Shown one piece after another: positions 1-64,000 of a stretch of 64,000 bases of DNA (position 1 is the stretch's first letter; every line of letters begins with the position of its first letter). The notes beneath the pieces are model-generated. The model saw only the letters and a program-made list of their open reading frames with translations. It did not search any database and was not told the origin of the DNA. A program made the position numbers and the translations under genes. Origin of the DNA: a bacterium (GTDB lineage: Bacteria; SZUA-182; DTGQ01; JAFGSM01); contig JBLIRO010000001.1 of assembly GCA_049472335.1 (NCBI GenBank), positions 87,015 to 151,014 on the forward strand. The letters are read 5' to 3'.

Positions 1-1
1 A

Positions 2-175
2 ACACATAAATGCAACATAGGTGTGATTTATAAACATGAAGAAGGAGCCGGATATCAACGGGTCCTTAAATCAGAAGGACTCATTCCCGGTAAAGGATAT
101 TGGATACTACTCAATAATGTGACTGATGATGCCCAGCTAATGGTTAATGCCTTAAATCAGGGTCTTTACCAATAA
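2..175 (+). CDS. 3' end of an upstream gene; C-terminal domain paralogous to the C-terminal repeat of the 1548-aa secreted protein (48708-53354)
   Basis: Frame 2 is open from the window edge and reads THKCNIGVIYKHEEGAGYQRVLKSEGLIPGKGYWILLNNVTDDAQLMVNALNQGLYQ, with stop TAA at 173-175. By eye it aligns with NCSIGVIYGYKPKTGYQRLLESESLMPGKGYWILFNN at the end of the 48708-53354 ORF. It is absent from the ORF track because it has no start inside the window. Confidence 0.6.
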   Translation, partial: THKCNIGVIYKHEEGAGYQRVLKSEGLIPGKGYWILLNNVTDDAQLMVNALNQGLYQ

Positions 176-276
176 GTCTATATTTAAGCAGGATAGCCAT
201 AATTAATACAGGCATAGAAGTCAGATGGTTTGATATAGTTCCCAAGCATTCATTTTGGGTCCATGACGATTTAATA

Positions 277-332
277 GATCAGGCTCATCACTGAGAGCAG
301 GAGACCCCGCTCAGATGGGCCTGATCTTTTTA
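277..332 (+). terminator. Possible rho-independent terminator after the partial upstream gene
   Basis: GATCAGGC (277-284) pairs with GCCTGATC (319-326). There is an inner CTGAG/CTCAG pair, and a T-run follows at 327-331. The loop is large, so this is weak. Confidence 0.3.
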
Positions 333-411
333 CTTCAGGATTTAATCAGCACCAAATCCGCCCTTGTCTGTCATAGGTCCGGATTTCCGTAATAATAGAT
401 CAAACATGGGA

Positions 412-439
412 TTGACATTGACATCTTTTTTTATATGTT
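412..439 (+). promoter_or_regulatory. Sigma70-like promoter candidate upstream of a GC-richer non-coding stretch
   Basis: Tandem TTGACA TTGACA lies at 412-423. TATGTT at 434-439 sits 16 nt after the first hexamer. No ORF follows for about 250 nt. Confidence 0.25.
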
Positions 440-669
440 AAGTAAAGAACGGGATTTTAAAGTCCGTACAAACCGTTTGTTTATCAAAACGTGACGGCGG
501 CCCTAACACGCTTCCCGGTGTGACTGGCGCACCACACCTCAGCAGCGTCACCAACCCTGTCTTGATATATTATATATATGGTGATTACACATTTTAATTA
601 AAGTTTTCTCTTTGATTGGATCAATTAAGTAATTAAACCACATCCTGCAAAAGGTTTAGTGACAATATT

Positions 670-1266
670 TTTTGCCAGCGGAGATTTCATGGAGGAGATT
701 ATGAAAAGGATATGTATGGTTGGGACAGCTACTTCGAGGCCCTTGGATTATTGGTAGATGGACGGATAGACCTGGCAAAGGCGATGGTTGATAATTTTGT
801 TTACGAGATCACCTATTAAGGAAAGATCCTCAATGCCAACCGCTCATATTATCTGACACGCTCCCTGCCGCCTTTTCTGACATCTATGGCCTTAGCCGTA
901 TATGAGCATCTCCCCAGAGACCCCACAAGCAAGGAATGGCTCATGAAGGTTTTTCAGGCCGCCATTAAGGAGTATCGTGAAGTATGGATGGTCAAGGACA
1001 GGCTTACAAAGATCGGGCTCAGCCGATACTACGGCGAAGGGATCGGTCCTCCCCCGGAAGTGGAGCCTGGGCATTTTGATGCGGTTTATAAACCGTATGC
1101 AAAGAATTTCGATATGACGGTAGCCGAAGTTGACGATTTCTGGTCTGGTTTAAAGGAAATATTTCAAGAAGGTTTCTCAGGCGGAAGTGAAGGAAGCTCT
1201 GGTGGAGGTGGTTTTTCAGGTGGGGGAGGAGGTTTTGGAGGAGGCGGAGCCAGCGGTGGCTGGTAG
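670..1266 (+). pseudogene. GH37 trehalase fragment with an in-frame TAA, fused to a Gly-rich YgcG/TPM-type C-terminal tail
   Basis: Frame 1 reads [25 protein letters not shown] (trehalase signature-like), then EITY-TAA(817-819)-GKILNANRSYYLTRSLPPF, then LSRYYGEGIGPPPEV. The ORF ends in SGGSEGSSGGGGFSGGGGGFGGGGASGGW, which is typical of TPM/YgcG C-termini. Most of both trehalase ends is missing. Confidence 0.6.
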
Positions 1267-1347
1267 CTGTTGCAGTAAACAAAAGATCCCTCCGGATGCA
1301 GGAAATAAACATTAAGAGCTATTTTATCCAACCTGCACGATCCCCAA

Positions 1348-1785
1348 ATGGTGCATCATTCTCCAGTACGGACTGGACCGGAACCTCGTTGGCAGGAAAA
1401 CCGGCACAAATCCGTGTGTGTTGCCCCTCAATTTCATGAAAATCATGTGGTTACCGAAACCTTTACCTTCAATCTGCTTATGGGACATCGATGGGCTCCC
1501 CATCCGGAAGATATGCAGGAAGCCGAAACCATCTGCCATGAGCTTGGAATCAGTGAGGTACTCTTAAGGATGCCCAAAGGACTGCTACAGATGGGGGGAG
1601 ATGCCGGATGGCAGCTCTCCCATGGTGAAAAAAGCCGCCTTTACATGGCAAGGGCACTTCCCCAGAAGTCGGATTTTATCATCCTGGATGAAACCTTTGC
1701 AGCCTTAGATCCCCAAATCCTTGAACAATGCCTTCAATGCATGCTCCGCCGGGCCCAAACCCTCTTGGTTATCACACACCGGTAA
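1348..1785 (+). pseudogene. ABC transporter ATP-binding domain, C-terminal fragment (copy 1)
   Basis: APQFHENHVV, an LSHGEKSRLYMARAL signature-like motif, a Walker B FIILDE and an H-loop LLVITHR are present. There is no Walker A and no transmembrane domain upstream. Confidence 0.7.
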
Positions 1786-2001
1786 ATAAAAACATAAACC
1801 AGAACCATAATGATTTACTCAGTGGCTTATCTAAATTTAATCTTGGGTTTTGGGCCTTAGTATCTGTTTTGACAAAAGTTGGGTTCTTGTCTATACTGAT
1901 TTTTAGGAAAACAAATCCTATCAAAATCAGACAAATTTTCTCAGACAAAAAAAGGGATTTATTTTAGATTGACACAAAAAAAAGTAAAATAGGAGGCAGT
2001 C

Positions 2002-2208
2002 ATGGAATCAATAGAGACAAAATTTAACAAGCTTCCTGATTATCTTAAGGAAGAGGTTGAGGATTTCATTGATTTTCTAATTATCAAGAAAAAGATTTCA
2101 AAGAAGAAAAAACTCCCAAAACTTGATTGGATAGGGGGATTAAAGGAGTATCGAAACCAATATACAGCAGTCAATTTGCAGAAAAAGGCATCAGAATGGA
2201 GAGACTGA
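2002..2208 (+). CDS. Type II antitoxin, DUF2281/VapB-like
   Basis: 68 aa with KLPDYLKEEVEDFIDFLIIKKK. The stop TGA (2206-2208) overlaps the ATG (2208-2210) of the PIN gene. AGGAGG lies upstream. Confidence 0.6.
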   Translation: MESIETKFNKLPDYLKEEVEDFIDFLIIKKKISKKKKLPKLDWIGGLKEYRNQYTAVNLQKKASEWRD

Positions 2209-2603
2209 TGTATCTAATAGATACCAATATTTTTCTGGAAGCCCTCTTAGAACAAGAAAAAACAAACATTGTTAGGTCTTTTTTTCAATCCATAGACTTA
2301 AGGGATATGCTCATAACAGATCTTTCGCTTCATTCAATAGGGATCATTTTGTTCAGATTAAATAAATTTGAGCTTTTTGATATATTACTCAATGACATTA
2401 TAATTGATGGGATAGGTATTATTTCTCTAAAACTAAGTGACTTGAAAGAATTAAAGGACATTTCTAAAGCTTTTAATTTGGATTTCGATGATGCATATCA
2501 ATATTTGGCATCTGAAAAACATGATTTGTTAATTATCAGTTTTGATAAAGATTTTGACAGAACAAAGAGAAAAAGGAAAGAACCACAAGAAATAATTTCA
2601 TGA
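2208..2603 (+). CDS. vapC: PIN-domain toxin (VapC-like)
   Basis: MYLIDTNIFLE carries the N-terminal acidic residue, and DDAYQYLASEKHDLLIISFDKDFD lies near the C-terminus. The track ORF starts earlier (2127). An overlapping ATG at 2208, or at 2196, is more plausible. Confidence 0.7.
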   Translation: MYLIDTNIFLEALLEQEKTNIVRSFFQSIDLRDMLITDLSLHSIGIILFRLNKFELFDILLNDIIIDGIGIISLKLSDLKELKDISKAFNLDFDDAYQYLASEKHDLLIISFDKDFDRTKRKRKEPQEIIS

Positions 2604-2929
2604 ATCTTGTCTTTCTATTAAATGCCGTTATAAAGGGAGATCCTTACTAAGCCTTTCTATGCTGGCTGATCAAGATGGGCAGGGTAAAAGATTTATGAGA
2701 ACATTAATATCTGCAAATATTTTTCTGATATTCTTTTCTTGTAAAAGTTCTCCAAACAACAGAGGCTACTTTATGGTAGCCATGCGTATAGAACCGGATG
2801 AAACCATAACCATAAGGAGTTACTAAAAATCCTTCTCGACCAAAAGAGATAATATTTGATACTTTAACCTTCAACTGAGTCATAGAAAAATTCTTATCCA
2901 GGAATTCTTATCCTGGGGATTATTTTCCC

Positions 2930-3212
2930 TCAACTAGTACTACCCAATTTATTTTGTTTAAAGGGAAGATTATACAATTTTACTATATTTGGCAACCCGC
3001 CCGAGGTTCTTATTTCAATCCTGTCTTCATATATAGGGATGCGTATTGGGACACTGATAGTATAATCCCTATGGGCAATTGCATTTACAATAGCTTCTCT
3101 CAGGGCGGTTTCCGGCATCTTCAATACTATTTTGTATCCAAATACCTTAATTTCATATTTTTTGGAAAGTACAATATTAAAATGGACAGAACCGATGTTA
3201 GAGCCAATTGCC
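2930..3212 (-). pseudogene. C-terminal fragment of an AlbA_2 / HATPase_c_4 (RecG-like putative DNA-binding) protein
   Basis: LREAIVNAIAHRDYTISVPIRIPIYEDRIEIRTSGGLP is the conserved core of that family. The N-terminal two thirds are absent, and the ORF runs into the start of the CHAT gene. Confidence 0.5.
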
Positions 3213-3298
3213 ATGGGAGGCAAAAAGAAAATTATAAAAAAGATATTTTTGATATTGTATGGAAAATAATCTAATATAATCCTTAAAAGGAGGGAATC

Positions 3299-6200
3299 GT
3301 GGATCAAACCATCAACCTGCTCCACTTAAGGATTAAACAAGAGGACTCTGGTGACCATGTCATCTGTCTCCGGTCGGGCAGCGAAACCTTAGCCGAATCC
3401 CCCGCTCCCCAGGGCATCCTCCATTGGTCGGATATTCCCACCCTGCATGCGATATTCGGCAGACCCGGCCAATCCGTTAAAGGGATAACTCCCCGGGAGA
3501 TATCACCCATAGGCACAAGACTCTACAATGGGCTCTTTCCGGGCCCTATCCATGAAGCATTTACAGAGGCCATCCGGAAAGCAAGATTAAGCCGATCTAT
3601 CATAGACCTTCGCTTTCAGGCGGACGCATCGCACCTCCTCTCACTTCCCATCGAGCTCATCCACCACCCTGAGGAAGGCTATCTGCTTCTTAAACCCTAT
3701 ATCTCCTTCTCCCGCCATCCCCTCCTCGATATCAAACCCGGGGACGCATCAGGTCCGCCCCTAAAAGTCCTCATGTTTGTATCAAGCCCCGAGGATGCCC
3801 CTCCTATCCTGGACTTCGAAAAAGAACAGGACAACATAATCCAGGCCCTTGATCCTTACATCAGCAAAGGGGAAACCATTGTAGACATGCCGGATGAGGG
3901 CACAATGGACACCCTTAAAGAATATTTGGACCGCGGTGGCTACCAGGTACTCCACTTCAGCGGCCACGGGAACTTTGATCCCCGAAAAAACGAGGGATGC
4001 CTGCTCTTTGAAAACCAAAAGGGACAAAAGGAGGAAATCCCGGCTCATCGGCTTGCAGACCTTCTCATCAGCTATCCCAGCCTTCGCCTTGTTTTCCTCA
4101 GCGGTTGTCAGACAGCCCACATTGACTATGACATATTTGCCGGGGTCTCCCAGCAGCTTCTCAAAAACGGTATCCCCATGGCGATAGGGATGCAGCACTC
4201 CGTCTCAGACGAAGGTGCAACCGCATTTGCCTCCTCATTCTACGGGGAGCTTCTCAAGGCCCACAGTGCAGGCTGGGCACTCGCATCAGCCCGCACAGCC
4301 CTCTGGGAGCATAACAAAAACTCCTTTGAGTGGGCAACCCCTGCACTCTATGGGGGCGGATGGATCGGGGAGGTCGTTAACCTTGCAAAAGAACCCCAGG
4401 CGCCCCTGGAGCCCAGGGGAAAACCCAGGGCCTTCTATGCAGGGGTAAGCTATCTGGAGCAGGGATTTGTCGGAAGGCGCTCAGACCTTTGCGCACTCAG
4501 GGGAAAGATCCGCGAAGGGCAGACAGGCATCGCCATCTGCGGGCTGGGCGGCATAGGGAAAAGCACCCTCGCCACCCGTCTTTTGGAAAGGCTTCACTGG
4601 GAAGAAGGCATGGACATCATGGTGTTTCAAAAAGAGGTATCCCCGGAGCAGGTGGTCTCCTCCCTGGGTGACACCCTGGGAGGGGAATGCTCCCGGATCG
4701 GTAAATCTCCTGATCTTCCCTGGGGGAAAAAGCTCACCGCCCTTCACAACACATGGCCTGAGAAAAAAATAGCCCTCCTTTTTGACAACTTCGAGGACAA
4801 CCAGCACCACGACGGCAGCATCAAAGACCAGGAGGTCCGGAAAATGCTCACCGCCCTTTCAGCCATTGACAGGAAAAGGCTCCTGCTCATAATCACCACG
4901 CGGTACTGGCCCGACATCCTTTACCGTCATAACCTGGGGGATATGGGCCTTACAGGAAGCATCAAGAAGATGTACCGCTATCCCGCGCTTCGGGAGTTGG
5001 ATCTTTCCATAAAAAAGGAAATTTACGATCGTCTGGGGGGCCAGCCCAGGTCCCTGGAGCTTCTTGCGGGCCTCCTCCGGACCATGGAGAAGACATGGGA
5101 CACGGTAAAACACAGGGTGTCAGAGGTAGAAGAAGATGCCCGACAGGACCTCATGCTGGATATTCTCTGGGAGGAGCTCAGCCATAAGGAGCGGGATCTG
5201 CTCAAAAGGATATGGGTCTACCGTCTGCCCGTGGACGAGGACGCCCTCACCCTCCAGGCTCAGGAAAGGCCTGTCGATACTCACATAGCGAGTCTGGCAG
5301 ACCGCTCCCTCATCCATGCAGGCAAGGATGAAGAAGATGTCTTTCGGTATTTCATCCACCGTCTCACTGCAGGGTATGTAAAGGACAGGGTCACGGATGA
5401 AGAGGCAAGGGATGCCCACAGGGTCGCTGCGCGCTACTATGAATACCGGCTCAGGAACCAGGAAAAAGACATAGATATTTTCCTTGAGGCCCGTTATCAC
5501 CACCTTGGTGCAGGGAACCTCCGTAGGGCGGCTGAGATCGCCTTTGCTGCTGAAGGTCCCCTGAGGATCTGGGGTCATATCGAAAGGGCACGGCAACTGA
5601 ATCAGGAGACCCTGGAGCGGGCGCCTGATGAGAGGACCCACGCCATTGCCCTGCACAATCTGGGGATCATTGAGCAAGGCCAGGGTGAGTATGAGAAGGC
5701 GCTCTCCATGTATGAGGAAGCTAGAAAGATTGCTGAGCGCATCGGCGATGTGGCTGGGGTTTCAGCGAGCTACCACAATATAGGAGCAATTTATCAGGAT
5801 AGAGGCGACTATGACAAGGCTCTTTCCATGTTTGAGGAATCTAGAAAGATAAAAGAGCGCATCGGCGATGTGGCTGGGCTCTCTAAAAGCTACCACCACA
5901 TTGGGGTGATCTATCAGGATAGAGGCGACTATGACAAGGCTCTTTCCATGTTTGAGGAATCTAGAAAGATTGCTGAGCGCATCGGCGATGTGGCTGGGGT
6001 CTCTAAAAGCTACCACCAGATTGGGAGGATCTACCAGTATCGAGGCGACTATGACAAGGCTCTTTCCATGTTTGAGGAATCTAGAAAAATAAAAGAGCGC
6101 ATCGGCGATGTGGCTGGGGTCTCTAATAGCTTCCACCAGATTGGGATAATCTACCAGGTTCGAGGCGACTATGACAAGGCTTTTTCCATGTATGAGGAAT

Positions 6201-6598
6201 CTAGAAAGATTTTTGAGCGCATCGGCGATGTGGCAGGGGTTTCTGCAAGCTACCACCAGATTGGGAGGATCTACCAGTATCGAGGCGACTATGACAAGGC
6301 CCTCTCCATGTTTGAGGAATCTAGAAAGATAAAAGAGCGCATCGGCGATGTGGCAGGTCTTGCATTTTCATATGGGCAGATGGGAGTCCTCTTTGAAGAA
6401 AAAGAAAATTATGAAGCCGCTTTGGAATATACCTTGAAGGCATTTTCCATAGTGAGCCAAATCGGGTCTTCACATATTCAGCTAGCGGTGACACAACTAA
6501 AACGCCTTCAGAAAAAAATGGGGACAAAAAGGTTTAATACGATCTGGAAAAAACTCACCGATCTGGATGACATACCTTATTTCTTGAAAAACGAATGA
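3299..6598 (+). CDS. CHAT (caspase-like) protease - STAND/NB-ARC-like P-loop NTPase - TPR repeat protein, paralog 1
   Basis: GTG start 7 nt after AAAGGAGGGA. CHAT dyad motifs are VLHFSGHG and LVFLSGCQTA. Walker A is GLGGIGKSTLA and Walker B is IALLFDNFED. Seven 40-aa TPR units of the form xSYHxIGxIYQxRGDYDKALSMFEESRKIxERIGDVAGVS follow. Confidence 0.85.
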   Translation: MDQTINLLHLRIKQEDSGDHVICLRSGSETLAESPAPQGILHWSDIPTLHAIFGRPGQSVKGITPREISPIGTRLYNGLFPGPIHEAFTEAIRKARLSRSIIDLRFQADASHLLSLPIELIHHPEEGYLLLKPYISFSRHPLLDIKPGDASGPPLKVLMFVSSPEDAPPILDFEKEQDNIIQALDPYISKGETIVDMPDEGTMDTLKEYLDRGGYQVLHFSGHGNFDPRKNEGCLLFENQKGQKEEIPAHRLADLLISYPSLRLVFLSGCQTAHIDYDIFAGVSQQLLKNGIPMAIGMQHSVSDEGATAFASSFYGELLKAHSAGWALASARTALWEHNKNSFEWATPALYGGGWIGEVVNLAKEPQAPLEPRGKPRAFYAGVSYLEQGFVGRRSDLCALRGKIREGQTGIAICGLGGIGKSTLATRLLERLHWEEGMDIMVFQKEVSPEQVVSSLGDTLGGECSRIGKSPDLPWGKKLTALHNTWPEKKIALLFDNFEDNQHHDGSIKDQEVRKMLTALSAIDRKRLLLIITTRYWPDILYRHNLGDMGLTGSIKKMYRYPALRELDLSIKKEIYDRLGGQPRSLELLAGLLRTMEKTWDTVKHRVSEVEEDARQDLMLDILWEELSHKERDLLKRIWVYRLPVDEDALTLQAQERPVDTHIASLADRSLIHAGKDEEDVFRYFIHRLTAGYVKDRVTDEEARDAHRVAARYYEYRLRNQEKDIDIFLEARYHHLGAGNLRRAAEIAFAAEGPLRIWGHIERARQLNQETLERAPDERTHAIALHNLGIIEQGQGEYEKALSMYEEARKIAERIGDVAGVSASYHNIGAIYQDRGDYDKALSMFEESRKIKERIGDVAGLSKSYHHIGVIYQDRGDYDKALSMFEESRKIAERIGDVAGVSKSYHQIGRIYQYRGDYDKALSMFEESRKIKERIGDVAGVSNSFHQIGIIYQVRGDYDKAFSMYEESRKIFERIGDVAGVSASYHQIGRIYQYRGDYDKALSMFEESRKIKERIGDVAGLAFSYGQMGVLFEEKENYEAALEYTLKAFSIVSQIGSSHIQLAVTQLKRLQKKMGTKRFNTIWKKLTDLDDIPYFLKNE
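5642..6480 (+). repeat. Coding tandem repeat, 120-bp period, 7 units (six near-identical)
   Basis: Blocks beginning at 5701, 5821, 5941, 6061, 6181 and 6301 are almost identical in register (…ccatgtttgaggaatctagaaagat…gagcgcatcggcgatgtggc…). Confidence 0.9.
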
Positions 6599-6671
6599 AT
6601 CCTTTTCAAGGATGACTGAATATTAAAAAAGCAAAAATATACAAACAATATGAATAAAGGAGACAAAGAAG

Positions 6672-7097
6672 ATGGAAAAGACATCCCCGCTGATGAAGAT
6701 AAATTGCCCTAACCCGGAATGCGGCCAGGGTTTCCATATCCGACTTGGGATCACTAAAGAAGAACAAAAGGCATATGCAGATGCCAATGATGGGGACGAA
6801 CTGAATGAATCCCGGGTGTGTCCTTTCTGTGAAGCTCTGGTTATCGTAAGATACAGGAAGGAGGGGCCAAAGAAAAAAAAGGAGCGTGAGCGGTCAAAGG
6901 CCTTTGGAGAAGAACTATACACATTACAGGGAAATCCATCGATCAGTGCAATATCTCTCTGGCGCTGCCCCGAATGTGATTATAAAGAGGAAGTCATCCA
7001 CTATTCGGCCCTCAATCCTCCCCAGTGTCCCACCCATAACTGCAAACTTGAACTCGTCCGGGAACCCCTGGAATCAGGGAAAGGGGTCCCGGAATGA
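6672..7097 (+). CDS. Small double zinc-ribbon protein
   Basis: 141 aa with CPNPEC…CPFC and CPEC…CPTHNC pairs separated by a Lys/Glu-rich linker. AGGAG lies upstream. The stop overlaps the next start (ATGA at 7094-7097). Confidence 0.6.
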   Translation: MEKTSPLMKINCPNPECGQGFHIRLGITKEEQKAYADANDGDELNESRVCPFCEALVIVRYRKEGPKKKKERERSKAFGEELYTLQGNPSISAISLWRCPECDYKEEVIHYSALNPPQCPTHNCKLELVREPLESGKGVPE

Positions 7098-8071
7098 TTA
7101 TTGACGATATATCCAAAGAGGTTTTTGGCAAGCTCGGCTCCGGCTGGATTGTATCATGCCTCATCCCGTCTGCCATCCTCTTTGCCGTCATCGGAATAGC
7201 GCTTTTCATCGAGCCTCCTCATGAAATGATCAGGCAGCATCAAGCCTTACAAAGGCTTTGCACTTCCATCCCAAAAACATGGTGGCCTGGCGTTATTATC
7301 CTGCTTATCATCTTTACAGGCCTTTGCCTCAAATTCTGCACCCCATATATCATCCGATTCTATGAAGGCTATGGCCCATTCTCCCTTTTTCGTCCCCTGG
7401 AGCAAAGACGCTTCAGGAATATCGAAAAAAGGCTCAAAGCGTTTATGAAAGAGGTAAAGAAAACCCCGCGAACCAACACCAATACATCTGAATTTCAACA
7501 GTTAGAACAAAAAGCACACGCCCTGGAATATCATCTTCGAAGCAGCTTCCCCCCGCCTGAATACGTCATGCCCACTGCCCTGGGGAACATCATCCGCGCA
7601 GCAGAAATCCATGGTCTTGTGCATTATGGTATAGACGCAATAATTCTCTGGCCCAGGCTGCTTCCTTTTGTCCCCGAAAAAATAACAAAAGCCCTGGGAG
7701 AGGCGTATAATTCCATGGTCCTTTGCCTGAATACGAGCATTATATTTTATACCCTCTCGCTCTTCTGGCTTATCTATTTTGGTCGTTTAAAAAACATCAC
7801 AACGCTCATATTCCTTCCTGTCCCGATCCTCTTCCTTCTCGGCTGCCTCTCCTACAAAGCCTCACTCACCTCAGGCAGGGATTTTGGACACCAGCTTTGT
7901 GCTGCGGTTGATCTGTCCAGATGGAAATTGCTCAAAGAGCTCCGCTACCCTTATCCCAAAGACCACAATGAGGAGGTGCAGCTCTGGCAGGAGATCAGCA
8001 AATTCCTTTACGGAGGCCCTCCGGTCCAAAGGAATTATAAATATGAACATAAAGACCTTAAAGATTCCTAA
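7094..8071 (+). CDS. Membrane protein of unknown function (2 N-terminal + 2 C-terminal hydrophobic helices)
   Basis: 325 aa. Hydrophobic segments are WIVSCLIPSAILFAVIGIALFI, WWPGVIILLIIFTGLCL, MVLCLNTSIIFYTLSLFWLIYF and LIFLPVPILFLLGCL, with a soluble helical middle part. The start is translationally coupled to the Zn-ribbon gene. Confidence 0.6.
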   Translation: MIIDDISKEVFGKLGSGWIVSCLIPSAILFAVIGIALFIEPPHEMIRQHQALQRLCTSIPKTWWPGVIILLIIFTGLCLKFCTPYIIRFYEGYGPFSLFRPLEQRRFRNIEKRLKAFMKEVKKTPRTNTNTSEFQQLEQKAHALEYHLRSSFPPPEYVMPTALGNIIRAAEIHGLVHYGIDAIILWPRLLPFVPEKITKALGEAYNSMVLCLNTSIIFYTLSLFWLIYFGRLKNITTLIFLPVPILFLLGCLSYKASLTSGRDFGHQLCAAVDLSRWKLLKELRYPYPKDHNEEVQLWQEISKFLYGGPPVQRNYKYEHKDLKDS

Positions 8072-8105
8072 CTTAACAGGATCAACCAAATAACAGGGGC
8101 ATTCA

Positions 8106-11100
8106 ATGACAATTAAGGCAAAAGAAATCCGGTTGACTATCGATCAGCATAAAAACATGATCCGTCTTCAGGACAGAGGCATAACCCTGGCGGAATCCCC
8201 CTTAAACCATGAGATCCTTACTTGGAAAGACATGCCAACCCTCCAGGCACTGTTTCGTGGTCCGGGGCAGACTATAAAAAGGATTTCACCCGAAGACCTG
8301 TCCGCACTGGGCACAAGGCTCTATCAAGGATTCTTTCCCGGGGAAATCCATGAAGCATTTACTGAAATCCTCAGGAAGGCAAACCAGAGCCGGACCAGGA
8401 TAGACCTGCATCTTGAAACGGACTCATCGCACCTCATCTCCCTTCCCCTCGAGCTCATCCACCACCCTGAGGAAGGATACCTTCTCCTGAATGACTGTTT
8501 CTCATTCTCACGTCATCCCCTCCTCGGTATGGAACCTGGGGATGCATCAGGACCGCCCCTTAAGATCCTCATGTTTGTCTCAAGCCCTGCGGATGCACCC
8601 CCTATCCTTGACTTTGAAAAAGAGCAGGATAACATCATCTGGGCACTTGATCCTTATATCAGCAAAGGGGAAGCCATTGTCGACATGCCGGATGAGGGCA
8701 CAATCGACACCCTTAAGGAATACCTGGACCGGGGAGGTTACCAGGTCCTCCACTTCAGCGGTCACGGCCTATTTGATCACAAAGAGGGGGAAGGCTGTCT
8801 CCTCTTCGAGAATGACCGGGGACAAAAAGAGGAAATCCCTGCAAAACATCTCGCAAAGGTATTGAAAAACTATCCCAGCCTTCGCCTTGTTTTCCTCAGC
8901 GGTTGTCAGACAGCACGCATTGACTATGACATATTTGCCGGGGTCTCCCAGCAGCTTCTAAAAAACGGCATCCCCATGGCGATAGGGATGCAGCATTCAG
9001 TCTCGGACGAAGGTGCGACCGCATTTGCCTCCTCCTTTTATGGGGAGCTCCTCAAGGCCCACAGTGCAGGCTGGGCACTCGCATCCGCCCGCACAGCCCT
9101 CTGGGAGCGCAACAAAAGCTCCTTTGAGTGGGCAACCCCCGCACTCTATGGAGGCGGATGGATCGGTGAGGTCGTTGACCTTGCAAAAGAACCCCAGGCG
9201 CCCCTGGAGCCCAGGGGAAAACCCAGGGCCTTCTATGCAGGGGTAAGCTATCTGGAGCAGGGATTTGTCGGAAGGCGCCTGGACCTTCGCACACTCAGGG
9301 GAAAGATCCGCGAAGGACAGACAGGCATCGCCATCTGCGGGCTGGGCGGCATAGGAAAGAGCACCCTCGCCACCCGCCTTTTAGAAAGGCTTCACTGGGA
9401 AGAAGGAATGGATATCCTGGTGTTTCAAAAAGAGGTATCCCCGGAGCAGGTGGTCTCCTCCCTGGGTGATACCCTGGGAGGGGAATGCTCCCGGATCGGT
9501 AAATCCCCTGATCTTCCCTGGGGGAAAAAGCTCACCGTCCTTTACAACACATGGCCTCAGAAAAAAATAGCCCTCCTTTTTGACAACTTCGAGGACAACC
9601 AGCACCACAACGGAAGCATCAAAGATCCGGAAGTCCGGAAAATGCTCACCGCCCTTGCAGCCATTGACAGAAAGAAGCTCCTGCTCATTCTCACCACACG
9701 GTACGGACCCGATACTCTCTACCGTCACAACCTGGGGGATATGGGCTTTACAGGAAGCATCAAGAAGATGTACCGCTATCCCGTACTTCGGGAGTTGGAT
9801 CTTTCAACAAAGAAGGAAATATACAATCGTCTCGGGGGCCAGCCCAGGTCCCTGGAGCTTCTTGCGGGTCTTCTCCGGACCACGGAAAAGACATGGGACG
9901 CGGTAAAACACAGGGTATCACAGGCAGAAGAAGAGGCCCGCCAGGACCTCATGCTGGATATTCTCTGGGAGGAGCTCAGCCATAAAGAGCGGGAGTTGCT
10001 CAAAAGGATATGGGTCTACCGTCTGCCCGTAGACGAGGACGCCCTCACCCTCCAGGCACAGGAAAGGTCTGTTGACAATCACATAGCGAGTCTGGCAGAC
10101 CGCTCCCTCATCCATACACGCAAGGATGAAGAAGATGTCCTTCGGTATTTTATCCACCGTCTCACTGCAGGGTACGTAAAGGACAGGGTCACGGATGAAG
10201 AGACAAGGGATGCCCACAGGATCGCTGCGCACTACTATGAATACCGGATCAGGAACCAGGAAAAAGACATAGAGATTCTTCTTGAGGCCCGCTATCACCA
10301 CCTTGGTGCAGGGAACCTCGAAAGGGCGGCCGAGATCGCCTTTTCTGCTGAATCTCCACTGAGGATCTGGGGCCATATCGAGAGGGCGCGGCAACTGAAT
10401 CAGGAGACCCTGGAGCGGGCCCCTGATGAGAGGACACGCGCCATTGCCCTGCACAATCTGGGGATCATTGGGCAAGGCCAGGGCGAGTATGACAAGGCGC
10501 TCTCCATGTATATGGAAGCAAGAAAGATTTTTGAGCGCATCGGCGATGTGGCTGGGATTTCTAATAGCTACCACAATATTGGGAATATCTACTATTTACG
10601 AGGCGAATATGACATGGCTCTTTCCATGTTTGAGGAATCTAGAAAGATTTTTGAGCGCATCGGCGATGTGGCCGGTGTTTCTGCAAGCTTACACCAGATT
10701 GGGATGATCTACCAGAAGCGAGGCGAATATGACATGGCTCTTTCCATGTTTGAGGAGGCTAGAAAGATTGCTGAGCGCATCGGCGATGTGGCTGGGGTTT
10801 CTGCAAGCTTACACCAGATTGGGATGATCTACCAGAAGCGAGGCGACTATGACATGGCTCTTTCCATGTTTGAGGAATCTAGAAAGATTTTTGAGCGCAT
10901 CGGAGATGTGGCCGGTGTTTCTGAAAGCTACCTCCAGATTGGGAGGATTTACCAGGATCGAGGAGACTATGACATGGCTCTTTCCATGTTTGAGGAATCT
11001 AGAAAGATAAAAGAGCGCATCGGCGATGTGGCTGGGGTTTCTGCAAGCTTACACCAGATTGGGAGGATCTACCAGGATCGAGGCGACTATGACATGGCTC

Positions 11101-11615
11101 TTTCCATGTTTGAGGAAGCTAGAAAGATTGATGAGCGCATCGGCGATGTGGCTGGGGTTTCTGCAAGCTTACACCAGATTGGGATGATCTGCCAGCATCG
11201 AGGAGACTATGACATGGCTCTTTCCATGTTTGAGGAATCTAGAAAGATTGATGAGCGCATCGGAGATGTGGCTGGGGTTTCTGGAAGCTTACACCAGATT
11301 GGGATTATCTACCAGGATCGAGGCGACTATGACATGGCTCTTTCCATGTTTGAGGAATCTAGAAAGATTTTTGAGCGCATCGGAGATGTAGCCAGTCTTG
11401 CATCTTCATATGCACAATCGGGCCTTCTTCATGAAGCAAAGGGTCAAAACGAGGCAGCATGTGAGTCTGTCCTGAAGGCATTTATAATTTTTAAAAGGAT
11501 CGGGTCTCCATATGCCCAACAGGCGGGAGAGATTCTTAATCGACTCCGGCAAAAAATTGGGGAGATTAAGTTTGGGACGATCTGGAAAAAATTAACCGGA
11601 GAAGAGATAAGGTAA
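8106..11615 (+). CDS. CHAT protease - STAND/NB-ARC-like NTPase - TPR repeat protein, paralog 2
   Basis: It has the same motif set as paralog 1 (VLHFSGHG, LVFLSGCQTA, GLGGIGKSTLA, LLFDNFED) and nine 40-aa TPR units. Confidence 0.85.
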   Translation: MTIKAKEIRLTIDQHKNMIRLQDRGITLAESPLNHEILTWKDMPTLQALFRGPGQTIKRISPEDLSALGTRLYQGFFPGEIHEAFTEILRKANQSRTRIDLHLETDSSHLISLPLELIHHPEEGYLLLNDCFSFSRHPLLGMEPGDASGPPLKILMFVSSPADAPPILDFEKEQDNIIWALDPYISKGEAIVDMPDEGTIDTLKEYLDRGGYQVLHFSGHGLFDHKEGEGCLLFENDRGQKEEIPAKHLAKVLKNYPSLRLVFLSGCQTARIDYDIFAGVSQQLLKNGIPMAIGMQHSVSDEGATAFASSFYGELLKAHSAGWALASARTALWERNKSSFEWATPALYGGGWIGEVVDLAKEPQAPLEPRGKPRAFYAGVSYLEQGFVGRRLDLRTLRGKIREGQTGIAICGLGGIGKSTLATRLLERLHWEEGMDILVFQKEVSPEQVVSSLGDTLGGECSRIGKSPDLPWGKKLTVLYNTWPQKKIALLFDNFEDNQHHNGSIKDPEVRKMLTALAAIDRKKLLLILTTRYGPDTLYRHNLGDMGFTGSIKKMYRYPVLRELDLSTKKEIYNRLGGQPRSLELLAGLLRTTEKTWDAVKHRVSQAEEEARQDLMLDILWEELSHKERELLKRIWVYRLPVDEDALTLQAQERSVDNHIASLADRSLIHTRKDEEDVLRYFIHRLTAGYVKDRVTDEETRDAHRIAAHYYEYRIRNQEKDIEILLEARYHHLGAGNLERAAEIAFSAESPLRIWGHIERARQLNQETLERAPDERTRAIALHNLGIIGQGQGEYDKALSMYMEARKIFERIGDVAGISNSYHNIGNIYYLRGEYDMALSMFEESRKIFERIGDVAGVSASLHQIGMIYQKRGEYDMALSMFEEARKIAERIGDVAGVSASLHQIGMIYQKRGDYDMALSMFEESRKIFERIGDVAGVSESYLQIGRIYQDRGDYDMALSMFEESRKIKERIGDVAGVSASLHQIGRIYQDRGDYDMALSMFEEARKIDERIGDVAGVSASLHQIGMICQHRGDYDMALSMFEESRKIDERIGDVAGVSGSLHQIGIIYQDRGDYDMALSMFEESRKIFERIGDVASLASSYAQSGLLHEAKGQNEAACESVLKAFIIFKRIGSPYAQQAGEILNRLRQKIGEIKFGTIWKKLTGEEIR
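10440..11520 (+). repeat. Coding tandem repeat, 120-bp period, 9 units (eight near-identical)
   Basis: Blocks at 10501, 10621, 10741, 10861, 10981, 11101, 11221 and 11341 are in register and nearly identical. Confidence 0.9.
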
Positions 11616-11631
11616 GCTAATCTGAAAAAGG

Positions 11632-13161
11632 TTACTGCCCGGCATCCTTTTTTTCGAGGTACCTGAGACAAATACAAAGCACCTGTTCCATAGCACCTCG
11701 CACATTGTAATCAGTCCAGTCAACTCCACAATGGCTCCACGGCATTCGATAAGGCTTTATGATGTTGAGGTTGTCACGATCCGTATGGTAGTAATTCAAG
11801 TAATCATAATAACGAAGTCCACACAATGAAGAGGCCTTCAGGCCTCCACGGACAAAACCAGCGGCATCTGTCCCGCCGGCAATTCCCGGCATAGGTTCCA
11901 CAACGTGATTGATCTTGAGGTCACCGGCACATTCCTTCAACAAATTATAAACTTCAGGGCTTAAAGACGTACCGGTGGTCTTTTCTTTCGAGTAAATCTT
12001 CACAAGGCCCGTGTCACTGATGGATTCCATATTAACGACTGTTGTGTCGATATCATTGTATTCCCGGGCATGCCGACGCGCAAAGGCCTCGGAACCGCGC
12101 AGGCCTACCTCCTCGCATCCAACGATTGCAATGACAACTTCGGTATTTTGAGGAACCTTCTCAGGATTGTGCTCCTTCCAATCCTTAAGGACTTTCGCTA
12201 CAGCCATGGCCGGCGCTACTGCTGACAGGTTATCCACTGCACCGGGAATAGCCTTACTGCTTGCAAAAAAGAATAGTGCAATTAAAGCAGGCAAGTTTAA
12301 GCAAAAAACCAGTACGAGCGTGCGCTTCAATGCAAAGTTACCAGGGCTGGACATATACGGGATCAGAATAAAGGTAACACTTACAGCATAGCTAAGAACC
12401 AGAAGGAGAATCATTTTGGTCTTCTTCTCCATGTTTCGGAAAATCCCGAAGAAAAGATTTGAATTGCCTTTTAACAATAGAATTAAAAGGGGCAGGAGCC
12501 ACGATAAGAGTACAACACCGATGTCTATTACAATAACCGTTTTCAGAGAAACAGCCCCGAATATACCGAACAAGAGCTGAGCTATGTAAATAACCAGGTA
12601 TTCAACAAGGGCAAGGATACCGCTCACAAGGAACAGGACATGCCCGGCTCCGGTGTAGTGAATGAGATTAAATCGGTAGGCGCTGTCAAGATGACCGCTG
12701 AAAATTATGCGTTTCTTGACCCTACCCTGCGGCTTGATGATTCCCACGACATTTTGGGAGGTTCTTTTTTGGTATGGCAGGAACTTTGGCGTCCACTCCT
12801 CGTATTTGAAGAACTGTTTGTAGAATAAAAGAAAAGCAAAAAGAATCAATCCAATGCAGACCAGAGAAAACACAACCGGCTGTACCTGTATCAAGAAGAA
12901 GAACAGAGCACAACTGATAATGATCAATCCTACAACTAACCTGATCCAGCCAAGAAAGGCTTTGGGATAACAGGTAAACTCTTCAATTTGGACTTCGTCG
13001 CAATGCTTTCCAAGTTCATCTTCAACGAGCATGGCCGCTTTTCTTTCAGCTTCCGAGCAGGGAGCGCGCGAACCAACCCCGGTAAGGATTCGCTCGATAA
13101 TCCCATACATATAATCCGAATTCTCGTCGGAATCGATCTGATATTTAGTCTTTTCATCCAT
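11632..13161 (-). CDS. M28-family metallopeptidase with an inserted multi-TM region
   Basis: IFSGHLDSAYRFN, IVGCEEVGLRGSEAF, GGTDAAGF and YHTDRDN motifs are present, with several long hydrophobic stretches in the middle. Confidence 0.7.
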   Translation of the reverse strand: MDEKTKYQIDSDENSDYMYGIIERILTGVGSRAPCSEAERKAAMLVEDELGKHCDEVQIEEFTCYPKAFLGWIRLVVGLIIISCALFFFLIQVQPVVFSLVCIGLILFAFLLFYKQFFKYEEWTPKFLPYQKRTSQNVVGIIKPQGRVKKRIIFSGHLDSAYRFNLIHYTGAGHVLFLVSGILALVEYLVIYIAQLLFGIFGAVSLKTVIVIDIGVVLLSWLLPLLILLLKGNSNLFFGIFRNMEKKTKMILLLVLSYAVSVTFILIPYMSSPGNFALKRTLVLVFCLNLPALIALFFFASSKAIPGAVDNLSAVAPAMAVAKVLKDWKEHNPEKVPQNTEVVIAIVGCEEVGLRGSEAFARRHAREYNDIDTTVVNMESISDTGLVKIYSKEKTTGTSLSPEVYNLLKECAGDLKINHVVEPMPGIAGGTDAAGFVRGGLKASSLCGLRYYDYLNYYHTDRDNLNIIKPYRMPWSHCGVDWTDYNVRGAMEQVLCICLRYLEKKDAGQ

Positions 13162-13200
13162 AAAATCTCACCGGATCTCTTTTTTAGTTAACACCCCGAT

Positions 13201-14283
13201 TCAATCCGTATTTTCATCAGTACCTGAGGCTGTCTCATTCGCATCCAGGTCGCAGGAAAATTTAACCACTAACGGATAGTGATCGGATAGATCCATCAAA
13301 CCGCGTTCGCTTTCATACTTCCAGTCATGAATCACGTAAGCGTCCCTGGGAAGCAATTTCAGCCCTGTGCCTGATTTCTTCACATAGACGAAGTCTATGC
13401 GATCAAAATTGCCCTCTCCTCTATCGTTTGGATCCGCCTTTGGGGAAAAAATCCGATTCAGCCTGTTCTCTTGCAGGTCAATGGTTTCCTCCCCATTCAC
13501 ATGGTTCTTATGTACCTCCCGAAAAGCGTCTGTTGCCCCTGTGTGATTGAAGATATTGTTCATGGCATCGTAGTTGCTTTTATGTACATTAAAGTCACCC
13601 ATTACAATTGCAGGGCCGCCTTCAGCCTCGATCTCTTCTGCAATCTGCCGGATGTTTGGTTGTCCGGCACCTCCTGTGTCCGTACCGGCATGGCTGACGC
13701 CAACTCTAAACATACAGGAGGAAGCAGGGCAGTCCTCAACTGTGGCCATTATAATCCCCTTCTTGGACCAGGCATCATCACCGTGGAGGTCCCTGAACTT
13801 TGTAAACTTCATATTCGCCAGTCGCCATTTGCTAAGGAGAACCAAACCACAAGTGCTTCTCAGATCAAACCAATTCTCATGCGGATAATAGTGAAACGGG
13901 TATATGCCCTTCAATTCCCTGGCAAACCATTTCTTCCTGGCATAGGCCCAGACTTCCTCCAATGCAACGATGTCCGCACCGCACTCTTTGATCCTGGAGA
14001 CAATGTGCCTTGAACGAATATTATCATCAAAGACCAGAGGATTCCTGCCGCGATCGAAAAGACGCAAAAAATTATCGACGAATTCGACTATCGAACCCTT
14101 AAACAGATGGGTGTTGTAAGTCAACACAGTAATATCGAGGTTTTCTTTCCTCAACTTTACGGCTGCCTCTTTAACAAAATGTTCACTATAGAGACTGATA
14201 TTATTGAAGTAAAAGAACGTTGTATTTCTTGTAAGGCAGTATAAACCAGAGCGGGAGATTAAGTCAATAGGGATATTTGACAA
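13201..14283 (-). CDS. Endonuclease/exonuclease/phosphatase (EEP) family protein
   Basis: VLTYNTHLF, ADIVALEEVW, VMGDFNV and LSDHYPLVVKF motifs are present. The apparent start is TTG. Confidence 0.7.
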   Translation of the reverse strand: MSNIPIDLISRSGLYCLTRNTTFFYFNNISLYSEHFVKEAAVKLRKENLDITVLTYNTHLFKGSIVEFVDNFLRLFDRGRNPLVFDDNIRSRHIVSRIKECGADIVALEEVWAYARKKWFARELKGIYPFHYYPHENWFDLRSTCGLVLLSKWRLANMKFTKFRDLHGDDAWSKKGIIMATVEDCPASSCMFRVGVSHAGTDTGGAGQPNIRQIAEEIEAEGGPAIVMGDFNVHKSNYDAMNNIFNHTGATDAFREVHKNHVNGEETIDLQENRLNRIFSPKADPNDRGEGNFDRIDFVYVKKSGTGLKLLPRDAYVIHDWKYESERGLMDLSDHYPLVVKFSCDLDANETASGTDENTD

Positions 14284-14419
14284 AAAAATCCTGTCCTTCG
14301 CAAAAAAGAGCTAACCAAATAAGATTGGTTAGCTCTTGACGTAAGGTGCTATTTAAAAATGGTTAAATGAAATCAGTGTTAATCCCACCCCCCCCAAATA
14401 CTCCTGACATTCCACTTAA

Positions 14420-14929
14420 TCAGAGGCCATAACCATAACTATAATTATAACCACCATAATATCCATAGGGATTAGACCAAGTGTTTATTGTTGAGCCCAA
14501 AGATCCAAGGCCGTAAAGGCCGTATGGATAAGGATACGGATATGTTCTGGTCTGCCTGTAGCCCACAATCCCATATACAGGCTCATCTTCTATACCATAA
14601 ACGTCCATATAGGTAAGGCTATGGCCTGGCATTAAATCTTGAAGTAATTTCAATGTAGACTTCCCTGGTGGTTCCCTCCAACCCCATATCGGCGTTCTGC
14701 TATATCCAAATGGATAGCCTTGATACATTGAAGAATAAGAATATGGTTGAATTGGATAATAATTTTGTTCAGAAAACAATGTATACCCAGTATTCCATTG
14801 TCCCAAACCAGTCATATTTGGCAGTGTCACTGTCCCATAAGTTTGACAATAACAGACACCTGCATAAATTGAAAAACAAACAGCCAGAAATATTACTAAT
14901 ATACATAATTTCCAATTTCTTGATTTCAT
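14420..14929 (-). CDS. Secreted Tyr/Gly/Pro-rich low-complexity protein
   Basis: Signal-like N-terminus MKSRNWKLCILVIFLAVCFSIYA with AAGGAG upstream. The C-terminus reads YPYPYPYGLYGLGSLG…NPYGYYGGYNYSYGYGL. Confidence 0.65.
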   Translation of the reverse strand: MKSRNWKLCILVIFLAVCFSIYAGVCYCQTYGTVTLPNMTGLGQWNTGYTLFSEQNYYPIQPYSYSSMYQGYPFGYSRTPIWGWREPPGKSTLKLLQDLMPGHSLTYMDVYGIEDEPVYGIVGYRQTRTYPYPYPYGLYGLGSLGSTINTWSNPYGYYGGYNYSYGYGL

Positions 14930-15244
14930 ATCTTTTCTCCTTATATTAATTAAGGATTTTTAAAAGACCTGACAAGACACTTCTTGTTTTATTGGCAGTC
15001 ACCTCCTTTATCTTTTGGTTTTTTTGAGGAGAAATTACCCGGTTTCTGCAGAATAAGTGCGTCAGGATTTTGCTTAGGCCTAAAGCAAATCTCTCTGGAA
15101 GATGAAAAAGAACTTCAAATGGATTTAGAATTTGTCTTATATTTTAATAGACGCAAAGAGGATTCATTTTCCCCTTGATTTTTTAAGCTATTATAGCAAT
15201 AGAATGATTATCAGATTAGATTTAAATCAATGGATTGAGGGACC

Positions 15245-16342
15245 TCAGTTTGGGCCGTGAATGTCTTTGTCCCTTTTCTTGGGGAATTCCATGGTCAGGG
15301 ATGAATGCATCACCTCTGTGTTCCCCAATGCATGTTTTTTAAATGTCATTGTAGGATTAAACATCAAAATATTTGCTTTTCTGCCATTCTTTTCATTTGA
15401 AATAAACAGATCACCTTCAGGACTAAAACAAATCCCTTCGGGTTGTTTGAATATCTTTTTGTTTAAACCCTTAGCTGTAAGAATATCTCCTTTTTGATTC
15501 AGGACAATGAGCATTCTGTCGGCCGAAGAAATGATGTATATATTTTTAGTCTTCGGATGAATGGCAATGCCAGAAGGCCGGAAATTGATATCGCCTTTAC
15601 TTAAATCGAATATCTTGATATTTCCCATGAAAGATTTTTGCAATAAAGGGCACCTCCCGAAATCTCTTAAATCGTCAATGTCAATGACGCAAGCAGGCTT
15701 TTCAAAAATCTCATTCGTATATAAATCGAACCTATAAACGGCCCTTTTCCCTTTCAGCTCATTGCATTTCTTTTTGAGATGAGGAGAATCCTTACAGGCA
15801 ATGAGCAATGTATTGGATTCTTCATCAAATGCCAATCCTTCAGCATCATTTTCTTTAGAAAGTAATGTATTATATTTTTTTACCTTTGGGAGATGTGAAT
15901 CAAAGTTCTTTACCTTGAATATGTTTCCATTGCTCTGTAAAACGTAAGCATTTTTATTAACGATCACAATATCTTCGTAATCTCTTCCCTCACCGAATTT
16001 TAATTTTTCTGTGACCTTTCCTTTCTCAAGATCAACCACATACATCATTCCTTTTTCATCCTGGATACATACCAGTTTGTTTTGTTCGAGATAGGACAAA
16101 CCGGATATTTCGTCCAAACAGTGAGGCAGTTTCAATTTCTTTGATGGATAGGATAATTGGTAAGGGAAGATGTAATTATCGAATCCTTTATAACCTCGTT
16201 CCCCAGTTTGATAATCTTTATTCTGGAAAACGCTCATATTCTTTAGAGTGAAAGGTATAAGAAGCAGCCCTATAAAGAATATCACAAGAAAAACATCTTT
16301 TCTTTTCAATATGTTACTCTTCAATATATTCATCATATTCAT
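15245..16342 (-). CDS. SdiA-regulated/YjiK-like beta-propeller protein
   Basis: N-terminal TM/signal segment. Repeated blades carry LDEISGLSY, DAEGLAFDE, PSGIAIHPKTKNIYIIS and PEGICFSPEGDLFISNE. Confidence 0.6.
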   Translation of the reverse strand: MNMMNILKSNILKRKDVFLVIFFIGLLLIPFTLKNMSVFQNKDYQTGERGYKGFDNYIFPYQLSYPSKKLKLPHCLDEISGLSYLEQNKLVCIQDEKGMMYVVDLEKGKVTEKLKFGEGRDYEDIVIVNKNAYVLQSNGNIFKVKNFDSHLPKVKKYNTLLSKENDAEGLAFDEESNTLLIACKDSPHLKKKCNELKGKRAVYRFDLYTNEIFEKPACVIDIDDLRDFGRCPLLQKSFMGNIKIFDLSKGDINFRPSGIAIHPKTKNIYIISSADRMLIVLNQKGDILTAKGLNKKIFKQPEGICFSPEGDLFISNEKNGRKANILMFNPTMTFKKHALGNTEVMHSSLTMEFPKKRDKDIHGPN

Positions 16343-17108
16343 CTTATTTAAACCTCAAGGACCTATTGATATTTAAAGATATATAGTCATCTTTCCAGGG
16401 TACTACTATGGCCCTTTTACTTGAATAGTAAAAAACTACCAGAGCAGATTACATAAAATTTACTAAAAGATTCAAATAAATGTATCAGAAATAATAATCT
16501 GTTATAAATTTATTTAAAATATAAAAAAAATAAAAGGATAAAGTTGCAAAATATATAAAACAGAAGAAATATATCTTGTTAATATATAATTAATAATTGT
16601 AAAACGGATATTTAAAATATTATCTATTTTTAATAAACAAACTATTTTTGTAAAAGCAAAAATTATACCAATTATTAATAATTGTATAAAAGTTATTTAA
16701 ACTCATCTATTAATAATAATAAAAGAATTTAAAGGGCAAATTTAAAACATCTAACAAGTCGCATAATTGCAAATAAAATAAAAAAATAAGCCGCAAAAAA
16801 GCGACTTTAAAAACCAAGAACAATTTTTATAAATAGAAAAGTCCGCGGGGAAGAGGATTTTTTATTTTTTGAGGTTACATAGTATTAGACCAAGTGATTA
16901 TATCTTTCGGTAGAGAGTAGCCTTATGAATACCTAAATGATTGGTTGTACTATCTCCATTAGACAAAGGCAGTTTTTGAAATTTTATAGAAAAGATTTGG
17001 AGTATCCTGCTCAGTGCAAAACCATTAGATCTTAGTAAGAATATAAAAAAATATTCGTCCTGTGCTTTAGAAATAATTTATCCGGCTCTCAGAGAGGGGG
17101 AATTAAAA
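16343..17108. promoter_or_regulatory. Very AT-rich 766-bp intergenic region between divergent genes, with internal direct repeats
   Basis: No ORF of 60 aa or more. An imperfect direct repeat of about 46 bp (ATTAATAATTGTA…ATCTATT…TAATAA) occurs at about 16589-16636 and 16674-16719. Confidence 0.5.
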
Positions 17109-19625
17109 ATGAGAACCTTCACTCAATTGTTATTTCCTTCCAAAAAGGCCAGCAATTCTAATGTGTCCTGTCCTGGCCTAATTCTTACATTTATGTTAAT
17201 CATCATTATTGCCATATCCTTTTTCGCCCCATCTCATGCCCAGCAGATCATATTTAATATTAAAGATGATTATGTCTTTTATCCATTAATCTTCATGAAT
17301 TATAGCAATCCTTCCGATTATCTGATTAATTTAAATTATAATTACCGGATCCCTCCTTATGCACAGAATATATATAATTTCCCCGTTTTTTATCCCTTTA
17401 GATATCTTGTTCCTGAATCCCTATTTTTTGGTAATTCATGGGGCGCTTACCATCGGACGCTCTTTCTGCAACCTATTATTTATAGTAATTTTGAACACCC
17501 ATTGGAATACTCATGGTTTCTTCCCTTTATGCAATACACAAGTGATGAAGAAGATTTAAAATCAGGTATTGAGCAATTTGTAGAAAACTATAAACTTATT
17601 CTCCAAGAAGCAGCAGATCTAACTCCTCAGGAGCTTGTTCAGAAGTTTCCTGAGGGAAGCTGTTTAACGGACCTTGGTTATAATGTTTCAGAAACCAATT
17701 TTTACGATCTGGTTAAGGAAGAAACGGGGCTGACACTCAATGAGGAAGAAAAAATCAATGAAAACGGCTTTGTCGTTAGTCAGCGAGTAAATTATCAGTC
17801 TTTTGGATATGCATATCTGGACCTCTTTTATAAGGACCTGCCCGTCTTTATATCAACAGATTCAATCCTTCAAGCGCTTCATAAATCCTACGATCTAATC
17901 CTGGCAGACATAGAAGAACAAGTCCTTATGGAGAAACTGGAGCAAATCCTTTCTCAGGCACAGGCCGCTCTTCCCCAAATTATTACGGACAACTCCGGAA
18001 TCATGGCAGATGCCTATCACGACCTGAATGTGTTTTACACTGTGGCAAGAAAGTTACTGGGCAGATATACCTCTTTTTTACCCTTTTCGGAAGACCAGGA
18101 GGTTCAGGCCTTTCTTAGCCATATAAACCAACAATCTTTTGAATGGGTCGATATATTCGGTGAAACAAGAAAGATCGATTTCAGCCAGTTTCAGCCTAGG
18201 GGCCATTATACAAGGTCTGAAGAGTTTAGGAACTATTTCAGGGCCATGATTTGGCTTGGCAGGATTGATTTTCGGGTAGAATATCCAAGGCAACTTCTGG
18301 ATGCCTGGTTGGTATGGAGGAGTGTGGAAGAAGGCGGAGTTCGTGCTGAATGGGATGGCATGGATAAGATAATCGAACTCATGGTTGGAAAGCCGGATGC
18401 AATGAACCTGAGAGGGATTGCCATGCTCATGGAAGAGGCTGGCGTCAAAGGGCCCGAAGATTTGCTGGATGAAAACATCCAAGACAGGATTTTTTCCCTA
18501 ATGGACGAGAAGGGATATGGCGAGCAAAGGATATGTTCTCATTATTTAGAAAGCGATCCCTTGAATCCCAATGTGGTTGAGATGCCTAAATCTTTTACTT
18601 TTATGGGTCAAAGGTTTACTGTGGACAGCCATGTATTTTCCAATGTGGTTTTTGACAGAATAGTTGTGGATGGTAGAAAAGTTAAAAGGATGCTGCCCGA
18701 TCCGCTGGATGCCATGTTTGTACTGGGTAATAACAGGGCACTTCACCATCTTCAGGGTGAACTGGACAACTGGCAATATCAGGGGAATCTCTATATCTTA
18801 CGTTATTTACTGGACCAATATGAAAGTGAATTTTGGGAATCGAATATGTATAATTGCTGGCTCGACTCACTTCGGAGCCTATCGGGGCCATTTGAAGACC
18901 AAGGGATTCCAATGGCCTTACTCACTCCTGCTTACAGGGACAAACTTCTTCACACGCAACTTGCTTCCTGGGCGGAACTTCGGCATGACACGATCCTTTA
19001 TGTCAAGCAATCATATACATTCTATCCATCTTGTGATTACCCGGATGGATATATTGAACCGGTGCCCATTTTTTACAAAAAGCTCAAAGGTCTTGCTAAA
19101 AAAGCAAAGGATATCTTCGATAATACAATTATACCCGACCGATTCAAATGGAGATATACCTCCCACTTCGAAGGATTTGCCAATACCATGGAAATGCTGG
19201 AGATAATTGCACAAAAACAGATCGATGGTCAGCCAAGAACGGAAGAGGAAACACAATTCATCAAAGATACAATCATTGAGAAAGATCATGATGTTATATG
19301 TGCTGTAATAACCGTTCATGATGGATGGTATCCCAGGCTTTTCTTTAGGAATCATGAGGCTTGCATAAAGCCTGACTTCATAGTTGCTGATGTTCACACA
19401 AATCCGAAAGATGAGCAAGTACTCCATGTGGGAGTGGGAAAGGTTAATGTCATCTTTTTTATTGCCGAGACCTGTAATGGTCCCTCACTATATGTAGGAC
19501 CGGTATTCTCCTATTATGAGCGGATCGAAGGGGGAATGAACAGACTAGATGATTCTGAATGGGCTGATTTGGTAAATGATGATGATCTTACGGCGCCAGG
19601 CTGGACAAATAGTTTTATATTATGA
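17109..19625 (+). CDS. Large secreted protein, DUF3160-like
   Basis: 838 aa with an N-terminal hydrophobic segment. DLPVFISTDSILQALH and FQPRGHYT motifs match my recollection of DUF3160. GGGGGA lies upstream of the ATG. Confidence 0.55.
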   Translation: MRTFTQLLFPSKKASNSNVSCPGLILTFMLIIIIAISFFAPSHAQQIIFNIKDDYVFYPLIFMNYSNPSDYLINLNYNYRIPPYAQNIYNFPVFYPFRYLVPESLFFGNSWGAYHRTLFLQPIIYSNFEHPLEYSWFLPFMQYTSDEEDLKSGIEQFVENYKLILQEAADLTPQELVQKFPEGSCLTDLGYNVSETNFYDLVKEETGLTLNEEEKINENGFVVSQRVNYQSFGYAYLDLFYKDLPVFISTDSILQALHKSYDLILADIEEQVLMEKLEQILSQAQAALPQIITDNSGIMADAYHDLNVFYTVARKLLGRYTSFLPFSEDQEVQAFLSHINQQSFEWVDIFGETRKIDFSQFQPRGHYTRSEEFRNYFRAMIWLGRIDFRVEYPRQLLDAWLVWRSVEEGGVRAEWDGMDKIIELMVGKPDAMNLRGIAMLMEEAGVKGPEDLLDENIQDRIFSLMDEKGYGEQRICSHYLESDPLNPNVVEMPKSFTFMGQRFTVDSHVFSNVVFDRIVVDGRKVKRMLPDPLDAMFVLGNNRALHHLQGELDNWQYQGNLYILRYLLDQYESEFWESNMYNCWLDSLRSLSGPFEDQGIPMALLTPAYRDKLLHTQLASWAELRHDTILYVKQSYTFYPSCDYPDGYIEPVPIFYKKLKGLAKKAKDIFDNTIIPDRFKWRYTSHFEGFANTMEMLEIIAQKQIDGQPRTEEETQFIKDTIIEKDHDVICAVITVHDGWYPRLFFRNHEACIKPDFIVADVHTNPKDEQVLHVGVGKVNVIFFIAETCNGPSLYVGPVFSYYERIEGGMNRLDDSEWADLVNDDDLTAPGWTNSFIL

Positions 19626-19657
19626 TTTATCCCTTTTTCAGCAGGTGGTGATATACT

Positions 19658-20161
19658 ATTAAACAAAAGGTCCTTCTTACCGGTCCGCCTCGATGCGGCA
19701 AATCAACCCTCATCCGGAAAATTATCCAAAGAATAGGGAAACCTATGACCGGTTTTTTCACCTCCGAGATAAGAGAAAAGGGACAGAGGGTGGGATTTTC
19801 CATAGAAACACTCCATGGGAAAAAAGGCATCCTTGCACATATCAACAATAAAGGCCCGATTAAAGTAGGAAGATATGGGGTAAATATTGAAGATATCAAT
19901 AGGATTGCCGTACCTTCCATGGTGTGTTCAAGGCCTTACGAGATTGTTGTGATCGACGAGATAGGAAAAATGGAATGTCTGTCCCGGCTCTTTAAAAAAA
20001 CGCTTCTGGATGTCCTTGACTCAGACAATCCGGTTATCGGTTCTATTGCCCTTAAAGGCGGTCCTTTCATTCAGAAGATAAAGGAAAGGACCGACGTAGA
20101 GCTAATCCAGGTATCCGAAAAAAACAGAAACACACTGCCTGATCTGTTTTTATCAGAGTAA
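19658..20161 (+). CDS. THEP1-type nucleoside-triphosphatase (COG1618-like), apparent ATT start
   Basis: The first ATG (19745) lies after the P-loop. The frame is open from 19652 and encodes (I)KQKVLLTGPPRCGKSTLIRKIIQRIGKP upstream of it, then VVIDEIGKME (Walker B). AGGTGGTG lies 7 nt before ATT 19658. Confidence 0.6.
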   Translation: MKQKVLLTGPPRCGKSTLIRKIIQRIGKPMTGFFTSEIREKGQRVGFSIETLHGKKGILAHINNKGPIKVGRYGVNIEDINRIAVPSMVCSRPYEIVVIDEIGKMECLSRLFKKTLLDVLDSDNPVIGSIALKGGPFIQKIKERTDVELIQVSEKNRNTLPDLFLSE

Positions 20162-20258
20162 ATTAAGGAATTGGAATTAAGGAATTTACTTAATTAAGGG
20201 GACACAATACTTTACTTAATTAAGGGGACATTAATTAAGGGGACACAATACTTAATTG
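20161..20258. repeat. Cluster of short direct repeats (AATTAAGGAAT x2, TTAATTAAGGGGACA x3)
   Basis: TTAATTAAGGGGACA occurs at 20190-20204, 20216-20230 and 20231-20245. The cluster lies directly after the NTPase stop, at the left edge of the AT-rich block. Confidence 0.7.
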
Positions 20259-20658
20259 CTCCTTTATAAACTGGATATTTGAGAGCTAAATGCTTAAATA
20301 ATGCCCCCTAAAAGCTTCGAGCCATATTATTCAGATTATTTTTTTCTAGATTATCTGTTTTTATAATCTGCTGAAAATTTTTTTGGGAAGACGAAGGAAT
20401 AGTATTCTTAAAAATAAAAGATTGACTTTCTTAAGGCACTCGATCATTTAATATGTTTTACCCTTAAACACTCTTAAATACAATTAGTTAAATATGATGC
20501 AACTTTTGATTTAATATAACCTGTATACTATCATCTTACTTAGTTAATGGGTGGTAAATATTACTAATACCCAGGTGAAAAATACCAAACTTTTTGTTAA
20601 TAATCAGATGAGAGTCTATTATTTTCATGATAGTTAAAGACATCGAATGACTAAAATA

Positions 20659-21324
20659 TCATTTCAATTTCAAGAAAAGAAAGGCAGCCCGGTAAATAGC
20701 ATTTTCCATAGAAATACTAAGTCTTCGATAACGGAGCAGGAATAGAATTGAAGTTGTAAGTGATATGATAACGAATATGCTATTGTGATACTGTTTTTGA
20801 TAAGAAAAAAATATGGACAAAACCAGACAGGCAACCACCATATTCCTGGCGAAAAGGGACATGGTATAGAGACGGTTTATATATTCTTTTCCAGATGGAC
20901 TATGATCCAATACTAATTGGCGAGACAACTCCAGTATTTGGCGATCCTCCCCAGTATAATCTAATACATCTTGAAAATAAACCTTAATTCCCTCTTTCAA
21001 AGATTTGATTTCGTCTGAAAATCTCTTGTGATTTTTATGCCCTCTTTTAGGCTTATTACTAATGACTGTTTCATTGAAAAGCCCTTGCTTTTGCTTACCT
21101 CTAAAGCAATCAAAACCCTTTGGAATTAAGGATGAAACCAACGTTAATAAATGTCCGATTAGATAGCTTAGAATAAAGATCATGATATACTTATCAATCT
21201 CGGACATCTGCCATTTTGTAATGAGTGAGAAATCATTCAAGAGAAAGCACATAATAATCAAAGCACCTGGGAAAAGATAGGTGAAAAAATCAAGGAGACT
21301 TAAAGAAAAGTCAGTATTTATCAT
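20659..21324 (-). CDS. Membrane protein of unknown function (4 hydrophobic helices), last gene of the kinase operon
   Basis: 221 aa. FFTYLFPGALIIMCFLL, IMIFILSYLIGHLLTLVSSLI, MVVACLVLSIFF and IFVIISLTTSILFLL flank a basic soluble loop. The start is 11 nt after the regulator stop. Confidence 0.55.
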   Translation of the reverse strand: MINTDFSLSLLDFFTYLFPGALIIMCFLLNDFSLITKWQMSEIDKYIMIFILSYLIGHLLTLVSSLIPKGFDCFRGKQKQGLFNETVISNKPKRGHKNHKRFSDEIKSLKEGIKVYFQDVLDYTGEDRQILELSRQLVLDHSPSGKEYINRLYTMSLFARNMVVACLVLSIFFSYQKQYHNSIFVIISLTTSILFLLRYRRLSISMENAIYRAAFLFLKLK

Positions 21325-21335
21325 ATTTTCAGCCC

Positions 21336-22718
21336 TTAGCCATTAATGAGATTATATTTCTTTACCAATTTACTAAAATTTGCCTTATCCATCTTTGCCT
21401 TTGCTGCTGCCTCAGTCTGTGTGGCTGATGTACTCAATAAATATTTTAGATATTTTATCTCGAATTCCTCTTTTGCATCCTTAAGAGACAGGTAAAAAAG
21501 ATCGTCAAAATCTATCTTACCTAAATTAAGACTGGATGCCTCAATCTTTAAATCAGATGCATCCAACTCCTCTTTATCCTTATTAAGATCCACAGACAAT
21601 CTGACTATATTCTTTAATTCTCTGATATTCCCTGGATAATTATAATTTGAAAGCTTTTTGAGGGACTTTTTTGAAAAATCCTTTTTAGGTATACCCCTTT
21701 TATTGCAATATTCATCGAGAAAATGTTTGGCTAAGAGAGCAATATCATCCATCCCTCTTTTTCGCAATGGTGGGAGATATATCTTTATCCCCTTTAGACG
21801 AAAATACAAATCTTGTCTGAAACGGTTTTCTCTAATTAATTCTTCTATATTTTGATTTGTTGCTGAAACAATTCTCGTATCTATTGCAATATCCCTACCC
21901 CCAATACTTCTTATTCTTCCAGTTTCCAAGGCCCTTAAAAGTTTAGCCTGAAAATTATATTCCATTTCGCCAATCTCATCTAAGAACAATGTACCTTCAT
22001 TAGCCTCTTCAAAACAACCTATCTTTCGAATATTTGCCCCAGTAAAAGCGCCTTTTTCATGCCCAAAAAGTTCCGATTCTAATAATTCTCCAGGAATTGC
22101 AGCACAATTTATTGCAACAAATTTACCTTTCCTATGGCTTTCATTATGTATAGCCCTTGCAATCAATTCCTTTCCAGTGCCTGTCTCACCTTCAATAAGG
22201 ACGGCTATATCAGAGTCTGCGATCTTATCCATAGTCTCTATTACATTATATATATCTTTTCCCCTTCCAATAATATTTTTATACCTTTCCCTTTGCTTAT
22301 AATCGATATTTTCTCTCTTAAGCTCAAGATAATCAGATATCTTTTTTAATTTATCTCTCAGAAGTTCCAATTTAAGCGGTTTGGTGAGATAATCATAAGC
22401 CCCTAATTTTATTGATTTAACTACCAATTCAACGTCATCATGGGCGGTAAGGACTATTACTTCAATATAAGAAAAATTTTCTTTTGTATATTCTAGAAGG
22501 TTAAAGGCATTGGATTCTTCAGGGATTTCTCCAAGCCTGGCAGGGATGAAAAGGTCAAGTATTATAACATCAATATGCTCTTTACCAGCCTTTAATGCTG
22601 CTAAGGCCATATCCCTGTCCTTTGCTGTTATTACATAATGTTTATCATTTTCTAATAACTCTTCTAAAAGTTCACGGGCATCCTTTTGATCTTCAACTAT
22701 TAATATTCCCAGACTCAT
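21336..22718 (-). CDS. Sigma54-dependent response regulator (NtrC family: REC - AAA+ - HTH)
   Basis: ILIVEDQKDARELL…VIILDLFIP (REC), GETGTGKELIARAIH (Walker A), ESELFGHEKGAFTGA (GAFTGA loop), and a C-terminal helix-turn-helix-like tail. Confidence 0.85.
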   Translation of the reverse strand: MSLGILIVEDQKDARELLEELLENDKHYVITAKDRDMALAALKAGKEHIDVIILDLFIPARLGEIPEESNAFNLLEYTKENFSYIEVIVLTAHDDVELVVKSIKLGAYDYLTKPLKLELLRDKLKKISDYLELKRENIDYKQRERYKNIIGRGKDIYNVIETMDKIADSDIAVLIEGETGTGKELIARAIHNESHRKGKFVAINCAAIPGELLESELFGHEKGAFTGANIRKIGCFEEANEGTLFLDEIGEMEYNFQAKLLRALETGRIRSIGGRDIAIDTRIVSATNQNIEELIRENRFRQDLYFRLKGIKIYLPPLRKRGMDDIALLAKHFLDEYCNKRGIPKKDFSKKSLKKLSNYNYPGNIRELKNIVRLSVDLNKDKEELDASDLKIEASSLNLGKIDFDDLFYLSLKDAKEEFEIKYLKYLLSTSATQTEAAAKAKMDKANFSKLVKKYNLING

Positions 22719-22780
22719 TGTTTTGTTTTTCCTTCTTATTTCTCTTTTATACCCTTTTTAATATCTTGAAGGTATTATAA

Positions 22781-24241
22781 CTACTTTATATAAAGATAAG
22801 AATTATCTCGTATTTCAATTTGTTTATTCTCTTTTAACTTAAGCTCCAGCTTTCGATAGTATTTAATTGTATTATAGATTTTATCACTTTCCTCTTCGGT
22901 TAATCTCCGGTCCCTAAGGATTGTATATAAAAAATCCATTGTATTCTCTACTTTGTTGAGCCTCCACTGATCCATCATATCTATATCACTCTCAAGATAA
23001 ATATGATCCAAACAAAAATTTAAATTCATATTGCTGATATTTGTTAATTCCTTATATAAAATTGGTATCTTTTTCGAATACATCTTTGAATAGTTACACC
23101 AATCACGTACCTGAACCTTATAATTTCTTAAAATGTCCTTTTTCTTTTCATAATTTTCTTGACTATTGATCTTTTTTATGATTTTTTCAAAATCGTTCAA
23201 GGTATGTGAATAAACAAAAGGATAATATCCTTTTAAAGATGAAACCTCATAATGTGGAATGGATGTCGGTTTTTCTGTAAATTGTTTATCAGGATCAAAA
23301 TCCACAATTATTATGCCTTCTTCTCCATCAGGGATACAAACAGTGCCAAGATTATCATTGTCATATAGAATTGGATAAAGTTGATTTTTTGTTACCGGAT
23401 CAAAATGACAAAAAATCCTTGTTCCCCCTTTTGGGGAGGTATTTACAAATATAACAGGTTTTTTTTCTCTTTTTAAACAAAATTTGGCGTCATCCTCAAA
23501 ATCTTCTTTTTCTAATGTAAAAGCAGGAACAATAATAAAACTATAATCTTCTTTTTGATCCTTAACAAATCGATTTAAGATTGTATATCTATGCTTGTTT
23601 GTAAAATCTATACACAAAAATATTGGTGCTTTTAAGGATATTTCTGACATTTCTGTGCAGTTTGTTGAACCTAAGCTAAATTTTATGATCCTCCATATTT
23701 CACCTTTTTTGATATTAAGGTCTAATTTACTTGGATTAATCTTTTCTATATGTTCTATTTCCCCGTTTAAATGAATGATCGGACATATATTCTTTTCTAA
23801 TGAGTTTTTATCAATCTGCTTGAGAAAGATATCCTGATAGATGCTGAGATTTTCCGGAATGACAATGTGGCTTCCGGCTATTATATTGATTCTATATTTC
23901 ACAGAAAGTTTTTTTATATCAACCAAACATTCTGCCGGAATTGAATACTCAGGGAAGATAATGAAATCAACCCTCTTTTCTGCACAGAATTTAATTATCC
24001 TGTATAGTTTTTTTCTTAATAATTCTATATAACTTGTCTTAATACATTTTGTATTTTCGCAGTCCACATTGATAAACTTATCTATTTCCTCGCTCAATCT
24101 CATATCAGTAACATATAAAAAGGCAATGCCATTAGACTGTTTTTCATTAAAGGTTATAATAGGTTCTTTTAAGAGATTAGTGGATCCTGAAAATAAAGCA
24201 GGATTACAATCTATCTGGACAGCAGCCACCTTGATAAACAT
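22781..24241 (-). CDS. Nitrilase-superfamily (CN-hydrolase-like) domain fused to an uncharacterised helical C-terminal domain
   Basis: KVAAVQIDCNP, VDFIIFPEYSIP (Glu), EHIEKINPSK (Lys candidate) and APIFLCIDFTNKH (Cys candidate) occur in the order expected for the E-K-C triad. About 170 C-terminal residues carry no motif I recognise. Confidence 0.55.
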   Translation of the reverse strand: MFIKVAAVQIDCNPALFSGSTNLLKEPIITFNEKQSNGIAFLYVTDMRLSEEIDKFINVDCENTKCIKTSYIELLRKKLYRIIKFCAEKRVDFIIFPEYSIPAECLVDIKKLSVKYRINIIAGSHIVIPENLSIYQDIFLKQIDKNSLEKNICPIIHLNGEIEHIEKINPSKLDLNIKKGEIWRIIKFSLGSTNCTEMSEISLKAPIFLCIDFTNKHRYTILNRFVKDQKEDYSFIIVPAFTLEKEDFEDDAKFCLKREKKPVIFVNTSPKGGTRIFCHFDPVTKNQLYPILYDNDNLGTVCIPDGEEGIIIVDFDPDKQFTEKPTSIPHYEVSSLKGYYPFVYSHTLNDFEKIIKKINSQENYEKKKDILRNYKVQVRDWCNYSKMYSKKIPILYKELTNISNMNLNFCLDHIYLESDIDMMDQWRLNKVENTMDFLYTILRDRRLTEEESDKIYNTIKYYRKLELKLKENKQIEIRDNSYLYIK

Positions 24242-24246
24242 TTATT

Positions 24247-25872
24247 TTATCCCTTTATTATGATGGGCAATTCTAATCTGAATGTCGTGCCTGTACTTTC
24301 CCTGTCTTCAAAGATATATATATTGCCTTCATGCCCTCCAATAAAATTTTTACTTAAAAACAGGGCAATTCCGCTCCCTATCTGCTCAGATTTTGTGCTA
24401 AAGATGGCATTGAATATTTTATCTTTCCACTCCTTTTTAATCCCACACCCATTATCCTCAAAGGATAGTCTTATCATTTTTTTCTCATCCGTAATAATTT
24501 CTCTAGTAATATTTAAATAACCACCCTTTTTATTTTCTATTGCATCCAGGGCATTAGAGATAAGACTTTCAATAACAAACATTATCTGACGGGGCTTGCA
24601 ATGAAGCATTACATCTAAATCCTTCGGAGCCGGCCATTTAATCCTATCTTCTTCTCTAAAAATATTCCTAATTTGACTAAATATCTCTACTAGATTCATC
24701 TCCTGCATCTTGTCTTTATAGTCTAATAGGACCTCATTTACCATTTTCTCTACCAATTGAGAGTTTCTGTGTATTTTCCCTAAATTCTCACGCACATGGG
24801 GCTGATCATCAATTCTTTCTAATGAAGCATTTACGGCTAAATTAATATTATGGAGTGGGGTTTTTATTTGATGGGTTATACTGTTAAAAAATCCTATATA
24901 ATCTTCATGCTCTCTTTTTTGACATTCAATAATCCTATTGGCATTTCTCTGATTATGCAATGCAATAGCCGCAGCATTACCATATTCTTGCAAGACATCT
25001 ATATCAAATTGTGTGAATTTATTTACTTTATTGCTTTCAATCTCAAGAATACCATAAACATTTTCTAAGACTATCAAAGGAACTGCCAGAAGTGATTTTG
25101 AATCTTTACCTAACGGATCTACCAAAAAACCTGTTTCATCTTTATTATCAACTATATTACTTATTAATAAAGGCCTTTTAGTCTCAAGTGTCCTCTTTAT
25201 AAATCCTTCATTCCCTGTTAAATTTTCTTCAAATGATTCCAGATTTTTTATCCTTACCTTATTTATTGTAATTCTTATAATCTTGAGTCCTTGGGTCTCA
25301 ATAATAGCAAGAAGATATTCTTCTGGATTGAATATTATATCAACGGCATCAGTAATTCGGTTAAAAATTGTCTCAATATCCAGGGTAGTTAAAACATACT
25401 GCATGGTCGCCCTGATCTTTTTCTCGATAACCCCCCTTTTAATAGTTTCAAATAATCTTTTAAAGACAACTTTTACTGATTCACTAACATCGTCAGATTT
25501 AGCTTCATCCTTACCCATACCAATAGGTTTGGTAAAATAATAGTACGCCCCCTTTTCCATACACAAGACAGCATTCTCAATTGTTCCAAAACCGGTCAGC
25601 ATAATAAAGCATAAATAGGGGTCACGAGCAAGGGCATCCTCGAGTACCTTATCTCCCCATATCCCTGGCATTACTAAATCACAAATTACAGCATCATAAG
25701 GTTTTTTTTCTTGTATCCCCCTTTTAATTTTCTCCAATCCTTCTTCACCGTTAAAGGCATAATCTGCCTTAAAATTATATGATTTATTTAATTCCAATTT
25801 TTCAGCTATTCCTAGAGATGTGCCTTCCTCATCATCTATGACTAAGATATTTATCCTTTTCCCTTCCACCAT
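24247..25872 (-). CDS. Hybrid REC - GAF - histidine kinase
   Basis: ILVIDDEEGT…VICDLVMPG (REC), ITHQIKTPLHNI (H-box), EDNGCGI and GSGIALFLS (HATPase_c). Confidence 0.8.
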   Translation of the reverse strand: MVEGKRINILVIDDEEGTSLGIAEKLELNKSYNFKADYAFNGEEGLEKIKRGIQEKKPYDAVICDLVMPGIWGDKVLEDALARDPYLCFIMLTGFGTIENAVLCMEKGAYYYFTKPIGMGKDEAKSDDVSESVKVVFKRLFETIKRGVIEKKIRATMQYVLTTLDIETIFNRITDAVDIIFNPEEYLLAIIETQGLKIIRITINKVRIKNLESFEENLTGNEGFIKRTLETKRPLLISNIVDNKDETGFLVDPLGKDSKSLLAVPLIVLENVYGILEIESNKVNKFTQFDIDVLQEYGNAAAIALHNQRNANRIIECQKREHEDYIGFFNSITHQIKTPLHNINLAVNASLERIDDQPHVRENLGKIHRNSQLVEKMVNEVLLDYKDKMQEMNLVEIFSQIRNIFREEDRIKWPAPKDLDVMLHCKPRQIMFVIESLISNALDAIENKKGGYLNITREIITDEKKMIRLSFEDNGCGIKKEWKDKIFNAIFSTKSEQIGSGIALFLSKNFIGGHEGNIYIFEDRESTGTTFRLELPIIIKG

Positions 25873-25875
25873 TTG

Positions 25876-28683
25876 TTATTCTCCTTTTTTATTTTCTTTA
25901 TAGGGTAATTCAATTATAAAGGTAGTTCCGCTCCCTTCTTCACTCTCAAAAAAAATCTTACCATTATGGTTTTCTTCTATAAACCTTTTACTTACTGCCA
26001 ATCCAAGCCCGGTTCCAATTTCTTTTTTTGTGGTAAAAAAAGAGGTAAAGACCTTTTTTTGATTTGATTCTGATATACCCATGCCATTATCTTTAAATCT
26101 TATCTCTATCTTATCCTCTAATTTTTTGGTTGTAATAATAAGTTTATCCCCTTTATCTCTCATGGAATCATAGGCATTATTTATAAGATTAAGAAATACC
26201 TGGAGCATCTGGAATCTATCAAAGTTGAACTCTTTGACATTTTCACCAAATTCTAAAATAACCTTTATTCTTCCAATTAGGAGTATCCTTATACCTTTTA
26301 TAAATTCGACAGCCTCCTCTATAACCTCATGAATATTAGCTGATATTAATTTTGTGCCAGCCCTTTTACTAAAGACTTCTATCTTATCAATTATTTCTGT
26401 AGCAGATTTTATGCCCTTTAAAATCCATTTAAGATTATCATCAAAATCCTGCCTTTGAAGACTTATCTTATCCTTTAAAATATCTGTTTGTACAAGTATG
26501 GTATTAAGAGGGTTTTTTATTTGATGAGCCATGATCCCTGACATATTCATCATATTCTGGATTGTCTCCTGGTGCATTTTCTTAAAATTGTCTTCCTTTT
26601 CCATTAAAAGCTGTACATTATAGATTAGTAGAGCTATCTGATTGGTGATGGTTTTTAAAAGGATTTCATCGTCCTTAGTAAATCTATTCTTAATAGCGGA
26701 GGCAATCATAAATATACCTTTTAATCTATCCCTGAATATCATCGGTGCAGCTATCTCAGATTTTATTGTAGAATCGATATCTTTATGTCCTGAGTAATTA
26801 GACACATCATCTATAGATAAGATTTTTTGTTCTTTGGCCGCAGCACCCATAATCCCCTCCCCGATTTCTCTAAATGAACCTTCTATTAATCCAGGAATAT
26901 TTTCGACAACTATATATTTAAGTTTACTTTTGCACTCTACTAATTCTTCTAAGGCAATAGCACCTTTTGAAATACCAACTAAGACTAAACACTTTTTAAG
27001 GAATCCCCGTAATATATGTGCAATATTGATATCTTTTGTTATCACCGAGAAAGAATCTGCAATCTCTCTGACTGTATCAAGACGTTCCTGAAGCTCTTGT
27101 CTTTTTAATGCTATAGCCGCCAAGAGAGCAAGGTCTTTAAATATATCTAAATCTTCATCCGTAAATCCATATGGCTCAATCTTATGAGCGTCGATAGTTC
27201 CTATTTTCTCATCACCAACTTTTAGAGGTGCTGATATCTCTGAACGCATTAATTGTTTTTCCTTAATCAATCTCTCGAATTCCTCTTGGCCCATTTTCTT
27301 TATTAACAAGTTACACCAAACAATATCCGTATAGGCATCATCAACTTTTTTGGCAATTCCTGATTTGACCACCTGTCCACATATCCCCATTCCAACTGGT
27401 ATTTTTTCAATATCTCCATCAAGAACATTACCATTATGTGGACTTTTCTTGGAACTACTTACCCTTATTAAAACCCCTTCTTCAATCTTTAGAAATCTAA
27501 TATTACCGCTACTCGCCCCAACTAATTTTAAACCACTAAAAAGGATTTTATCTAATAGGATTTGCATATTTGACTCGGCAACAATATCCTTAGTTAATTG
27601 ATGAAGCAGCTCTAGTCTATCTATCTTTTCCTTTACCCTTTTTTCTGCCTTTTCATAAGCATCCAAATGCTTATATGCAAGTGTTGTTATAGCTGACAAA
27701 TTGTTAAAAAATCTCTTTTCAGATTCACCAAAGACCTTTTGATCTTCATAAACTATAAACACACCCTTTGGTTTATCATCTAAAACAAAAGGTGTTATCA
27801 GCATTGATCTGAGGGATTCAAGGAATTTACTCAGTTTTGGTCTTTTTGATTTATTTTCTTTTATAATCTTCCATAGATCATTATCAGTGGCAGTATTAAT
27901 AATAATTGATTCATTTTGATCTAAAACTTTCTTAAATAATGGCTCATCAATAGGAAATGACTCTAAAAGAAAAGGCAATTCAGGTTTAAGATTTTTGGCA
28001 ACTAACCTATCTCCTTCAATTAGTCTAATTACAAAACCAGGGCTATGCCCATAAATCTCTTTATACCCATAAGAACATGCATCCTCAATGATTTTTAATA
28101 TATTATCCTTACTGTTAATCTTTTCAATATCTTTTGCATATTTAATAACATTTTTAAGCTGTAGGGACTTTCTATTCATCCTCAGGCGAAGATAACTGTT
28201 TGTAATATGGGATATCAATATATCTAAATACAATTTGAACTGTCCCTCTTTTTCTTCCAATATATACCCTTCATCATAAAGTAAAATTATTTCACCAATT
28301 TTTACATTACTTTTTATCTGTTTAATAAATATGGGGATGTAAAATAGATTCTTTATTCTGTTTTTATCTATGATTTTTTTAAAATTCAATGAAACTATGT
28401 CAAGACCTGCAAGGTCTTCAATAACCCTATAACTATCAAAATCAAAGAATGGGATTTGCTGCCCGCTATCATCAAATGAAAACACTTTACCTTCATGGTC
28501 GATGCACAGTTCTATAAAAAAAAGATGCCAATTAATATTATATAATGTTAGGCAGCCTTTTTTTGCATTTGAAATCCCAATTAACCTTATCAAATCAGAT
28601 TTAATGGTTTCTTTTATTCTTTCTTCTTCATAAGATTGAAGAACATCATCAAGTTTAATCTCTTTCAAATCAATTTGACCCAT
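25876..28683 (-). CDS. Soluble multi-GAF sensor histidine kinase
   Basis: MAHQIKNPLNTI (H-box), KDNGMGI and GTGLGLAVS (ATPase), and several GAF-like segments. No TM helix is seen. I prefer the ATG at 28683 (AAGGAG about 8 nt upstream) over the track start at 28722. Confidence 0.8.
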   Translation of the reverse strand: MGQIDLKEIKLDDVLQSYEEERIKETIKSDLIRLIGISNAKKGCLTLYNINWHLFFIELCIDHEGKVFSFDDSGQQIPFFDFDSYRVIEDLAGLDIVSLNFKKIIDKNRIKNLFYIPIFIKQIKSNVKIGEIILLYDEGYILEEKEGQFKLYLDILISHITNSYLRLRMNRKSLQLKNVIKYAKDIEKINSKDNILKIIEDACSYGYKEIYGHSPGFVIRLIEGDRLVAKNLKPELPFLLESFPIDEPLFKKVLDQNESIIINTATDNDLWKIIKENKSKRPKLSKFLESLRSMLITPFVLDDKPKGVFIVYEDQKVFGESEKRFFNNLSAITTLAYKHLDAYEKAEKRVKEKIDRLELLHQLTKDIVAESNMQILLDKILFSGLKLVGASSGNIRFLKIEEGVLIRVSSSKKSPHNGNVLDGDIEKIPVGMGICGQVVKSGIAKKVDDAYTDIVWCNLLIKKMGQEEFERLIKEKQLMRSEISAPLKVGDEKIGTIDAHKIEPYGFTDEDLDIFKDLALLAAIALKRQELQERLDTVREIADSFSVITKDINIAHILRGFLKKCLVLVGISKGAIALEELVECKSKLKYIVVENIPGLIEGSFREIGEGIMGAAAKEQKILSIDDVSNYSGHKDIDSTIKSEIAAPMIFRDRLKGIFMIASAIKNRFTKDDEILLKTITNQIALLIYNVQLLMEKEDNFKKMHQETIQNMMNMSGIMAHQIKNPLNTILVQTDILKDKISLQRQDFDDNLKWILKGIKSATEIIDKIEVFSKRAGTKLISANIHEVIEEAVEFIKGIRILLIGRIKVILEFGENVKEFNFDRFQMLQVFLNLINNAYDSMRDKGDKLIITTKKLEDKIEIRFKDNGMGISESNQKKVFTSFFTTKKEIGTGLGLAVSKRFIEENHNGKIFFESEEGSGTTFIIELPYKENKKGE

Positions 28684-28891
28684 TTTATTCTCCTTAAAAC
28701 AAAAAGTGTCTGCAGCTTTCATTTATATATTTTAAATTTATATTTTATCTATTGTTTATATTTTTTCAATAGCGTAAGGGAAAAACTATTTTTCTCCCTT
28801 TCTTTCTGGGAAACGGTTGGATGAAGGAGTTTTTAATGAAAAGTATACATTTCTTTAGGGTTAGTATGAAAGATGCCAAAAATAAAATCAT

Positions 28892-29119
28892 CTATGCTGC
28901 CTTTTTTGTGATACACTCTTGATTTGGGATTACAATATAACCTTGATTTAAGATTGAATTAATTTTAAGATTTTTACTCCTATAGGATTTAATATAATGG
29001 TTAAAACATCTATTTGAACAAAACCATCTAATTTTTAATGCAGGGTTTAATCTAAAGGTAAGAGAATTCCTGGGTCTTTTCCTTTTATAATTATGGCATT
29101 GAAACATTTTGGATTTCAT
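28892..29119 (-). CDS. Small basic protein with a partial TRASH/YHS-like Cys motif
   Basis: 75 aa with …WFCSNRCFNHY…. A strong GAGGAGG lies upstream of the ATG. Confidence 0.5.
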   Translation of the reverse strand: MKSKMFQCHNYKRKRPRNSLTFRLNPALKIRWFCSNRCFNHYIKSYRSKNLKINSILNQGYIVIPNQECITKKAA

Positions 29120-29171
29120 ATTATTTCCTCCTCTTAATTTCTCTATTAAATAATTATGATAAAAACTCTAT

Positions 29172-29313
29172 GCCCCATCTAATATATACTTTAAATAGTT
29201 ACAATTTGAGCTCTTTGTATGTTCACCCTCACCCCACCCTCTCCCAGAGGAAGAGGACAAATATGACGTTGAAGAATTAGAGCAAAGTATTGATTATGAT
29301 TATTAGATGGAGC
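29172..29313. repeat. 142-bp palindromic (MITE- or hairpin-like) element
   Basis: The termini GCCCCATCTAATA (29172-29184) and TATTAGATGGAGC (29301-29313) are inverted repeats (12 of 13). A central CCCTCTCC…GGAAGAGG hairpin region lies between them. Confidence 0.45.
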
Positions 29314-29338
29314 ACAGAAATCTTTACCGTTGATATAC

Positions 29339-29524
29339 TCACGCTACCTTTTTCAAGTTACCAAATTGTGCATAGAATTTTGAGATCATAAGAAAATAAT
29401 GAAAACACTCTAAGCTACAGAAATATTTATCAGGATAATATGGCACTTTTTGGGCACTCTCTTTTGTAATGTGGTCCTTACAGTAAGGACATGTTACTAT
29501 TTTTTTCCCTTCTTGAGTATTCAT
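29339..29524 (-). CDS. Small TRASH/YHS-type zinc-finger protein, co-transcribed with ppsA
   Basis: CPYC-x20-CSLEC (C-x2-C…C-x3-C) with FCSLECFHYF. AAGGAGG lies upstream. The start is 13 nt after the ppsA stop. Confidence 0.6.
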   Translation of the reverse strand: MNTQEGKKIVTCPYCKDHITKESAQKVPYYPDKYFCSLECFHYFLMISKFYAQFGNLKKVA

Positions 29525-29537
29525 ATTTTACCTCCTT

Positions 29538-32000
29538 TTAAGCTACTTTTTTGTAATGATCCCTATATTCTGTAAAAAACATTTCTTGAATATGCATCTT
29601 TTCAACCTCCTTTACCTCTTTTTCTTGTTGTTTATGCTCATAACAAATGACTCTTTTGGTTGTTTGAAGAACAGAGTCTGGATTTAAAGAGATACTGTCA
29701 ATTCCACAACCTATTAAAAATTCTGCAAAATCAGGATAATCACTCGGAGCCTGTCCACATATCCCTATCTTTTTCCCTTTCTTTTTTGCTTTCATAATAG
29801 CTTCCTGTATCATCTTTTTAACAGCACTATTCCTTTCATTAAAAATGTATGCAACCTTTTCAGAATCACGATCAAGCCCTAAGACCAGTTGTGTAAGATC
29901 ATTTGAGCCGATAGAGAAACCGTCAAAAATGTCTGCAAATTCCTCAAGAAGTATCACATTACTGGGTATCTCAACCATCATATATATCTCCAGTTCATTT
30001 TTACCCTGAACTAATTCATAACCTTTCATCCTATCAATAACATTTTTCCCTTCTTCAACTGTTCTACAAAAAGGTATCATTAATTTAACATTGTTAAAAC
30101 CCATTTCATCCCTTACTATTTTCATTGCCCTACATTCTAATTTGAATGCCTCGGAAAAATTTTTATGAAGATAACGGGATGCCCCTCTAAAACCGATCAT
30201 TGGATTATTCTCACTATGTTCAAAGACTCTGCCTCCTACCAAATCCGCATATTCGTTTGTCTTAAAATCGCTCATTCTTACAATCACATCTTTAGGATAG
30301 AAAGCAGATGCAATTTGAGCGACTCCTTCAGCCAATTTGTTAATATAAAATTTCACTTTATTATCATAACCTCTTGTTATCATATTGATAGTCTCTGTTG
30401 TATTATGATCCATACTACTAAAACCAAGCAAGGCATTTGGATGAATTTTTATATTATTAAGTATAATAAATTCAATTCTCGCCAGACCGACACCATCATT
30501 TGGTATTCTTGAAAATCTAAACGCTTCATTTGGATTCCCTATATTCAGCATTATCTTAGTCTTTGGTCTTTTTAGATTTTCTATATCTTCTTTTTCAATA
30601 TGAAATCTTAATTGACCTTCATAAACATAACCTATATCACCCTTTGCACAACATATGGTGATTTTTTGATCTTGCTCCAGAATCTTGGTTGCCATTTCAG
30701 ACCCAACAATAGCCGGCACCTCTAATTCTCTGCTTACAATTGCAGCATGACATGTCCTTCCACCTTTATCAGTCACGATTCCACTAGCCAGTTTCATAAT
30801 TGGCTCCCAGGAAGGGTCTGTCATTTCTGTAACTAATATGTCCCCTTTTTTAAATTTTTCACTCTCTGAATTATCCTTAACGATATTTACATTACCCCTA
30901 GAAATCTTCTGCCCTATTGCTTGTCCTGAAACTAAAAACTTTCCTTCATTATCATCAAGCACATAATGTTCAATAATAGCTTTGTCTTTTATTGAACATA
31001 CCGTCTCGGGTCTGGCTTGAAGAATATAGAACTCTCCATTGATTCCATCTTTACCCCATTCAATGTCCACAGTATAACCATAGTAATCCTCGATTTTGCA
31101 TCCCAGTCCTGCTAAAAATTTGATCTCATCGTCTTTTAAGACAAATTTATCTTGTTCTTCTTGAGTGACTTGAGCACTTGTTATTCCTTCTTCTTTAAGC
31201 CGATAAATTTTTTTCTTATCTTTAGAACCTAATTTCTTTTTAATAATTGGTAAACCCATATGTTGTTGAAGTTCCCACTTATACACTACATATTCATCCG
31301 GATTTGTCGAGCCCTCAACAATACTCTCACCCAATCCATAAGAAGCTGTGATGATTATTGCATCTTCAAATCCTGTCTCAGTATCGACCGTAAACATTAC
31401 CCCTGAACAAGCAAGATCAGAGCGAACCATTTTTTGCACTCCCACTGAAATATATACCTCTGAATCTTTGAATCCCCTGTCTAATCTGTAACTTATTGCC
31501 CTATCATTATAAAGGGATGCAAAACATTTTTTTACATGTTCTATTAAAGATGATACTCCTCGTATATTTAAATAGGTATCCTGCTGGCCTGCAAAACTGG
31601 CATTTTTAAGATCTTCAAGGGTGGCGCTACTCCTAACGGCAACATCTGTTTCCTTTTCATATTGATCACATAATTTCTTATATGCAATGGCAATTTCTGT
31701 TTCAATTTGCTCGGGCATATCGATATTCAAAATTAACTTTTTTATTTCTTCACTAATCTTTTTTAGTGTAACAATATCAGGATTATCTAAATCCTTTAAA
31801 AGCTCAACGATCTTTGATTTTATTTTTGTGTTTCCTATAAAATCTTTAAATGCATCTGCGGTTATTGCGAAACCGTTAGGGACTTTAATACCATTATTTT
31901 TGAATTCCTTGTAAAGAACACCTAAAGAGACATTTTTGCCACCAACTAAGTCAATATCATTCGAATTAATCTCTTCAAAAAATTTAATATACCTACTCAT
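29538..32000 (-). CDS. ppsA: Phosphoenolpyruvate synthase (pyruvate, water dikinase)
   Basis: VGGKNVSLG (N-terminal ATP-grasp), the TDKGGRTCHAAIVSRELEVPAIVG phospho-His motif, GSNDLTQL in the C-terminal PEP-utilising barrel, 820 aa. Confidence 0.9.
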   Translation of the reverse strand: MSRYIKFFEEINSNDIDLVGGKNVSLGVLYKEFKNNGIKVPNGFAITADAFKDFIGNTKIKSKIVELLKDLDNPDIVTLKKISEEIKKLILNIDMPEQIETEIAIAYKKLCDQYEKETDVAVRSSATLEDLKNASFAGQQDTYLNIRGVSSLIEHVKKCFASLYNDRAISYRLDRGFKDSEVYISVGVQKMVRSDLACSGVMFTVDTETGFEDAIIITASYGLGESIVEGSTNPDEYVVYKWELQQHMGLPIIKKKLGSKDKKKIYRLKEEGITSAQVTQEEQDKFVLKDDEIKFLAGLGCKIEDYYGYTVDIEWGKDGINGEFYILQARPETVCSIKDKAIIEHYVLDDNEGKFLVSGQAIGQKISRGNVNIVKDNSESEKFKKGDILVTEMTDPSWEPIMKLASGIVTDKGGRTCHAAIVSRELEVPAIVGSEMATKILEQDQKITICCAKGDIGYVYEGQLRFHIEKEDIENLKRPKTKIMLNIGNPNEAFRFSRIPNDGVGLARIEFIILNNIKIHPNALLGFSSMDHNTTETINMITRGYDNKVKFYINKLAEGVAQIASAFYPKDVIVRMSDFKTNEYADLVGGRVFEHSENNPMIGFRGASRYLHKNFSEAFKLECRAMKIVRDEMGFNNVKLMIPFCRTVEEGKNVIDRMKGYELVQGKNELEIYMMVEIPSNVILLEEFADIFDGFSIGSNDLTQLVLGLDRDSEKVAYIFNERNSAVKKMIQEAIMKAKKKGKKIGICGQAPSDYPDFAEFLIGCGIDSISLNPDSVLQTTKRVICYEHKQQEKEVKEVEKMHIQEMFFTEYRDHYKKVA

Positions 32001-32286
32001 TTTAAATCCTCCTTATTAATAGTTATTATGGTTAATATAAATGGTAAAATTTTTTTAATATTTCTAAAAAAATTGAAAAATCTTAACTGTTTAATTAATC
32101 AAAAATCACTGCCTTCTGAATTAATACTAAACGCATATTCCATGCTTAAAAATTTTCCAATTGTTCTTTCTAAGACTTTATTAAGTTTTTCAATATATTA
32201 TGGGAAATATTATTGCCAAACTATTTTTAAGATAAGCTTATACTTAGTGGTAAATTTTACAACTTTGGTAGGATTAACCAAATTAA

Positions 32287-32514
32287 ACTCAGCGAGGTCC
32301 GCCCGCAGGACTGTTACAGACTATTGGAGAGACCAGGGGGCAGCTCTCCCATGGAGAGAAAAGCCGCCTTTACAGGGTAAGGGCCTTTTTTCAAAAGGCG
32401 GACCTTATCATCCTGGATGAGACCTTTGCGGTGCTGGCCTCCCGGACCCTCGAACAATGTCTTCAATGTTTGCTCCACCGGGCCCAACCCCTTTTGGTGA
32501 TAACTCATCATTAA
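32287..32514 (+). pseudogene. ABC transporter ATP-binding domain, C-terminal fragment (copy 2)
   Basis: The frame that is open from 32287 reads …PAGLLQTIGETRGQLSHGEKSRLYRVRAFFQKADLIILDETFAVLASRTLEQCLQCLLHRAQPLLVITHH, with stop at 32512-32514. It is homologous to 1556-1785 and to about 45 nt beyond the stop. Confidence 0.7.
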
Positions 32515-32732
32515 CCAAAGCCATAAACCATAAGCATAAAAATTTACTCACAGGTGCCTTGGGGAAGACAAAATAATTGAAAAGACAGTCTACGATTATT
32601 ACTCAAATCATAAAACAAATTTTTTTCAAAATCAAAGATATGGTCTATGATTTCCGGTAAAATTTCTGATTATCAGACAGCCTCCTTGCCACAAATTTAT
32701 TTGCCCATAATAAGAATTTGCTGAACAACTCC

Positions 32733-35700
32733 TTATTCAACTTTAAAGTGCCAGTCAGCACCGTTATTATTGTCCCATGAATTCATTGTGATGTTGTGGA
32801 AGACCATATCGAGTTTTGTAGCCTGCGCAGGAACAGGAATCATGCACTCATAGACAAACTCTTCCGGGTTCCAGCTCATTGGTATATCCCCCTGAGGTGT
32901 TCCTGTTCCGCTCCAGTTGTTGATTCCCCAGTGACACTCTATTTGCTGCTCCGCGGTTGCCCGATAAGAAACCTTAACATCCGATCCGGGCTTTGCAGGA
33001 TTTGGGTCGATCTCCACCTTTTCCCCGGAAATATTCATCAAACCTGTAAGCAGACTGATAAATTCCCCATTATTGACAGGATCATTAAAAAGAAAAACCC
33101 TGACATCATGGGGAGGAACAGAAGTGCTTAACTCGTTGGAGGTCACATTATAAGATTCCCCTGAATCCGCATCCGTCCATGTTCCGTTACTCATATACTT
33201 GGTCATTTTAAAAGAAGCAGGACTGTCTCCCTTGTTCAAAAGCACTAAGGCGGTTTGATTTACCCCATTATGTTGGAATACACGATAAAGTGAAGCCGTA
33301 TTGCTGCCAAGGGATATGTTCACTTGAAGCCCCTTCTGAAGGGCCGGACTTTTTCGCCGGACATGTGCGATCTTTCTCAATCGTTGATATACTGTGCCTG
33401 CCCGCGCCTCAGAGATGTTCAACTCTCCATAATAGTTCCTGTTCCCTTGATGTTCCGATTTGCCTGCCATAAAGCGCTTTTCAGAGCCATAATAGATGCA
33501 GGGGATGCCACGCGTCGTAAATAACCAGTTATGGGCATCGATAAAGCCGTTTTCATTTGCATTCATCCTTGCCATATCATGATTGTCGTAAAATGTGACC
33601 AGCTCATAGGGGATGGTATATGTTCCGTCTGTCAGATGGAGATATCCCTCCAGGGAGGCATAGCTCCCGCCCCCGGAAAATACCGAACTAATAGCCGCCT
33701 TACCGGGAAAATCAAGGACACTGATATTTCCATTTTCGGGCTTTTGATGCTGGGCAATCGCACCTGCGTTGTAATTAAAATTTTCACCAAACATAAAGAA
33801 ATCGGGATGATTTTGACGAATTCTATCGGCGAATTGCTTCCAGAAGGAATGGGGCATCCATGCGATGGTATCTATGCGGAAAGCGTAAGCACCTTGATCG
33901 ATCCATTGCAGGTAAGCGCCGGCAAGATATGCCAGTACATCCGGATTCTCTTCCCTTAGATCCGAAAGCTGGGCAAGCCCTCCTCCCCTGTTATAAAACC
34001 TGTGAAGGGGATTGTTGTAATCGAGGTTAGCAGGAGGAAGATTTTGATGGTCTGCGACCAGGGTGCCGTTTTTGTCATATATCTCCCCGAACTTCGGCTG
34101 ATCATTCGGCATTGTAAAGGATGGGGAAGCATGGTTGCAGACGATATCCAGGATAATTTTTAAGCCGTGATCATGAAGCATCTTGGTGGTGAACTCTGCG
34201 AATGTAAAACCATTCGATTCATAGTGTTCATCAACCCTGTAGAAATTAACACCCCAATACCCGTGGTAGCCGGTCTTACCGCCATCAGATCCGATTCCTG
34301 CACCATAGCTGCAAGGTTGTCCACCCGTAAATGCTTCATCCGGATTGTCCACAATCGGCGTTATCCATATGGAGGTAAATCCCATGTCTTTGATATAACC
34401 GGCATTTTCATAAATGCCTTCAAAATCACCCCCCATGTATCCTATATTGGCATACTGTCCGCCATCCCCTGTCATTTTAAGCTCCCATGTCGGATAACTG
34501 CTTGCCCTCCCCTGATCTCTATGATCATTTTCAGTATTACCATTCACAAATCGATCGGTTATCACAAAATAGATATTTTCTCCTGCAAATCCATTTGTGG
34601 TCCCGTAGAATTCTTTTAATGACCCATTCTCACTGACTACGAAGACATTCCTGGTTACTATATTCTCTGCGCCACTATTATCAATAACGGCCAGGGTAAT
34701 TTCATAGCTGCCTGGTTCCGTGTAGGCATGGCTTGCCTTTTTTCCTGGGGCATCATACGTACCGTCGGATTTCCAATCCCATTTATATTCAACAATGTTT
34801 CCGTCACTATCCGTTGAATCGGAGGCATCAAATTGTATTTTTTCAGACACCTTCGGTTTGAGAGGGGCATAAATAAAGCTTGCCGTAGGTGAAACATTTT
34901 TGGATCCGGAATTCGAGGCGCCTGGTGTGGGTTTGAGAAGTGTACCCCAAATGTCGCTTCCGTCAGGGTATCTTCCTATTGACTTGTTCTTCCCCGGATT
35001 TTTTGAATATATATAGGAGTCAATAACTTTACCATTGGGATCTATAAGATTGACAGTGTCCCCAGTGTTTTTTAAATAGGCATACATTTTAATAAGATAA
35101 AAATCCTTTGGCTTAATGGTGGTCCCCTTTGGTATCTTTTTGGGAGATCTACCTGCGTTCAATACATTATCTACTTTAAAACCACTCAGATCTATTGTGC
35201 TGGTCCCGGTATTATATAACTCTATAAACTCACGATTAGGAGCTGAGGGGGCCGGCATGAATTCATTGATCTTTAACGCGCTGTAATCATCTGCCTTTTT
35301 GACTGCCAGAATGACACCATCTCGAGCATCCACATTGCTCACCGTTATCTGGTCAGATTTGACAGCACAGGTGTTACCATGGATCTCATCAAAGAGATTC
35401 GTTCCTTCTGGTATTAATCCGTAAAGTTTAATTGTTGCATCCTTCGGAGAGGAGGAATTGTTGATGACCACTATAACCGTTTCATCGGATGAACGGCGGG
35501 CATAGGCATAGACCTTGTTCCCTTTGTGTTTGTAAATTGTCCGAATGTGCGGTGATCTCAGGGCATCATGGGAAAGTCTTATCTTTATGAGCTTTCTATA
35601 AAGCTCATTGATTTCAGCCCGTTTTGGATGTGAATAATCCTCCCATTCCATCGCAGACCTGTTTCCGGGATCCTTATTTGCCCCTGGCCACTGGGACATC

Positions 35701-37319
35701 CCATTTTCATCCCCATAATATATCATTGGCGCACCGGGATATGTCATCTGGAATATTACAGCGGCCCTTAGTTTTGTCCAATCTCCACCGCATCTGTCAA
35801 TGAATCTCCATGTATCATGACTTCCCAGCAGATTCAAAGCCGTTGAATAAGCAGGTTCAGGGTAGCCGGATTTTATCTCATAGAGGGCTTTATCAAACTC
35901 GTCAACCGAGGTCTGTGAGGGATTTCCATCATCGTCAATCCCTGCAAAGAAGTTCTGGACAGCGGCCCTGAATCGATAATTCATGGTCGAATCCCACATT
36001 GTTCCGTCAAGCCATTTTGCTGCATTTCCCCAGTACTCCCCTACGATATAGGCATCGGGATTTGCCTCTTTGACTTTTGTTCGAAAGATCTTCCAGAAAT
36101 CGTCTTCGATCTCATTGGCAACATCGAGCCTCCAGCCATCGATTCCCAAATTGATCCATCTTACGCAAATGGCGTTGTCTCCTGTAATGAAATAATCCCT
36201 TATGCTTTCATTGGTTGTGATGAGATTGGGCAGATGGGCGAATCCCCACCAGGCATCATAATCACCGGTTCGTAAGTATTCGTCATTCTGTGTTTTGCTC
36301 CAGTGATCGAAATAGGATTCACTGGAGTCCTTATTACCATTATTATTGAGATCATCATACCACCGGATCGGCCAGCGATAGATGGTATATAACTTATAGT
36401 AAGGCGATGCCTCTCCCCTTTTTACCACATCATCAAAAAAGGGATGGGCAACACCGGTATGGTTGAAGACGCCGTCAAGTATGATTCTTATTCCCCTGCC
36501 GTGTGCCTCTTTAATCAGCGTTGAAAGGAGCTGGTTGTCACCAAGATTATCATCCACCTTCTCATAGTCCTCGGTGGAATACTTATGATTCGTTCGGGAC
36601 TCAAAGACAGGATTCAGATAAATAGCGGTAATTCCAAGATCATCCGTTGTTTTGGGATCGCCGTCATTTAAATATTTAAGTTTATCAAGGATTCCCTTAA
36701 GATCGCCTCCCATGAAATTTTTTGTCGTAGGTTCAGAGCCCCATTTAACAGTTCCGGGTGGGTCATTAGCACTGTCAGCATTGTAAAACCGCTCAGGGAA
36801 GATCTGGTAAAATACTGCGTTTCTGACCCAATCAGGGGTTTTGAATCCTGAAGTCCCCCCTATGGGAAAATAGGTAAAATCCCCCTCCAAGGGCTTATCA
36901 TCACTCATCCCCTTTGCGTTGTACCAATCCATATCCGAACCATCCACCAACATAAATTTGTAATAGACCTGGGTCGCAGATGCCGGAATTGTCCCTTTCC
37001 AATATCCATACTGATCGTCATTACGATCCCAAACCATGTCAACAAAAAATTCCGATCCGTTCCAATAGCGAATCTTAGCGCCGGTAAGGTCATCCTTGTT
37101 TACTCTCAATACCAATGTAACCCCATCCTTAATAGATGGGAAAAGTGGACTCATATAAATGCCATCCTGATAGTGAAAAATACCATTCCACCAGATATTA
37201 TTATCATGTGCGGCCTGTTCTGCTCTAATTGCAATAGGGCCTGAAACTATCCCGATTAGTAAGGATACTAAAATCACTTGTTTGATAATAATCTTCATTC
37301 TCATTTTAATGTCCTCCAT
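32733..37319 (-). CDS. Secreted multidomain glycoside hydrolase with two GH13 alpha-amylase catalytic domains, LTD, PKD and a CBM25-like starch-binding domain
   Basis: GH13 set 1: FYQIFPERF, ILDGVFNHTG, GWRLDVANE, VGEYW, GSHDTWR. GH13 set 2: VITDRFVNG, ILDIVCNHAS, AFRIDTIAW, MFGENF, FYDNHDMAR. LTD: INEFMPAP…FIELYNTG. PKD: FDASDSTDSDGNIVEYKWDW. C-terminus: HWGINNW…WDNNNGADWHF. Confidence 0.8.
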   Translation of the reverse strand: MEDIKMRMKIIIKQVILVSLLIGIVSGPIAIRAEQAAHDNNIWWNGIFHYQDGIYMSPLFPSIKDGVTLVLRVNKDDLTGAKIRYWNGSEFFVDMVWDRNDDQYGYWKGTIPASATQVYYKFMLVDGSDMDWYNAKGMSDDKPLEGDFTYFPIGGTSGFKTPDWVRNAVFYQIFPERFYNADSANDPPGTVKWGSEPTTKNFMGGDLKGILDKLKYLNDGDPKTTDDLGITAIYLNPVFESRTNHKYSTEDYEKVDDNLGDNQLLSTLIKEAHGRGIRIILDGVFNHTGVAHPFFDDVVKRGEASPYYKLYTIYRWPIRWYDDLNNNGNKDSSESYFDHWSKTQNDEYLRTGDYDAWWGFAHLPNLITTNESIRDYFITGDNAICVRWINLGIDGWRLDVANEIEDDFWKIFRTKVKEANPDAYIVGEYWGNAAKWLDGTMWDSTMNYRFRAAVQNFFAGIDDDGNPSQTSVDEFDKALYEIKSGYPEPAYSTALNLLGSHDTWRFIDRCGGDWTKLRAAVIFQMTYPGAPMIYYGDENGMSQWPGANKDPGNRSAMEWEDYSHPKRAEINELYRKLIKIRLSHDALRSPHIRTIYKHKGNKVYAYARRSSDETVIVVINNSSSPKDATIKLYGLIPEGTNLFDEIHGNTCAVKSDQITVSNVDARDGVILAVKKADDYSALKINEFMPAPSAPNREFIELYNTGTSTIDLSGFKVDNVLNAGRSPKKIPKGTTIKPKDFYLIKMYAYLKNTGDTVNLIDPNGKVIDSYIYSKNPGKNKSIGRYPDGSDIWGTLLKPTPGASNSGSKNVSPTASFIYAPLKPKVSEKIQFDASDSTDSDGNIVEYKWDWKSDGTYDAPGKKASHAYTEPGSYEITLAVIDNSGAENIVTRNVFVVSENGSLKEFYGTTNGFAGENIYFVITDRFVNGNTENDHRDQGRASSYPTWELKMTGDGGQYANIGYMGGDFEGIYENAGYIKDMGFTSIWITPIVDNPDEAFTGGQPCSYGAGIGSDGGKTGYHGYWGVNFYRVDEHYESNGFTFAEFTTKMLHDHGLKIILDIVCNHASPSFTMPNDQPKFGEIYDKNGTLVADHQNLPPANLDYNNPLHRFYNRGGGLAQLSDLREENPDVLAYLAGAYLQWIDQGAYAFRIDTIAWMPHSFWKQFADRIRQNHPDFFMFGENFNYNAGAIAQHQKPENGNISVLDFPGKAAISSVFSGGGSYASLEGYLHLTDGTYTIPYELVTFYDNHDMARMNANENGFIDAHNWLFTTRGIPCIYYGSEKRFMAGKSEHQGNRNYYGELNISEARAGTVYQRLRKIAHVRRKSPALQKGLQVNISLGSNTASLYRVFQHNGVNQTALVLLNKGDSPASFKMTKYMSNGTWTDADSGESYNVTSNELSTSVPPHDVRVFLFNDPVNNGEFISLLTGLMNISGEKVEIDPNPAKPGSDVKVSYRATAEQQIECHWGINNWSGTGTPQGDIPMSWNPEEFVYECMIPVPAQATKLDMVFHNITMNSWDNNNGADWHFKVE

Positions 37320-37800
37320 TAGAGAGATTTAAAAATTTTTTTAAGTCCGTTTTTCTTCAATACTGGTAATCAATGCACGTTTTCAATCAAGGCCCCTATA
37401 TATATAAATAAGGCTATTGGTATTCGGTGAAGTTGGAAAAATGCTTGTGTATGTGAGGGAAGGTATTAAGACCTTCTGGTAATAGGAGAAGCAGATTGAG
37501 TATTAGATATAATATAATTCGTATTTGTGAAAGACTCAACGGGTTCTTAAAAGGGAGTTTCGATAATCTTCAATTTATGATAGTAAAGATCTAAATATAT
37601 TCAAGAATAGTCTCACTCCCCCCTTCGTTAGGAATTATCTATATGCAATTCCCTTTACCCATCCGGGACGTATAATTTTCAGGATTTATTTCAGAATGAT
37701 ATATCAAATTAATAAAACTCTGTCAAGATGGATGGAGGGCCTTTTCTATTTTCAATATTTCTTTTGCGTTAATCATAAAAGCAAGTTCCATCACAAATAA

Positions 37801-39231
37801 CTACTTTGGTGCATCCATTGTCTTTGTAATGCAATGGAGTTGCCCTGCCAAAGGGGTTATGGCGTCGGCTTTAACGGTCACCACATCAAAACCCAGGTTG
37901 GTCCAAATTTTTTTGGCCTCCTCCTCGTAGATTTTATCCTGGGCATAAACCGGCATGAGGAGTTTCCCATTGACCGGCACTACGTTGAGGTATGTCCTCC
38001 AGACCCTGAATCTGGAGGGAAGGCCGGGACAAACAGGAGCCGCAGGAGGTTCCTTGGGCCAGGTATAATTCAAATTTGGAGGGCAATTAGAGGGCATGGG
38101 TATACGTACGATCTTGATTGGCTCTCCTGTTTCGGGATCGACCAGACCGGTTAGTTTGTTGTTGATGTTTTCCTCGATGATGGAGTGATTGATTCGATCC
38201 TGCTGGGGTGTATATTCACCGACCAGAAGCGTTGTCCGATTGGCCCAGGCCAGCCACATGTCAACATGCCCTGTGGCCCAATCATCCAGTGCCTTTACAA
38301 TAACAAGGTTTTCGCACCCAAGCTCCAGGCGAAACATTTCTCTGATCTCGGACTCAGTATAATGGGGATTGGCTTCCAACAGAACAGAACTGGCAATGCA
38401 CAGCCCACCGCCATTTGGCAAGAAGTTACCTCCTTCAAAGTAGAGGTTAAATTCACTTAAAGGCACCCCAATCCTGGAAGCGAAATCAGCAGGCTCAGCA
38501 TCATCCAGAGGCCGGCCCGGATAATAGAGAGGATCTTCTATGGAAAGCTCCTGGGTTTCAATGTCACGGACAAACAAGGGACCGAAGTCACGAATCCAGA
38601 AGGCATCTGTCTCAAAGTCCTGGATCCAATAAACCTCATCGGCCGAGATACCTTCTTGTCTCTCGAGCATATCCGAACAAGTGTTCAAAGTGGTTTCATC
38701 ATCGTCACCAAGATACGAGAACAGGTAGACATAAGGAGTTGTTCCGGATTTCACTGTGGTGCCGATTGTGGTCATCCACATGCGGTCAAATTCATCCGGA
38801 ACGCCATTAGAACTGCACCACCATTCTGTTAGGAGACCATCTATAGGATCAGTTTCATTTGCAGAGATAACCCTTCTCTCAGCAGTTGCACGGCGCACCA
38901 TCGAAAGGCGTGCAAATTGAGGATCTTTTGGATTAGCAGCAAATTGTGCCTGTCGTTTGGCAACAATATTACGCCAGGGCTCAGGAGACCTCTTTTGAAA
39001 AATCCTTCTTCGGCCCGTTGTGCCTTCTCTGGAAAAATCCCTTCTTAGGCTGGCCGATAATTCTTCCGGGAGACTTCTCCTTTGATTGTCAGCGCAGTTA
39101 TAACTTGTTTCAACAACCTGCTCTTCAGAATCACAAGGGCATTTCCCTGCCGTTAAAGTTGGATCAAATAGAAAATATAGGAAAGGAATAACCACCACCA
39201 TCACAATGATTTTTTTTGCTGCCTTTTTCAT
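37801..39231 (-). CDS. Agmatine deiminase / PAD_porph family (guanidino-group modifying) protein, secreted
   Basis: N-terminal signal-like segment, then FWIRDFGP, FEGGNF, TGHVDMW and GQLHCITKT (Cys nucleophile motif). Confidence 0.7.
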   Translation of the reverse strand: MKKAAKKIIVMVVVIPFLYFLFDPTLTAGKCPCDSEEQVVETSYNCADNQRRSLPEELSASLRRDFSREGTTGRRRIFQKRSPEPWRNIVAKRQAQFAANPKDPQFARLSMVRRATAERRVISANETDPIDGLLTEWWCSSNGVPDEFDRMWMTTIGTTVKSGTTPYVYLFSYLGDDDETTLNTCSDMLERQEGISADEVYWIQDFETDAFWIRDFGPLFVRDIETQELSIEDPLYYPGRPLDDAEPADFASRIGVPLSEFNLYFEGGNFLPNGGGLCIASSVLLEANPHYTESEIREMFRLELGCENLVIVKALDDWATGHVDMWLAWANRTTLLVGEYTPQQDRINHSIIEENINNKLTGLVDPETGEPIKIVRIPMPSNCPPNLNYTWPKEPPAAPVCPGLPSRFRVWRTYLNVVPVNGKLLMPVYAQDKIYEEEAKKIWTNLGFDVVTVKADAITPLAGQLHCITKTMDAPK

Positions 39232-39389
39232 CTTCTCCTCCTTCCCCCCCTAACATATATCTTCTTTTTTTGCTATCCTATAAAACAATATATCGATAAT
39301 CGCAAATATTGTCAACAAAAACAATAAATAATAATATAAATAATACAAAAATATCATTTTAATAAATTATTTGATAGTGTTTTTTATAT

Positions 39390-39965
39390 TCATTTCATTA
39401 CAGCTTCATCAAGTTCTTCCCAAAATCTTTTTCGCTTTTCAGAATCCGGCTCAGATTTCGTCGGAAACTCCAAAAAAGGCACTTTGATATTATCCAATGC
39501 AAACTCTTCAGACAAAATCTCAGCCATTATCCCCATCAAGACAGGATCGTCCGGATCCGGATCATCAACAGGATTAGGGGATTCTGTCTGATACTTGTTA
39601 ACCTTGTGTTTTCCCCAGTGAATTCCGCAGGTCGGGCTATTTTCAAGGCCTATATAACAAACAAGATGGTATTTGTTCTTCAAAAACTCTCTAACCATCA
39701 ATATGGGTATCTTAAGCAGTTCCTTACAGTGGTTTCTAAAAAAGATATTATCATATTGCTGCCTTCCCTGTGGATTGCGCATTAAACCCATAGCAGTCGT
39801 TTCCGGACAGGGATACTGTATGATACCTATTTTTCGAGTCATTAAAAAATCCGTCAGCTCGTGAGATAAGGGGAAGTTTTGCCCTAAAATATGAACCCTG
39901 CAATAGGGATTTATCAGACATTGCGCGATAAGGACAACCTTTTTATTCCTTTTACTCATCTTCAA
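39390..39965 (-). CDS. Hypothetical Cys-containing protein (possibly DUF523/TudS-related)
   Basis: 191 aa with IAQCLINPYCR and YPCPE motifs. The family assignment is from memory only. Confidence 0.35.
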   Translation of the reverse strand: MKMSKRNKKVVLIAQCLINPYCRVHILGQNFPLSHELTDFLMTRKIGIIQYPCPETTAMGLMRNPQGRQQYDNIFFRNHCKELLKIPILMVREFLKNKYHLVCYIGLENSPTCGIHWGKHKVNKYQTESPNPVDDPDPDDPVLMGIMAEILSEEFALDNIKVPFLEFPTKSEPDSEKRKRFWEELDEAVMK

Positions 39966-40136
39966 ATCCTTCCTGAATTATAATATTTTTAAACAACTAA
40001 AAATTCATGATAACATGAAGCTATATATTAATCCACATGAAAAAAATATGATTTTATATAAATCCTGTTTGTACTATTGTAAACCGAAGAACATTTTTGC
40101 ATAATAGCATAATATAAGGAGCTTCTTTTAATTTTC

Positions 40137-41531
40137 ATGATAAGAGGTAAAATGCTATCTAAAGATCTTTTTATAAGGCAGCAGATATTTTATCGCTCAG
40201 GGCAGACCCTTCGGTTTGATTTTCGAAGGCAGGGTTTAGAAAGATTAAAGACCCTTATTATAAAATATGAATCAGAATTACTGGAGGCGATTTATCAGGA
40301 CCTCCATAAATCAAAAATTGAATCCTATACATCTGAAATTGGTATTGTATTAAATGAAATAGATCACACCTTAAAACATTTGAAACACTGGACCAGACCC
40401 GTTAAACGCAAAACACCCTGGCTGGATTGGCCCGGGAAAAGTCTTCTCTATCCTGAACCAAAAGGTTTGGTCCTGATAATAGGCCCCTGGAATTATCCTT
40501 TTGTTTTGATCATGTCTCCATTGATCGGCGCTCTGGCAGCCGGTAATTGCGCTATGCTCAAACCATCTGAATTCGCTCCTCATACCGGCAGGGCTCTGGA
40601 AAAGCTTATACAGGAATGTTTTCCGGATGAATACTGCTGTGTCATACAGGGAGATGCCGGCATAGCACAACAGCTAATAGATAATCCTTGGGACCATATA
40701 TTTTTTACAGGCAGCACGTCCCTAGGTAAGCTAATCATGAAATCCGCCGCCAAGCATCTCTCCCCTGTCACCCTGGAGCTGGGCGGCAAAAATCCCTGTA
40801 TTGTCATGGAGGATAGTGATTTGTCAATCACTTCCGAACGTATCGCCTGGGGGAAATTTCTGAATGCCGGACAAACCTGCGTGGCGCCTGATTATCTGTT
40901 AGTCCATAGAAACATAGAGGATCAATTTGTTACAGCCCTGAAAAAAATCATCCACAGATTTTACGGATCCGATCCCCAAACGAGTCCGGACTATGCCAGG
41001 ATTATAAATCATAGGCATTTCGACAGGCTGATAAGCTGCCTGGAGGATGTGAAAATTCTTTTTGGCGGACATCATGATCGGGATGATCTTTATATCTCCC
41101 CGACTTTGGTCTCTGATATCAAATCAAATGAACGCCTTATGCGGGAAGAAATCTTTGGCCCTATCTTGCCCGTTTTGACCTTTGAGAATATTGAAGAGCT
41201 TATAAAAGATTTACAGACGAAGCCTAAGCCACTGGCCCTTTATCTGTTTACAAAAAACAGGCTTTGGCAGGAAGAGGTTTGTGCCCGTCTTTCTTCCGGG
41301 AGTCTTGCCATTAATGAGACAATAAGTCAAATCAGCAATCTGAATCTGCCTTTTGGCGGAGTGGGTGAAAGCGGAATGGGTGCTTACCATGGCCGCAGCA
41401 GCTTTGATTGCTTTTCGCATTATAAAAGTGTATTGATCAAGGGGTATCACTATCATAACAAATTAAGATATCCCCCTTACAGGATGAGCTTGCCTCAATT
41501 AAAAAAGATCTTTAAGATCATTATAAAATAA
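40137..41531 (+). CDS. Aldehyde dehydrogenase, class 3-like
   Basis: LELGGKNPCIV, GQTCVAPDY (catalytic Cys) and EEIFGPILPV. Confidence 0.85.
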   Translation: MIRGKMLSKDLFIRQQIFYRSGQTLRFDFRRQGLERLKTLIIKYESELLEAIYQDLHKSKIESYTSEIGIVLNEIDHTLKHLKHWTRPVKRKTPWLDWPGKSLLYPEPKGLVLIIGPWNYPFVLIMSPLIGALAAGNCAMLKPSEFAPHTGRALEKLIQECFPDEYCCVIQGDAGIAQQLIDNPWDHIFFTGSTSLGKLIMKSAAKHLSPVTLELGGKNPCIVMEDSDLSITSERIAWGKFLNAGQTCVAPDYLLVHRNIEDQFVTALKKIIHRFYGSDPQTSPDYARIINHRHFDRLISCLEDVKILFGGHHDRDDLYISPTLVSDIKSNERLMREEIFGPILPVLTFENIEELIKDLQTKPKPLALYLFTKNRLWQEEVCARLSSGSLAINETISQISNLNLPFGGVGESGMGAYHGRSSFDCFSHYKSVLIKGYHYHNKLRYPPYRMSLPQLKKIFKIIIK

Positions 41532-41635
41532 ATATATAATTTCAGGCGATTGCAGGATATTGAGTTGGTTAAAATGCATTGAAAAAGAAACGTTTATTTT
41601 AAAACAACTAAGATGTTAAAAACAGGAGAGTTTCT

Positions 41636-43153
41636 ATGAGTGCCTCAGAGCGACAAAAAATCATTGTGATCGGAGCCGGTTTGGGAGGCATCTCCGCCGC
41701 AATATCCATGGCATCCGAAGGCTTTGATGTGGAACTGTTTGAAAAAAACGAGCGAATAGGAGGCAAACTCAATATACTGCATAAAGATGGCTACACCTTT
41801 GATCTCGGCCCTTCAATCCTTATCCTGCCTGATATATTCAGAAGGCTTTTTGAGGCGGCCGGAGAAAGGATAGAGGATTATCTTGAGCTTATAGAAATGA
41901 ATCCCCAATGGAGAAATTTCTTTGAAGATAAAACAGTAATCGATTTATATGCGGATATAAGGGAAATGGAAACCCAGCTTGCAAAATTTCTACCCAAGGA
42001 TGTGGAAGGTTATTATTCATTTATCGATTATTCCCGCAAGTTATGGAAATTCGCGGAAGAGGCTTATTTTGCCAGAGGGGCCGATTATATCAAAGACATC
42101 ACAGCAGGCTATAAAATACTGGAGCTTATAGACAGATCGGACTATTTTTCTTCAATGGCACGCGGTATCGAAAGATATATCAGAAATCCGTATCTTAAAA
42201 ATATCATGAATTTCTTTATTAAATACATAGGATCATCTTCATATAATGCACCGGCTATTTTTAATCTTCTTCCCTATTCCCAACTGGCATACGGAGAGTG
42301 GTATGTGAAGGGCGGCATGTATAATATCGCTGAAAGTTTTGGCAGGCTTCTCGATAAATTAGGTGTCCGAACTCATTTGAATTCCGAGGTTGTGGAAATA
42401 ACCAAGGAACGCCCGAAGGTGAAAGGTATCCGCCTAAAAGACGGCACATTCAAATCTTCTGACATCATCATCTCCAATATGGAGGTGATTCCTGCATATA
42501 ATCAATTACTCAACGAAGAAGACCAAGGCTTTTTGGCGGATTATGAAAAAAAATTCGAGCCATCCTGTTCAGGGCTGGTTATACACCTAGGCGTTGACAG
42601 GGAATACCCTCAATTGCAGCATCATAATTTCTTTTTTTCCAAAAACCAGAAAAAACATTTCGAGGACGTGTACAACAAAAAGATCATCCCTGATGATCCT
42701 ACCATCTATCTTGTCGCACCCACTAGAACGGATAAAACGCTGGCTCCGGAGGGGCATGAAATAATCAAGATACTCCCGCATATTCCTTATATTCAGGAAC
42801 CGCCATTTGAAAAGGGGGAATATGAGAGCTTAAAGGAAAGATTATACATAAAGCTTGAAAGGATGGGCCTTGAGAATCTCAGGAGCCATATAGTAGTCGA
42901 AGATATGCTTGTACCGGATGATATTCAGAGGATGTACCTTTCGAATAAGGGTTCCATATATGGAATTGTAGCTGACAAAAAGAAAAACAGAGGAATACGC
43001 GCCCCTCAGCGAAGCGAAAGGTATAATAATCTGTATTTTGTAGGGGGCAGTGTCAATCCGGGGAGCGGTATGCCCATGGTCTTATATTCCGGACAGATGA
43101 TAAAAAATAAAATACTGGATGATTTAAATAAACAAGGAGGCTATCGTGAATAA
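41636..43153 (+). CDS. Phytoene-desaturase-family FAD oxidoreductase (CrtN/CrtI-like)
   Basis: IIVIGAGLGGISAAI dinucleotide-binding motif and C-terminal YFVGGSVNPGSGMP, 505 aa. Confidence 0.75.
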   Translation: MSASERQKIIVIGAGLGGISAAISMASEGFDVELFEKNERIGGKLNILHKDGYTFDLGPSILILPDIFRRLFEAAGERIEDYLELIEMNPQWRNFFEDKTVIDLYADIREMETQLAKFLPKDVEGYYSFIDYSRKLWKFAEEAYFARGADYIKDITAGYKILELIDRSDYFSSMARGIERYIRNPYLKNIMNFFIKYIGSSSYNAPAIFNLLPYSQLAYGEWYVKGGMYNIAESFGRLLDKLGVRTHLNSEVVEITKERPKVKGIRLKDGTFKSSDIIISNMEVIPAYNQLLNEEDQGFLADYEKKFEPSCSGLVIHLGVDREYPQLQHHNFFFSKNQKKHFEDVYNKKIIPDDPTIYLVAPTRTDKTLAPEGHEIIKILPHIPYIQEPPFEKGEYESLKERLYIKLERMGLENLRSHIVVEDMLVPDDIQRMYLSNKGSIYGIVADKKKNRGIRAPQRSERYNNLYFVGGSVNPGSGMPMVLYSGQMIKNKILDDLNKQGGYRE

Positions 43154-44630
43154 AAAAAAGACAATCATCATCGGGGCGGGGCCCGGCGGGCTCACGGCAG
43201 GGATGCTTCTGGCAAGCAGGGGATTTGAAGTACATATATTTGAAACAAAGGATTATATCGGGGGGAGAAACTCACCTGTAAAATTGGATGGATATACCTT
43301 TGAACTGGGTCCTACCTTTTTAATGATGAAATTCATACTCGAAGAGATCTTTGAAATGTCAGGGAGAAAAATCCGGGATTATTTAGACATCCGGGAGGTT
43401 GACCCTATGTATCGCCTGGTATACAGTGGTGACAGAGAATTTCTGCCGTCGCACGCGGACCGGAATTCCTCCATTCAACAACTGGAAAAAATTTTTCCCG
43501 GAAGCTCGGCTGGATACAAAAAATTCCTTGAAAGGGAAAAGATCAAATTCGACCGGCTGATGCCATGTCTTCAGGTGCCCTATGAGAAACTTAGTGACCT
43601 TTTTTCAAAAAGGCTTCTCAGAGCCAGCACCTACCTGGATGCCCATAAAAATATCTTCCAGCACATGGGAAGATATTTCGATGATGATGACCTGAGAATC
43701 ACCTTTACCTTTCAGGCCAAATATCTTGGCATGTCTCCCTGGGAATGCCCGGGGACATTCAGTATAATCTCATTTATAGAACATGATGGAGGCATATGGC
43801 ATCCTATCGGCGGACTTAATCAGATCTCGAATGCCATGGCGAAGGCTATTAAAGAATATGACGGCAAAATTCATCTCTCTGAGGGAGTAAAAGAACTTCT
43901 CGTGGAAAACGGAGAAGCTGTAGGAGTTTGTCTGGAAAGCGGCGGCAAGGTTATGGGTGACCACATCATCATCAATGCTGATTTTGCATATGCCATGAAT
44001 ACCATAGTCAAAAAAGAACACCTTAAAAAATGGACACCCGAATATTTAGAGAAGAAGAAATATTCCTGCTCAACCTTCATGCTCTACCTGGGAGTAAATA
44101 AGAGATATGATGACATACCACATCACAATATCCTTTTCGCGGATGATTACAAAAAAAATGTCACGGAGATCTCCAGGACAAAGGTCCTCTCGGACGATCC
44201 CTCGGTCTATGTTCAAAATGCCTGCAGGACCGATCCCACATTGGCCCCTGAAGGGAAATCCACCATATATGTCCTTGTTCCTGTTCCCAACAATACTTCA
44301 GGTATAGACTGGGAAAAGGAACAGGGAAGGTTCAGGGACAAGATCGTCCGGATCTGCGAGACAAAGGGAGGACTGAAGGATTTACATAAACATATCGAGG
44401 TTGAAAAGATAATATCACCGAAGGACTGGGAAACCGACAAGCTTGTTTATCGCGGCGCCACCTTCAACATGGCGCACAATATCGGACAGATGCTCATTTT
44501 CAGGCCGCACAATAGGTTCGAAGACATTAAAAATTGTTATCTGGTCGGAGGTGGCACACACCCGGGAAGCGGTCTTCCTACAATCTATGAATCAGGAAGA
44601 ATTACCGCTGATCATATTAGTAAAAAATAA
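43146..44630 (+). CDS. Second phytoene-desaturase-family oxidoreductase (CrtN/CrtP-like)
   Basis: IIIGAGPGGLTAGMLLA and C-terminal YLVGGGTHPGSGLP. The GTG start overlaps the previous stop by 8 nt. Confidence 0.75.
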   Translation: MNKKKTIIIGAGPGGLTAGMLLASRGFEVHIFETKDYIGGRNSPVKLDGYTFELGPTFLMMKFILEEIFEMSGRKIRDYLDIREVDPMYRLVYSGDREFLPSHADRNSSIQQLEKIFPGSSAGYKKFLEREKIKFDRLMPCLQVPYEKLSDLFSKRLLRASTYLDAHKNIFQHMGRYFDDDDLRITFTFQAKYLGMSPWECPGTFSIISFIEHDGGIWHPIGGLNQISNAMAKAIKEYDGKIHLSEGVKELLVENGEAVGVCLESGGKVMGDHIIINADFAYAMNTIVKKEHLKKWTPEYLEKKKYSCSTFMLYLGVNKRYDDIPHHNILFADDYKKNVTEISRTKVLSDDPSVYVQNACRTDPTLAPEGKSTIYVLVPVPNNTSGIDWEKEQGRFRDKIVRICETKGGLKDLHKHIEVEKIISPKDWETDKLVYRGATFNMAHNIGQMLIFRPHNRFEDIKNCYLVGGGTHPGSGLPTIYESGRITADHISKK

Positions 44631-44759
44631 AGAAACTACTCAAAAAGGGATTTAATGCTTTTTTTATATATTTAATTTTTTTCCAGGAGAGATCCAAAAG
44701 TGTAAGCCCTCTCCAGAATCGGGTTTTATGAAACCAATCAATTATAATGAGAGTATAAA

Positions 44760-45083
44760 TTAATTAAGAAGATTGCCTGTAGTAATAATTTCACGAACAT
44801 AAGGATTACTCATGTCAAAATCTGATTTGCAGAATGGATGTGGTTCTAGTCTCGTATCTACCTTTCGTCCTATTTTCATCAGCTCAAATTGAGCTTCGAA
44901 AATATCTGGCTTCCATTCTTTAGCAACAATAGCAAGGTCTATATCGCTATCTGCATCCGGATTGCCTTTAGCATAAGAACCATATAAGTATACCTGTTCA
45001 AAAGGTATATGATTTGCTCGGACTAAATCAAGAAATTGATTTATGATTTTTATTACTTCTTCCGAAGCAGTTTTATCAACCAT
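44760..45083 (-). CDS. Nucleotidyltransferase-domain protein (MNT-type antitoxin)
   Basis: YLYGSYAKGNPDADSDIDLAIV (GS-x10-DxD). It overlaps the upstream HEPN gene. Confidence 0.75.
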   Translation of the reverse strand: MVDKTASEEVIKIINQFLDLVRANHIPFEQVYLYGSYAKGNPDADSDIDLAIVAKEWKPDIFEAQFELMKIGRKVDTRLEPHPFCKSDFDMSNPYVREIITTGNLLN

Positions 45084-45448
45084 GATCTAAGCCCCTTAAT
45101 CCTATCAAGATTGTTTCTGGTGTATTCCATGGTACATTTTTTATAAAATTCTTGTTTATAGTCAGGGTATCGGGCATTCAGATTAAAAGTTGTGATGAGT
45201 TGTAAATTATCCTTTTGTTTTTCAGACAATTTTAGATTTGCTTTTTCTGCCAGGTATAATAAGTTATGCTGACGGGGTGGATTATCAGAAATAGTTTTTA
45301 CATAATAAGCCTTTATTAGTTTTTCAACAACAAGATGTCCTATAAACAAAGCCCAAGAATAGTCCTGACTTTCGAATAGATGATTCATCGCAGCAAAATC
45401 TTTATCAGAAGAATTGATCCAATATTCTATAATTTCGTTTTTAGTCAT
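45053..45448 (-). CDS. HEPN-domain protein (toxin partner of the MNT gene)
   Basis: ALFIGHLVVEKLIKAYY…RQHNLLYLAEKA…NARYPDY. The ATG at 45448 is chosen; the track start at 45490 is a TTG. Confidence 0.65.
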   Translation of the reverse strand: MTKNEIIEYWINSSDKDFAAMNHLFESQDYSWALFIGHLVVEKLIKAYYVKTISDNPPRQHNLLYLAEKANLKLSEKQKDNLQLITTFNLNARYPDYKQEFYKKCTMEYTRNNLDRIKGLRSWLIKLLRKK

Positions 45449-45593
45449 AGGGGATTTGCTCTTATTTTTTAATCTGTTATAAAATACCAAAATAGGTTGA
45501 ATATGTCAATTTGAATAGATTTCAATGTCATAAACTTTTAATTTTTGAGCAGCTTATGAAAATAAACATCTTCGAGACTAAAAAAATTAATTG

Positions 45594-46478
45594 TCAATTT
45601 TTTAAAAACCGATTTCCTGTAATAGCTGCTTGACCTTTAACACCCTCATTAAGCGAAATATCCGGATTGGCATAGCAATACAGACAACCGTGTTTGCATT
45701 TCTGGGTATAATCACCTATGTCCCTGGAAAAAGTGCATTGACATTCCTTCCTTTGTGAAGGGTCCTTTTTGATGATGGTTGGCTCGCCTATGATACTCGA
45801 TATATATCTCCCGTCAATACAGCAGGACCTTTCTATATTAGGTATATCAGCATTCTCAAATAGATAATCATTACAGCAGAATTGAAGCCTTACGCCATGA
45901 TTGTCCGCAACCTTTCCCAACCTATATGCCATGTCAATTTTCTGCTGAATAGGTAAATCGACAAAAATTATCCCTCTTCTTGAGAGCTTTCTATATTGGG
46001 TATTCATAAAGGAGGTTTTTATCTGATAGATCCCTGCAGACGAAACCTTTTTGATGATCGTCTCGAATTCGTCCAGATTATTCCTGATCCCTGCCCCATC
46101 CCTCCAGTGCACAATGGGGTCGAACCGGACAAGAAGCCTTTCTTTGCCGAATTGTCTGAGAATAAAATCAAACTGGGCAAATCTGTAATCCAAAGAAGGC
46201 ACTCGAGGCTCCAGGAAAAAGGAGTCATTCAGGGTGAACATAAAAAACAGTTCATAGCGTTTCAGCGCGTTAATCTTCTTTAAAAGCGGGGCGAAATCCT
46301 TGGACCAGAAAACTATAGAGTGCACCGATGCCGGGGACAATGGAACGGAATAAACCGTACGATTATACGGATTGGTCACATCAGCCAAACCTCGATTCAA
46401 CTGTTCAATGAGCCAATCACTATAAAATGCTGGGATATCCGTCCTCCTGGAAGCGGATATGATTATCTTTTCATCCAT
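45594..46478 (-). CDS. DUF1848-domain protein (Cys-rich C-terminus)
   Basis: IISASRRTDIPAFYSDWL at the N-terminus. The C-terminal cluster is CCIDG…CQC…CKHGCLYCY. Confidence 0.6.
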   Translation of the reverse strand: MDEKIIISASRRTDIPAFYSDWLIEQLNRGLADVTNPYNRTVYSVPLSPASVHSIVFWSKDFAPLLKKINALKRYELFFMFTLNDSFFLEPRVPSLDYRFAQFDFILRQFGKERLLVRFDPIVHWRDGAGIRNNLDEFETIIKKVSSAGIYQIKTSFMNTQYRKLSRRGIIFVDLPIQQKIDMAYRLGKVADNHGVRLQFCCNDYLFENADIPNIERSCCIDGRYISSIIGEPTIIKKDPSQRKECQCTFSRDIGDYTQKCKHGCLYCYANPDISLNEGVKGQAAITGNRFLKN

Positions 46479-46566
46479 TTAATCTCTTTCCTGGATGGAT
46501 ACTAAAAATGTAAGCCTTCTCCAGGACCGTATTTTTTAACCGGTCTATGATGAATTGGGTAAGTAT

Positions 46567-47031
46567 CTATTCCCGTATCGCCTTTATATCCATCTCCATG
46601 ACCTGTTGAAAACGCGTCACCATGATATATCTTTCCACTTCAAGGACTATGACGGCACAATCGGGGTCCTGCAGAAATTCTTTCAGATGGGGATGTCTTG
46701 CCAGGTATAATCCGGAGAGTTTCTCCCGTTCTTCACCTTGCGACTCGCGGGCATTGCCTAATACGGTCAATGCCATGGCATCCTTGAAATCATCGACCCG
46801 GTTCGATCTGGAATCGATCAAGATGGAAATCTTTGGATATGTCTTTATGTTTGTATATTTCCGCGTATTCCGAAATGTAGCGAATATTATCCGCTCCAGG
46901 TCATTTGTTATCGCAAAGCCTACCAGCGTGCAGTAGGGATATTCCTTACCTCGAGTTGCCAGCACTCCCAGGTTTTGCGAGTGAAGCAGCGGTTGAATCA
47001 TTGTGATCAGTTTTTTTTCATCTGACGACAT
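46567..47031 (-). CDS. Pyridoxamine 5'-phosphate oxidase-like FMN-binding protein
   Basis: 154 aa with LGVLATRGKEYPYCTLVGFA… and a split-barrel-like pattern. Confidence 0.5.
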   Translation of the reverse strand: MSSDEKKLITMIQPLLHSQNLGVLATRGKEYPYCTLVGFAITNDLERIIFATFRNTRKYTNIKTYPKISILIDSRSNRVDDFKDAMALTVLGNARESQGEEREKLSGLYLARHPHLKEFLQDPDCAVIVLEVERYIMVTRFQQVMEMDIKAIRE

Positions 47032-47124
47032 TTATCCTCCTGGCTATAAACTTTACATTGCCTGTTTATGGTACGGTTTTTTTTGCCTTATTATCTTACA
47101 TAATCGTATTTTCAATTAATATAA

Positions 47125-47751
47125 TTATAATAATTGCCGGTCCAAATAAGGTTTTACAGCCTTATAAAATTGTCGCGCCATAATGGTGTAACCGGCGCTA
47201 TTTGGGTGAATGCTGTCACTCATGAGGTCCGGATGGCCCAAAATTCCGTCGAAGATATTGGGTATTAAAATTGAGCCTGTTTTGCGTGCAAGCAATTTAT
47301 ATGCATCGTCGAATCCTTTACCAAAAAATGGTAAATCTATCCCCCCGATAATGACCAAAGCGCCTTTTACCTGAATCTTCTCAATGATCACTCGGAGATT
47401 CTCGAATGCGGTCTCTTTGGAAACTCCATTTTTCAGATCATTGCCGCCTAATGTTATGAGAACGATACGGGGATTCTTTTTCAGGACGTCATCTATCCGT
47501 CTGAGAGCATCTGATGTGGTATCTCCCGGTACGCCCTCATTAAGTACAGGCATTCCAATCATTCCGGATAATTGAGACGGGTAATCCATTCCCTTCTTTG
47601 CACCCGTGCCGTAAGTCAGACTATCCCCAAAGCAGACAATAGCCTCTCCGGAAGGAATAGAATTTTTTATTTTGTATCCATGTGGCATTAAACAATATAC
47701 AATAATAATGATGATGCTTATGAAACTAATACCAACAACTATCTTTTTCAT
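47125..47751 (-). CDS. SGNH/GDSL hydrolase (arylesterase/TesA-like), secreted
   Basis: VCFGDSLTYG (block I Ser), TLGGNDL (block III) and DSIHPNSAGY (block V). N-terminal signal/TM. Confidence 0.75.
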   Translation of the reverse strand: MKKIVVGISFISIIIIIVYCLMPHGYKIKNSIPSGEAIVCFGDSLTYGTGAKKGMDYPSQLSGMIGMPVLNEGVPGDTTSDALRRIDDVLKKNPRIVLITLGGNDLKNGVSKETAFENLRVIIEKIQVKGALVIIGGIDLPFFGKGFDDAYKLLARKTGSILIPNIFDGILGHPDLMSDSIHPNSAGYTIMARQFYKAVKPYLDRQLL

Positions 47752-47831
47752 AATTTAACAGTTTAGCAAGATCCCATTTTATCCTATAACAACAACTAGT
47801 TGTGCCTAGAGATCAAAGCATAATCTTAAAC

Positions 47832-48515
47832 TCAGGCCTTTTTAATCCTAAGCATTTTGTTCCCGCCACGCTGGAACTCATAGATAACGGTAACAATATC
47901 AACTTCGTACCCCGCGCTCCTGAAATGTTCAACAACCCCCGTAACATGTGATGAAGGTTTTGCTCCCAGTTGGAGCAGTGGGAAGATCCTTGCTTCTTTG
48001 GCAACCCTGCACATCTCTTGGATGGCGCTGATGTGGAACTGCAGATTCAACATATTGCTATATAAAAACAGAAAATGGGAGCATAATGCCAGCGTGAACC
48101 TATTGTCCGGAAAACTCAACAAAGGCAGGGAGCCAGGAAGGTATCTGCCTTCTGACTTGCCACGATCGTAGTCCGATAGAAAGGTAAGCATCGCCTCCAT
48201 GCGCACACGTCCCAGTTCCTCAACCGAAGATATATGCTTCCAGACAAACTCCTCCATGTTTTTTCTGGTTTGCGTTATTACTTCCCCGAAGGTCTCATCT
48301 ATTCGCTTTTTGATTTGGCCGGTTTCATAATCATAAAGGGGGTCAATGGATACAACTGTCACTCCCCGTTTGCACGATTCATAATTGAAGCTTGAAGGTC
48401 CATCGGCACAACTGAGGATGGAGCCCCTCAGGTCTTCCTCTGACAGGGCAAACATGGCCACGTATTCTTTAAAAGACCTCCCCCAAGGCACAACATGTGT
48501 CAACTGAAATGTCAT
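47832..48515 (-). CDS. Probable class I SAM-dependent methyltransferase
   Basis: ILSCADGPSSFN resembles motif I, and ALCSHFLFLY resembles a post-II region. 227 aa. Confidence 0.45.
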   Translation of the reverse strand: MTFQLTHVVPWGRSFKEYVAMFALSEEDLRGSILSCADGPSSFNYESCKRGVTVVSIDPLYDYETGQIKKRIDETFGEVITQTRKNMEEFVWKHISSVEELGRVRMEAMLTFLSDYDRGKSEGRYLPGSLPLLSFPDNRFTLALCSHFLFLYSNMLNLQFHISAIQEMCRVAKEARIFPLLQLGAKPSSHVTGVVEHFRSAGYEVDIVTVIYEFQRGGNKMLRIKKA

Positions 48516-48707
48516 TCTCTATTCATCCGGTGATCTTTTGTATGCAGATAAGTTTTTTTGTCTCATTAAAGTATATATATTAAACATAAAAAGATTCAAG
48601 GCCTAAAATTGTTAAGATGTAAAAAGCCATTGAAATTATATTTTTAATAAAATCATGATTATGTTAATATATATCTATAAATTAAAGAAGTTACAGTAGG
48701 TAGTACT

Positions 48708-51700
48708 ATGTCAATAAGGAGTATTAGTAGTATAAGGAGCAGTGTTATGGATAAGATCGGGAAAATCGGCATAATCAGTCTTTTTGTCTTTTTGTTTATT
48801 GTCTTTATCTTTTTGTTCAGCGTAAAGAGCACATTCGCCGCCTATGGAGATTACAGCTCCACAAGACCTGCCTGGCTCGATCAAAGCCTTACCAGTGCAA
48901 ATGGTGATTTCACTATCTGGTATGTGGACGAGGACCGTCATTCCGGGCCGTTTGTGGGCGATCCCGACACTGACGGGGATAATCTGCCGGACACCTGGGA
49001 AACCCATTTTTTTGGGAACCTCACTCAAACCCAGAACGGAAATCCTGATGTGGATAATTATACCAACCTGCAGGAGTTTCAGGGAGGAAGCTGGCCGAAT
49101 GACGATTATTTCAGGCCGCTCGATACTATTGATCCCACATTGAACGGAGGGGGGGATAATCGGATAGTAAGTGACAGTATAGATACCCTTTTATTCTGCC
49201 AGGGAAGATACACTGCCTGGGGATTCAATGCCCCTGCCCTGCTGCCGCTTGAAATATTCTTACGATACACGCCTTTTGCCGGATGGGGAAGCGTGGATCC
49301 GCTGTGGATCTCACCAACCATTGCCTCAGATTTAACCGATCCCGATCGAAGATGGGTCGGCATCCATGAACTTTTTCATAATGTGCAGGCTGCTTATACG
49401 GATGTGCCAAGAGACACGAAATGGTTTATAGAAGGTTCGGCCCGAATGAGCCAGGATTTTTTCTATAATGATATGGATATCAGTCCGGCCACCAATTATG
49501 CAGGTGAAGCGCGGGGATTTCTGGGGGACCCGGAAGGTGTAGGCCTTTTCGAGAGATCATACAGAGGTGTGTTTTTCTGGAAATATTTCTGTGAACAGAT
49601 AGGAAAGACTGTTACTGGCCAGCCTCAGGAAGGCTTTGACGCCTTGCACCGTTTCATGGTCTCCTCTAACGGCCTGGAAGGCGTGGATTCCATTCAGCAA
49701 TGCCTGAATGATCTGGATGCCGGAGACTACTGGAAGAACAGAAAGGCGAGCCATTTCTTTGCGACATGGGTAACGGCCTTATATACAAGGCAATTCAATC
49801 CAGCTTCCCTGTCAACACTTTATTACTACCGGGATGAGCAGGAAAACCTTCCAAGCAGTCTTGAACGTCCTGTTGAGATATCCAATGCCCCTTACAATGC
49901 AGGTACAAACAGCTATGCCCCTGAAGCTATCCCTCTGAACGGGAGCGTTATTCATAACGACAACGATGTTACGACATGGACCAGAAACCTGGGAAAGTGG
50001 CGCAGCCGCTACTATGCCTTCAAGCCCGACACAAATGCCCGATTCATCATTGTCTGGGCGGACGGAAAGACCAATCAGAACAACTATTATGCCTCTGTGA
50101 GTGTAAGAGGTGATAGTGTAAGAGACATTTATTTTAATTACGGAGAAGATCTCATGAAGGCATTATATAACGACGGCCTGGATGAGGTGGGAGTCGTTAT
50201 TGCCGCCCTTGATGCGGATGCAGACTATGACTTGATCGTATGGTCTATCTCCGACTTCGGAATAAATATCGTTTATCCCAGGAGGGATAATCAGGAGGTA
50301 GTAAGAGTCCCGGAGGCAGGGGGGACCTCCACATTCGAGGTCCATCTAAAAGTAATGGCGGAAAAGCCGGCCGGAGTGGGTGGAGGTGACATCTATGTAG
50401 ACGGATTGAGCCATGAGCTTTTTGAGGTCTGGGTCAACGGAATCCCGGTTGATGTCATCTCCGGTCATCAGGTCATGGACGAATACTGGTTGGCCTGTGT
50501 AGCGCCGGATCTTGCCCCTGATGAATATGACCTTCGGGTCAGGCTGATTGATGAAGAGGACACTGAAATCAAATCGATCCGTTATGCTGACAAACCTCGT
50601 CTTGACAGGATGATCGTTATCGACCGTTCAGGGAGCATGGGTTCGGAGCTTATGGGAAACAATGAGAAAATGCTGGCTGCCAAGAGCGGAGGCAGGTTAT
50701 ATACGGACCTGATGACAGATGGCGACAAACTCGGTCTGGCGAGCTTTGGGAACGCTTCAACACTCCACAAATCACTCTCAAATGTTACCACCAACTATAA
50801 AAATCAGGTTAAGGAATCCATAAATAATGACATTACAAACGATCCCAGCCAGTACGAACATACAGCCATGGGTCAGGGAATCTTGACAGGGTACAATCAG
50901 CTCATAAGCCGTGGTGATTCAGAGCATGAATGGCGCATTGCCCTTCTGACCGACGGGATAGAAGACGTAGCGCCGTTTTGGGATGATGCCACGGTAAGCG
51001 GTGTGGTAAATCCCTCACAGGTAATAATAGACGCCATAGCCCTGGGCACTGGAGCGCATGAGGGACTTTTGAGCAGAATAGCGGAAGAAACGGAAGGTGA
51101 ATATTTTCATGTGCCTGTAAGCACCTCCTCTCCCAGGAAAAGGGGTGTTGCAGCAGGGGTGGACCCTGTTGTGGAAAATAAGGTTGCCAATATATACCGG
51201 ATGATCAATGAGAGGGAGATGGGATATGCCAGGATCTGGTCCGAGGAGGGGGTGGTGAGCACACTCCAAAAGAATGTTTATTTTGATGTATATGAGGGTA
51301 TGAGAGACCTTATACTAACAGTCAACCAGCCTGCCGTCTTTAAGCTCGATGTCAGTGTTTCAAATCCTTATGGTTATAAAATAGGCTATAGTGTAGCTGA
51401 TAAAACTCACATGATTTACCATATTCCGGTAATTCCCGGAACATGGACTATAAGACTCGTGGCTTCGGAAGAGGTACCCTATCTTGCCATTTTGACAGGT
51501 CACGGTGAGATCAGCTCCAAATTGTTTTTCACTCAGCCTGACTATAGCGCTAAAATAGGTGCGGTTGAGAAGATCTGCCTTGCCTTATACAAGAAATCAG
51601 GACCTGTGCATGGGGCTGAAGTGGAAGCCACGGTCACAACCCCGATAGGCGAGGTTTCTAAATGGAAGTTATTTGACGACGGCGAGCATGGAGACGGTGC

Positions 51701-53354
51701 AGCCGGTGATGGCATTTACAGCCGGGATTACCGTCTTACATGGCGGGAAGGCAGTTATGATGTGAAAGTGATTGCCCATGGAGAAGATGAAAAGATTCCT
51801 TATCGCTTAGAAAAGAATGGATTTTTCCTGATGGAAGATGATTACGACCGGGATGAGGATGGAATGCCAAATGCCTGGGAGACACGATACGGTCTTGATC
51901 CCTCAAAAAATGATTCAAAGTTTGATTTGGACAATGACGGAATTTCCAATGGAGAGGAATTTAAGAAAGGCGGGGACCCTTCCAGCGATGACACTGACAA
52001 CGGAGGGACCCAGGACGGGTCCGAGTTGGATAACCGTATGAATATGCTGGACTTTTCTGACGATTTGATTGCCCCTCCCTCCGCCCTCATTACAAATAAA
52101 CAGCCCACTGATTGTTATGAGCCTGATTATAAGGCACCCGGATCGGGTGAAAACCTGCTTTATTGGTCATTGGGAAGGAATTACTCTTCAGTGGACGTAT
52201 ACAGGTCTGATTCCAAAAACGGGACATATACCAGGATTGCCTCAGGTGTGACAGCCGAGAAAAGGCCTTATTCAGACAAGGGGCTTACTAATTTGAAGCC
52301 CTATTATTATAAAATTTCCGCCATCACCAAATCAGGGATACGTACCCGTCTTTCAGACCCGGTCATGGGAATACCCAAATCCGACAATCTGGCCCCCTGG
52401 GGCGGGATTGAAATCGAAGGGTACGACAGGATTGTAACTACAAACGTGACCCTTAAATTATGGGCCTCGCCGGATACCAAATATATGAGGATATCAAATA
52501 CGGGGAACTTCGAAGGCAGTAGCTGGGTGCCTTTCTCAGAGTCAACAAGCTGGACGATTGCAGGATTTGAAGGGGCCAACTTTGTATATGTTCAATTTAT
52601 GGATGACTCAGGGAGTGCATTCTTTCCCTATTTTGGAAATATATCTATTCCCTTTTTCGATTCCGTCTTTTATGAAAGGGACAAAGACAGGGATTTTCTG
52701 GGAGACCTTTGGGAGATTAAATTTTTTGGGAATCTCCTCCAAAAGGCAACGGATGATCCTGACAGAGACGGGTTATTCAATATAGATGAATTTAAGATTG
52801 GCACATTTCCTAAAAATCCTGATTCAGACGGTGATGGCATATCCGACGGGATAGAGGTTGCAAAAGGACTTAATCCGTTATGGAATGATATAGACATATC
52901 CGTGAACATGGACTTCGGCGCAGGCTGGAGCATGGTTTCCCTTTCTGTGGTCCCGGACAATCCGTCCGTTTCCTCAATATTCCCTGGCGCTGTTGTTGTT
53001 TATGGTTATGAGAAGGGCATAGGGTATGTTCGTAAAACAACGGACCAAAATCTGGAAGCAGGGAGAGGTTATTGGATACTATTTAATTCTCCCAGAAGCT
53101 TTACCCAGACCGGTGAGCCTATCATCTCTTATGTCCTTCCGTTTTATGAGAAAGGATGGTCCATGATCGGCGGATGTTTTTCCCCTGCCAAGGCTTCGGC
53201 AAGCAACTGCAGCATCGGGGTGATCTATGGTTATAAACCCAAGACGGGATATCAAAGGCTTCTCGAATCTGAAAGCCTGATGCCGGGTAAAGGATATTGG
53301 ATATTATTCAATAATATTTTTAAATATTGCGAGCTGACTGTTGATATAAGGTAA
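48708..53354 (+). CDS. Giant secreted multidomain protein: TSP3-like Ca-binding repeats, HExxH metallopeptidase-like region, VWA domain, Ig/FN3-like modules, duplicated C-terminal domain
   Basis: N-terminal TM/signal IGIISLFVFLFIVFIFLF; DPDTDGDNLPDTWE; HELFHNV; IVIDRSGSMG (MIDAS DxSxS); DNDGISNGEE and DSDGDGISDG; two copies of GYWILFN at the C-terminus. Confidence 0.75.
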   Translation: MSIRSISSIRSSVMDKIGKIGIISLFVFLFIVFIFLFSVKSTFAAYGDYSSTRPAWLDQSLTSANGDFTIWYVDEDRHSGPFVGDPDTDGDNLPDTWETHFFGNLTQTQNGNPDVDNYTNLQEFQGGSWPNDDYFRPLDTIDPTLNGGGDNRIVSDSIDTLLFCQGRYTAWGFNAPALLPLEIFLRYTPFAGWGSVDPLWISPTIASDLTDPDRRWVGIHELFHNVQAAYTDVPRDTKWFIEGSARMSQDFFYNDMDISPATNYAGEARGFLGDPEGVGLFERSYRGVFFWKYFCEQIGKTVTGQPQEGFDALHRFMVSSNGLEGVDSIQQCLNDLDAGDYWKNRKASHFFATWVTALYTRQFNPASLSTLYYYRDEQENLPSSLERPVEISNAPYNAGTNSYAPEAIPLNGSVIHNDNDVTTWTRNLGKWRSRYYAFKPDTNARFIIVWADGKTNQNNYYASVSVRGDSVRDIYFNYGEDLMKALYNDGLDEVGVVIAALDADADYDLIVWSISDFGINIVYPRRDNQEVVRVPEAGGTSTFEVHLKVMAEKPAGVGGGDIYVDGLSHELFEVWVNGIPVDVISGHQVMDEYWLACVAPDLAPDEYDLRVRLIDEEDTEIKSIRYADKPRLDRMIVIDRSGSMGSELMGNNEKMLAAKSGGRLYTDLMTDGDKLGLASFGNASTLHKSLSNVTTNYKNQVKESINNDITNDPSQYEHTAMGQGILTGYNQLISRGDSEHEWRIALLTDGIEDVAPFWDDATVSGVVNPSQVIIDAIALGTGAHEGLLSRIAEETEGEYFHVPVSTSSPRKRGVAAGVDPVVENKVANIYRMINEREMGYARIWSEEGVVSTLQKNVYFDVYEGMRDLILTVNQPAVFKLDVSVSNPYGYKIGYSVADKTHMIYHIPVIPGTWTIRLVASEEVPYLAILTGHGEISSKLFFTQPDYSAKIGAVEKICLALYKKSGPVHGAEVEATVTTPIGEVSKWKLFDDGEHGDGAAGDGIYSRDYRLTWREGSYDVKVIAHGEDEKIPYRLEKNGFFLMEDDYDRDEDGMPNAWETRYGLDPSKNDSKFDLDNDGISNGEEFKKGGDPSSDDTDNGGTQDGSELDNRMNMLDFSDDLIAPPSALITNKQPTDCYEPDYKAPGSGENLLYWSLGRNYSSVDVYRSDSKNGTYTRIASGVTAEKRPYSDKGLTNLKPYYYKISAITKSGIRTRLSDPVMGIPKSDNLAPWGGIEIEGYDRIVTTNVTLKLWASPDTKYMRISNTGNFEGSSWVPFSESTSWTIAGFEGANFVYVQFMDDSGSAFFPYFGNISIPFFDSVFYERDKDRDFLGDLWEIKFFGNLLQKATDDPDRDGLFNIDEFKIGTFPKNPDSDGDGISDGIEVAKGLNPLWNDIDISVNMDFGAGWSMVSLSVVPDNPSVSSIFPGAVVVYGYEKGIGYVRKTTDQNLEAGRGYWILFNSPRSFTQTGEPIISYVLPFYEKGWSMIGGCFSPAKASASNCSIGVIYGYKPKTGYQRLLESESLMPGKGYWILFNNIFKYCELTVDIR

Positions 53355-53392
53355 TAAGTATGTCCTTTACCCAACCTGGTATATGAAAAATT

Positions 53393-55242
53393 TTATGGCA
53401 GGTTTGACTTAATATTGTCTAATTTAAATTCACCCATGATTATCTTAAGGTCTTCTGATAATTTATTTAGCTGAGAAGAGTGATAGGAAGACCGTTTTGT
53501 CAAAGAAACAAACTCTCTTGTGGTGTGATCGATTCCCATTGTGGCCTCTGCCAACTGATCTGAGGCATTCTTCTGCTGCTGAGTGGATGAAGAGATTTCC
53601 TGAATAAAATTGGCTGTTTTTTGTAACATTTCAAGCCCATCTGCAACAGTTTTGGTGGTATCCTCTATATCCAAAACGATAATATTGATATCATCCTGGA
53701 TCTCTTTTATAAGACGTCTGATCTCCTTGGTTGACTTAGAAGTAATTTCCGCCAGGGTTTTAACCTCCTGGGCCACGATCACAAAACCTTTTCCGGTCTC
53801 ACCTGCATGAGCGGATTCAAGGGCCGCATTAACGGCCAGAATATTCGTTTGGACAGTTATGTCGTCGATCATAACTGTGATATTCCCGATCGCATTTGAT
53901 TTATTCCCAAGGGAAAGAATTTTATTGGAAGTATCGCTCAAACTTAGTGTTGATGGTCTGCATCCCTTTTAGGGTATTTTCCGCCACCTCTTGAACATTC
54001 ATAGCATTTTTTAAATATTCATGGCTGTCGCTGCAAGCTCCTTTATAGATACACTCAACTCCGATATGGCAGCAGCCTGCTGACAGGCGCCAGATGATTG
54101 CTGCTGGGTTGACGCATCAATCTCTATAGATAATTCATCGATCTTAAATCCCGTGTCCCGAATCTGTATTATCATTGCCTTTAGGCTGTTGATCAAGGTA
54201 TTAAAGACCTTACCTAGCTGTCCAATTTCATCTTTTGTCTTTATCTCTACATATTGAGTCAGATAACAGGCCTTTTCAGCTATTCCGCTACTTGCCTCTG
54301 TTAAAATCCGAAGAGGATTGATTATACAACTAGCTAAAAATATACCCAGGGTAACCGCAAGCAAAATGGCCACAAAGATCATGAGCGAAATCATACTTTT
54401 TGCTTCTATCCGAGCTGCCAATGTCTGGTTTCTTGGAATACTCACCATCAACATACCTATGGGAATCCCCTTGATATTTTTAAAGAGGGAGACCTTGGAT
54501 GTAACAGGCACTCCTAAGAGATCCAAATTAAAGTTAGTCTTCTTTTTGGCTTTGGCCTCTCTATATATATCCATAATACCCGGGATATTTAAAATTTGCT
54601 CTCCCGGTTTAACTAATGTCGTAACACTCAATTGATCTTCGATCAAAATGCTGATATCCGCTCTTACCATAGCATAAATTTCATTAATATAATTTTGATC
54701 CAGGTCTTTGCTTATTATCATTATTCCCAACAAACCCCCTTCAGGCGATTTAATCGGCAAGGCTGTTTTAACTATTATCAAATCCCTGTCCTTCTCGAAG
54801 GCTAAAACTTCCTCCCCTTTTTGAACCTTTTTTATCAAAGGCCCGCTCAGCGCCTTATCTCCAATCCTGAATCGGGAATGAAATGATCCTTTTACGACAC
54901 CTTCCTTGTTGACCAAAATCAGACTGCTTATTCCCGCCAACTCAAGCTGAGACAAACGTTTCGCAGTATTTGAACAGACATGGTCGAAGTCAGGCTCTGC
55001 TGAATCATGGAGTCATTAGATAGAAATCTTCCGATTATGATTAAATTTTTATGGGATTCTTCGATCATGTTATCGACAATATTTGTGACAAAGAAGGTTT
55101 TGTTTTTGAGTGCCTGATCGATTTTTTTCCCTACAATCCTTATGGTCAAATATCTAACAAACAGCATTGGTATAAGGATAAAGAGGGTGAATATTACAAT
55201 CGGCTTATACCGGAGTTTCAACCCAAGAGAAACCATTATCAA
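53393..55242 (-). pseudogene. Methyl-accepting chemotaxis protein broken into at least three reading frames
   Basis: 54928-55242 holds the N-terminal TM and start of the sensor. 54011-54955 holds the sensor, TM2, HAMP and start of the signalling domain. 53393-53941 holds the conserved core VQTNILAVNAALESAHAGETGKGFVIVAQEV. A fourth frame reads NAMNVQEVAENTLKGMQTINTKF in the gap 53942-54010. Confidence 0.7.
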
Positions 55243-55400
55243 TTTTAAAATTACTTCCGTTTAGGTAGAAAATTATATTCAGGGATATTAATGAGGGGGT
55301 TTTTATCTCTTTATTTATCGGTAAAATTAAAACTTCGCTTCAGCAGTAATTTTAATTCCGGGTCTGAATCCTTTTGATGCTTACTATATGGTTGAATTGG

Positions 55401-56720
55401 TCAAAAGTGATACCTTGTCCTTAATTCAATCTTATAGTCATTTTGCTTTTCACCATACTCAGTGAAGTTTTTCCCATAAATAAATCCTGCTTTTATCCTC
55501 AATTCCAGGTTTGTTATGGGATTATAAAGAAGCTCCGGGGAAAACGAAAAACTTGAATCGTTTACATTATAAATAATAGTAACAGCAGGAGTAAAATAGA
55601 GGATATCGAAGGGCTCCTTGTGTGCTATTCGCAGATATAAATAGTCCTTCATAGGATTAATCCTGTCAAAATTCAGTTGAGACGTTTTTTTAATTAATGC
55701 GTCATCACCTGAGGAGATATATTGATTATAAGCATTATTTAAAAAGGAGTAAAAGTCACGCATGTCTTTTTTGGAAAATCCGGCACCCTTGTGATAATAC
55801 TCTAAGATATAAGTCGTTTCCGCTTCTGTTAGATACCTTACACCAATAAGATAACTCTTTGTGTTATAGACCTTTTCAAAACCTTTTCCATTTGGATCAC
55901 TAAATACATTAGGATCAATAAAAATATTCTTTACATCCCTTATATAGGCAAATTCGGCATGGACCTCAAAATTTGACTTTATATTTCTTGAAAAGTCAAT
56001 ACCGTAAGCATTTCCTTTACTGCCGCCGGCAAAAAAAAGAAAATCCAAATCCGTGTTATATAATAGCAGATATAACTTGCCTGCAAGATTCAGATGCCGG
56101 GTCTTACCGAAATCTTCATTAATATGCCTTTCAGAAGGGATTAAAACAGGAGTAAATGCCAAAGTGTTCAGGGGCCCGGAAGCAAAGCTTTTTATATAGT
56201 CCGCCCTTGCCATGATATAACCTTCCAGTCCGAGTTCCGGATCATCGGGATTCTTGGGCCTGTCCACGAAGGCTACAGGGTTCCATGCATACCCCTTTCC
56301 CCACTTGAGGGTACATTTACCAAGGTCAAGGGTAAAAGAAAGGGAAGGCTTTAACGAAACATAACCCTCAAAGATTTTGGTCTCGTCCGACCATCCTTGG
56401 TATGTCTTTCGGAGGTATGAATTTGCCTTAATATAAAGACCCGCTTTATCCCATTCATATGTCCCATCCACATGAAGCCTCAGGTTGTATTCCTCGATCG
56501 TATTTCCCTCGTTGTGGTTATAAAAACCGAACTTGTACAAAGAGGCATCCTTGTCGAGGCCAAAAACAACCGGGCGAAATTCGACATATCCCCCTAAATG
56601 GTACGGTTTCTTTTCTATCTCTGAAAGGTCAAAGACGTATTCTTCCTGAGCGGAGATTATTTTGGGAAACAGGATACAAAAAATAAGGGAAACAATAAGA
56701 AGCCTGGGGTGAAGTTTCAT
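55401..56720 (-). CDS. Probable outer-membrane beta-barrel protein of the ABC/LolA-like cluster
   Basis: Signal peptide …KIISAQE, an alternating-residue pattern, and a C-terminal …ELRTRYHF ending in Phe. Confidence 0.5.
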   Translation of the reverse strand: MKLHPRLLIVSLIFCILFPKIISAQEEYVFDLSEIEKKPYHLGGYVEFRPVVFGLDKDASLYKFGFYNHNEGNTIEEYNLRLHVDGTYEWDKAGLYIKANSYLRKTYQGWSDETKIFEGYVSLKPSLSFTLDLGKCTLKWGKGYAWNPVAFVDRPKNPDDPELGLEGYIMARADYIKSFASGPLNTLAFTPVLIPSERHINEDFGKTRHLNLAGKLYLLLYNTDLDFLFFAGGSKGNAYGIDFSRNIKSNFEVHAEFAYIRDVKNIFIDPNVFSDPNGKGFEKVYNTKSYLIGVRYLTEAETTYILEYYHKGAGFSKKDMRDFYSFLNNAYNQYISSGDDALIKKTSQLNFDRINPMKDYLYLRIAHKEPFDILYFTPAVTIIYNVNDSSFSFSPELLYNPITNLELRIKAGFIYGKNFTEYGEKQNDYKIELRTRYHF

Positions 56721-56725
56721 GCCTT

Positions 56726-57466
56726 TTATCTTAAGGATTCCAATTTAGGCATGAAGTTGAGCGTAAACACCTCGTCTTTGAATTCTCTCTTTTTCATCTT
56801 CGCAAATATCATTATGGATTTGTAGTCCTTATGCAAAGGGCTGTCCGTCTCAACTACAGAGGGCCTTTCGATCCCTCCCTCAAAGGATTTTATCTCCTTG
56901 AAATAGAGGGTCTTTATAAGCATGGAATCGTCCGTAAGGCACTCGATCTTTGTGGGAAGCAGCCGGTCGGTATCCACCCACATCCTGAGTTTATCATAGG
57001 CTACAGAGTCGCTCTTTGCCTTGAGATATAAAAGATATTCCTTCTCCTTTTCCTCCGTTTTTTAAAACACGTATTCCTCTGAATAGTCAAGGCGCAATAT
57101 ATCCGAATTATTGAAAACGCCCCCCACCACGGACTGAAGGCTGGTTATCCTTATTGGTTTTCCCACATCCGGGATATAGAGCCACATATTGTCCTCCAGC
57201 CTGAGGGTGCTCCTCCCTTTCTCGCTTGCGGGGGAGAGAAAAAGGGCGGCCACCTTTTCTTTCCCTTTCTTTATTGTATAAAGTACAAATTCCTTTTTCC
57301 TGCCGTCCGGCTCGATATTTATAAGCTTTTTATAGGACTCGTAAGACTCGGGATTGAGGTTTCTGTCAACCTTGATGAGTATTTCATTTCCATCCTGTGC
57401 ATAACTTGCTGAAGCAACAATAATAAGGCCTGCACAACATAACAATACTATGATTTTTTTAAACAT
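56726..57466 (-). pseudogene. LolA-like outer-membrane lipoprotein-sorting protein interrupted by one in-frame TAA
   Basis: ORFs 57062-57466 and 56726-56983 are in the same frame (57466-56983 = 483 = 3x161). Read-through gives …DYSEEYVF-TAA-KTEEKEKEYLLYLKAKSDSVAYDKLRMWVDTDRLLP…. Confidence 0.65.
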
Positions 57467-57593
57467 TTTTCTTTCTTACCCCTAAATTTTTTGGATTTCA
57501 GATCATAAAAAAATTCGAAAACCGTAACATTTTAGTTTTTTAAATCGTGTGCTTCTTTCTAATTTCTTTTAAACAACAAAACTCATATAATTA

Positions 57594-58832
57594 TTATAAA
57601 TGCTTTAGGGCTTTTATAGGTTCCATCCTTGATGCCTTAAAGGCGGGCTGAAGGCTTGCTATTACGGATACAAAGATGACAATTACAGAAACCAGAAGGA
57701 TGTCCTGAATCTTTATAACAGGTGAAAGTATAAGTCCGGTCTGCCTTCCGAAATTAAAGGTGATCTTGGAGATATTTATTATATAGATAATCATGAGGGC
57801 AAAGATGTTGCCGACTATTGCTCCAATGATACCGAGCGAAAATCCCTCAATAAGAAAAAGGGAAAGGATATTTTCGGGCATGGTTCCTATGGCGGCAATT
57901 GTGCCGATCTCCCTTATGCGCTCAAATACCGCCATGATCATCACGTTCATAATGCTTATAAGTACTATGGCAATAAGCATGAGCTTTATAAAAAAGGTCA
58001 TGATATCTATCATCTTTGCCACATTAAAGAAAGGAGAAAGTTTTTCCCATGTGTGCACCTCGAAAACGGCCTTGTCTTCTTTATTAAGCTCGGAAGAAAG
58101 CATAGCGTCAAGCCTTCCGGACACCTCATGCAGCGCTTGAAAATTTTTCAGTCTCAGCGCTATTTCGCTTATCTCCCTGTTCTCCATTCTGAGGATATCC
58201 ATGGCATCCTGTATATGAATATAACCGTCCCTGCCACCGGGACCGGTTACACTTTCTATAATCCCTCCGACCTTTAATTGCCTGCCGTTAACAGAGCCCT
58301 CTCTGTTAGTGGCAATAACCACCACTGTATCCCCTACCCTCACCTTCATACCCTTTGCCAGCAGCTCCGGTATAATGATCTCCCCCTGTGTAATTTCCTT
58401 TTTGCCATCAATTATCCTGGATGCCAGAAGAGGTACTGTGGCAGCTTCCTGGTCCGGTATTATACCGTTTATCCTTACGTTAGTGGTTTCAGTGAAATTG
58501 CTGAACAGCCCTCCGAACTTCAGCCTCAAAGAATATGCCTCTATCTCAGGGATCTGTTTTATGTAATTTTCAACCTTTTTAACCGTTTTGGATTCAAGGT
58601 TCAAGGTCAGAGGAAGATTATCTATGGAAGCCACATACCCCCTTTTATGCACCTGTATATGTCCCAGCATTGAGTCGGTTATCTGACCTACCATCATGCC
58701 CTTGAAAGAATCGGAAACCGATATGAACACCAGAACAAATACCACGCCGATGGTAATCAAAAGGGTGGTTAAAAACGTCCTCCTTTTATACCTGAAAAGG
58801 TTTCTTATGGCGATCTTAAAAAGATTATACAT
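57594..58832 (-). CDS. ABC transporter permease, FtsX/LolC-E/MacB-like
   Basis: 412 aa with an N-terminal TM, a large periplasmic domain, then three C-terminal TMs. It overlaps the ATPase gene by 8 nt. Confidence 0.75.
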   Translation of the reverse strand: MYNLFKIAIRNLFRYKRRTFLTTLLITIGVVFVLVFISVSDSFKGMMVGQITDSMLGHIQVHKRGYVASIDNLPLTLNLESKTVKKVENYIKQIPEIEAYSLRLKFGGLFSNFTETTNVRINGIIPDQEAATVPLLASRIIDGKKEITQGEIIIPELLAKGMKVRVGDTVVVIATNREGSVNGRQLKVGGIIESVTGPGGRDGYIHIQDAMDILRMENREISEIALRLKNFQALHEVSGRLDAMLSSELNKEDKAVFEVHTWEKLSPFFNVAKMIDIMTFFIKLMLIAIVLISIMNVMIMAVFERIREIGTIAAIGTMPENILSLFLIEGFSLGIIGAIVGNIFALMIIYIINISKITFNFGRQTGLILSPVIKIQDILLVSVIVIFVSVIASLQPAFKASRMEPIKALKHL

Positions 58833-59511
58833 GTTTCTTTTCCATTATTTCCCCATCCAGGAGTGTATAAATAATCTCTACCTCCTCTACCACCTTGTTA
58901 TCATGGGTGGAAAAAATAAAGGTGGTGCCAAACTTATCCTTCATTTCCCTCATTATGTTTATAACCTTGTAGGCAGTCTCATGGTCCAGATTTGCCGTGG
59001 GCTCATCAGCCAACACAAGCCCGGGATTGGTTACAAGGGCCCTTGCCACGGCCACCCTTTGTTTTTGCCCGCCCGAGATCTGGTCGGGATATTTGTCCTT
59101 TTGCTCTTTCATGCCAACGGATTCAAGAAGCTCCATAACACTTTTTTTACGATTCACGGCAGAAACCTTTTTCACCATTAGAAGGGGGTATTCAACATTT
59201 TCATAGACCGTGAGAACAGGTATAAGATTAAAGTCCTGGAATATAAAACCGATATTCTTCCCCCTGAATGAGGCGGCTTTTCGCTTGTTAAGCGAGGTAA
59301 CATCCTCCCCCGCTACGCTCAACATACCGGAGGTAGGTTTATCGAGGCATCCTATAAGATTTAAAAGGGTTGTCTTACCACTTCCTGACGGACCGATAAA
59401 AGAGACAAAGGTGGCAGGCTCGATCTTAAAGCTTAATCCTTTTAAGGCATTGAGCGCGACCTCTCCGTTTATATATGTCTTTCTCAGGTCATTTGATACA
59501 ACCAGGCTCAT
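58825..59511 (-). CDS. ABC transporter ATP-binding protein (LolD/MacB-ATPase-like)
   Basis: GPSGSGKTTLLN, LSGGQKQRVAVARAL, LADEPTANLD and an H-loop STHD. Confidence 0.85.
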   Translation of the reverse strand: MSLVVSNDLRKTYINGEVALNALKGLSFKIEPATFVSFIGPSGSGKTTLLNLIGCLDKPTSGMLSVAGEDVTSLNKRKAASFRGKNIGFIFQDFNLIPVLTVYENVEYPLLMVKKVSAVNRKKSVMELLESVGMKEQKDKYPDQISGGQKQRVAVARALVTNPGLVLADEPTANLDHETAYKVINIMREMKDKFGTTFIFSTHDNKVVEEVEIIYTLLDGEIMEKKHV

Positions 59512-60217
59512 ATTTCTCTTTCTCTAAATGTCCTAAAATCATTCGGAAGTTATAAAAAATCCCTTATAATTATAAGGTTATGTTTTTTAAGTATTATTTC
59601 CTGATGATTATTTTATCAGTATAGTAAAGATACTGAAAAAATTCAAACTGGAGAGAAATTTCAGGGAATTTCCGACATCTTTTAGATATTAAAATCTATT
59701 ACGACTTGATAAAGATAAAACAACCTAATATAATTAAAATTATAAGTCTGTTAATTATCAATATACATTCTGGTATACAGGATCTCATCTAAAATCTCTT
59801 TGTTGTTGAATCACTTTTAAAGACAAAATTAAATATATTTATAAACCAAGTTTAAAGTTATTTATTATAATAGCTTAATTATGTTTATAAAAATAACAAA
59901 CAAAGAGTATCAAAAGCTTATTTTGCACATTAGAGCCCCGCCTTATGGAATTTCTTGAGGTTTTTGCCTTTTTCAATCATTTAATCAAATGAAATATATA
60001 GATAAGAAGGCAATACCTGATAAATGATTGATAAATTCAAAAGGGCCTAATATTAATATGGCAAAAAAGGATTTATAGAAGTAATTTTTTTGCATTCTTT
60101 GTATATTACTAACAACTTTGATAAAAACATTATTATTGCCTTGAATGCCAATTAGATATCGAGTTGAGGAGTAATTGAATTGGATCCATGGCTGTCAAGG
60201 TCCATGGAGGTAATACA

Positions 60218-60994
60218 ATGAAAAAGATTATTTTGATCCTTTGTGTTGTAATGATTGCAGTGGGTATCTGTCTTACCGGAGCAGAAGCATACTTCGGCGG
60301 CCTCTTTGCCCCGAATGGACTCCTCAGTAGCGCCTATTATGGCGGTCTTGGTTTTTATGGCGGGCTTTATGGCGGGCTCTATGGCGGCCTTGGCCTTTAT
60401 GGCGGAGGTCTTTATGGTGGGCTCTACGGCGGCCTTGGCCTTTATGGTGGAGGTCTTTACGGCCTTTATGGCGGCCTTGGGCTTTTAGGAGGGCTTTATG
60501 GCGGAGGATTGTACGGCCTTTATGGCGGCGGCCTTGGCCTTTTCGGTGGGCTATACGGCCTTTATGGCGGGCTGTCTCAGATTTCTCCTTTATTAACTAT
60601 AGCTCTTCTGTATAACCAGCTTTTCCCTAGTCTGCTAAATCCAGTTCCATCACCGGTCACATCCACACCGATATCCGTTCCCACACCGATTATTACTGTG
60701 CCGACACCAAATATTACAGTGCCGACCCCGCTTCTTACGGTTCCAACTCCAATAATTACGGTCCCAGCCCCGATAATTAATGTGCCAACTCCTATCATCA
60801 CAGTACCGACCCCCATCGTTACAGTACCTACCCCAATCGTTACAGTACCTACCCCAATCATAACAGTGCCAACACCGATTATTACAGTACCGGCACCGAT
60901 TATTACGGTCCCCACTCCGATCGTTCCCATTCCGCCCCCGGTGACTCCGGTTATAACTCCCATAATCCCAATGATGCCGCTGATTATAACTTAA
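60218..60994 (+). CDS. Secreted repeat protein: Gly-Leu-Tyr-rich half followed by about a dozen TVPTPII heptads
   Basis: GGAGG lies 7 nt before ATG 60218. Signal MKKIILILCVVMIAVGICLTGAEA. Then GGLYGGLYGGLGLYGGGLYG… followed by VPTPIITVPTPNITVPTPLLTVPTPII…. Confidence 0.7.
   Translation: MKKIILILCVVMIAVGICLTGAEAYFGGLFAPNGLLSSAYYGGLGFYGGLYGGLYGGLGLYGGGLYGGLYGGLGLYGGGLYGLYGGLGLLGGLYGGGLYGLYGGGLGLFGGLYGLYGGLSQISPLLTIALLYNQLFPSLLNPVPSPVTSTPISVPTPIITVPTPNITVPTPLLTVPTPIITVPAPIINVPTPIITVPTPIVTVPTPIVTVPTPIITVPTPIITVPAPIITVPTPIVPIPPPVTPVITPIIPMMPLIIT
60676..60933 (+). repeat. Coding 21-bp tandem repeat (heptad TVPTPII) with many synonymous differences between units
   Basis: Units such as acagtgccgaccccgcttctt, acggttccaactccaataatt and acagtacctaccccaatcgtt encode nearly the same heptad with different codons. 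Confidence 0.8.
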
Positions 60995-61082
60995 GGGAGG
61001 GCAATTTGCCTGTATTTTGAATCTGTCAAGCATAAGAGATTTTTGCTTTTATCAAAAGATGAAGCAGATATGTAGTATAATA

Positions 61083-61121
61083 AAGTGGAGCGCAAAAGCG
61101 CTCCACTTTATTATTTGTTTT
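61083..61121 (+). terminator. Rho-independent terminator of the repeat-protein gene
   Basis: AAGTGGAGCGC-AAAA-GCGCTCCACTT forms a perfect 11-bp stem, followed by a T-rich tract. Confidence 0.8.
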
Positions 61122-61157
61122 GATTTTCTCTCTAGGCAGGATTTGATCTTTAATTGT

Positions 61158-61199
61158 TGCTTTTGACACTTTATAACCCTTATGTTATGTTAAATTTAA
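61158..61199 (+). repeat. 41-bp repeat copy 1: sigma70-like promoter and/or Xer(dif)-like site
   Basis: The sequence is GCTTTTGACACTTTATAACCCTTATGTTATGTTAAATTTAA. It reads as TTGACA(61163-68)-17 nt-TATGTT(61186-91). TTATGTTAAAT (61185-95) equals the XerD arm of E. coli dif. Confidence 0.5.
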
Positions 61200-61417
61200 T
61201 CAAAAATATTTACATTTAAAATTTTAATGAGACGGCAAAGAAGCTTCATAGAAGATGTAGGGCACGAAAATGATTTTAGCTTAGGGGATATTGTAATATT
61301 TCTATGCAAAAAGCATTTTAAACAACGCCGAATGTAGGGTAGAGTCCAAGTCTTAATAGACTTCAAATGCAAGATTTGGATTTAACTCTTCACTTCGATC
61401 ATATAGGGATAATAAAG

Positions 61418-61717
61418 ATGAATAAAGATGAAGTAATTCGTTTGATGCGGGAACATTCCGGCTTTTTGATGACCGAATATGGAATTTCTAGAATCGGAAT
61501 TTTCGGATCCGTGGCAGAAGGTAATATGACAGAAGATAGTGATTTGGATATAGTTGTTGAATTCAAGAAGCCAATAGGATTTAAGTTCAATAAACTTGTC
61601 GAGTATCTTGAAAATTTGTTCGGAAGAAAGGTTGATGTGCTGACAATAGACGGTATTAAAAATATAAGAGTAAAAGAGGTTGCGAAAAATATCGAAAGGA
61701 CTTTAGTCTATGTCTAA
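61418..61717 (+). CDS. mntA: Nucleotidyltransferase antitoxin (MntA-like)
   Basis: IGIFGSVAEGNMTEDSDLDIVVEF (GS…DxD). The internal ATG at 61418 gives about 99 aa. It overlaps the next gene by 8 nt. Confidence 0.75.
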   Translation: MNKDEVIRLMREHSGFLMTEYGISRIGIFGSVAEGNMTEDSDLDIVVEFKKPIGFKFNKLVEYLENLFGRKVDVLTIDGIKNIRVKEVAKNIERTLVYV

Positions 61718-62039
61718 ACGTGAAGATTCTGCTGTTATTCAAGATATAAAAGAAGCTATCGATAGAATTATATCATATACAGCAAAAATGGATTATGAGG
61801 ATTTCCTGCGTGATTATAAAACACAAGATGCAGTGGTTAGAAATATTGAAATTTTGGGAGAAGCAGCAAAATTACTATCCGAGGAAACAAAAAGAAGCTA
61901 TCCCAATATACCATGGAAAGACATAACAGGCACAAGAGATAAACTGATTCATGACTATTTTGGCGTAAATATTGATATTGTATGGGATATTGCCAAGAAT
62001 GAGATTCCTTTCCTATCTTCACAGTTAAATGATAAATAA
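61710..62039 (+). CDS. hepT: DUF86/HepT-type HEPN toxin
   Basis: …TGTRDKLIHDYFGVNIDIVWD… carries the R-x4-H HEPN motif. 109 aa. Confidence 0.75.
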   Translation: MSKREDSAVIQDIKEAIDRIISYTAKMDYEDFLRDYKTQDAVVRNIEILGEAAKLLSEETKRSYPNIPWKDITGTRDKLIHDYFGVNIDIVWDIAKNEIPFLSSQLNDK

Positions 62040-62224
62040 ACGGCTGACAATCGGGATTATGTTGTGACGTAACCCCTAATAACAAGTGAAATTAAACATT
62101 ACAAGCAATAAATCCTCTGGCGATTTTCCCTTTCTAATAAAACTGACCATACTTTTCTCGCATGAATTGAATAATAATTAAGATGCATCAAGTCCTGGAT
62201 ATCATTCATCAATTTGTGGCCTTT

Positions 62225-62266
62225 AGCTTTTGACACTTTATATACCTTATGATATGTTAAATTTAA
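62225..62266 (+). repeat. 41-bp repeat copy 2 (38/41 identical to copy 1)
   Basis: The sequence is GCTTTTGACACTTTATATACCTTATGATATGTTAAATTTAA. It reads as TTGACA 62230-35, 17 nt, TATGTT 62253-58. No ORF follows for about 460 nt. Confidence 0.5.
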
Positions 62267-62393
62267 CTTTTACTTTGATTATATAGAGATTTTAGGAATT
62301 TTCGAGAATCAGCCTTTTAATTTTTGAAGATTCCTTTTTACATGGAAATTTTAGAAATTAATTAGAAATTTTAGTTCACATTTACGGTCCTTA

Positions 62394-62529
62394 TTATCAG
62401 GTAAAATATACCTGATAATAGGGGAATTTTAAACTTATCAGGTAAAATTGACCTGATAAAAAATTATCAGGAACTTTTTACCTGATAACAGGCTAAAAAG
62501 GGGATTATCAGGTAAAAACGGCTTGATAA
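62394..62529. promoter_or_regulatory. Four 25-bp palindromes TTATCAGG-N9-CCTGATAA (operator/iteron-like)
   Basis: Sites lie at 62394-62418, 62435-62459, 62464-62488 and 62505-62529 (the last has CTTGATAA). An everted copy, CCTGATAAC…GTTATCAGG, lies at 62633-62665. Confidence 0.7.
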
Positions 62530-62533
62530 TACA

Positions 62534-62696
62534 TTACGCCGCTCCGCGGCGTAACGGGGAGCTAACGCTAACACGTTCAGCATTGGGCCGCGCCGCTGCG
62601 CGTCGCAACCCAACGCTGAACGCGACGTACTCCCCTGATAACCAGTGCAAGGCACCGTTATCAGGGTGCGCCGCGCGTTAGCTCCCTGTTATGTGC
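62534..62696 (+). other. GC-rich multi-stem element (attC-like recombination site or structured RNA)
   Basis: Hairpin TTACGCCGC-tcc-GCGGCGTAA (62534-54). Outer stem GGGAGCTAACGC (62557-68) / GCGTTAGCTCCC (62675-86), extendable to TAAC/GTTA. Inner stem 62574-87 / 62609-22 (13 of 14 pairs). Inner stem CCCTGATAAC (62632-41) / GTTATCAGGG (62657-66). Confidence 0.55.
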
Positions 62697-62724
62697 AGAA
62701 TAGGTATGGGAAATTATCAAGTTT

Positions 62725-63621
62725 ATGGCTGAAGTAAACGAACCCAAAAAACATCACTATGTACCTCAATTTTACTTAAAGAAGTTTTGCTGCATAGATG
62801 ACGAAAATAAAGTTCCAACGATAAGTCGTCATAATCCGTTCCTGATCCAAAAGAGAAGTTCAATTGGCAGAATAGGTTATGAAGATAATCTCTATAAAAT
62901 TACTGATGACGAAATTGAATTATGTATAGAAAGGAATCTAAATAGATATATTGAAACACCAATTTCACAGTCTAAGACGTGGGAAAAGATAGATGAAGGT
63001 ATCCCTGAACTATTGTCTGAAGACGATAAATTAGTAATTTATATATTTATTAGGCATTTGGAGTCTCGGAATATAGAAACCCTAGAGTCCTTGAAAAGTG
63101 AACAAGTCCGAATAAAAGATCCTAAATATAGAAATGAATATTCAATAGAAGAGCATATAATGCATAATCAAATTAGCTCCATTCCGGACGGAGTTGATCA
63201 GTTTTATCTGGGAATGTCAGAAAATATTGATCAGTATTTTGAACAGTATGAGAGAGCATCAGTGTCAATATTTGGGTCTAGTATTCCAATACGAACTTCA
63301 ACTAATCCAGTAGTCAATGTTCCAATGCACACATTTCAAAATAGAGAGTTTAACCCAAATGAATTGGCAAAATGGCTACCACTGAGCCCAAAAATTGGCG
63401 CAATGTTATTTCTAAATGACAATTATTGTAACTTCGGAAAATACCAGGTTGTTGAAAATGAGGTCATTAGAACTCTAAATAGACTTTATCTTATTCAGTT
63501 GCTTAACTCACGGACAACTAGGCATATGGTTGCAAGCGATGAGTACATTTTAGATGATTTTGAATGGGCAGGAGTAAAAGTAGATCCTAGAAACCCAAGA
63601 AAGTTTAGGTGTCCTAGTTAG
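62725..63621 (+). CDS. DUF4238-domain protein
   Basis: The N-terminal KKHHYVPQFYLKKF motif is the hallmark I associate with DUF4238. 298 aa. Confidence 0.65.
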   Translation: MAEVNEPKKHHYVPQFYLKKFCCIDDENKVPTISRHNPFLIQKRSSIGRIGYEDNLYKITDDEIELCIERNLNRYIETPISQSKTWEKIDEGIPELLSEDDKLVIYIFIRHLESRNIETLESLKSEQVRIKDPKYRNEYSIEEHIMHNQISSIPDGVDQFYLGMSENIDQYFEQYERASVSIFGSSIPIRTSTNPVVNVPMHTFQNREFNPNELAKWLPLSPKIGAMLFLNDNYCNFGKYQVVENEVIRTLNRLYLIQLLNSRTTRHMVASDEYILDDFEWAGVKVDPRNPRKFRCPS

Positions 63622-63653
63622 GATGTTGGGTAAGGATAAGTATTATAAAAAAA

Positions 63654-63763
63654 GCACATAACAATAGGTTCGAGAGGGAATTGCCCCCGCAGCACTTGTT
63701 TTGTGCTTTAAACAGCACAAAACAATTTTTACTGCGGCAAGCCCCTCAGCCAAAGTGTTATGT
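63654..63763 (+). other. 110-bp imperfect hairpin, attC-like
   Basis: The ends ACATAACA (63656-63) / TGTTATGT (63756-63) pair. Middle arms GGTTCGAGAGGGAATTGCCCCCGCAG vs CTGCGGCAAGCCCCTCAGCC pair with bulges. The apical stem TTGTTTTGTGCT / AGCACAAAACAA is a perfect 12 bp with a 6-nt loop. Confidence 0.55.
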
Positions 63764-63775
63764 TTCTTTATAGAT

Positions 63776-64000
63776 ATGAAATCAGATAAGAAGATAATAA
63801 GAGCTATTTTAATTTTCTTTTTAGGCGTAGCTGTTGGTATCATAGGTATAGCTGTTGTTATCTTATTTTATCAAAAGTCATTTGAGCTGTTTTCAACCAT
63901 AGCTCCAGCAATCACTACATTGTTAGCTGCATTTTTAGGTGCTTGGTTTGCTTATCTTCTGGCAGACAACAAGGAAAAAAGAAAAGAAATAGCTTTGAGA
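63776..64000 (+). CDS. 5' part of a small membrane protein gene running off the window
   Basis: The ATG at 63776 opens MKSDKKIIRAILIFFLGVAVGIIGIAVVILFYQ…TTLLAAFLGAWFAYLLADNKEKRKE with no stop before 64000. It is absent from the ORF track because it is unterminated. Confidence 0.5.
   Translation, partial: MKSDKKIIRAILIFFLGVAVGIIGIAVVILFYQKSFELFSTIAPAITTLLAAFLGAWFAYLLADNKEKRKEIALR

Follow-up and report, generated by a model that had tools for sequence, protein, structure and literature searches.

The DUF4238 gene near the end of the DNA analysed here, a 64,000-nt stretch of a bacterial genome that we call the window, is bordered by inverted repeats and by sequence that folds into long hairpins, which raises the question of whether it is an ordinary gene flanked by structured DNA or the cargo of a mobile unit. 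Our preferred answer, to which we assign a probability of roughly 0.87, is that the segment 62689-63757 is an integron gene cassette consisting of one promoter-less DUF4238 gene and its own attC, and, with the same confidence, that it sits directly 3′ of the attC of a preceding cassette and directly 5′ of a third cassette. This reading is supported by three independent lines of sequence evidence, namely covariance models trained on outside sites, canonical attC geometry, and recurrence of the unit in other arrays. The first-pass annotation had proposed the same 1069-bp unit with an R″ box matching its own first bases; all three lines bore this out, and direct reading of the sequence found each of its coordinates correct to the base. 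The features discussed below are collected in Table 1.

Table 1. Features at the high-coordinate end of the window (bulged bases in square brackets; crossover points marked by a slash).
Feature	Position	Strand	Details
MNT-HepT toxin-antitoxin module	61407-62050	+	Pfam NTP_transf_2 + HepT-like; MNT ORF 61367-61717, probable start 61418; HepT 61710-62039
Promoter-like 41-nt direct repeat D2, copy 2	62226-62266	+	Copy 1 at 61159-61199, 93% identical
Four 25-bp palindromes	62394-62530		TTATCAGGT-N7-ACCTGATAA; repeat family D1, inverted repeats I2-I6
GC-rich extension 5′ of attC A	62531-62602	+	Folds; inverted repeat I16
attC A	62603-62694	+	92 nt; putative 3′ end of preceding cassette; second-best R2 match in the window
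attC A, 5′ half and apex	62603-62665	+	R″ TCGCAAC 62603-62609; spacer CCAAC; L″ GCT[G]AACGCG 62615-62624; apical hairpin 62631-62665
attC A, 3′ half	62674-62694	+	L′ CGCGTTAGC 62674-62682; spacer TCCCT; R′ GTTATGT 62688-62694
DUF4238 gene cassette (putative)	62689-63757	+	1069 bp; from the first T past the crossover G/TT to the G of the next R′
DUF4238 protein gene	62725-63621	+	298 aa; Pfam PF14022
attC B	63656-63763	+	108 nt; best match of both models in the window
attC B, 5′ half	63656-63677	+	R″ ACATAAC 63656-63662; spacer AATAG; L″ GTT[C]GAGAGG 63668-63677
attC B, 3′ half	63742-63763	+	L′ CCCCTCAGC 63742-63750; spacer CAAAGT; R′ GTTATGT 63757-63763
Next cassette (putative)	63758-64000	+	Starts TTATGTTTC...; ORF from ATG 63776, runs past the window

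On the 5′ side of the gene, TGTTATGTGC (62687-62696) is separated by 28 nt from the start codon (ATG, 62725). The exact reverse complement of this 10-mer, GCACATAACA (63654-63663), lies 32 nt beyond the stop codon, which ends at 63621, within an imperfect hairpin of 110 nt (63654-63763) that terminates in TGTTATGT (63756-63763) and is followed by TT. The R″ box of attC B, GCACATAAC(A), is complementary to the cassette's own start, (T)GTTATGTGC, across 10 nt; GTTATGTGC itself accounts for 9 nt counted from the G of R′ onward and forms part of the 10-nt repeat TGTTATGTGC/GCACATAACA, while complementarity of the same box to the R′ that follows, GTTATGTTT, extends over 7 nt only. R″ thus complements the cassette's own first bases more fully than the start of the next cassette, as in known integron cassettes. 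The core GTTATGT occurs five times on the plus strand of the 64 kb, with three of these in the last 3 kb (61184, 62688 and 63757). Its departure from GTTRRRY, which the first-pass annotation had pointed out, proved no obstacle, given that the R″ of the bona fide arr-3 cassette reads GCATAAC and catB3 is followed by GTTATGC. The ORF of the next cassette encodes at least 75 aa of hydrophobic sequence and gave only a sub-threshold match to Pfam MgtE, with no confident family.

The 10-nt inverted repeat taken by itself is only modestly unusual and is not rare in this AT-rich window: composition-matched shuffles of two 70-nt flanks reached it in 46 of 20,000 trials, and repeats of this length also occur between the flanks of two ORFs among the 40 that encode 150 aa or more. 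Because of the latter, it is the covariance-model scores and the comparison with other loci, rather than the repeat, that make the case for more than chance.

We scored the window with two home-made attC covariance models, the E-values of which come from a shortened calibration: R1, built from 15 class-1 attCs taken from plasmids, and R2, built from 14 sites (5 class-1 and 9 environmental), none of them from the window. Site B reached 19.5 bits with R1 (E 0.023; filters off, both strands of the 64 kb), matching the model over its full length and on the plus strand only, and 19.5 bits with R2 (E 0.008 in 64 kb). Site A was recognised only by the broader model, R2 (19.3 bits, E 0.0096); R1, which represents class-1 sites only, gave it just 9.7 bits. 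The two top R2 matches are thus B and A, both on the plus strand, both ending in GTTATGT and 1069 nt apart, and these scores are significant against background maxima of 13.8 bits for the next-best R2 match elsewhere in the window and 12.2 bits in 98.9 kb of unrelated low-GC DNA searched with filters off. As to calibration, R1 gave 22.3 bits to a held-out true attC (dfrA27), 13–17 bits to the reverse strands of true attCs, and only 2 matches at E ≤ 1 in 645 kb; R2 gave 29.6–61 bits to held-out class-1 attCs, and nothing else scored in about 620 kb of genomic loci under default filters. At about 19 bits, the scores of A and B are modest, with an E of about 0.01 in a search space of 128 kb, and would be borderline on a whole-genome scale. 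Rfam returned no family at its gathering threshold over the window, and no attC family; permissive E-values yielded microRNA-like hairpin noise only.

The geometry of both sites follows that of described attCs, which are imperfect palindromes of about 57–141 nt: B spans 108 nt (ACATAAC...GTTATGT) and A 92 nt (TCGCAAC...GTTATGT). Both align with the models from end to end, with a base in the bulge column (C in B, G in A). Each has an R″ box separated by 5 nt from an L″ box with a one-base bulge, an L′ box separated by 5 or 6 nt from R′, and an unpaired central spacer, so that AAC is followed by 5 nt, three pairs, the one-base bulge and then at least three pairs. In B, the bulged C sits 9 nt past AAC, as in the aadA1 attC, and the extrahelical base is C on the top strand and G on the folded bottom strand, the canonical identity. 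The hairpin 63654-63763 folds far better than shuffled sequence (z = -5.9 on the plus and -5.7 on the minus strand), and its apex resembles a terminator, with a hairpin at 63696-63725 and then T5.

Site A is less regular. Folded alone, its L box carries a single bulge at the canonical position, and the bulged base is G on the top strand and C on the bottom strand, as against the usual bottom-strand G; R″/R′ pairing is weak. In its wider sequence context the minimum-energy fold is a different one, with a bulge-less 20-bp stem. The adjoining extension repeats the 5′ half-site without its bulge (GCGTAAC GGGGA GCTAACGC) and also contains the hairpin TTACGCCGC-TCC-GCGGCGTAA; predicted folds indicate that it can pair with the L′/R′ half of A into the 20-bp stem and a three-way junction; the GC-rich element as a whole has shuffle z-scores of -6.8 and -7.6. 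As the first-pass annotation had noted, this element ends in GTTATGT, and the attC within it is confined to 62603-62694: a candidate attC covering the whole element (62549-62694) was rejected, as its outer stem has neither spacer nor bulge and neither model aligned it. A GTTGCGA at 61679, considered as a cassette start matching the R″ of A, lies inside the intact MNT gene and was attributed to chance. The region 62226-62700 showed no similarity to sequences in plasmid and phage collections.

What we regard as the strongest support for the cassette reading comes from comparison with other genomes. DUF4238 homologues with 62–86% protein identity occur in five further, unrelated contexts, numbered here by locus, and the start TTATGTG and the R″ box CACATAA(C) are common to the window, L010/11, L012, L018/19, L099 and L100. 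The base ahead of the cassette junction is G in the window, L010, L018, L099 and L100, and A in L012. Directly 5′ of three of the homologues lie canonical attCs of other cassettes, at 36.1, 23.8 and 13.8 bits. The closest copy, in L012 (86%), shares nucleotide homology with the window over 62689-63666 and nowhere else, starting exactly at 62689. In L099 (71%), the 36.1-bit attC ends ...GGCG/TTATGTGCAGAATA and is followed by the same 36-nt 5′ leader, which is about 78% identical to that of the window by our own count, and the R″ box reads CACATAAT. In L010/L011 (74%), the 23.8-bit attC ends ...AAGTG/TTATGTGC. The Pontibacterium locus L018 (62%) has the gene in an array with four R1 matches (10.2–29.4 bits), a start at G/TTATGTGG, and an R″, CACATAAC, that overlaps the stop codon; L100 (70%) starts at G/TTATGTGT and has the R″ ACACATAAC. 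In L013 (72%), the start is a variant, TTATCT, and the order is TIR-TPR gene, attC, DUF4238, attC, TIR gene, attC. One homologue (L014-L017) lies in a non-cassette context, and distant DUF4238 homologues (at most 39% identity, mostly from sphingomonads) are not in attC arrays. The same unit is thus found in different contexts with homology breaking at G/TT (A/TT in L012), and this common junction behind unrelated attCs in other bacteria shows that excision and reinsertion of the cassette have happened repeatedly in nature.

A CALIN is a cluster of attC sites without an integron integrase (Cury et al., 2016, PMC4889954; IntegronFinder 2, PMC9024848). A phmmer search with IntI1 against six-frame ORFs of at least 60 aa, covering the 62 kb on the intI side and on to position 64000, found no IntI-like ORF (best E 0.5), in agreement with the earlier statement that the window holds no intI. 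Since the window encodes no IntI-like protein and has two attCs on the plus strand, the element fits the CALIN definition. It resembles described CALINs in having at least two attCs on one strand, spaced by less than 4 kb, with no intI nearby, and in having cassettes of unknown or defence function with a toxin-antitoxin pair next door; it differs in showing two attCs only, a number limited by the end of the window. The array may be longer, and an IntI may be encoded elsewhere in the genome.

The alternative that survives best, which we consider possible though unlikely, is that these cassettes belong to a complete and probably sedentary chromosomal integron rather than to a strict CALIN, its intI and attI lying outside the window, on another contig, or rearranged away. 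Only the first 243 nt of the third cassette lie within the window, the source contig measures 153.8 kb according to the protein database, and for about half of CALINs an IntI is encoded elsewhere in the genome or replicon (PMC4889954), all of which leave room for such an arrangement. The orientation of the attCs, however, would place intI and attI on the low-coordinate side, where the 62 kb without an IntI-like ORF is housekeeping DNA, including an ABC-transporter locus upstream, collinear with and common to a relative (L179, 90% identical); any intI located past 64000 would lie on the opposite side of the array from where it is expected. An exact 37-mer search of genome and metagenome collections gave no match, and the identical ABC ATPase turned up only on a 2-kb Logan contig. 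To our knowledge, there is no sequence definition of attI for unknown integron classes.

The cassette array itself had been drawn by the first-pass annotation from 61.1 kb, which was only partly borne out: attCs are detectable from 62603 onward, and neither R1 nor R2 matched one before or after the MNT-HepT module. The array had also been drawn at the contig end, a placement left tentative by the 153.8-kb length of the source contig. This module is 87–91% identical in nucleotide sequence over exactly 61407-62048/62050 to unrelated contigs (L180-L182), and the homology stops just past an R″-like box (GGCTGAC AA in the window, GGCTAAC AA in L182). The module is a mobile unit and may formerly have been a cassette.

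Between the module and attC A lie a promoter-like repeat and an array of palindromes. D2 carries a promoter of sigma-70-like type (TTGACA-17-TATGTT, TG upstream) that faces the cassettes; its two copies are among the four best promoter-like sites of the region, with 10 of 12 consensus positions, and the sole ones with the upstream TG. With no Pc promoter at hand, the DUF4238 gene would most likely be expressed from the strong promoter-like repeat at 62230-62258. The GTTATGT at 61184 was rejected as a cassette junction: it falls within the -10 region of such a repeat and lacks both a partner attC and conservation in L179. A dif/Xer site at D2 was likewise discarded: the fit is limited to the XerD-like arm, and the 11-mer shows no enrichment, with 5 matches where 3.7 are expected. 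The palindromes gave three exact matches where 0.01 would be expected, are partly decayed in L179, and have a half-site that recurs in the apex of attC A. From the four palindromes and that apex come ten TTATCAGG half-sites in all. It is conceivable, though we think it improbable, that 62394-62694 is a composite site in which a canonical attC is combined with the duplicated bulge-less 5′ half-site and these ten half-sites, and equally improbable that such a site acts as a protein-controlled switch or landing pad gating attC folding and recombination, or as an entry site that resembles attI and is used by an unknown recombinase. In the folding model, the duplicated half-site could sequester the L′/R′ arm in a perfect 20-bp stem.

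It is very improbable that the unit belongs to a different class of mobile element, either MITE-like or transposon-like with TGTTATGTGC as terminal inverted repeats, or associated with a Y1/HUH transposase. The upstream palindrome array does resemble REP-like hairpins, and in L010 a Y1_Tnp gene lies 56 nt past the DUF4238 gene, where no attC was seen; this IS-like gene, however, stands in place of the attC and looks like a secondary insertion. No Y1/HUH homologue or other transposase was found in the window, and there are no target-site duplications. Moreover, the repeats are arranged as R″ and R′: the right-hand copy is the start of a long attC hairpin and does not close the unit, which ends 94 nt further on at a second GTT. 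An equally slight chance attaches to ordinary gene-flanking hairpins (63654-63763 a rho-independent terminator, 62531-62694 an unrelated GC-rich element, and GTTATGT/ACATAAC a coincidence), which would account for the terminator-like apex and T5 of site B, the 10-nt flank repeats at two of 40 ORFs and scores of just about 19 bits, but is already contradicted by the comparative data, in which homology in five other contexts breaks at the same G/TT (A/TT in L012) and attCs that belong to other cassettes score highly upstream, and is further countered by models that rank the sites at the top of the 128-kb search space, on the same strand, at full length and ending at the predicted junctions.

If the segment is an integron cassette, its movement would follow steps that are established integron biology. 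Once single-stranded, the bottom strand would fold each attC into a hairpin in which R″/R′ and L″/L′ pair across the unpaired central spacer, with the extrahelical base marking the recombinogenic strand. An IntI acting in trans would cut between the A and the C of AAC on the bottom strand (G/TT on the top strand), and recombination of attC A with attC B would release a circle made of the 1069-bp unit, with a rejoined R′ (G+TTATGTGC) that would be the perfect complement of its R″ (GCACATAAC). Re-insertion of the circle could then occur at an attI, at a different attC or at a secondary site in the genome. Transcription of the cassette would presumably stop at the terminator-like apex of attC B.

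Class 1 cassettes such as aadA1, arr-3 and dfrA27 resemble this one in comprising a promoter-less ORF and a 3′ imperfect palindrome (here 92–108 nt), in the R″ ...AAC and R′ GTT... ends, the 5-nt spacer and the one-base L-box bulge 9 nt past AAC, and in a G/TT crossover with a start complementary to the cassette's own R″; arr-3 and catB3 also have the core GTTATGY. The window differs from class 1 integrons in its AT-rich, uncultured bacterial host and in a cargo other than a resistance gene; the closest named relatives of the host's PEP synthase, from Nitrospira and others, share only about 56% identity with it. Its site B is far from the class 1 consensus (19.5 bits, against 36–80 for training sites and 22.3 for the held-out site), and site A departs further in its top-strand G bulge and competing alternative fold.

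The assignment of the cargo to DUF4238 in the first-pass annotation held up: PF14022 matched at 68.9 bits against a cut-off of 27 (E 6e-19), with residues 9-263 aligned to profile positions 1-272 of 281, and so spans most of the protein. A single-protein DUF4238 system from a P2 prophage hotspot confers strong resistance to T7 (Rousset et al., 2022, PMC9122126), and by analogy the protein encoded here is a probable single-gene anti-phage system; both are compact one-gene units with a DUF4238 domain, and the relation of the window protein to the tested E. coli protein is at the level of the Pfam domain only. PADLOC had no model matching the protein, and PDB sequences gave no meaningful match. 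A fold search of the PDB with an AlphaFold model (pLDDT 69.5, pTM 0.74) likewise found none (best E 0.3, TM below 0.2). Among the literature matches listed for DUF4238, none concerned integrons, judging by title. As among the phage-defence cassettes described from integrons (bioRxiv 10.1101/2024.07.02.601719), the homologous cassettes in L013 and L018 adjoin TIR, TIR-TPR and SduA_C (Shedu-like) genes.

The DUF4238 cassette changes no principle of integron biology: an integron cassette is a mobile gene unit of an already known kind, and the cargo here is probably an anti-phage gene. In an annotation, attC would be the proper label for both the GC-rich island and the long hairpin, and the DUF4238 gene would be marked as mobile. 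The catalogue of integron cassettes would gain a well-delimited member, with ends confirmed to the base in six contexts, and cassettes of this type would be placed both in a deeply branching uncultured bacterium and in a gammaproteobacterium (Pontibacterium). It is conceivable, as a milder version of what may be new, that no DUF4238 defence cassette had previously been documented to move between distant lineages of bacteria. The cassette fits the recent view of integron arrays and CALINs as stores of anti-phage genes.

The sequence around the DUF4238 gene, which the first-pass annotation had proposed to be an integron cassette, was read directly, and all of the proposed coordinates matched (see table). 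A DUF4238 protein is encoded by the ORF between the two structured elements, both of which gave folding z-scores of -5.7 to -7.6 against shuffles, and of the five + strand copies of GTTATGT in the window, three lie within the last 3 kb. A 10-nt inverted repeat like the one flanking the gene arose in 46 of 20,000 shuffles of the flanks, and 2 of 40 ORFs in this AT-rich window also have one; since the repeat alone is only moderately unusual, independent tests of the cassette reading were sought. We found that the R'' of attC B, extended to GCACATAACA, pairs with its own cassette's start over 10 nt, compared with only 7 nt for the start of the next cassette, which is the classic cassette signature.

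Features of the window (bulged bases bracketed)
Feature	Position (strand)	Description
CHAT-TPR genes	3299-6598, 8106-11615	two large paralogues
Short hairpin	14309-14334	perfect, AGCTAAC...GTTAGCT
Segment missing from L179	59702-61169	1.47 kb
Terminator hairpin	61077-61114	perfect, 17 bp
41-nt direct repeat	61159-61199, 62226-62266	93% identical
MNT-HepT	61407-62050 (+)	toxin-antitoxin pair
Palindromes	62394-62530	four of 25 bp, TTATCAGGT-N7-ACCTGATAA, spacing 41, 29, 41 nt
Half-site stretch	62531-62602	GC-rich, directly 5' of attC A
Hairpin in half-site stretch	62532-62554	TTACGCCGC-TCC-GCGGCGTAA
attC A	62603-62694 (+)	R'' TCGCAAC; spacer CCAAC; L'' GCT[G]AACGCG; L' CGCGTTAGC; spacer TCCCT; R' GTTATGT
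attC A apical hairpin	62631-62665
Start repeat	62687-62696	TGTTATGTGC, 28 nt 5' of ATG (62725)
GTTATGT	62688-62694	closes GC-rich element upstream of DUF4238 gene
DUF4238 cassette	62689-63757	1069 bp
DUF4238 gene	62725-63621 (+)	298 aa; PF14022, 68.9 bits
End repeat	63654-63663	GCACATAACA, exact reverse complement of TGTTATGTGC, 32 nt 3' of stop
Imperfect hairpin	63654-63763	110 nt; terminates in TGTTATGT, then TT
attC B	63656-63763 (+)	R'' ACATAAC; spacer AATAG; L'' GTT[C]GAGAGG; L' CCCCTCAGC; spacer CAAAGT; R' GTTATGT
attC B apex	63696-63725	12 pairs, then TTTTT on coding strand
Next ORF	from 63776	past the 110-nt hairpin

An Rfam search of the window returned no attC match, and we therefore built covariance models of our own. 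For the first of these, R1, class 1 integrons were located in a plasmid collection via attI1, eight arrays were read, and 15 bona fide attC sites from them were used for training (R''/R' of 7 bp and L''/L' of 3+6 bp around a one-base bulge). With the whole window searched on both strands and filters off, the top R1 match was attC B, full-length, at 19.5 bits (E = 0.023, E-values here and below being rough because calibration was shortened); it runs from R'' through R' of the hairpin singled out in the first pass. The same model gave 22.3 bits for dfrA27, a held-out true site, and 13-17 bits for the reverse strands of true attCs, while nothing besides true attCs scored in 107 kb of plasmid DNA and only two matches reached E<=1 in 645 kb. 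The second model, R2, was trained on 5 class-1 attCs and 9 environmental attCs adjoining DUF4238 homologues, with none from the window. It ranked attC B first (19.5 bits, E = 0.008) and attC A second (19.3 bits, E = 0.0096), both on the + strand with GTTATGT at the 3' end, followed by a short hairpin at 13.8 bits. Held-out class-1 sites scored 29.6-61 bits with R2, no other match scored in ~620 kb of genomic loci, and 98.9 kb of unrelated, low-GC sequence yielded at most 12.2 bits (filters off). Both strands of the hairpin at 14 kb gave weak attC-model matches (10.5-13.8 bits); an attC would be longer, and this hairpin is probably a terminator.

The bulged C of attC B sits 9 nt past AAC, as in the aadA1 attC (AAC AATTC GTT[C]AAGC), so that the bottom strand has the canonical extrahelical G, then AAC. 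Spacing in attC A is the same and its 5x5 spacer is truly unpaired; pairing between its R boxes is weak, and on the top strand the bulged base is G. The departure of GTTATGT from GTTRRRY proved harmless, since the R'' of the arr-3 cassette is GCATAAC (compare ACATAAC in attC B) and GTTATGC follows catB3 in a clinical array. The apex of attC B is terminator-like, so this site may double as the transcription terminator of the DUF4238 cassette.

The strongest line of evidence for a cassette came from comparative loci. Close relatives of the DUF4238 protein came from metagenomes and one genome, and we read their contexts and scanned them for attCs (junctions are marked by a slash). At L099 (71% protein identity), a canonical attC of another cassette lies upstream (36.1 bits, E = 4e-7; end ...GGCG/TTATGTGCAGAATA), and the 36-nt leader after the junction shares, by manual count, about 78% identity with that of the window. 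L010/L011 (74%) carry an attC of 23.8 bits ending ...AAGTG/TTATGTGC, and at L100 (70%) the unit starts G/TTATGTGT and has R'' ACACATAAC. In Pontibacterium sinense N1Y112 (L018/L019, 62%), an array has four R1 matches (10.2-29.4 bits), with unit start G/TTATGTGG and an R'', CACATAAC, that overlaps the stop codon. The order at L013 (72%) is TIR-TPR gene, attC, DUF4238, attC, TIR gene, attC. For L012 (86%), blastn aligned the window only over 62689-63666, which begins immediately after the crossover G and stops slightly beyond R''. The same DUF4238 unit, ends included, thus follows different attCs in no fewer than six contexts, and only site-specific recombination at G/TT explains this. Together with the attC models and the cassette signature, these loci support the reading of the DUF4238 gene as an integron cassette. 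Some homologues are not cassettes: those at L014-L017 (63%) and distant ones from sphingomonads (<=39% identity) have ordinary chromosomal contexts. Two of the comparative loci lack an intact attC of the DUF4238 cassette itself. At L010 (10933-11336), a Y1_Tnp (IS200/REP-type) gene begins 56 nt past the DUF4238 stop, and at L099 (about 2340-2520), unrelated structured sequence comes after R'' CACATAAT; both may be insertions into attC sites.

The first-pass annotation had the array begin at 61.1 kb. It could be demonstrated from 62603, the start of attC A, and not from 61.1 kb: neither R1 nor R2 found an attC around MNT-HepT. GTTATGT at 61184 was rejected as a junction: it sits in the -10 region of a promoter-like repeat and is not kept in L179, a MAG contig of roughly 90% identity (GCA_049472415.1, JBLIRS010000224.1). 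Both copies of this 41-nt repeat rank among the region's best sigma-70-like sites (TTGACA-17-TATGTT, TG upstream, reading rightward). The repeat contains TTATGTTAAAT, the XerD arm in E. coli dif; a dif site was rejected, the 11-mer not being enriched and the remainder not fitting dif. MNT-HepT shares 87-91% nucleotide identity with three unrelated metagenome contigs (L180-L182), and homology stops just past an R''-like box (GGCTGAC AA in the window, GGCTAAC AA in L182). Judged from these matches, the pair is a mobile unit, and it may be a former cassette with a decayed attC. HepT proteins at 78-82% identity are labelled Patescibacteria, Omnitrophota, Scalindua, Planctomycetota, Desantisbacteria and Kentrum; the module is very widely travelled. 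The segment missing from L179 encodes a 268-aa secreted-looking protein with GGLY-type and then about 12 TVPTPI-type repeats, and the 17-bp terminator hairpin follows this gene.

The GC-rich element of the first pass does contain an attC, which is attC A and not the whole element. Directly 5' of it, a stretch of about 65% GC (versus roughly 35% in the surrounding region) repeats the 5' half-site without the bulge, and this duplicate pairs perfectly with the L'/R' arm. At minimum energy the larger element therefore adopts a 20-bp stem and a three-way junction instead of folding as an attC. The stretch can lock the 3' arm of attC A into the perfect 20-bp stem; possible readings of it are an ORF-less mini-cassette, a duplicated half-site or a masking structure. 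Its hairpin mimics the signature of a start complementary to R'', but is preceded by A, not G. The neighboring palindromes (three exact matches, 0.01 expected) share their half-site with the apical hairpin of attC A, and their L179 counterparts show partial decay with no compensating changes. Searches of the plasmid, phage and Rfam collections gave no match to the palindromes or the half-site stretch, and the palindromes fit no known family.

No IntI1-like ORF was found by phmmer among all six-frame ORFs of the window (best E 0.5), bearing out the earlier statement that intI is absent from it. By attC orientation, the intI/attI side is the low-coordinate side, an ABC-transporter locus collinear at about 90% identity with L179. 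A pair of same-strand attCs separated by less than 4 kb, with no intI, is what the published definition of a CALIN, an attC cluster without integron integrase, describes, and the element is a CALIN by that definition (PMC4889954). Such clusters may arise by intI loss, rearrangement, or cassette insertion at genomic sites (PMC4889954; bioRxiv 10.1101/2022.09.11.507474). The source contig is 153.8 kb long, so the first-pass placement of the array at the contig end is tentative; the array may run past 64000, and an IntI may be encoded elsewhere in the genome. Cumulative GC skew reaches a minimum at about 60-61 kb and is then positive; the turn coincides with a switch from minus-strand to plus-strand genes, and with little sequence to the right, transcription direction may suffice to account for it.

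The DUF4238 protein had no matching PADLOC model and no PDB sequence match, and its AlphaFold model (pLDDT 69.5) had no PDB fold match. Elsewhere in the window, the CHAT (caspase-like protease) and TPR-repeat proteins are encoded at 45-56% GC, versus 27-34% at about 20-32 kb, so base composition varies strongly from one part of the window to another. A single-protein DUF4238 system from a P2 prophage hotspot conferred strong T7 resistance (PMC9122126), defence systems are encoded by integron cassettes (bioRxiv 10.1101/2024.07.02.601719), and homologous DUF4238 cassettes adjoin TIR and Shedu-like genes; these make defence the likely function of the cassette. Integron cassettes in CALINs are known, and the DUF4238 unit adds one more such cassette.
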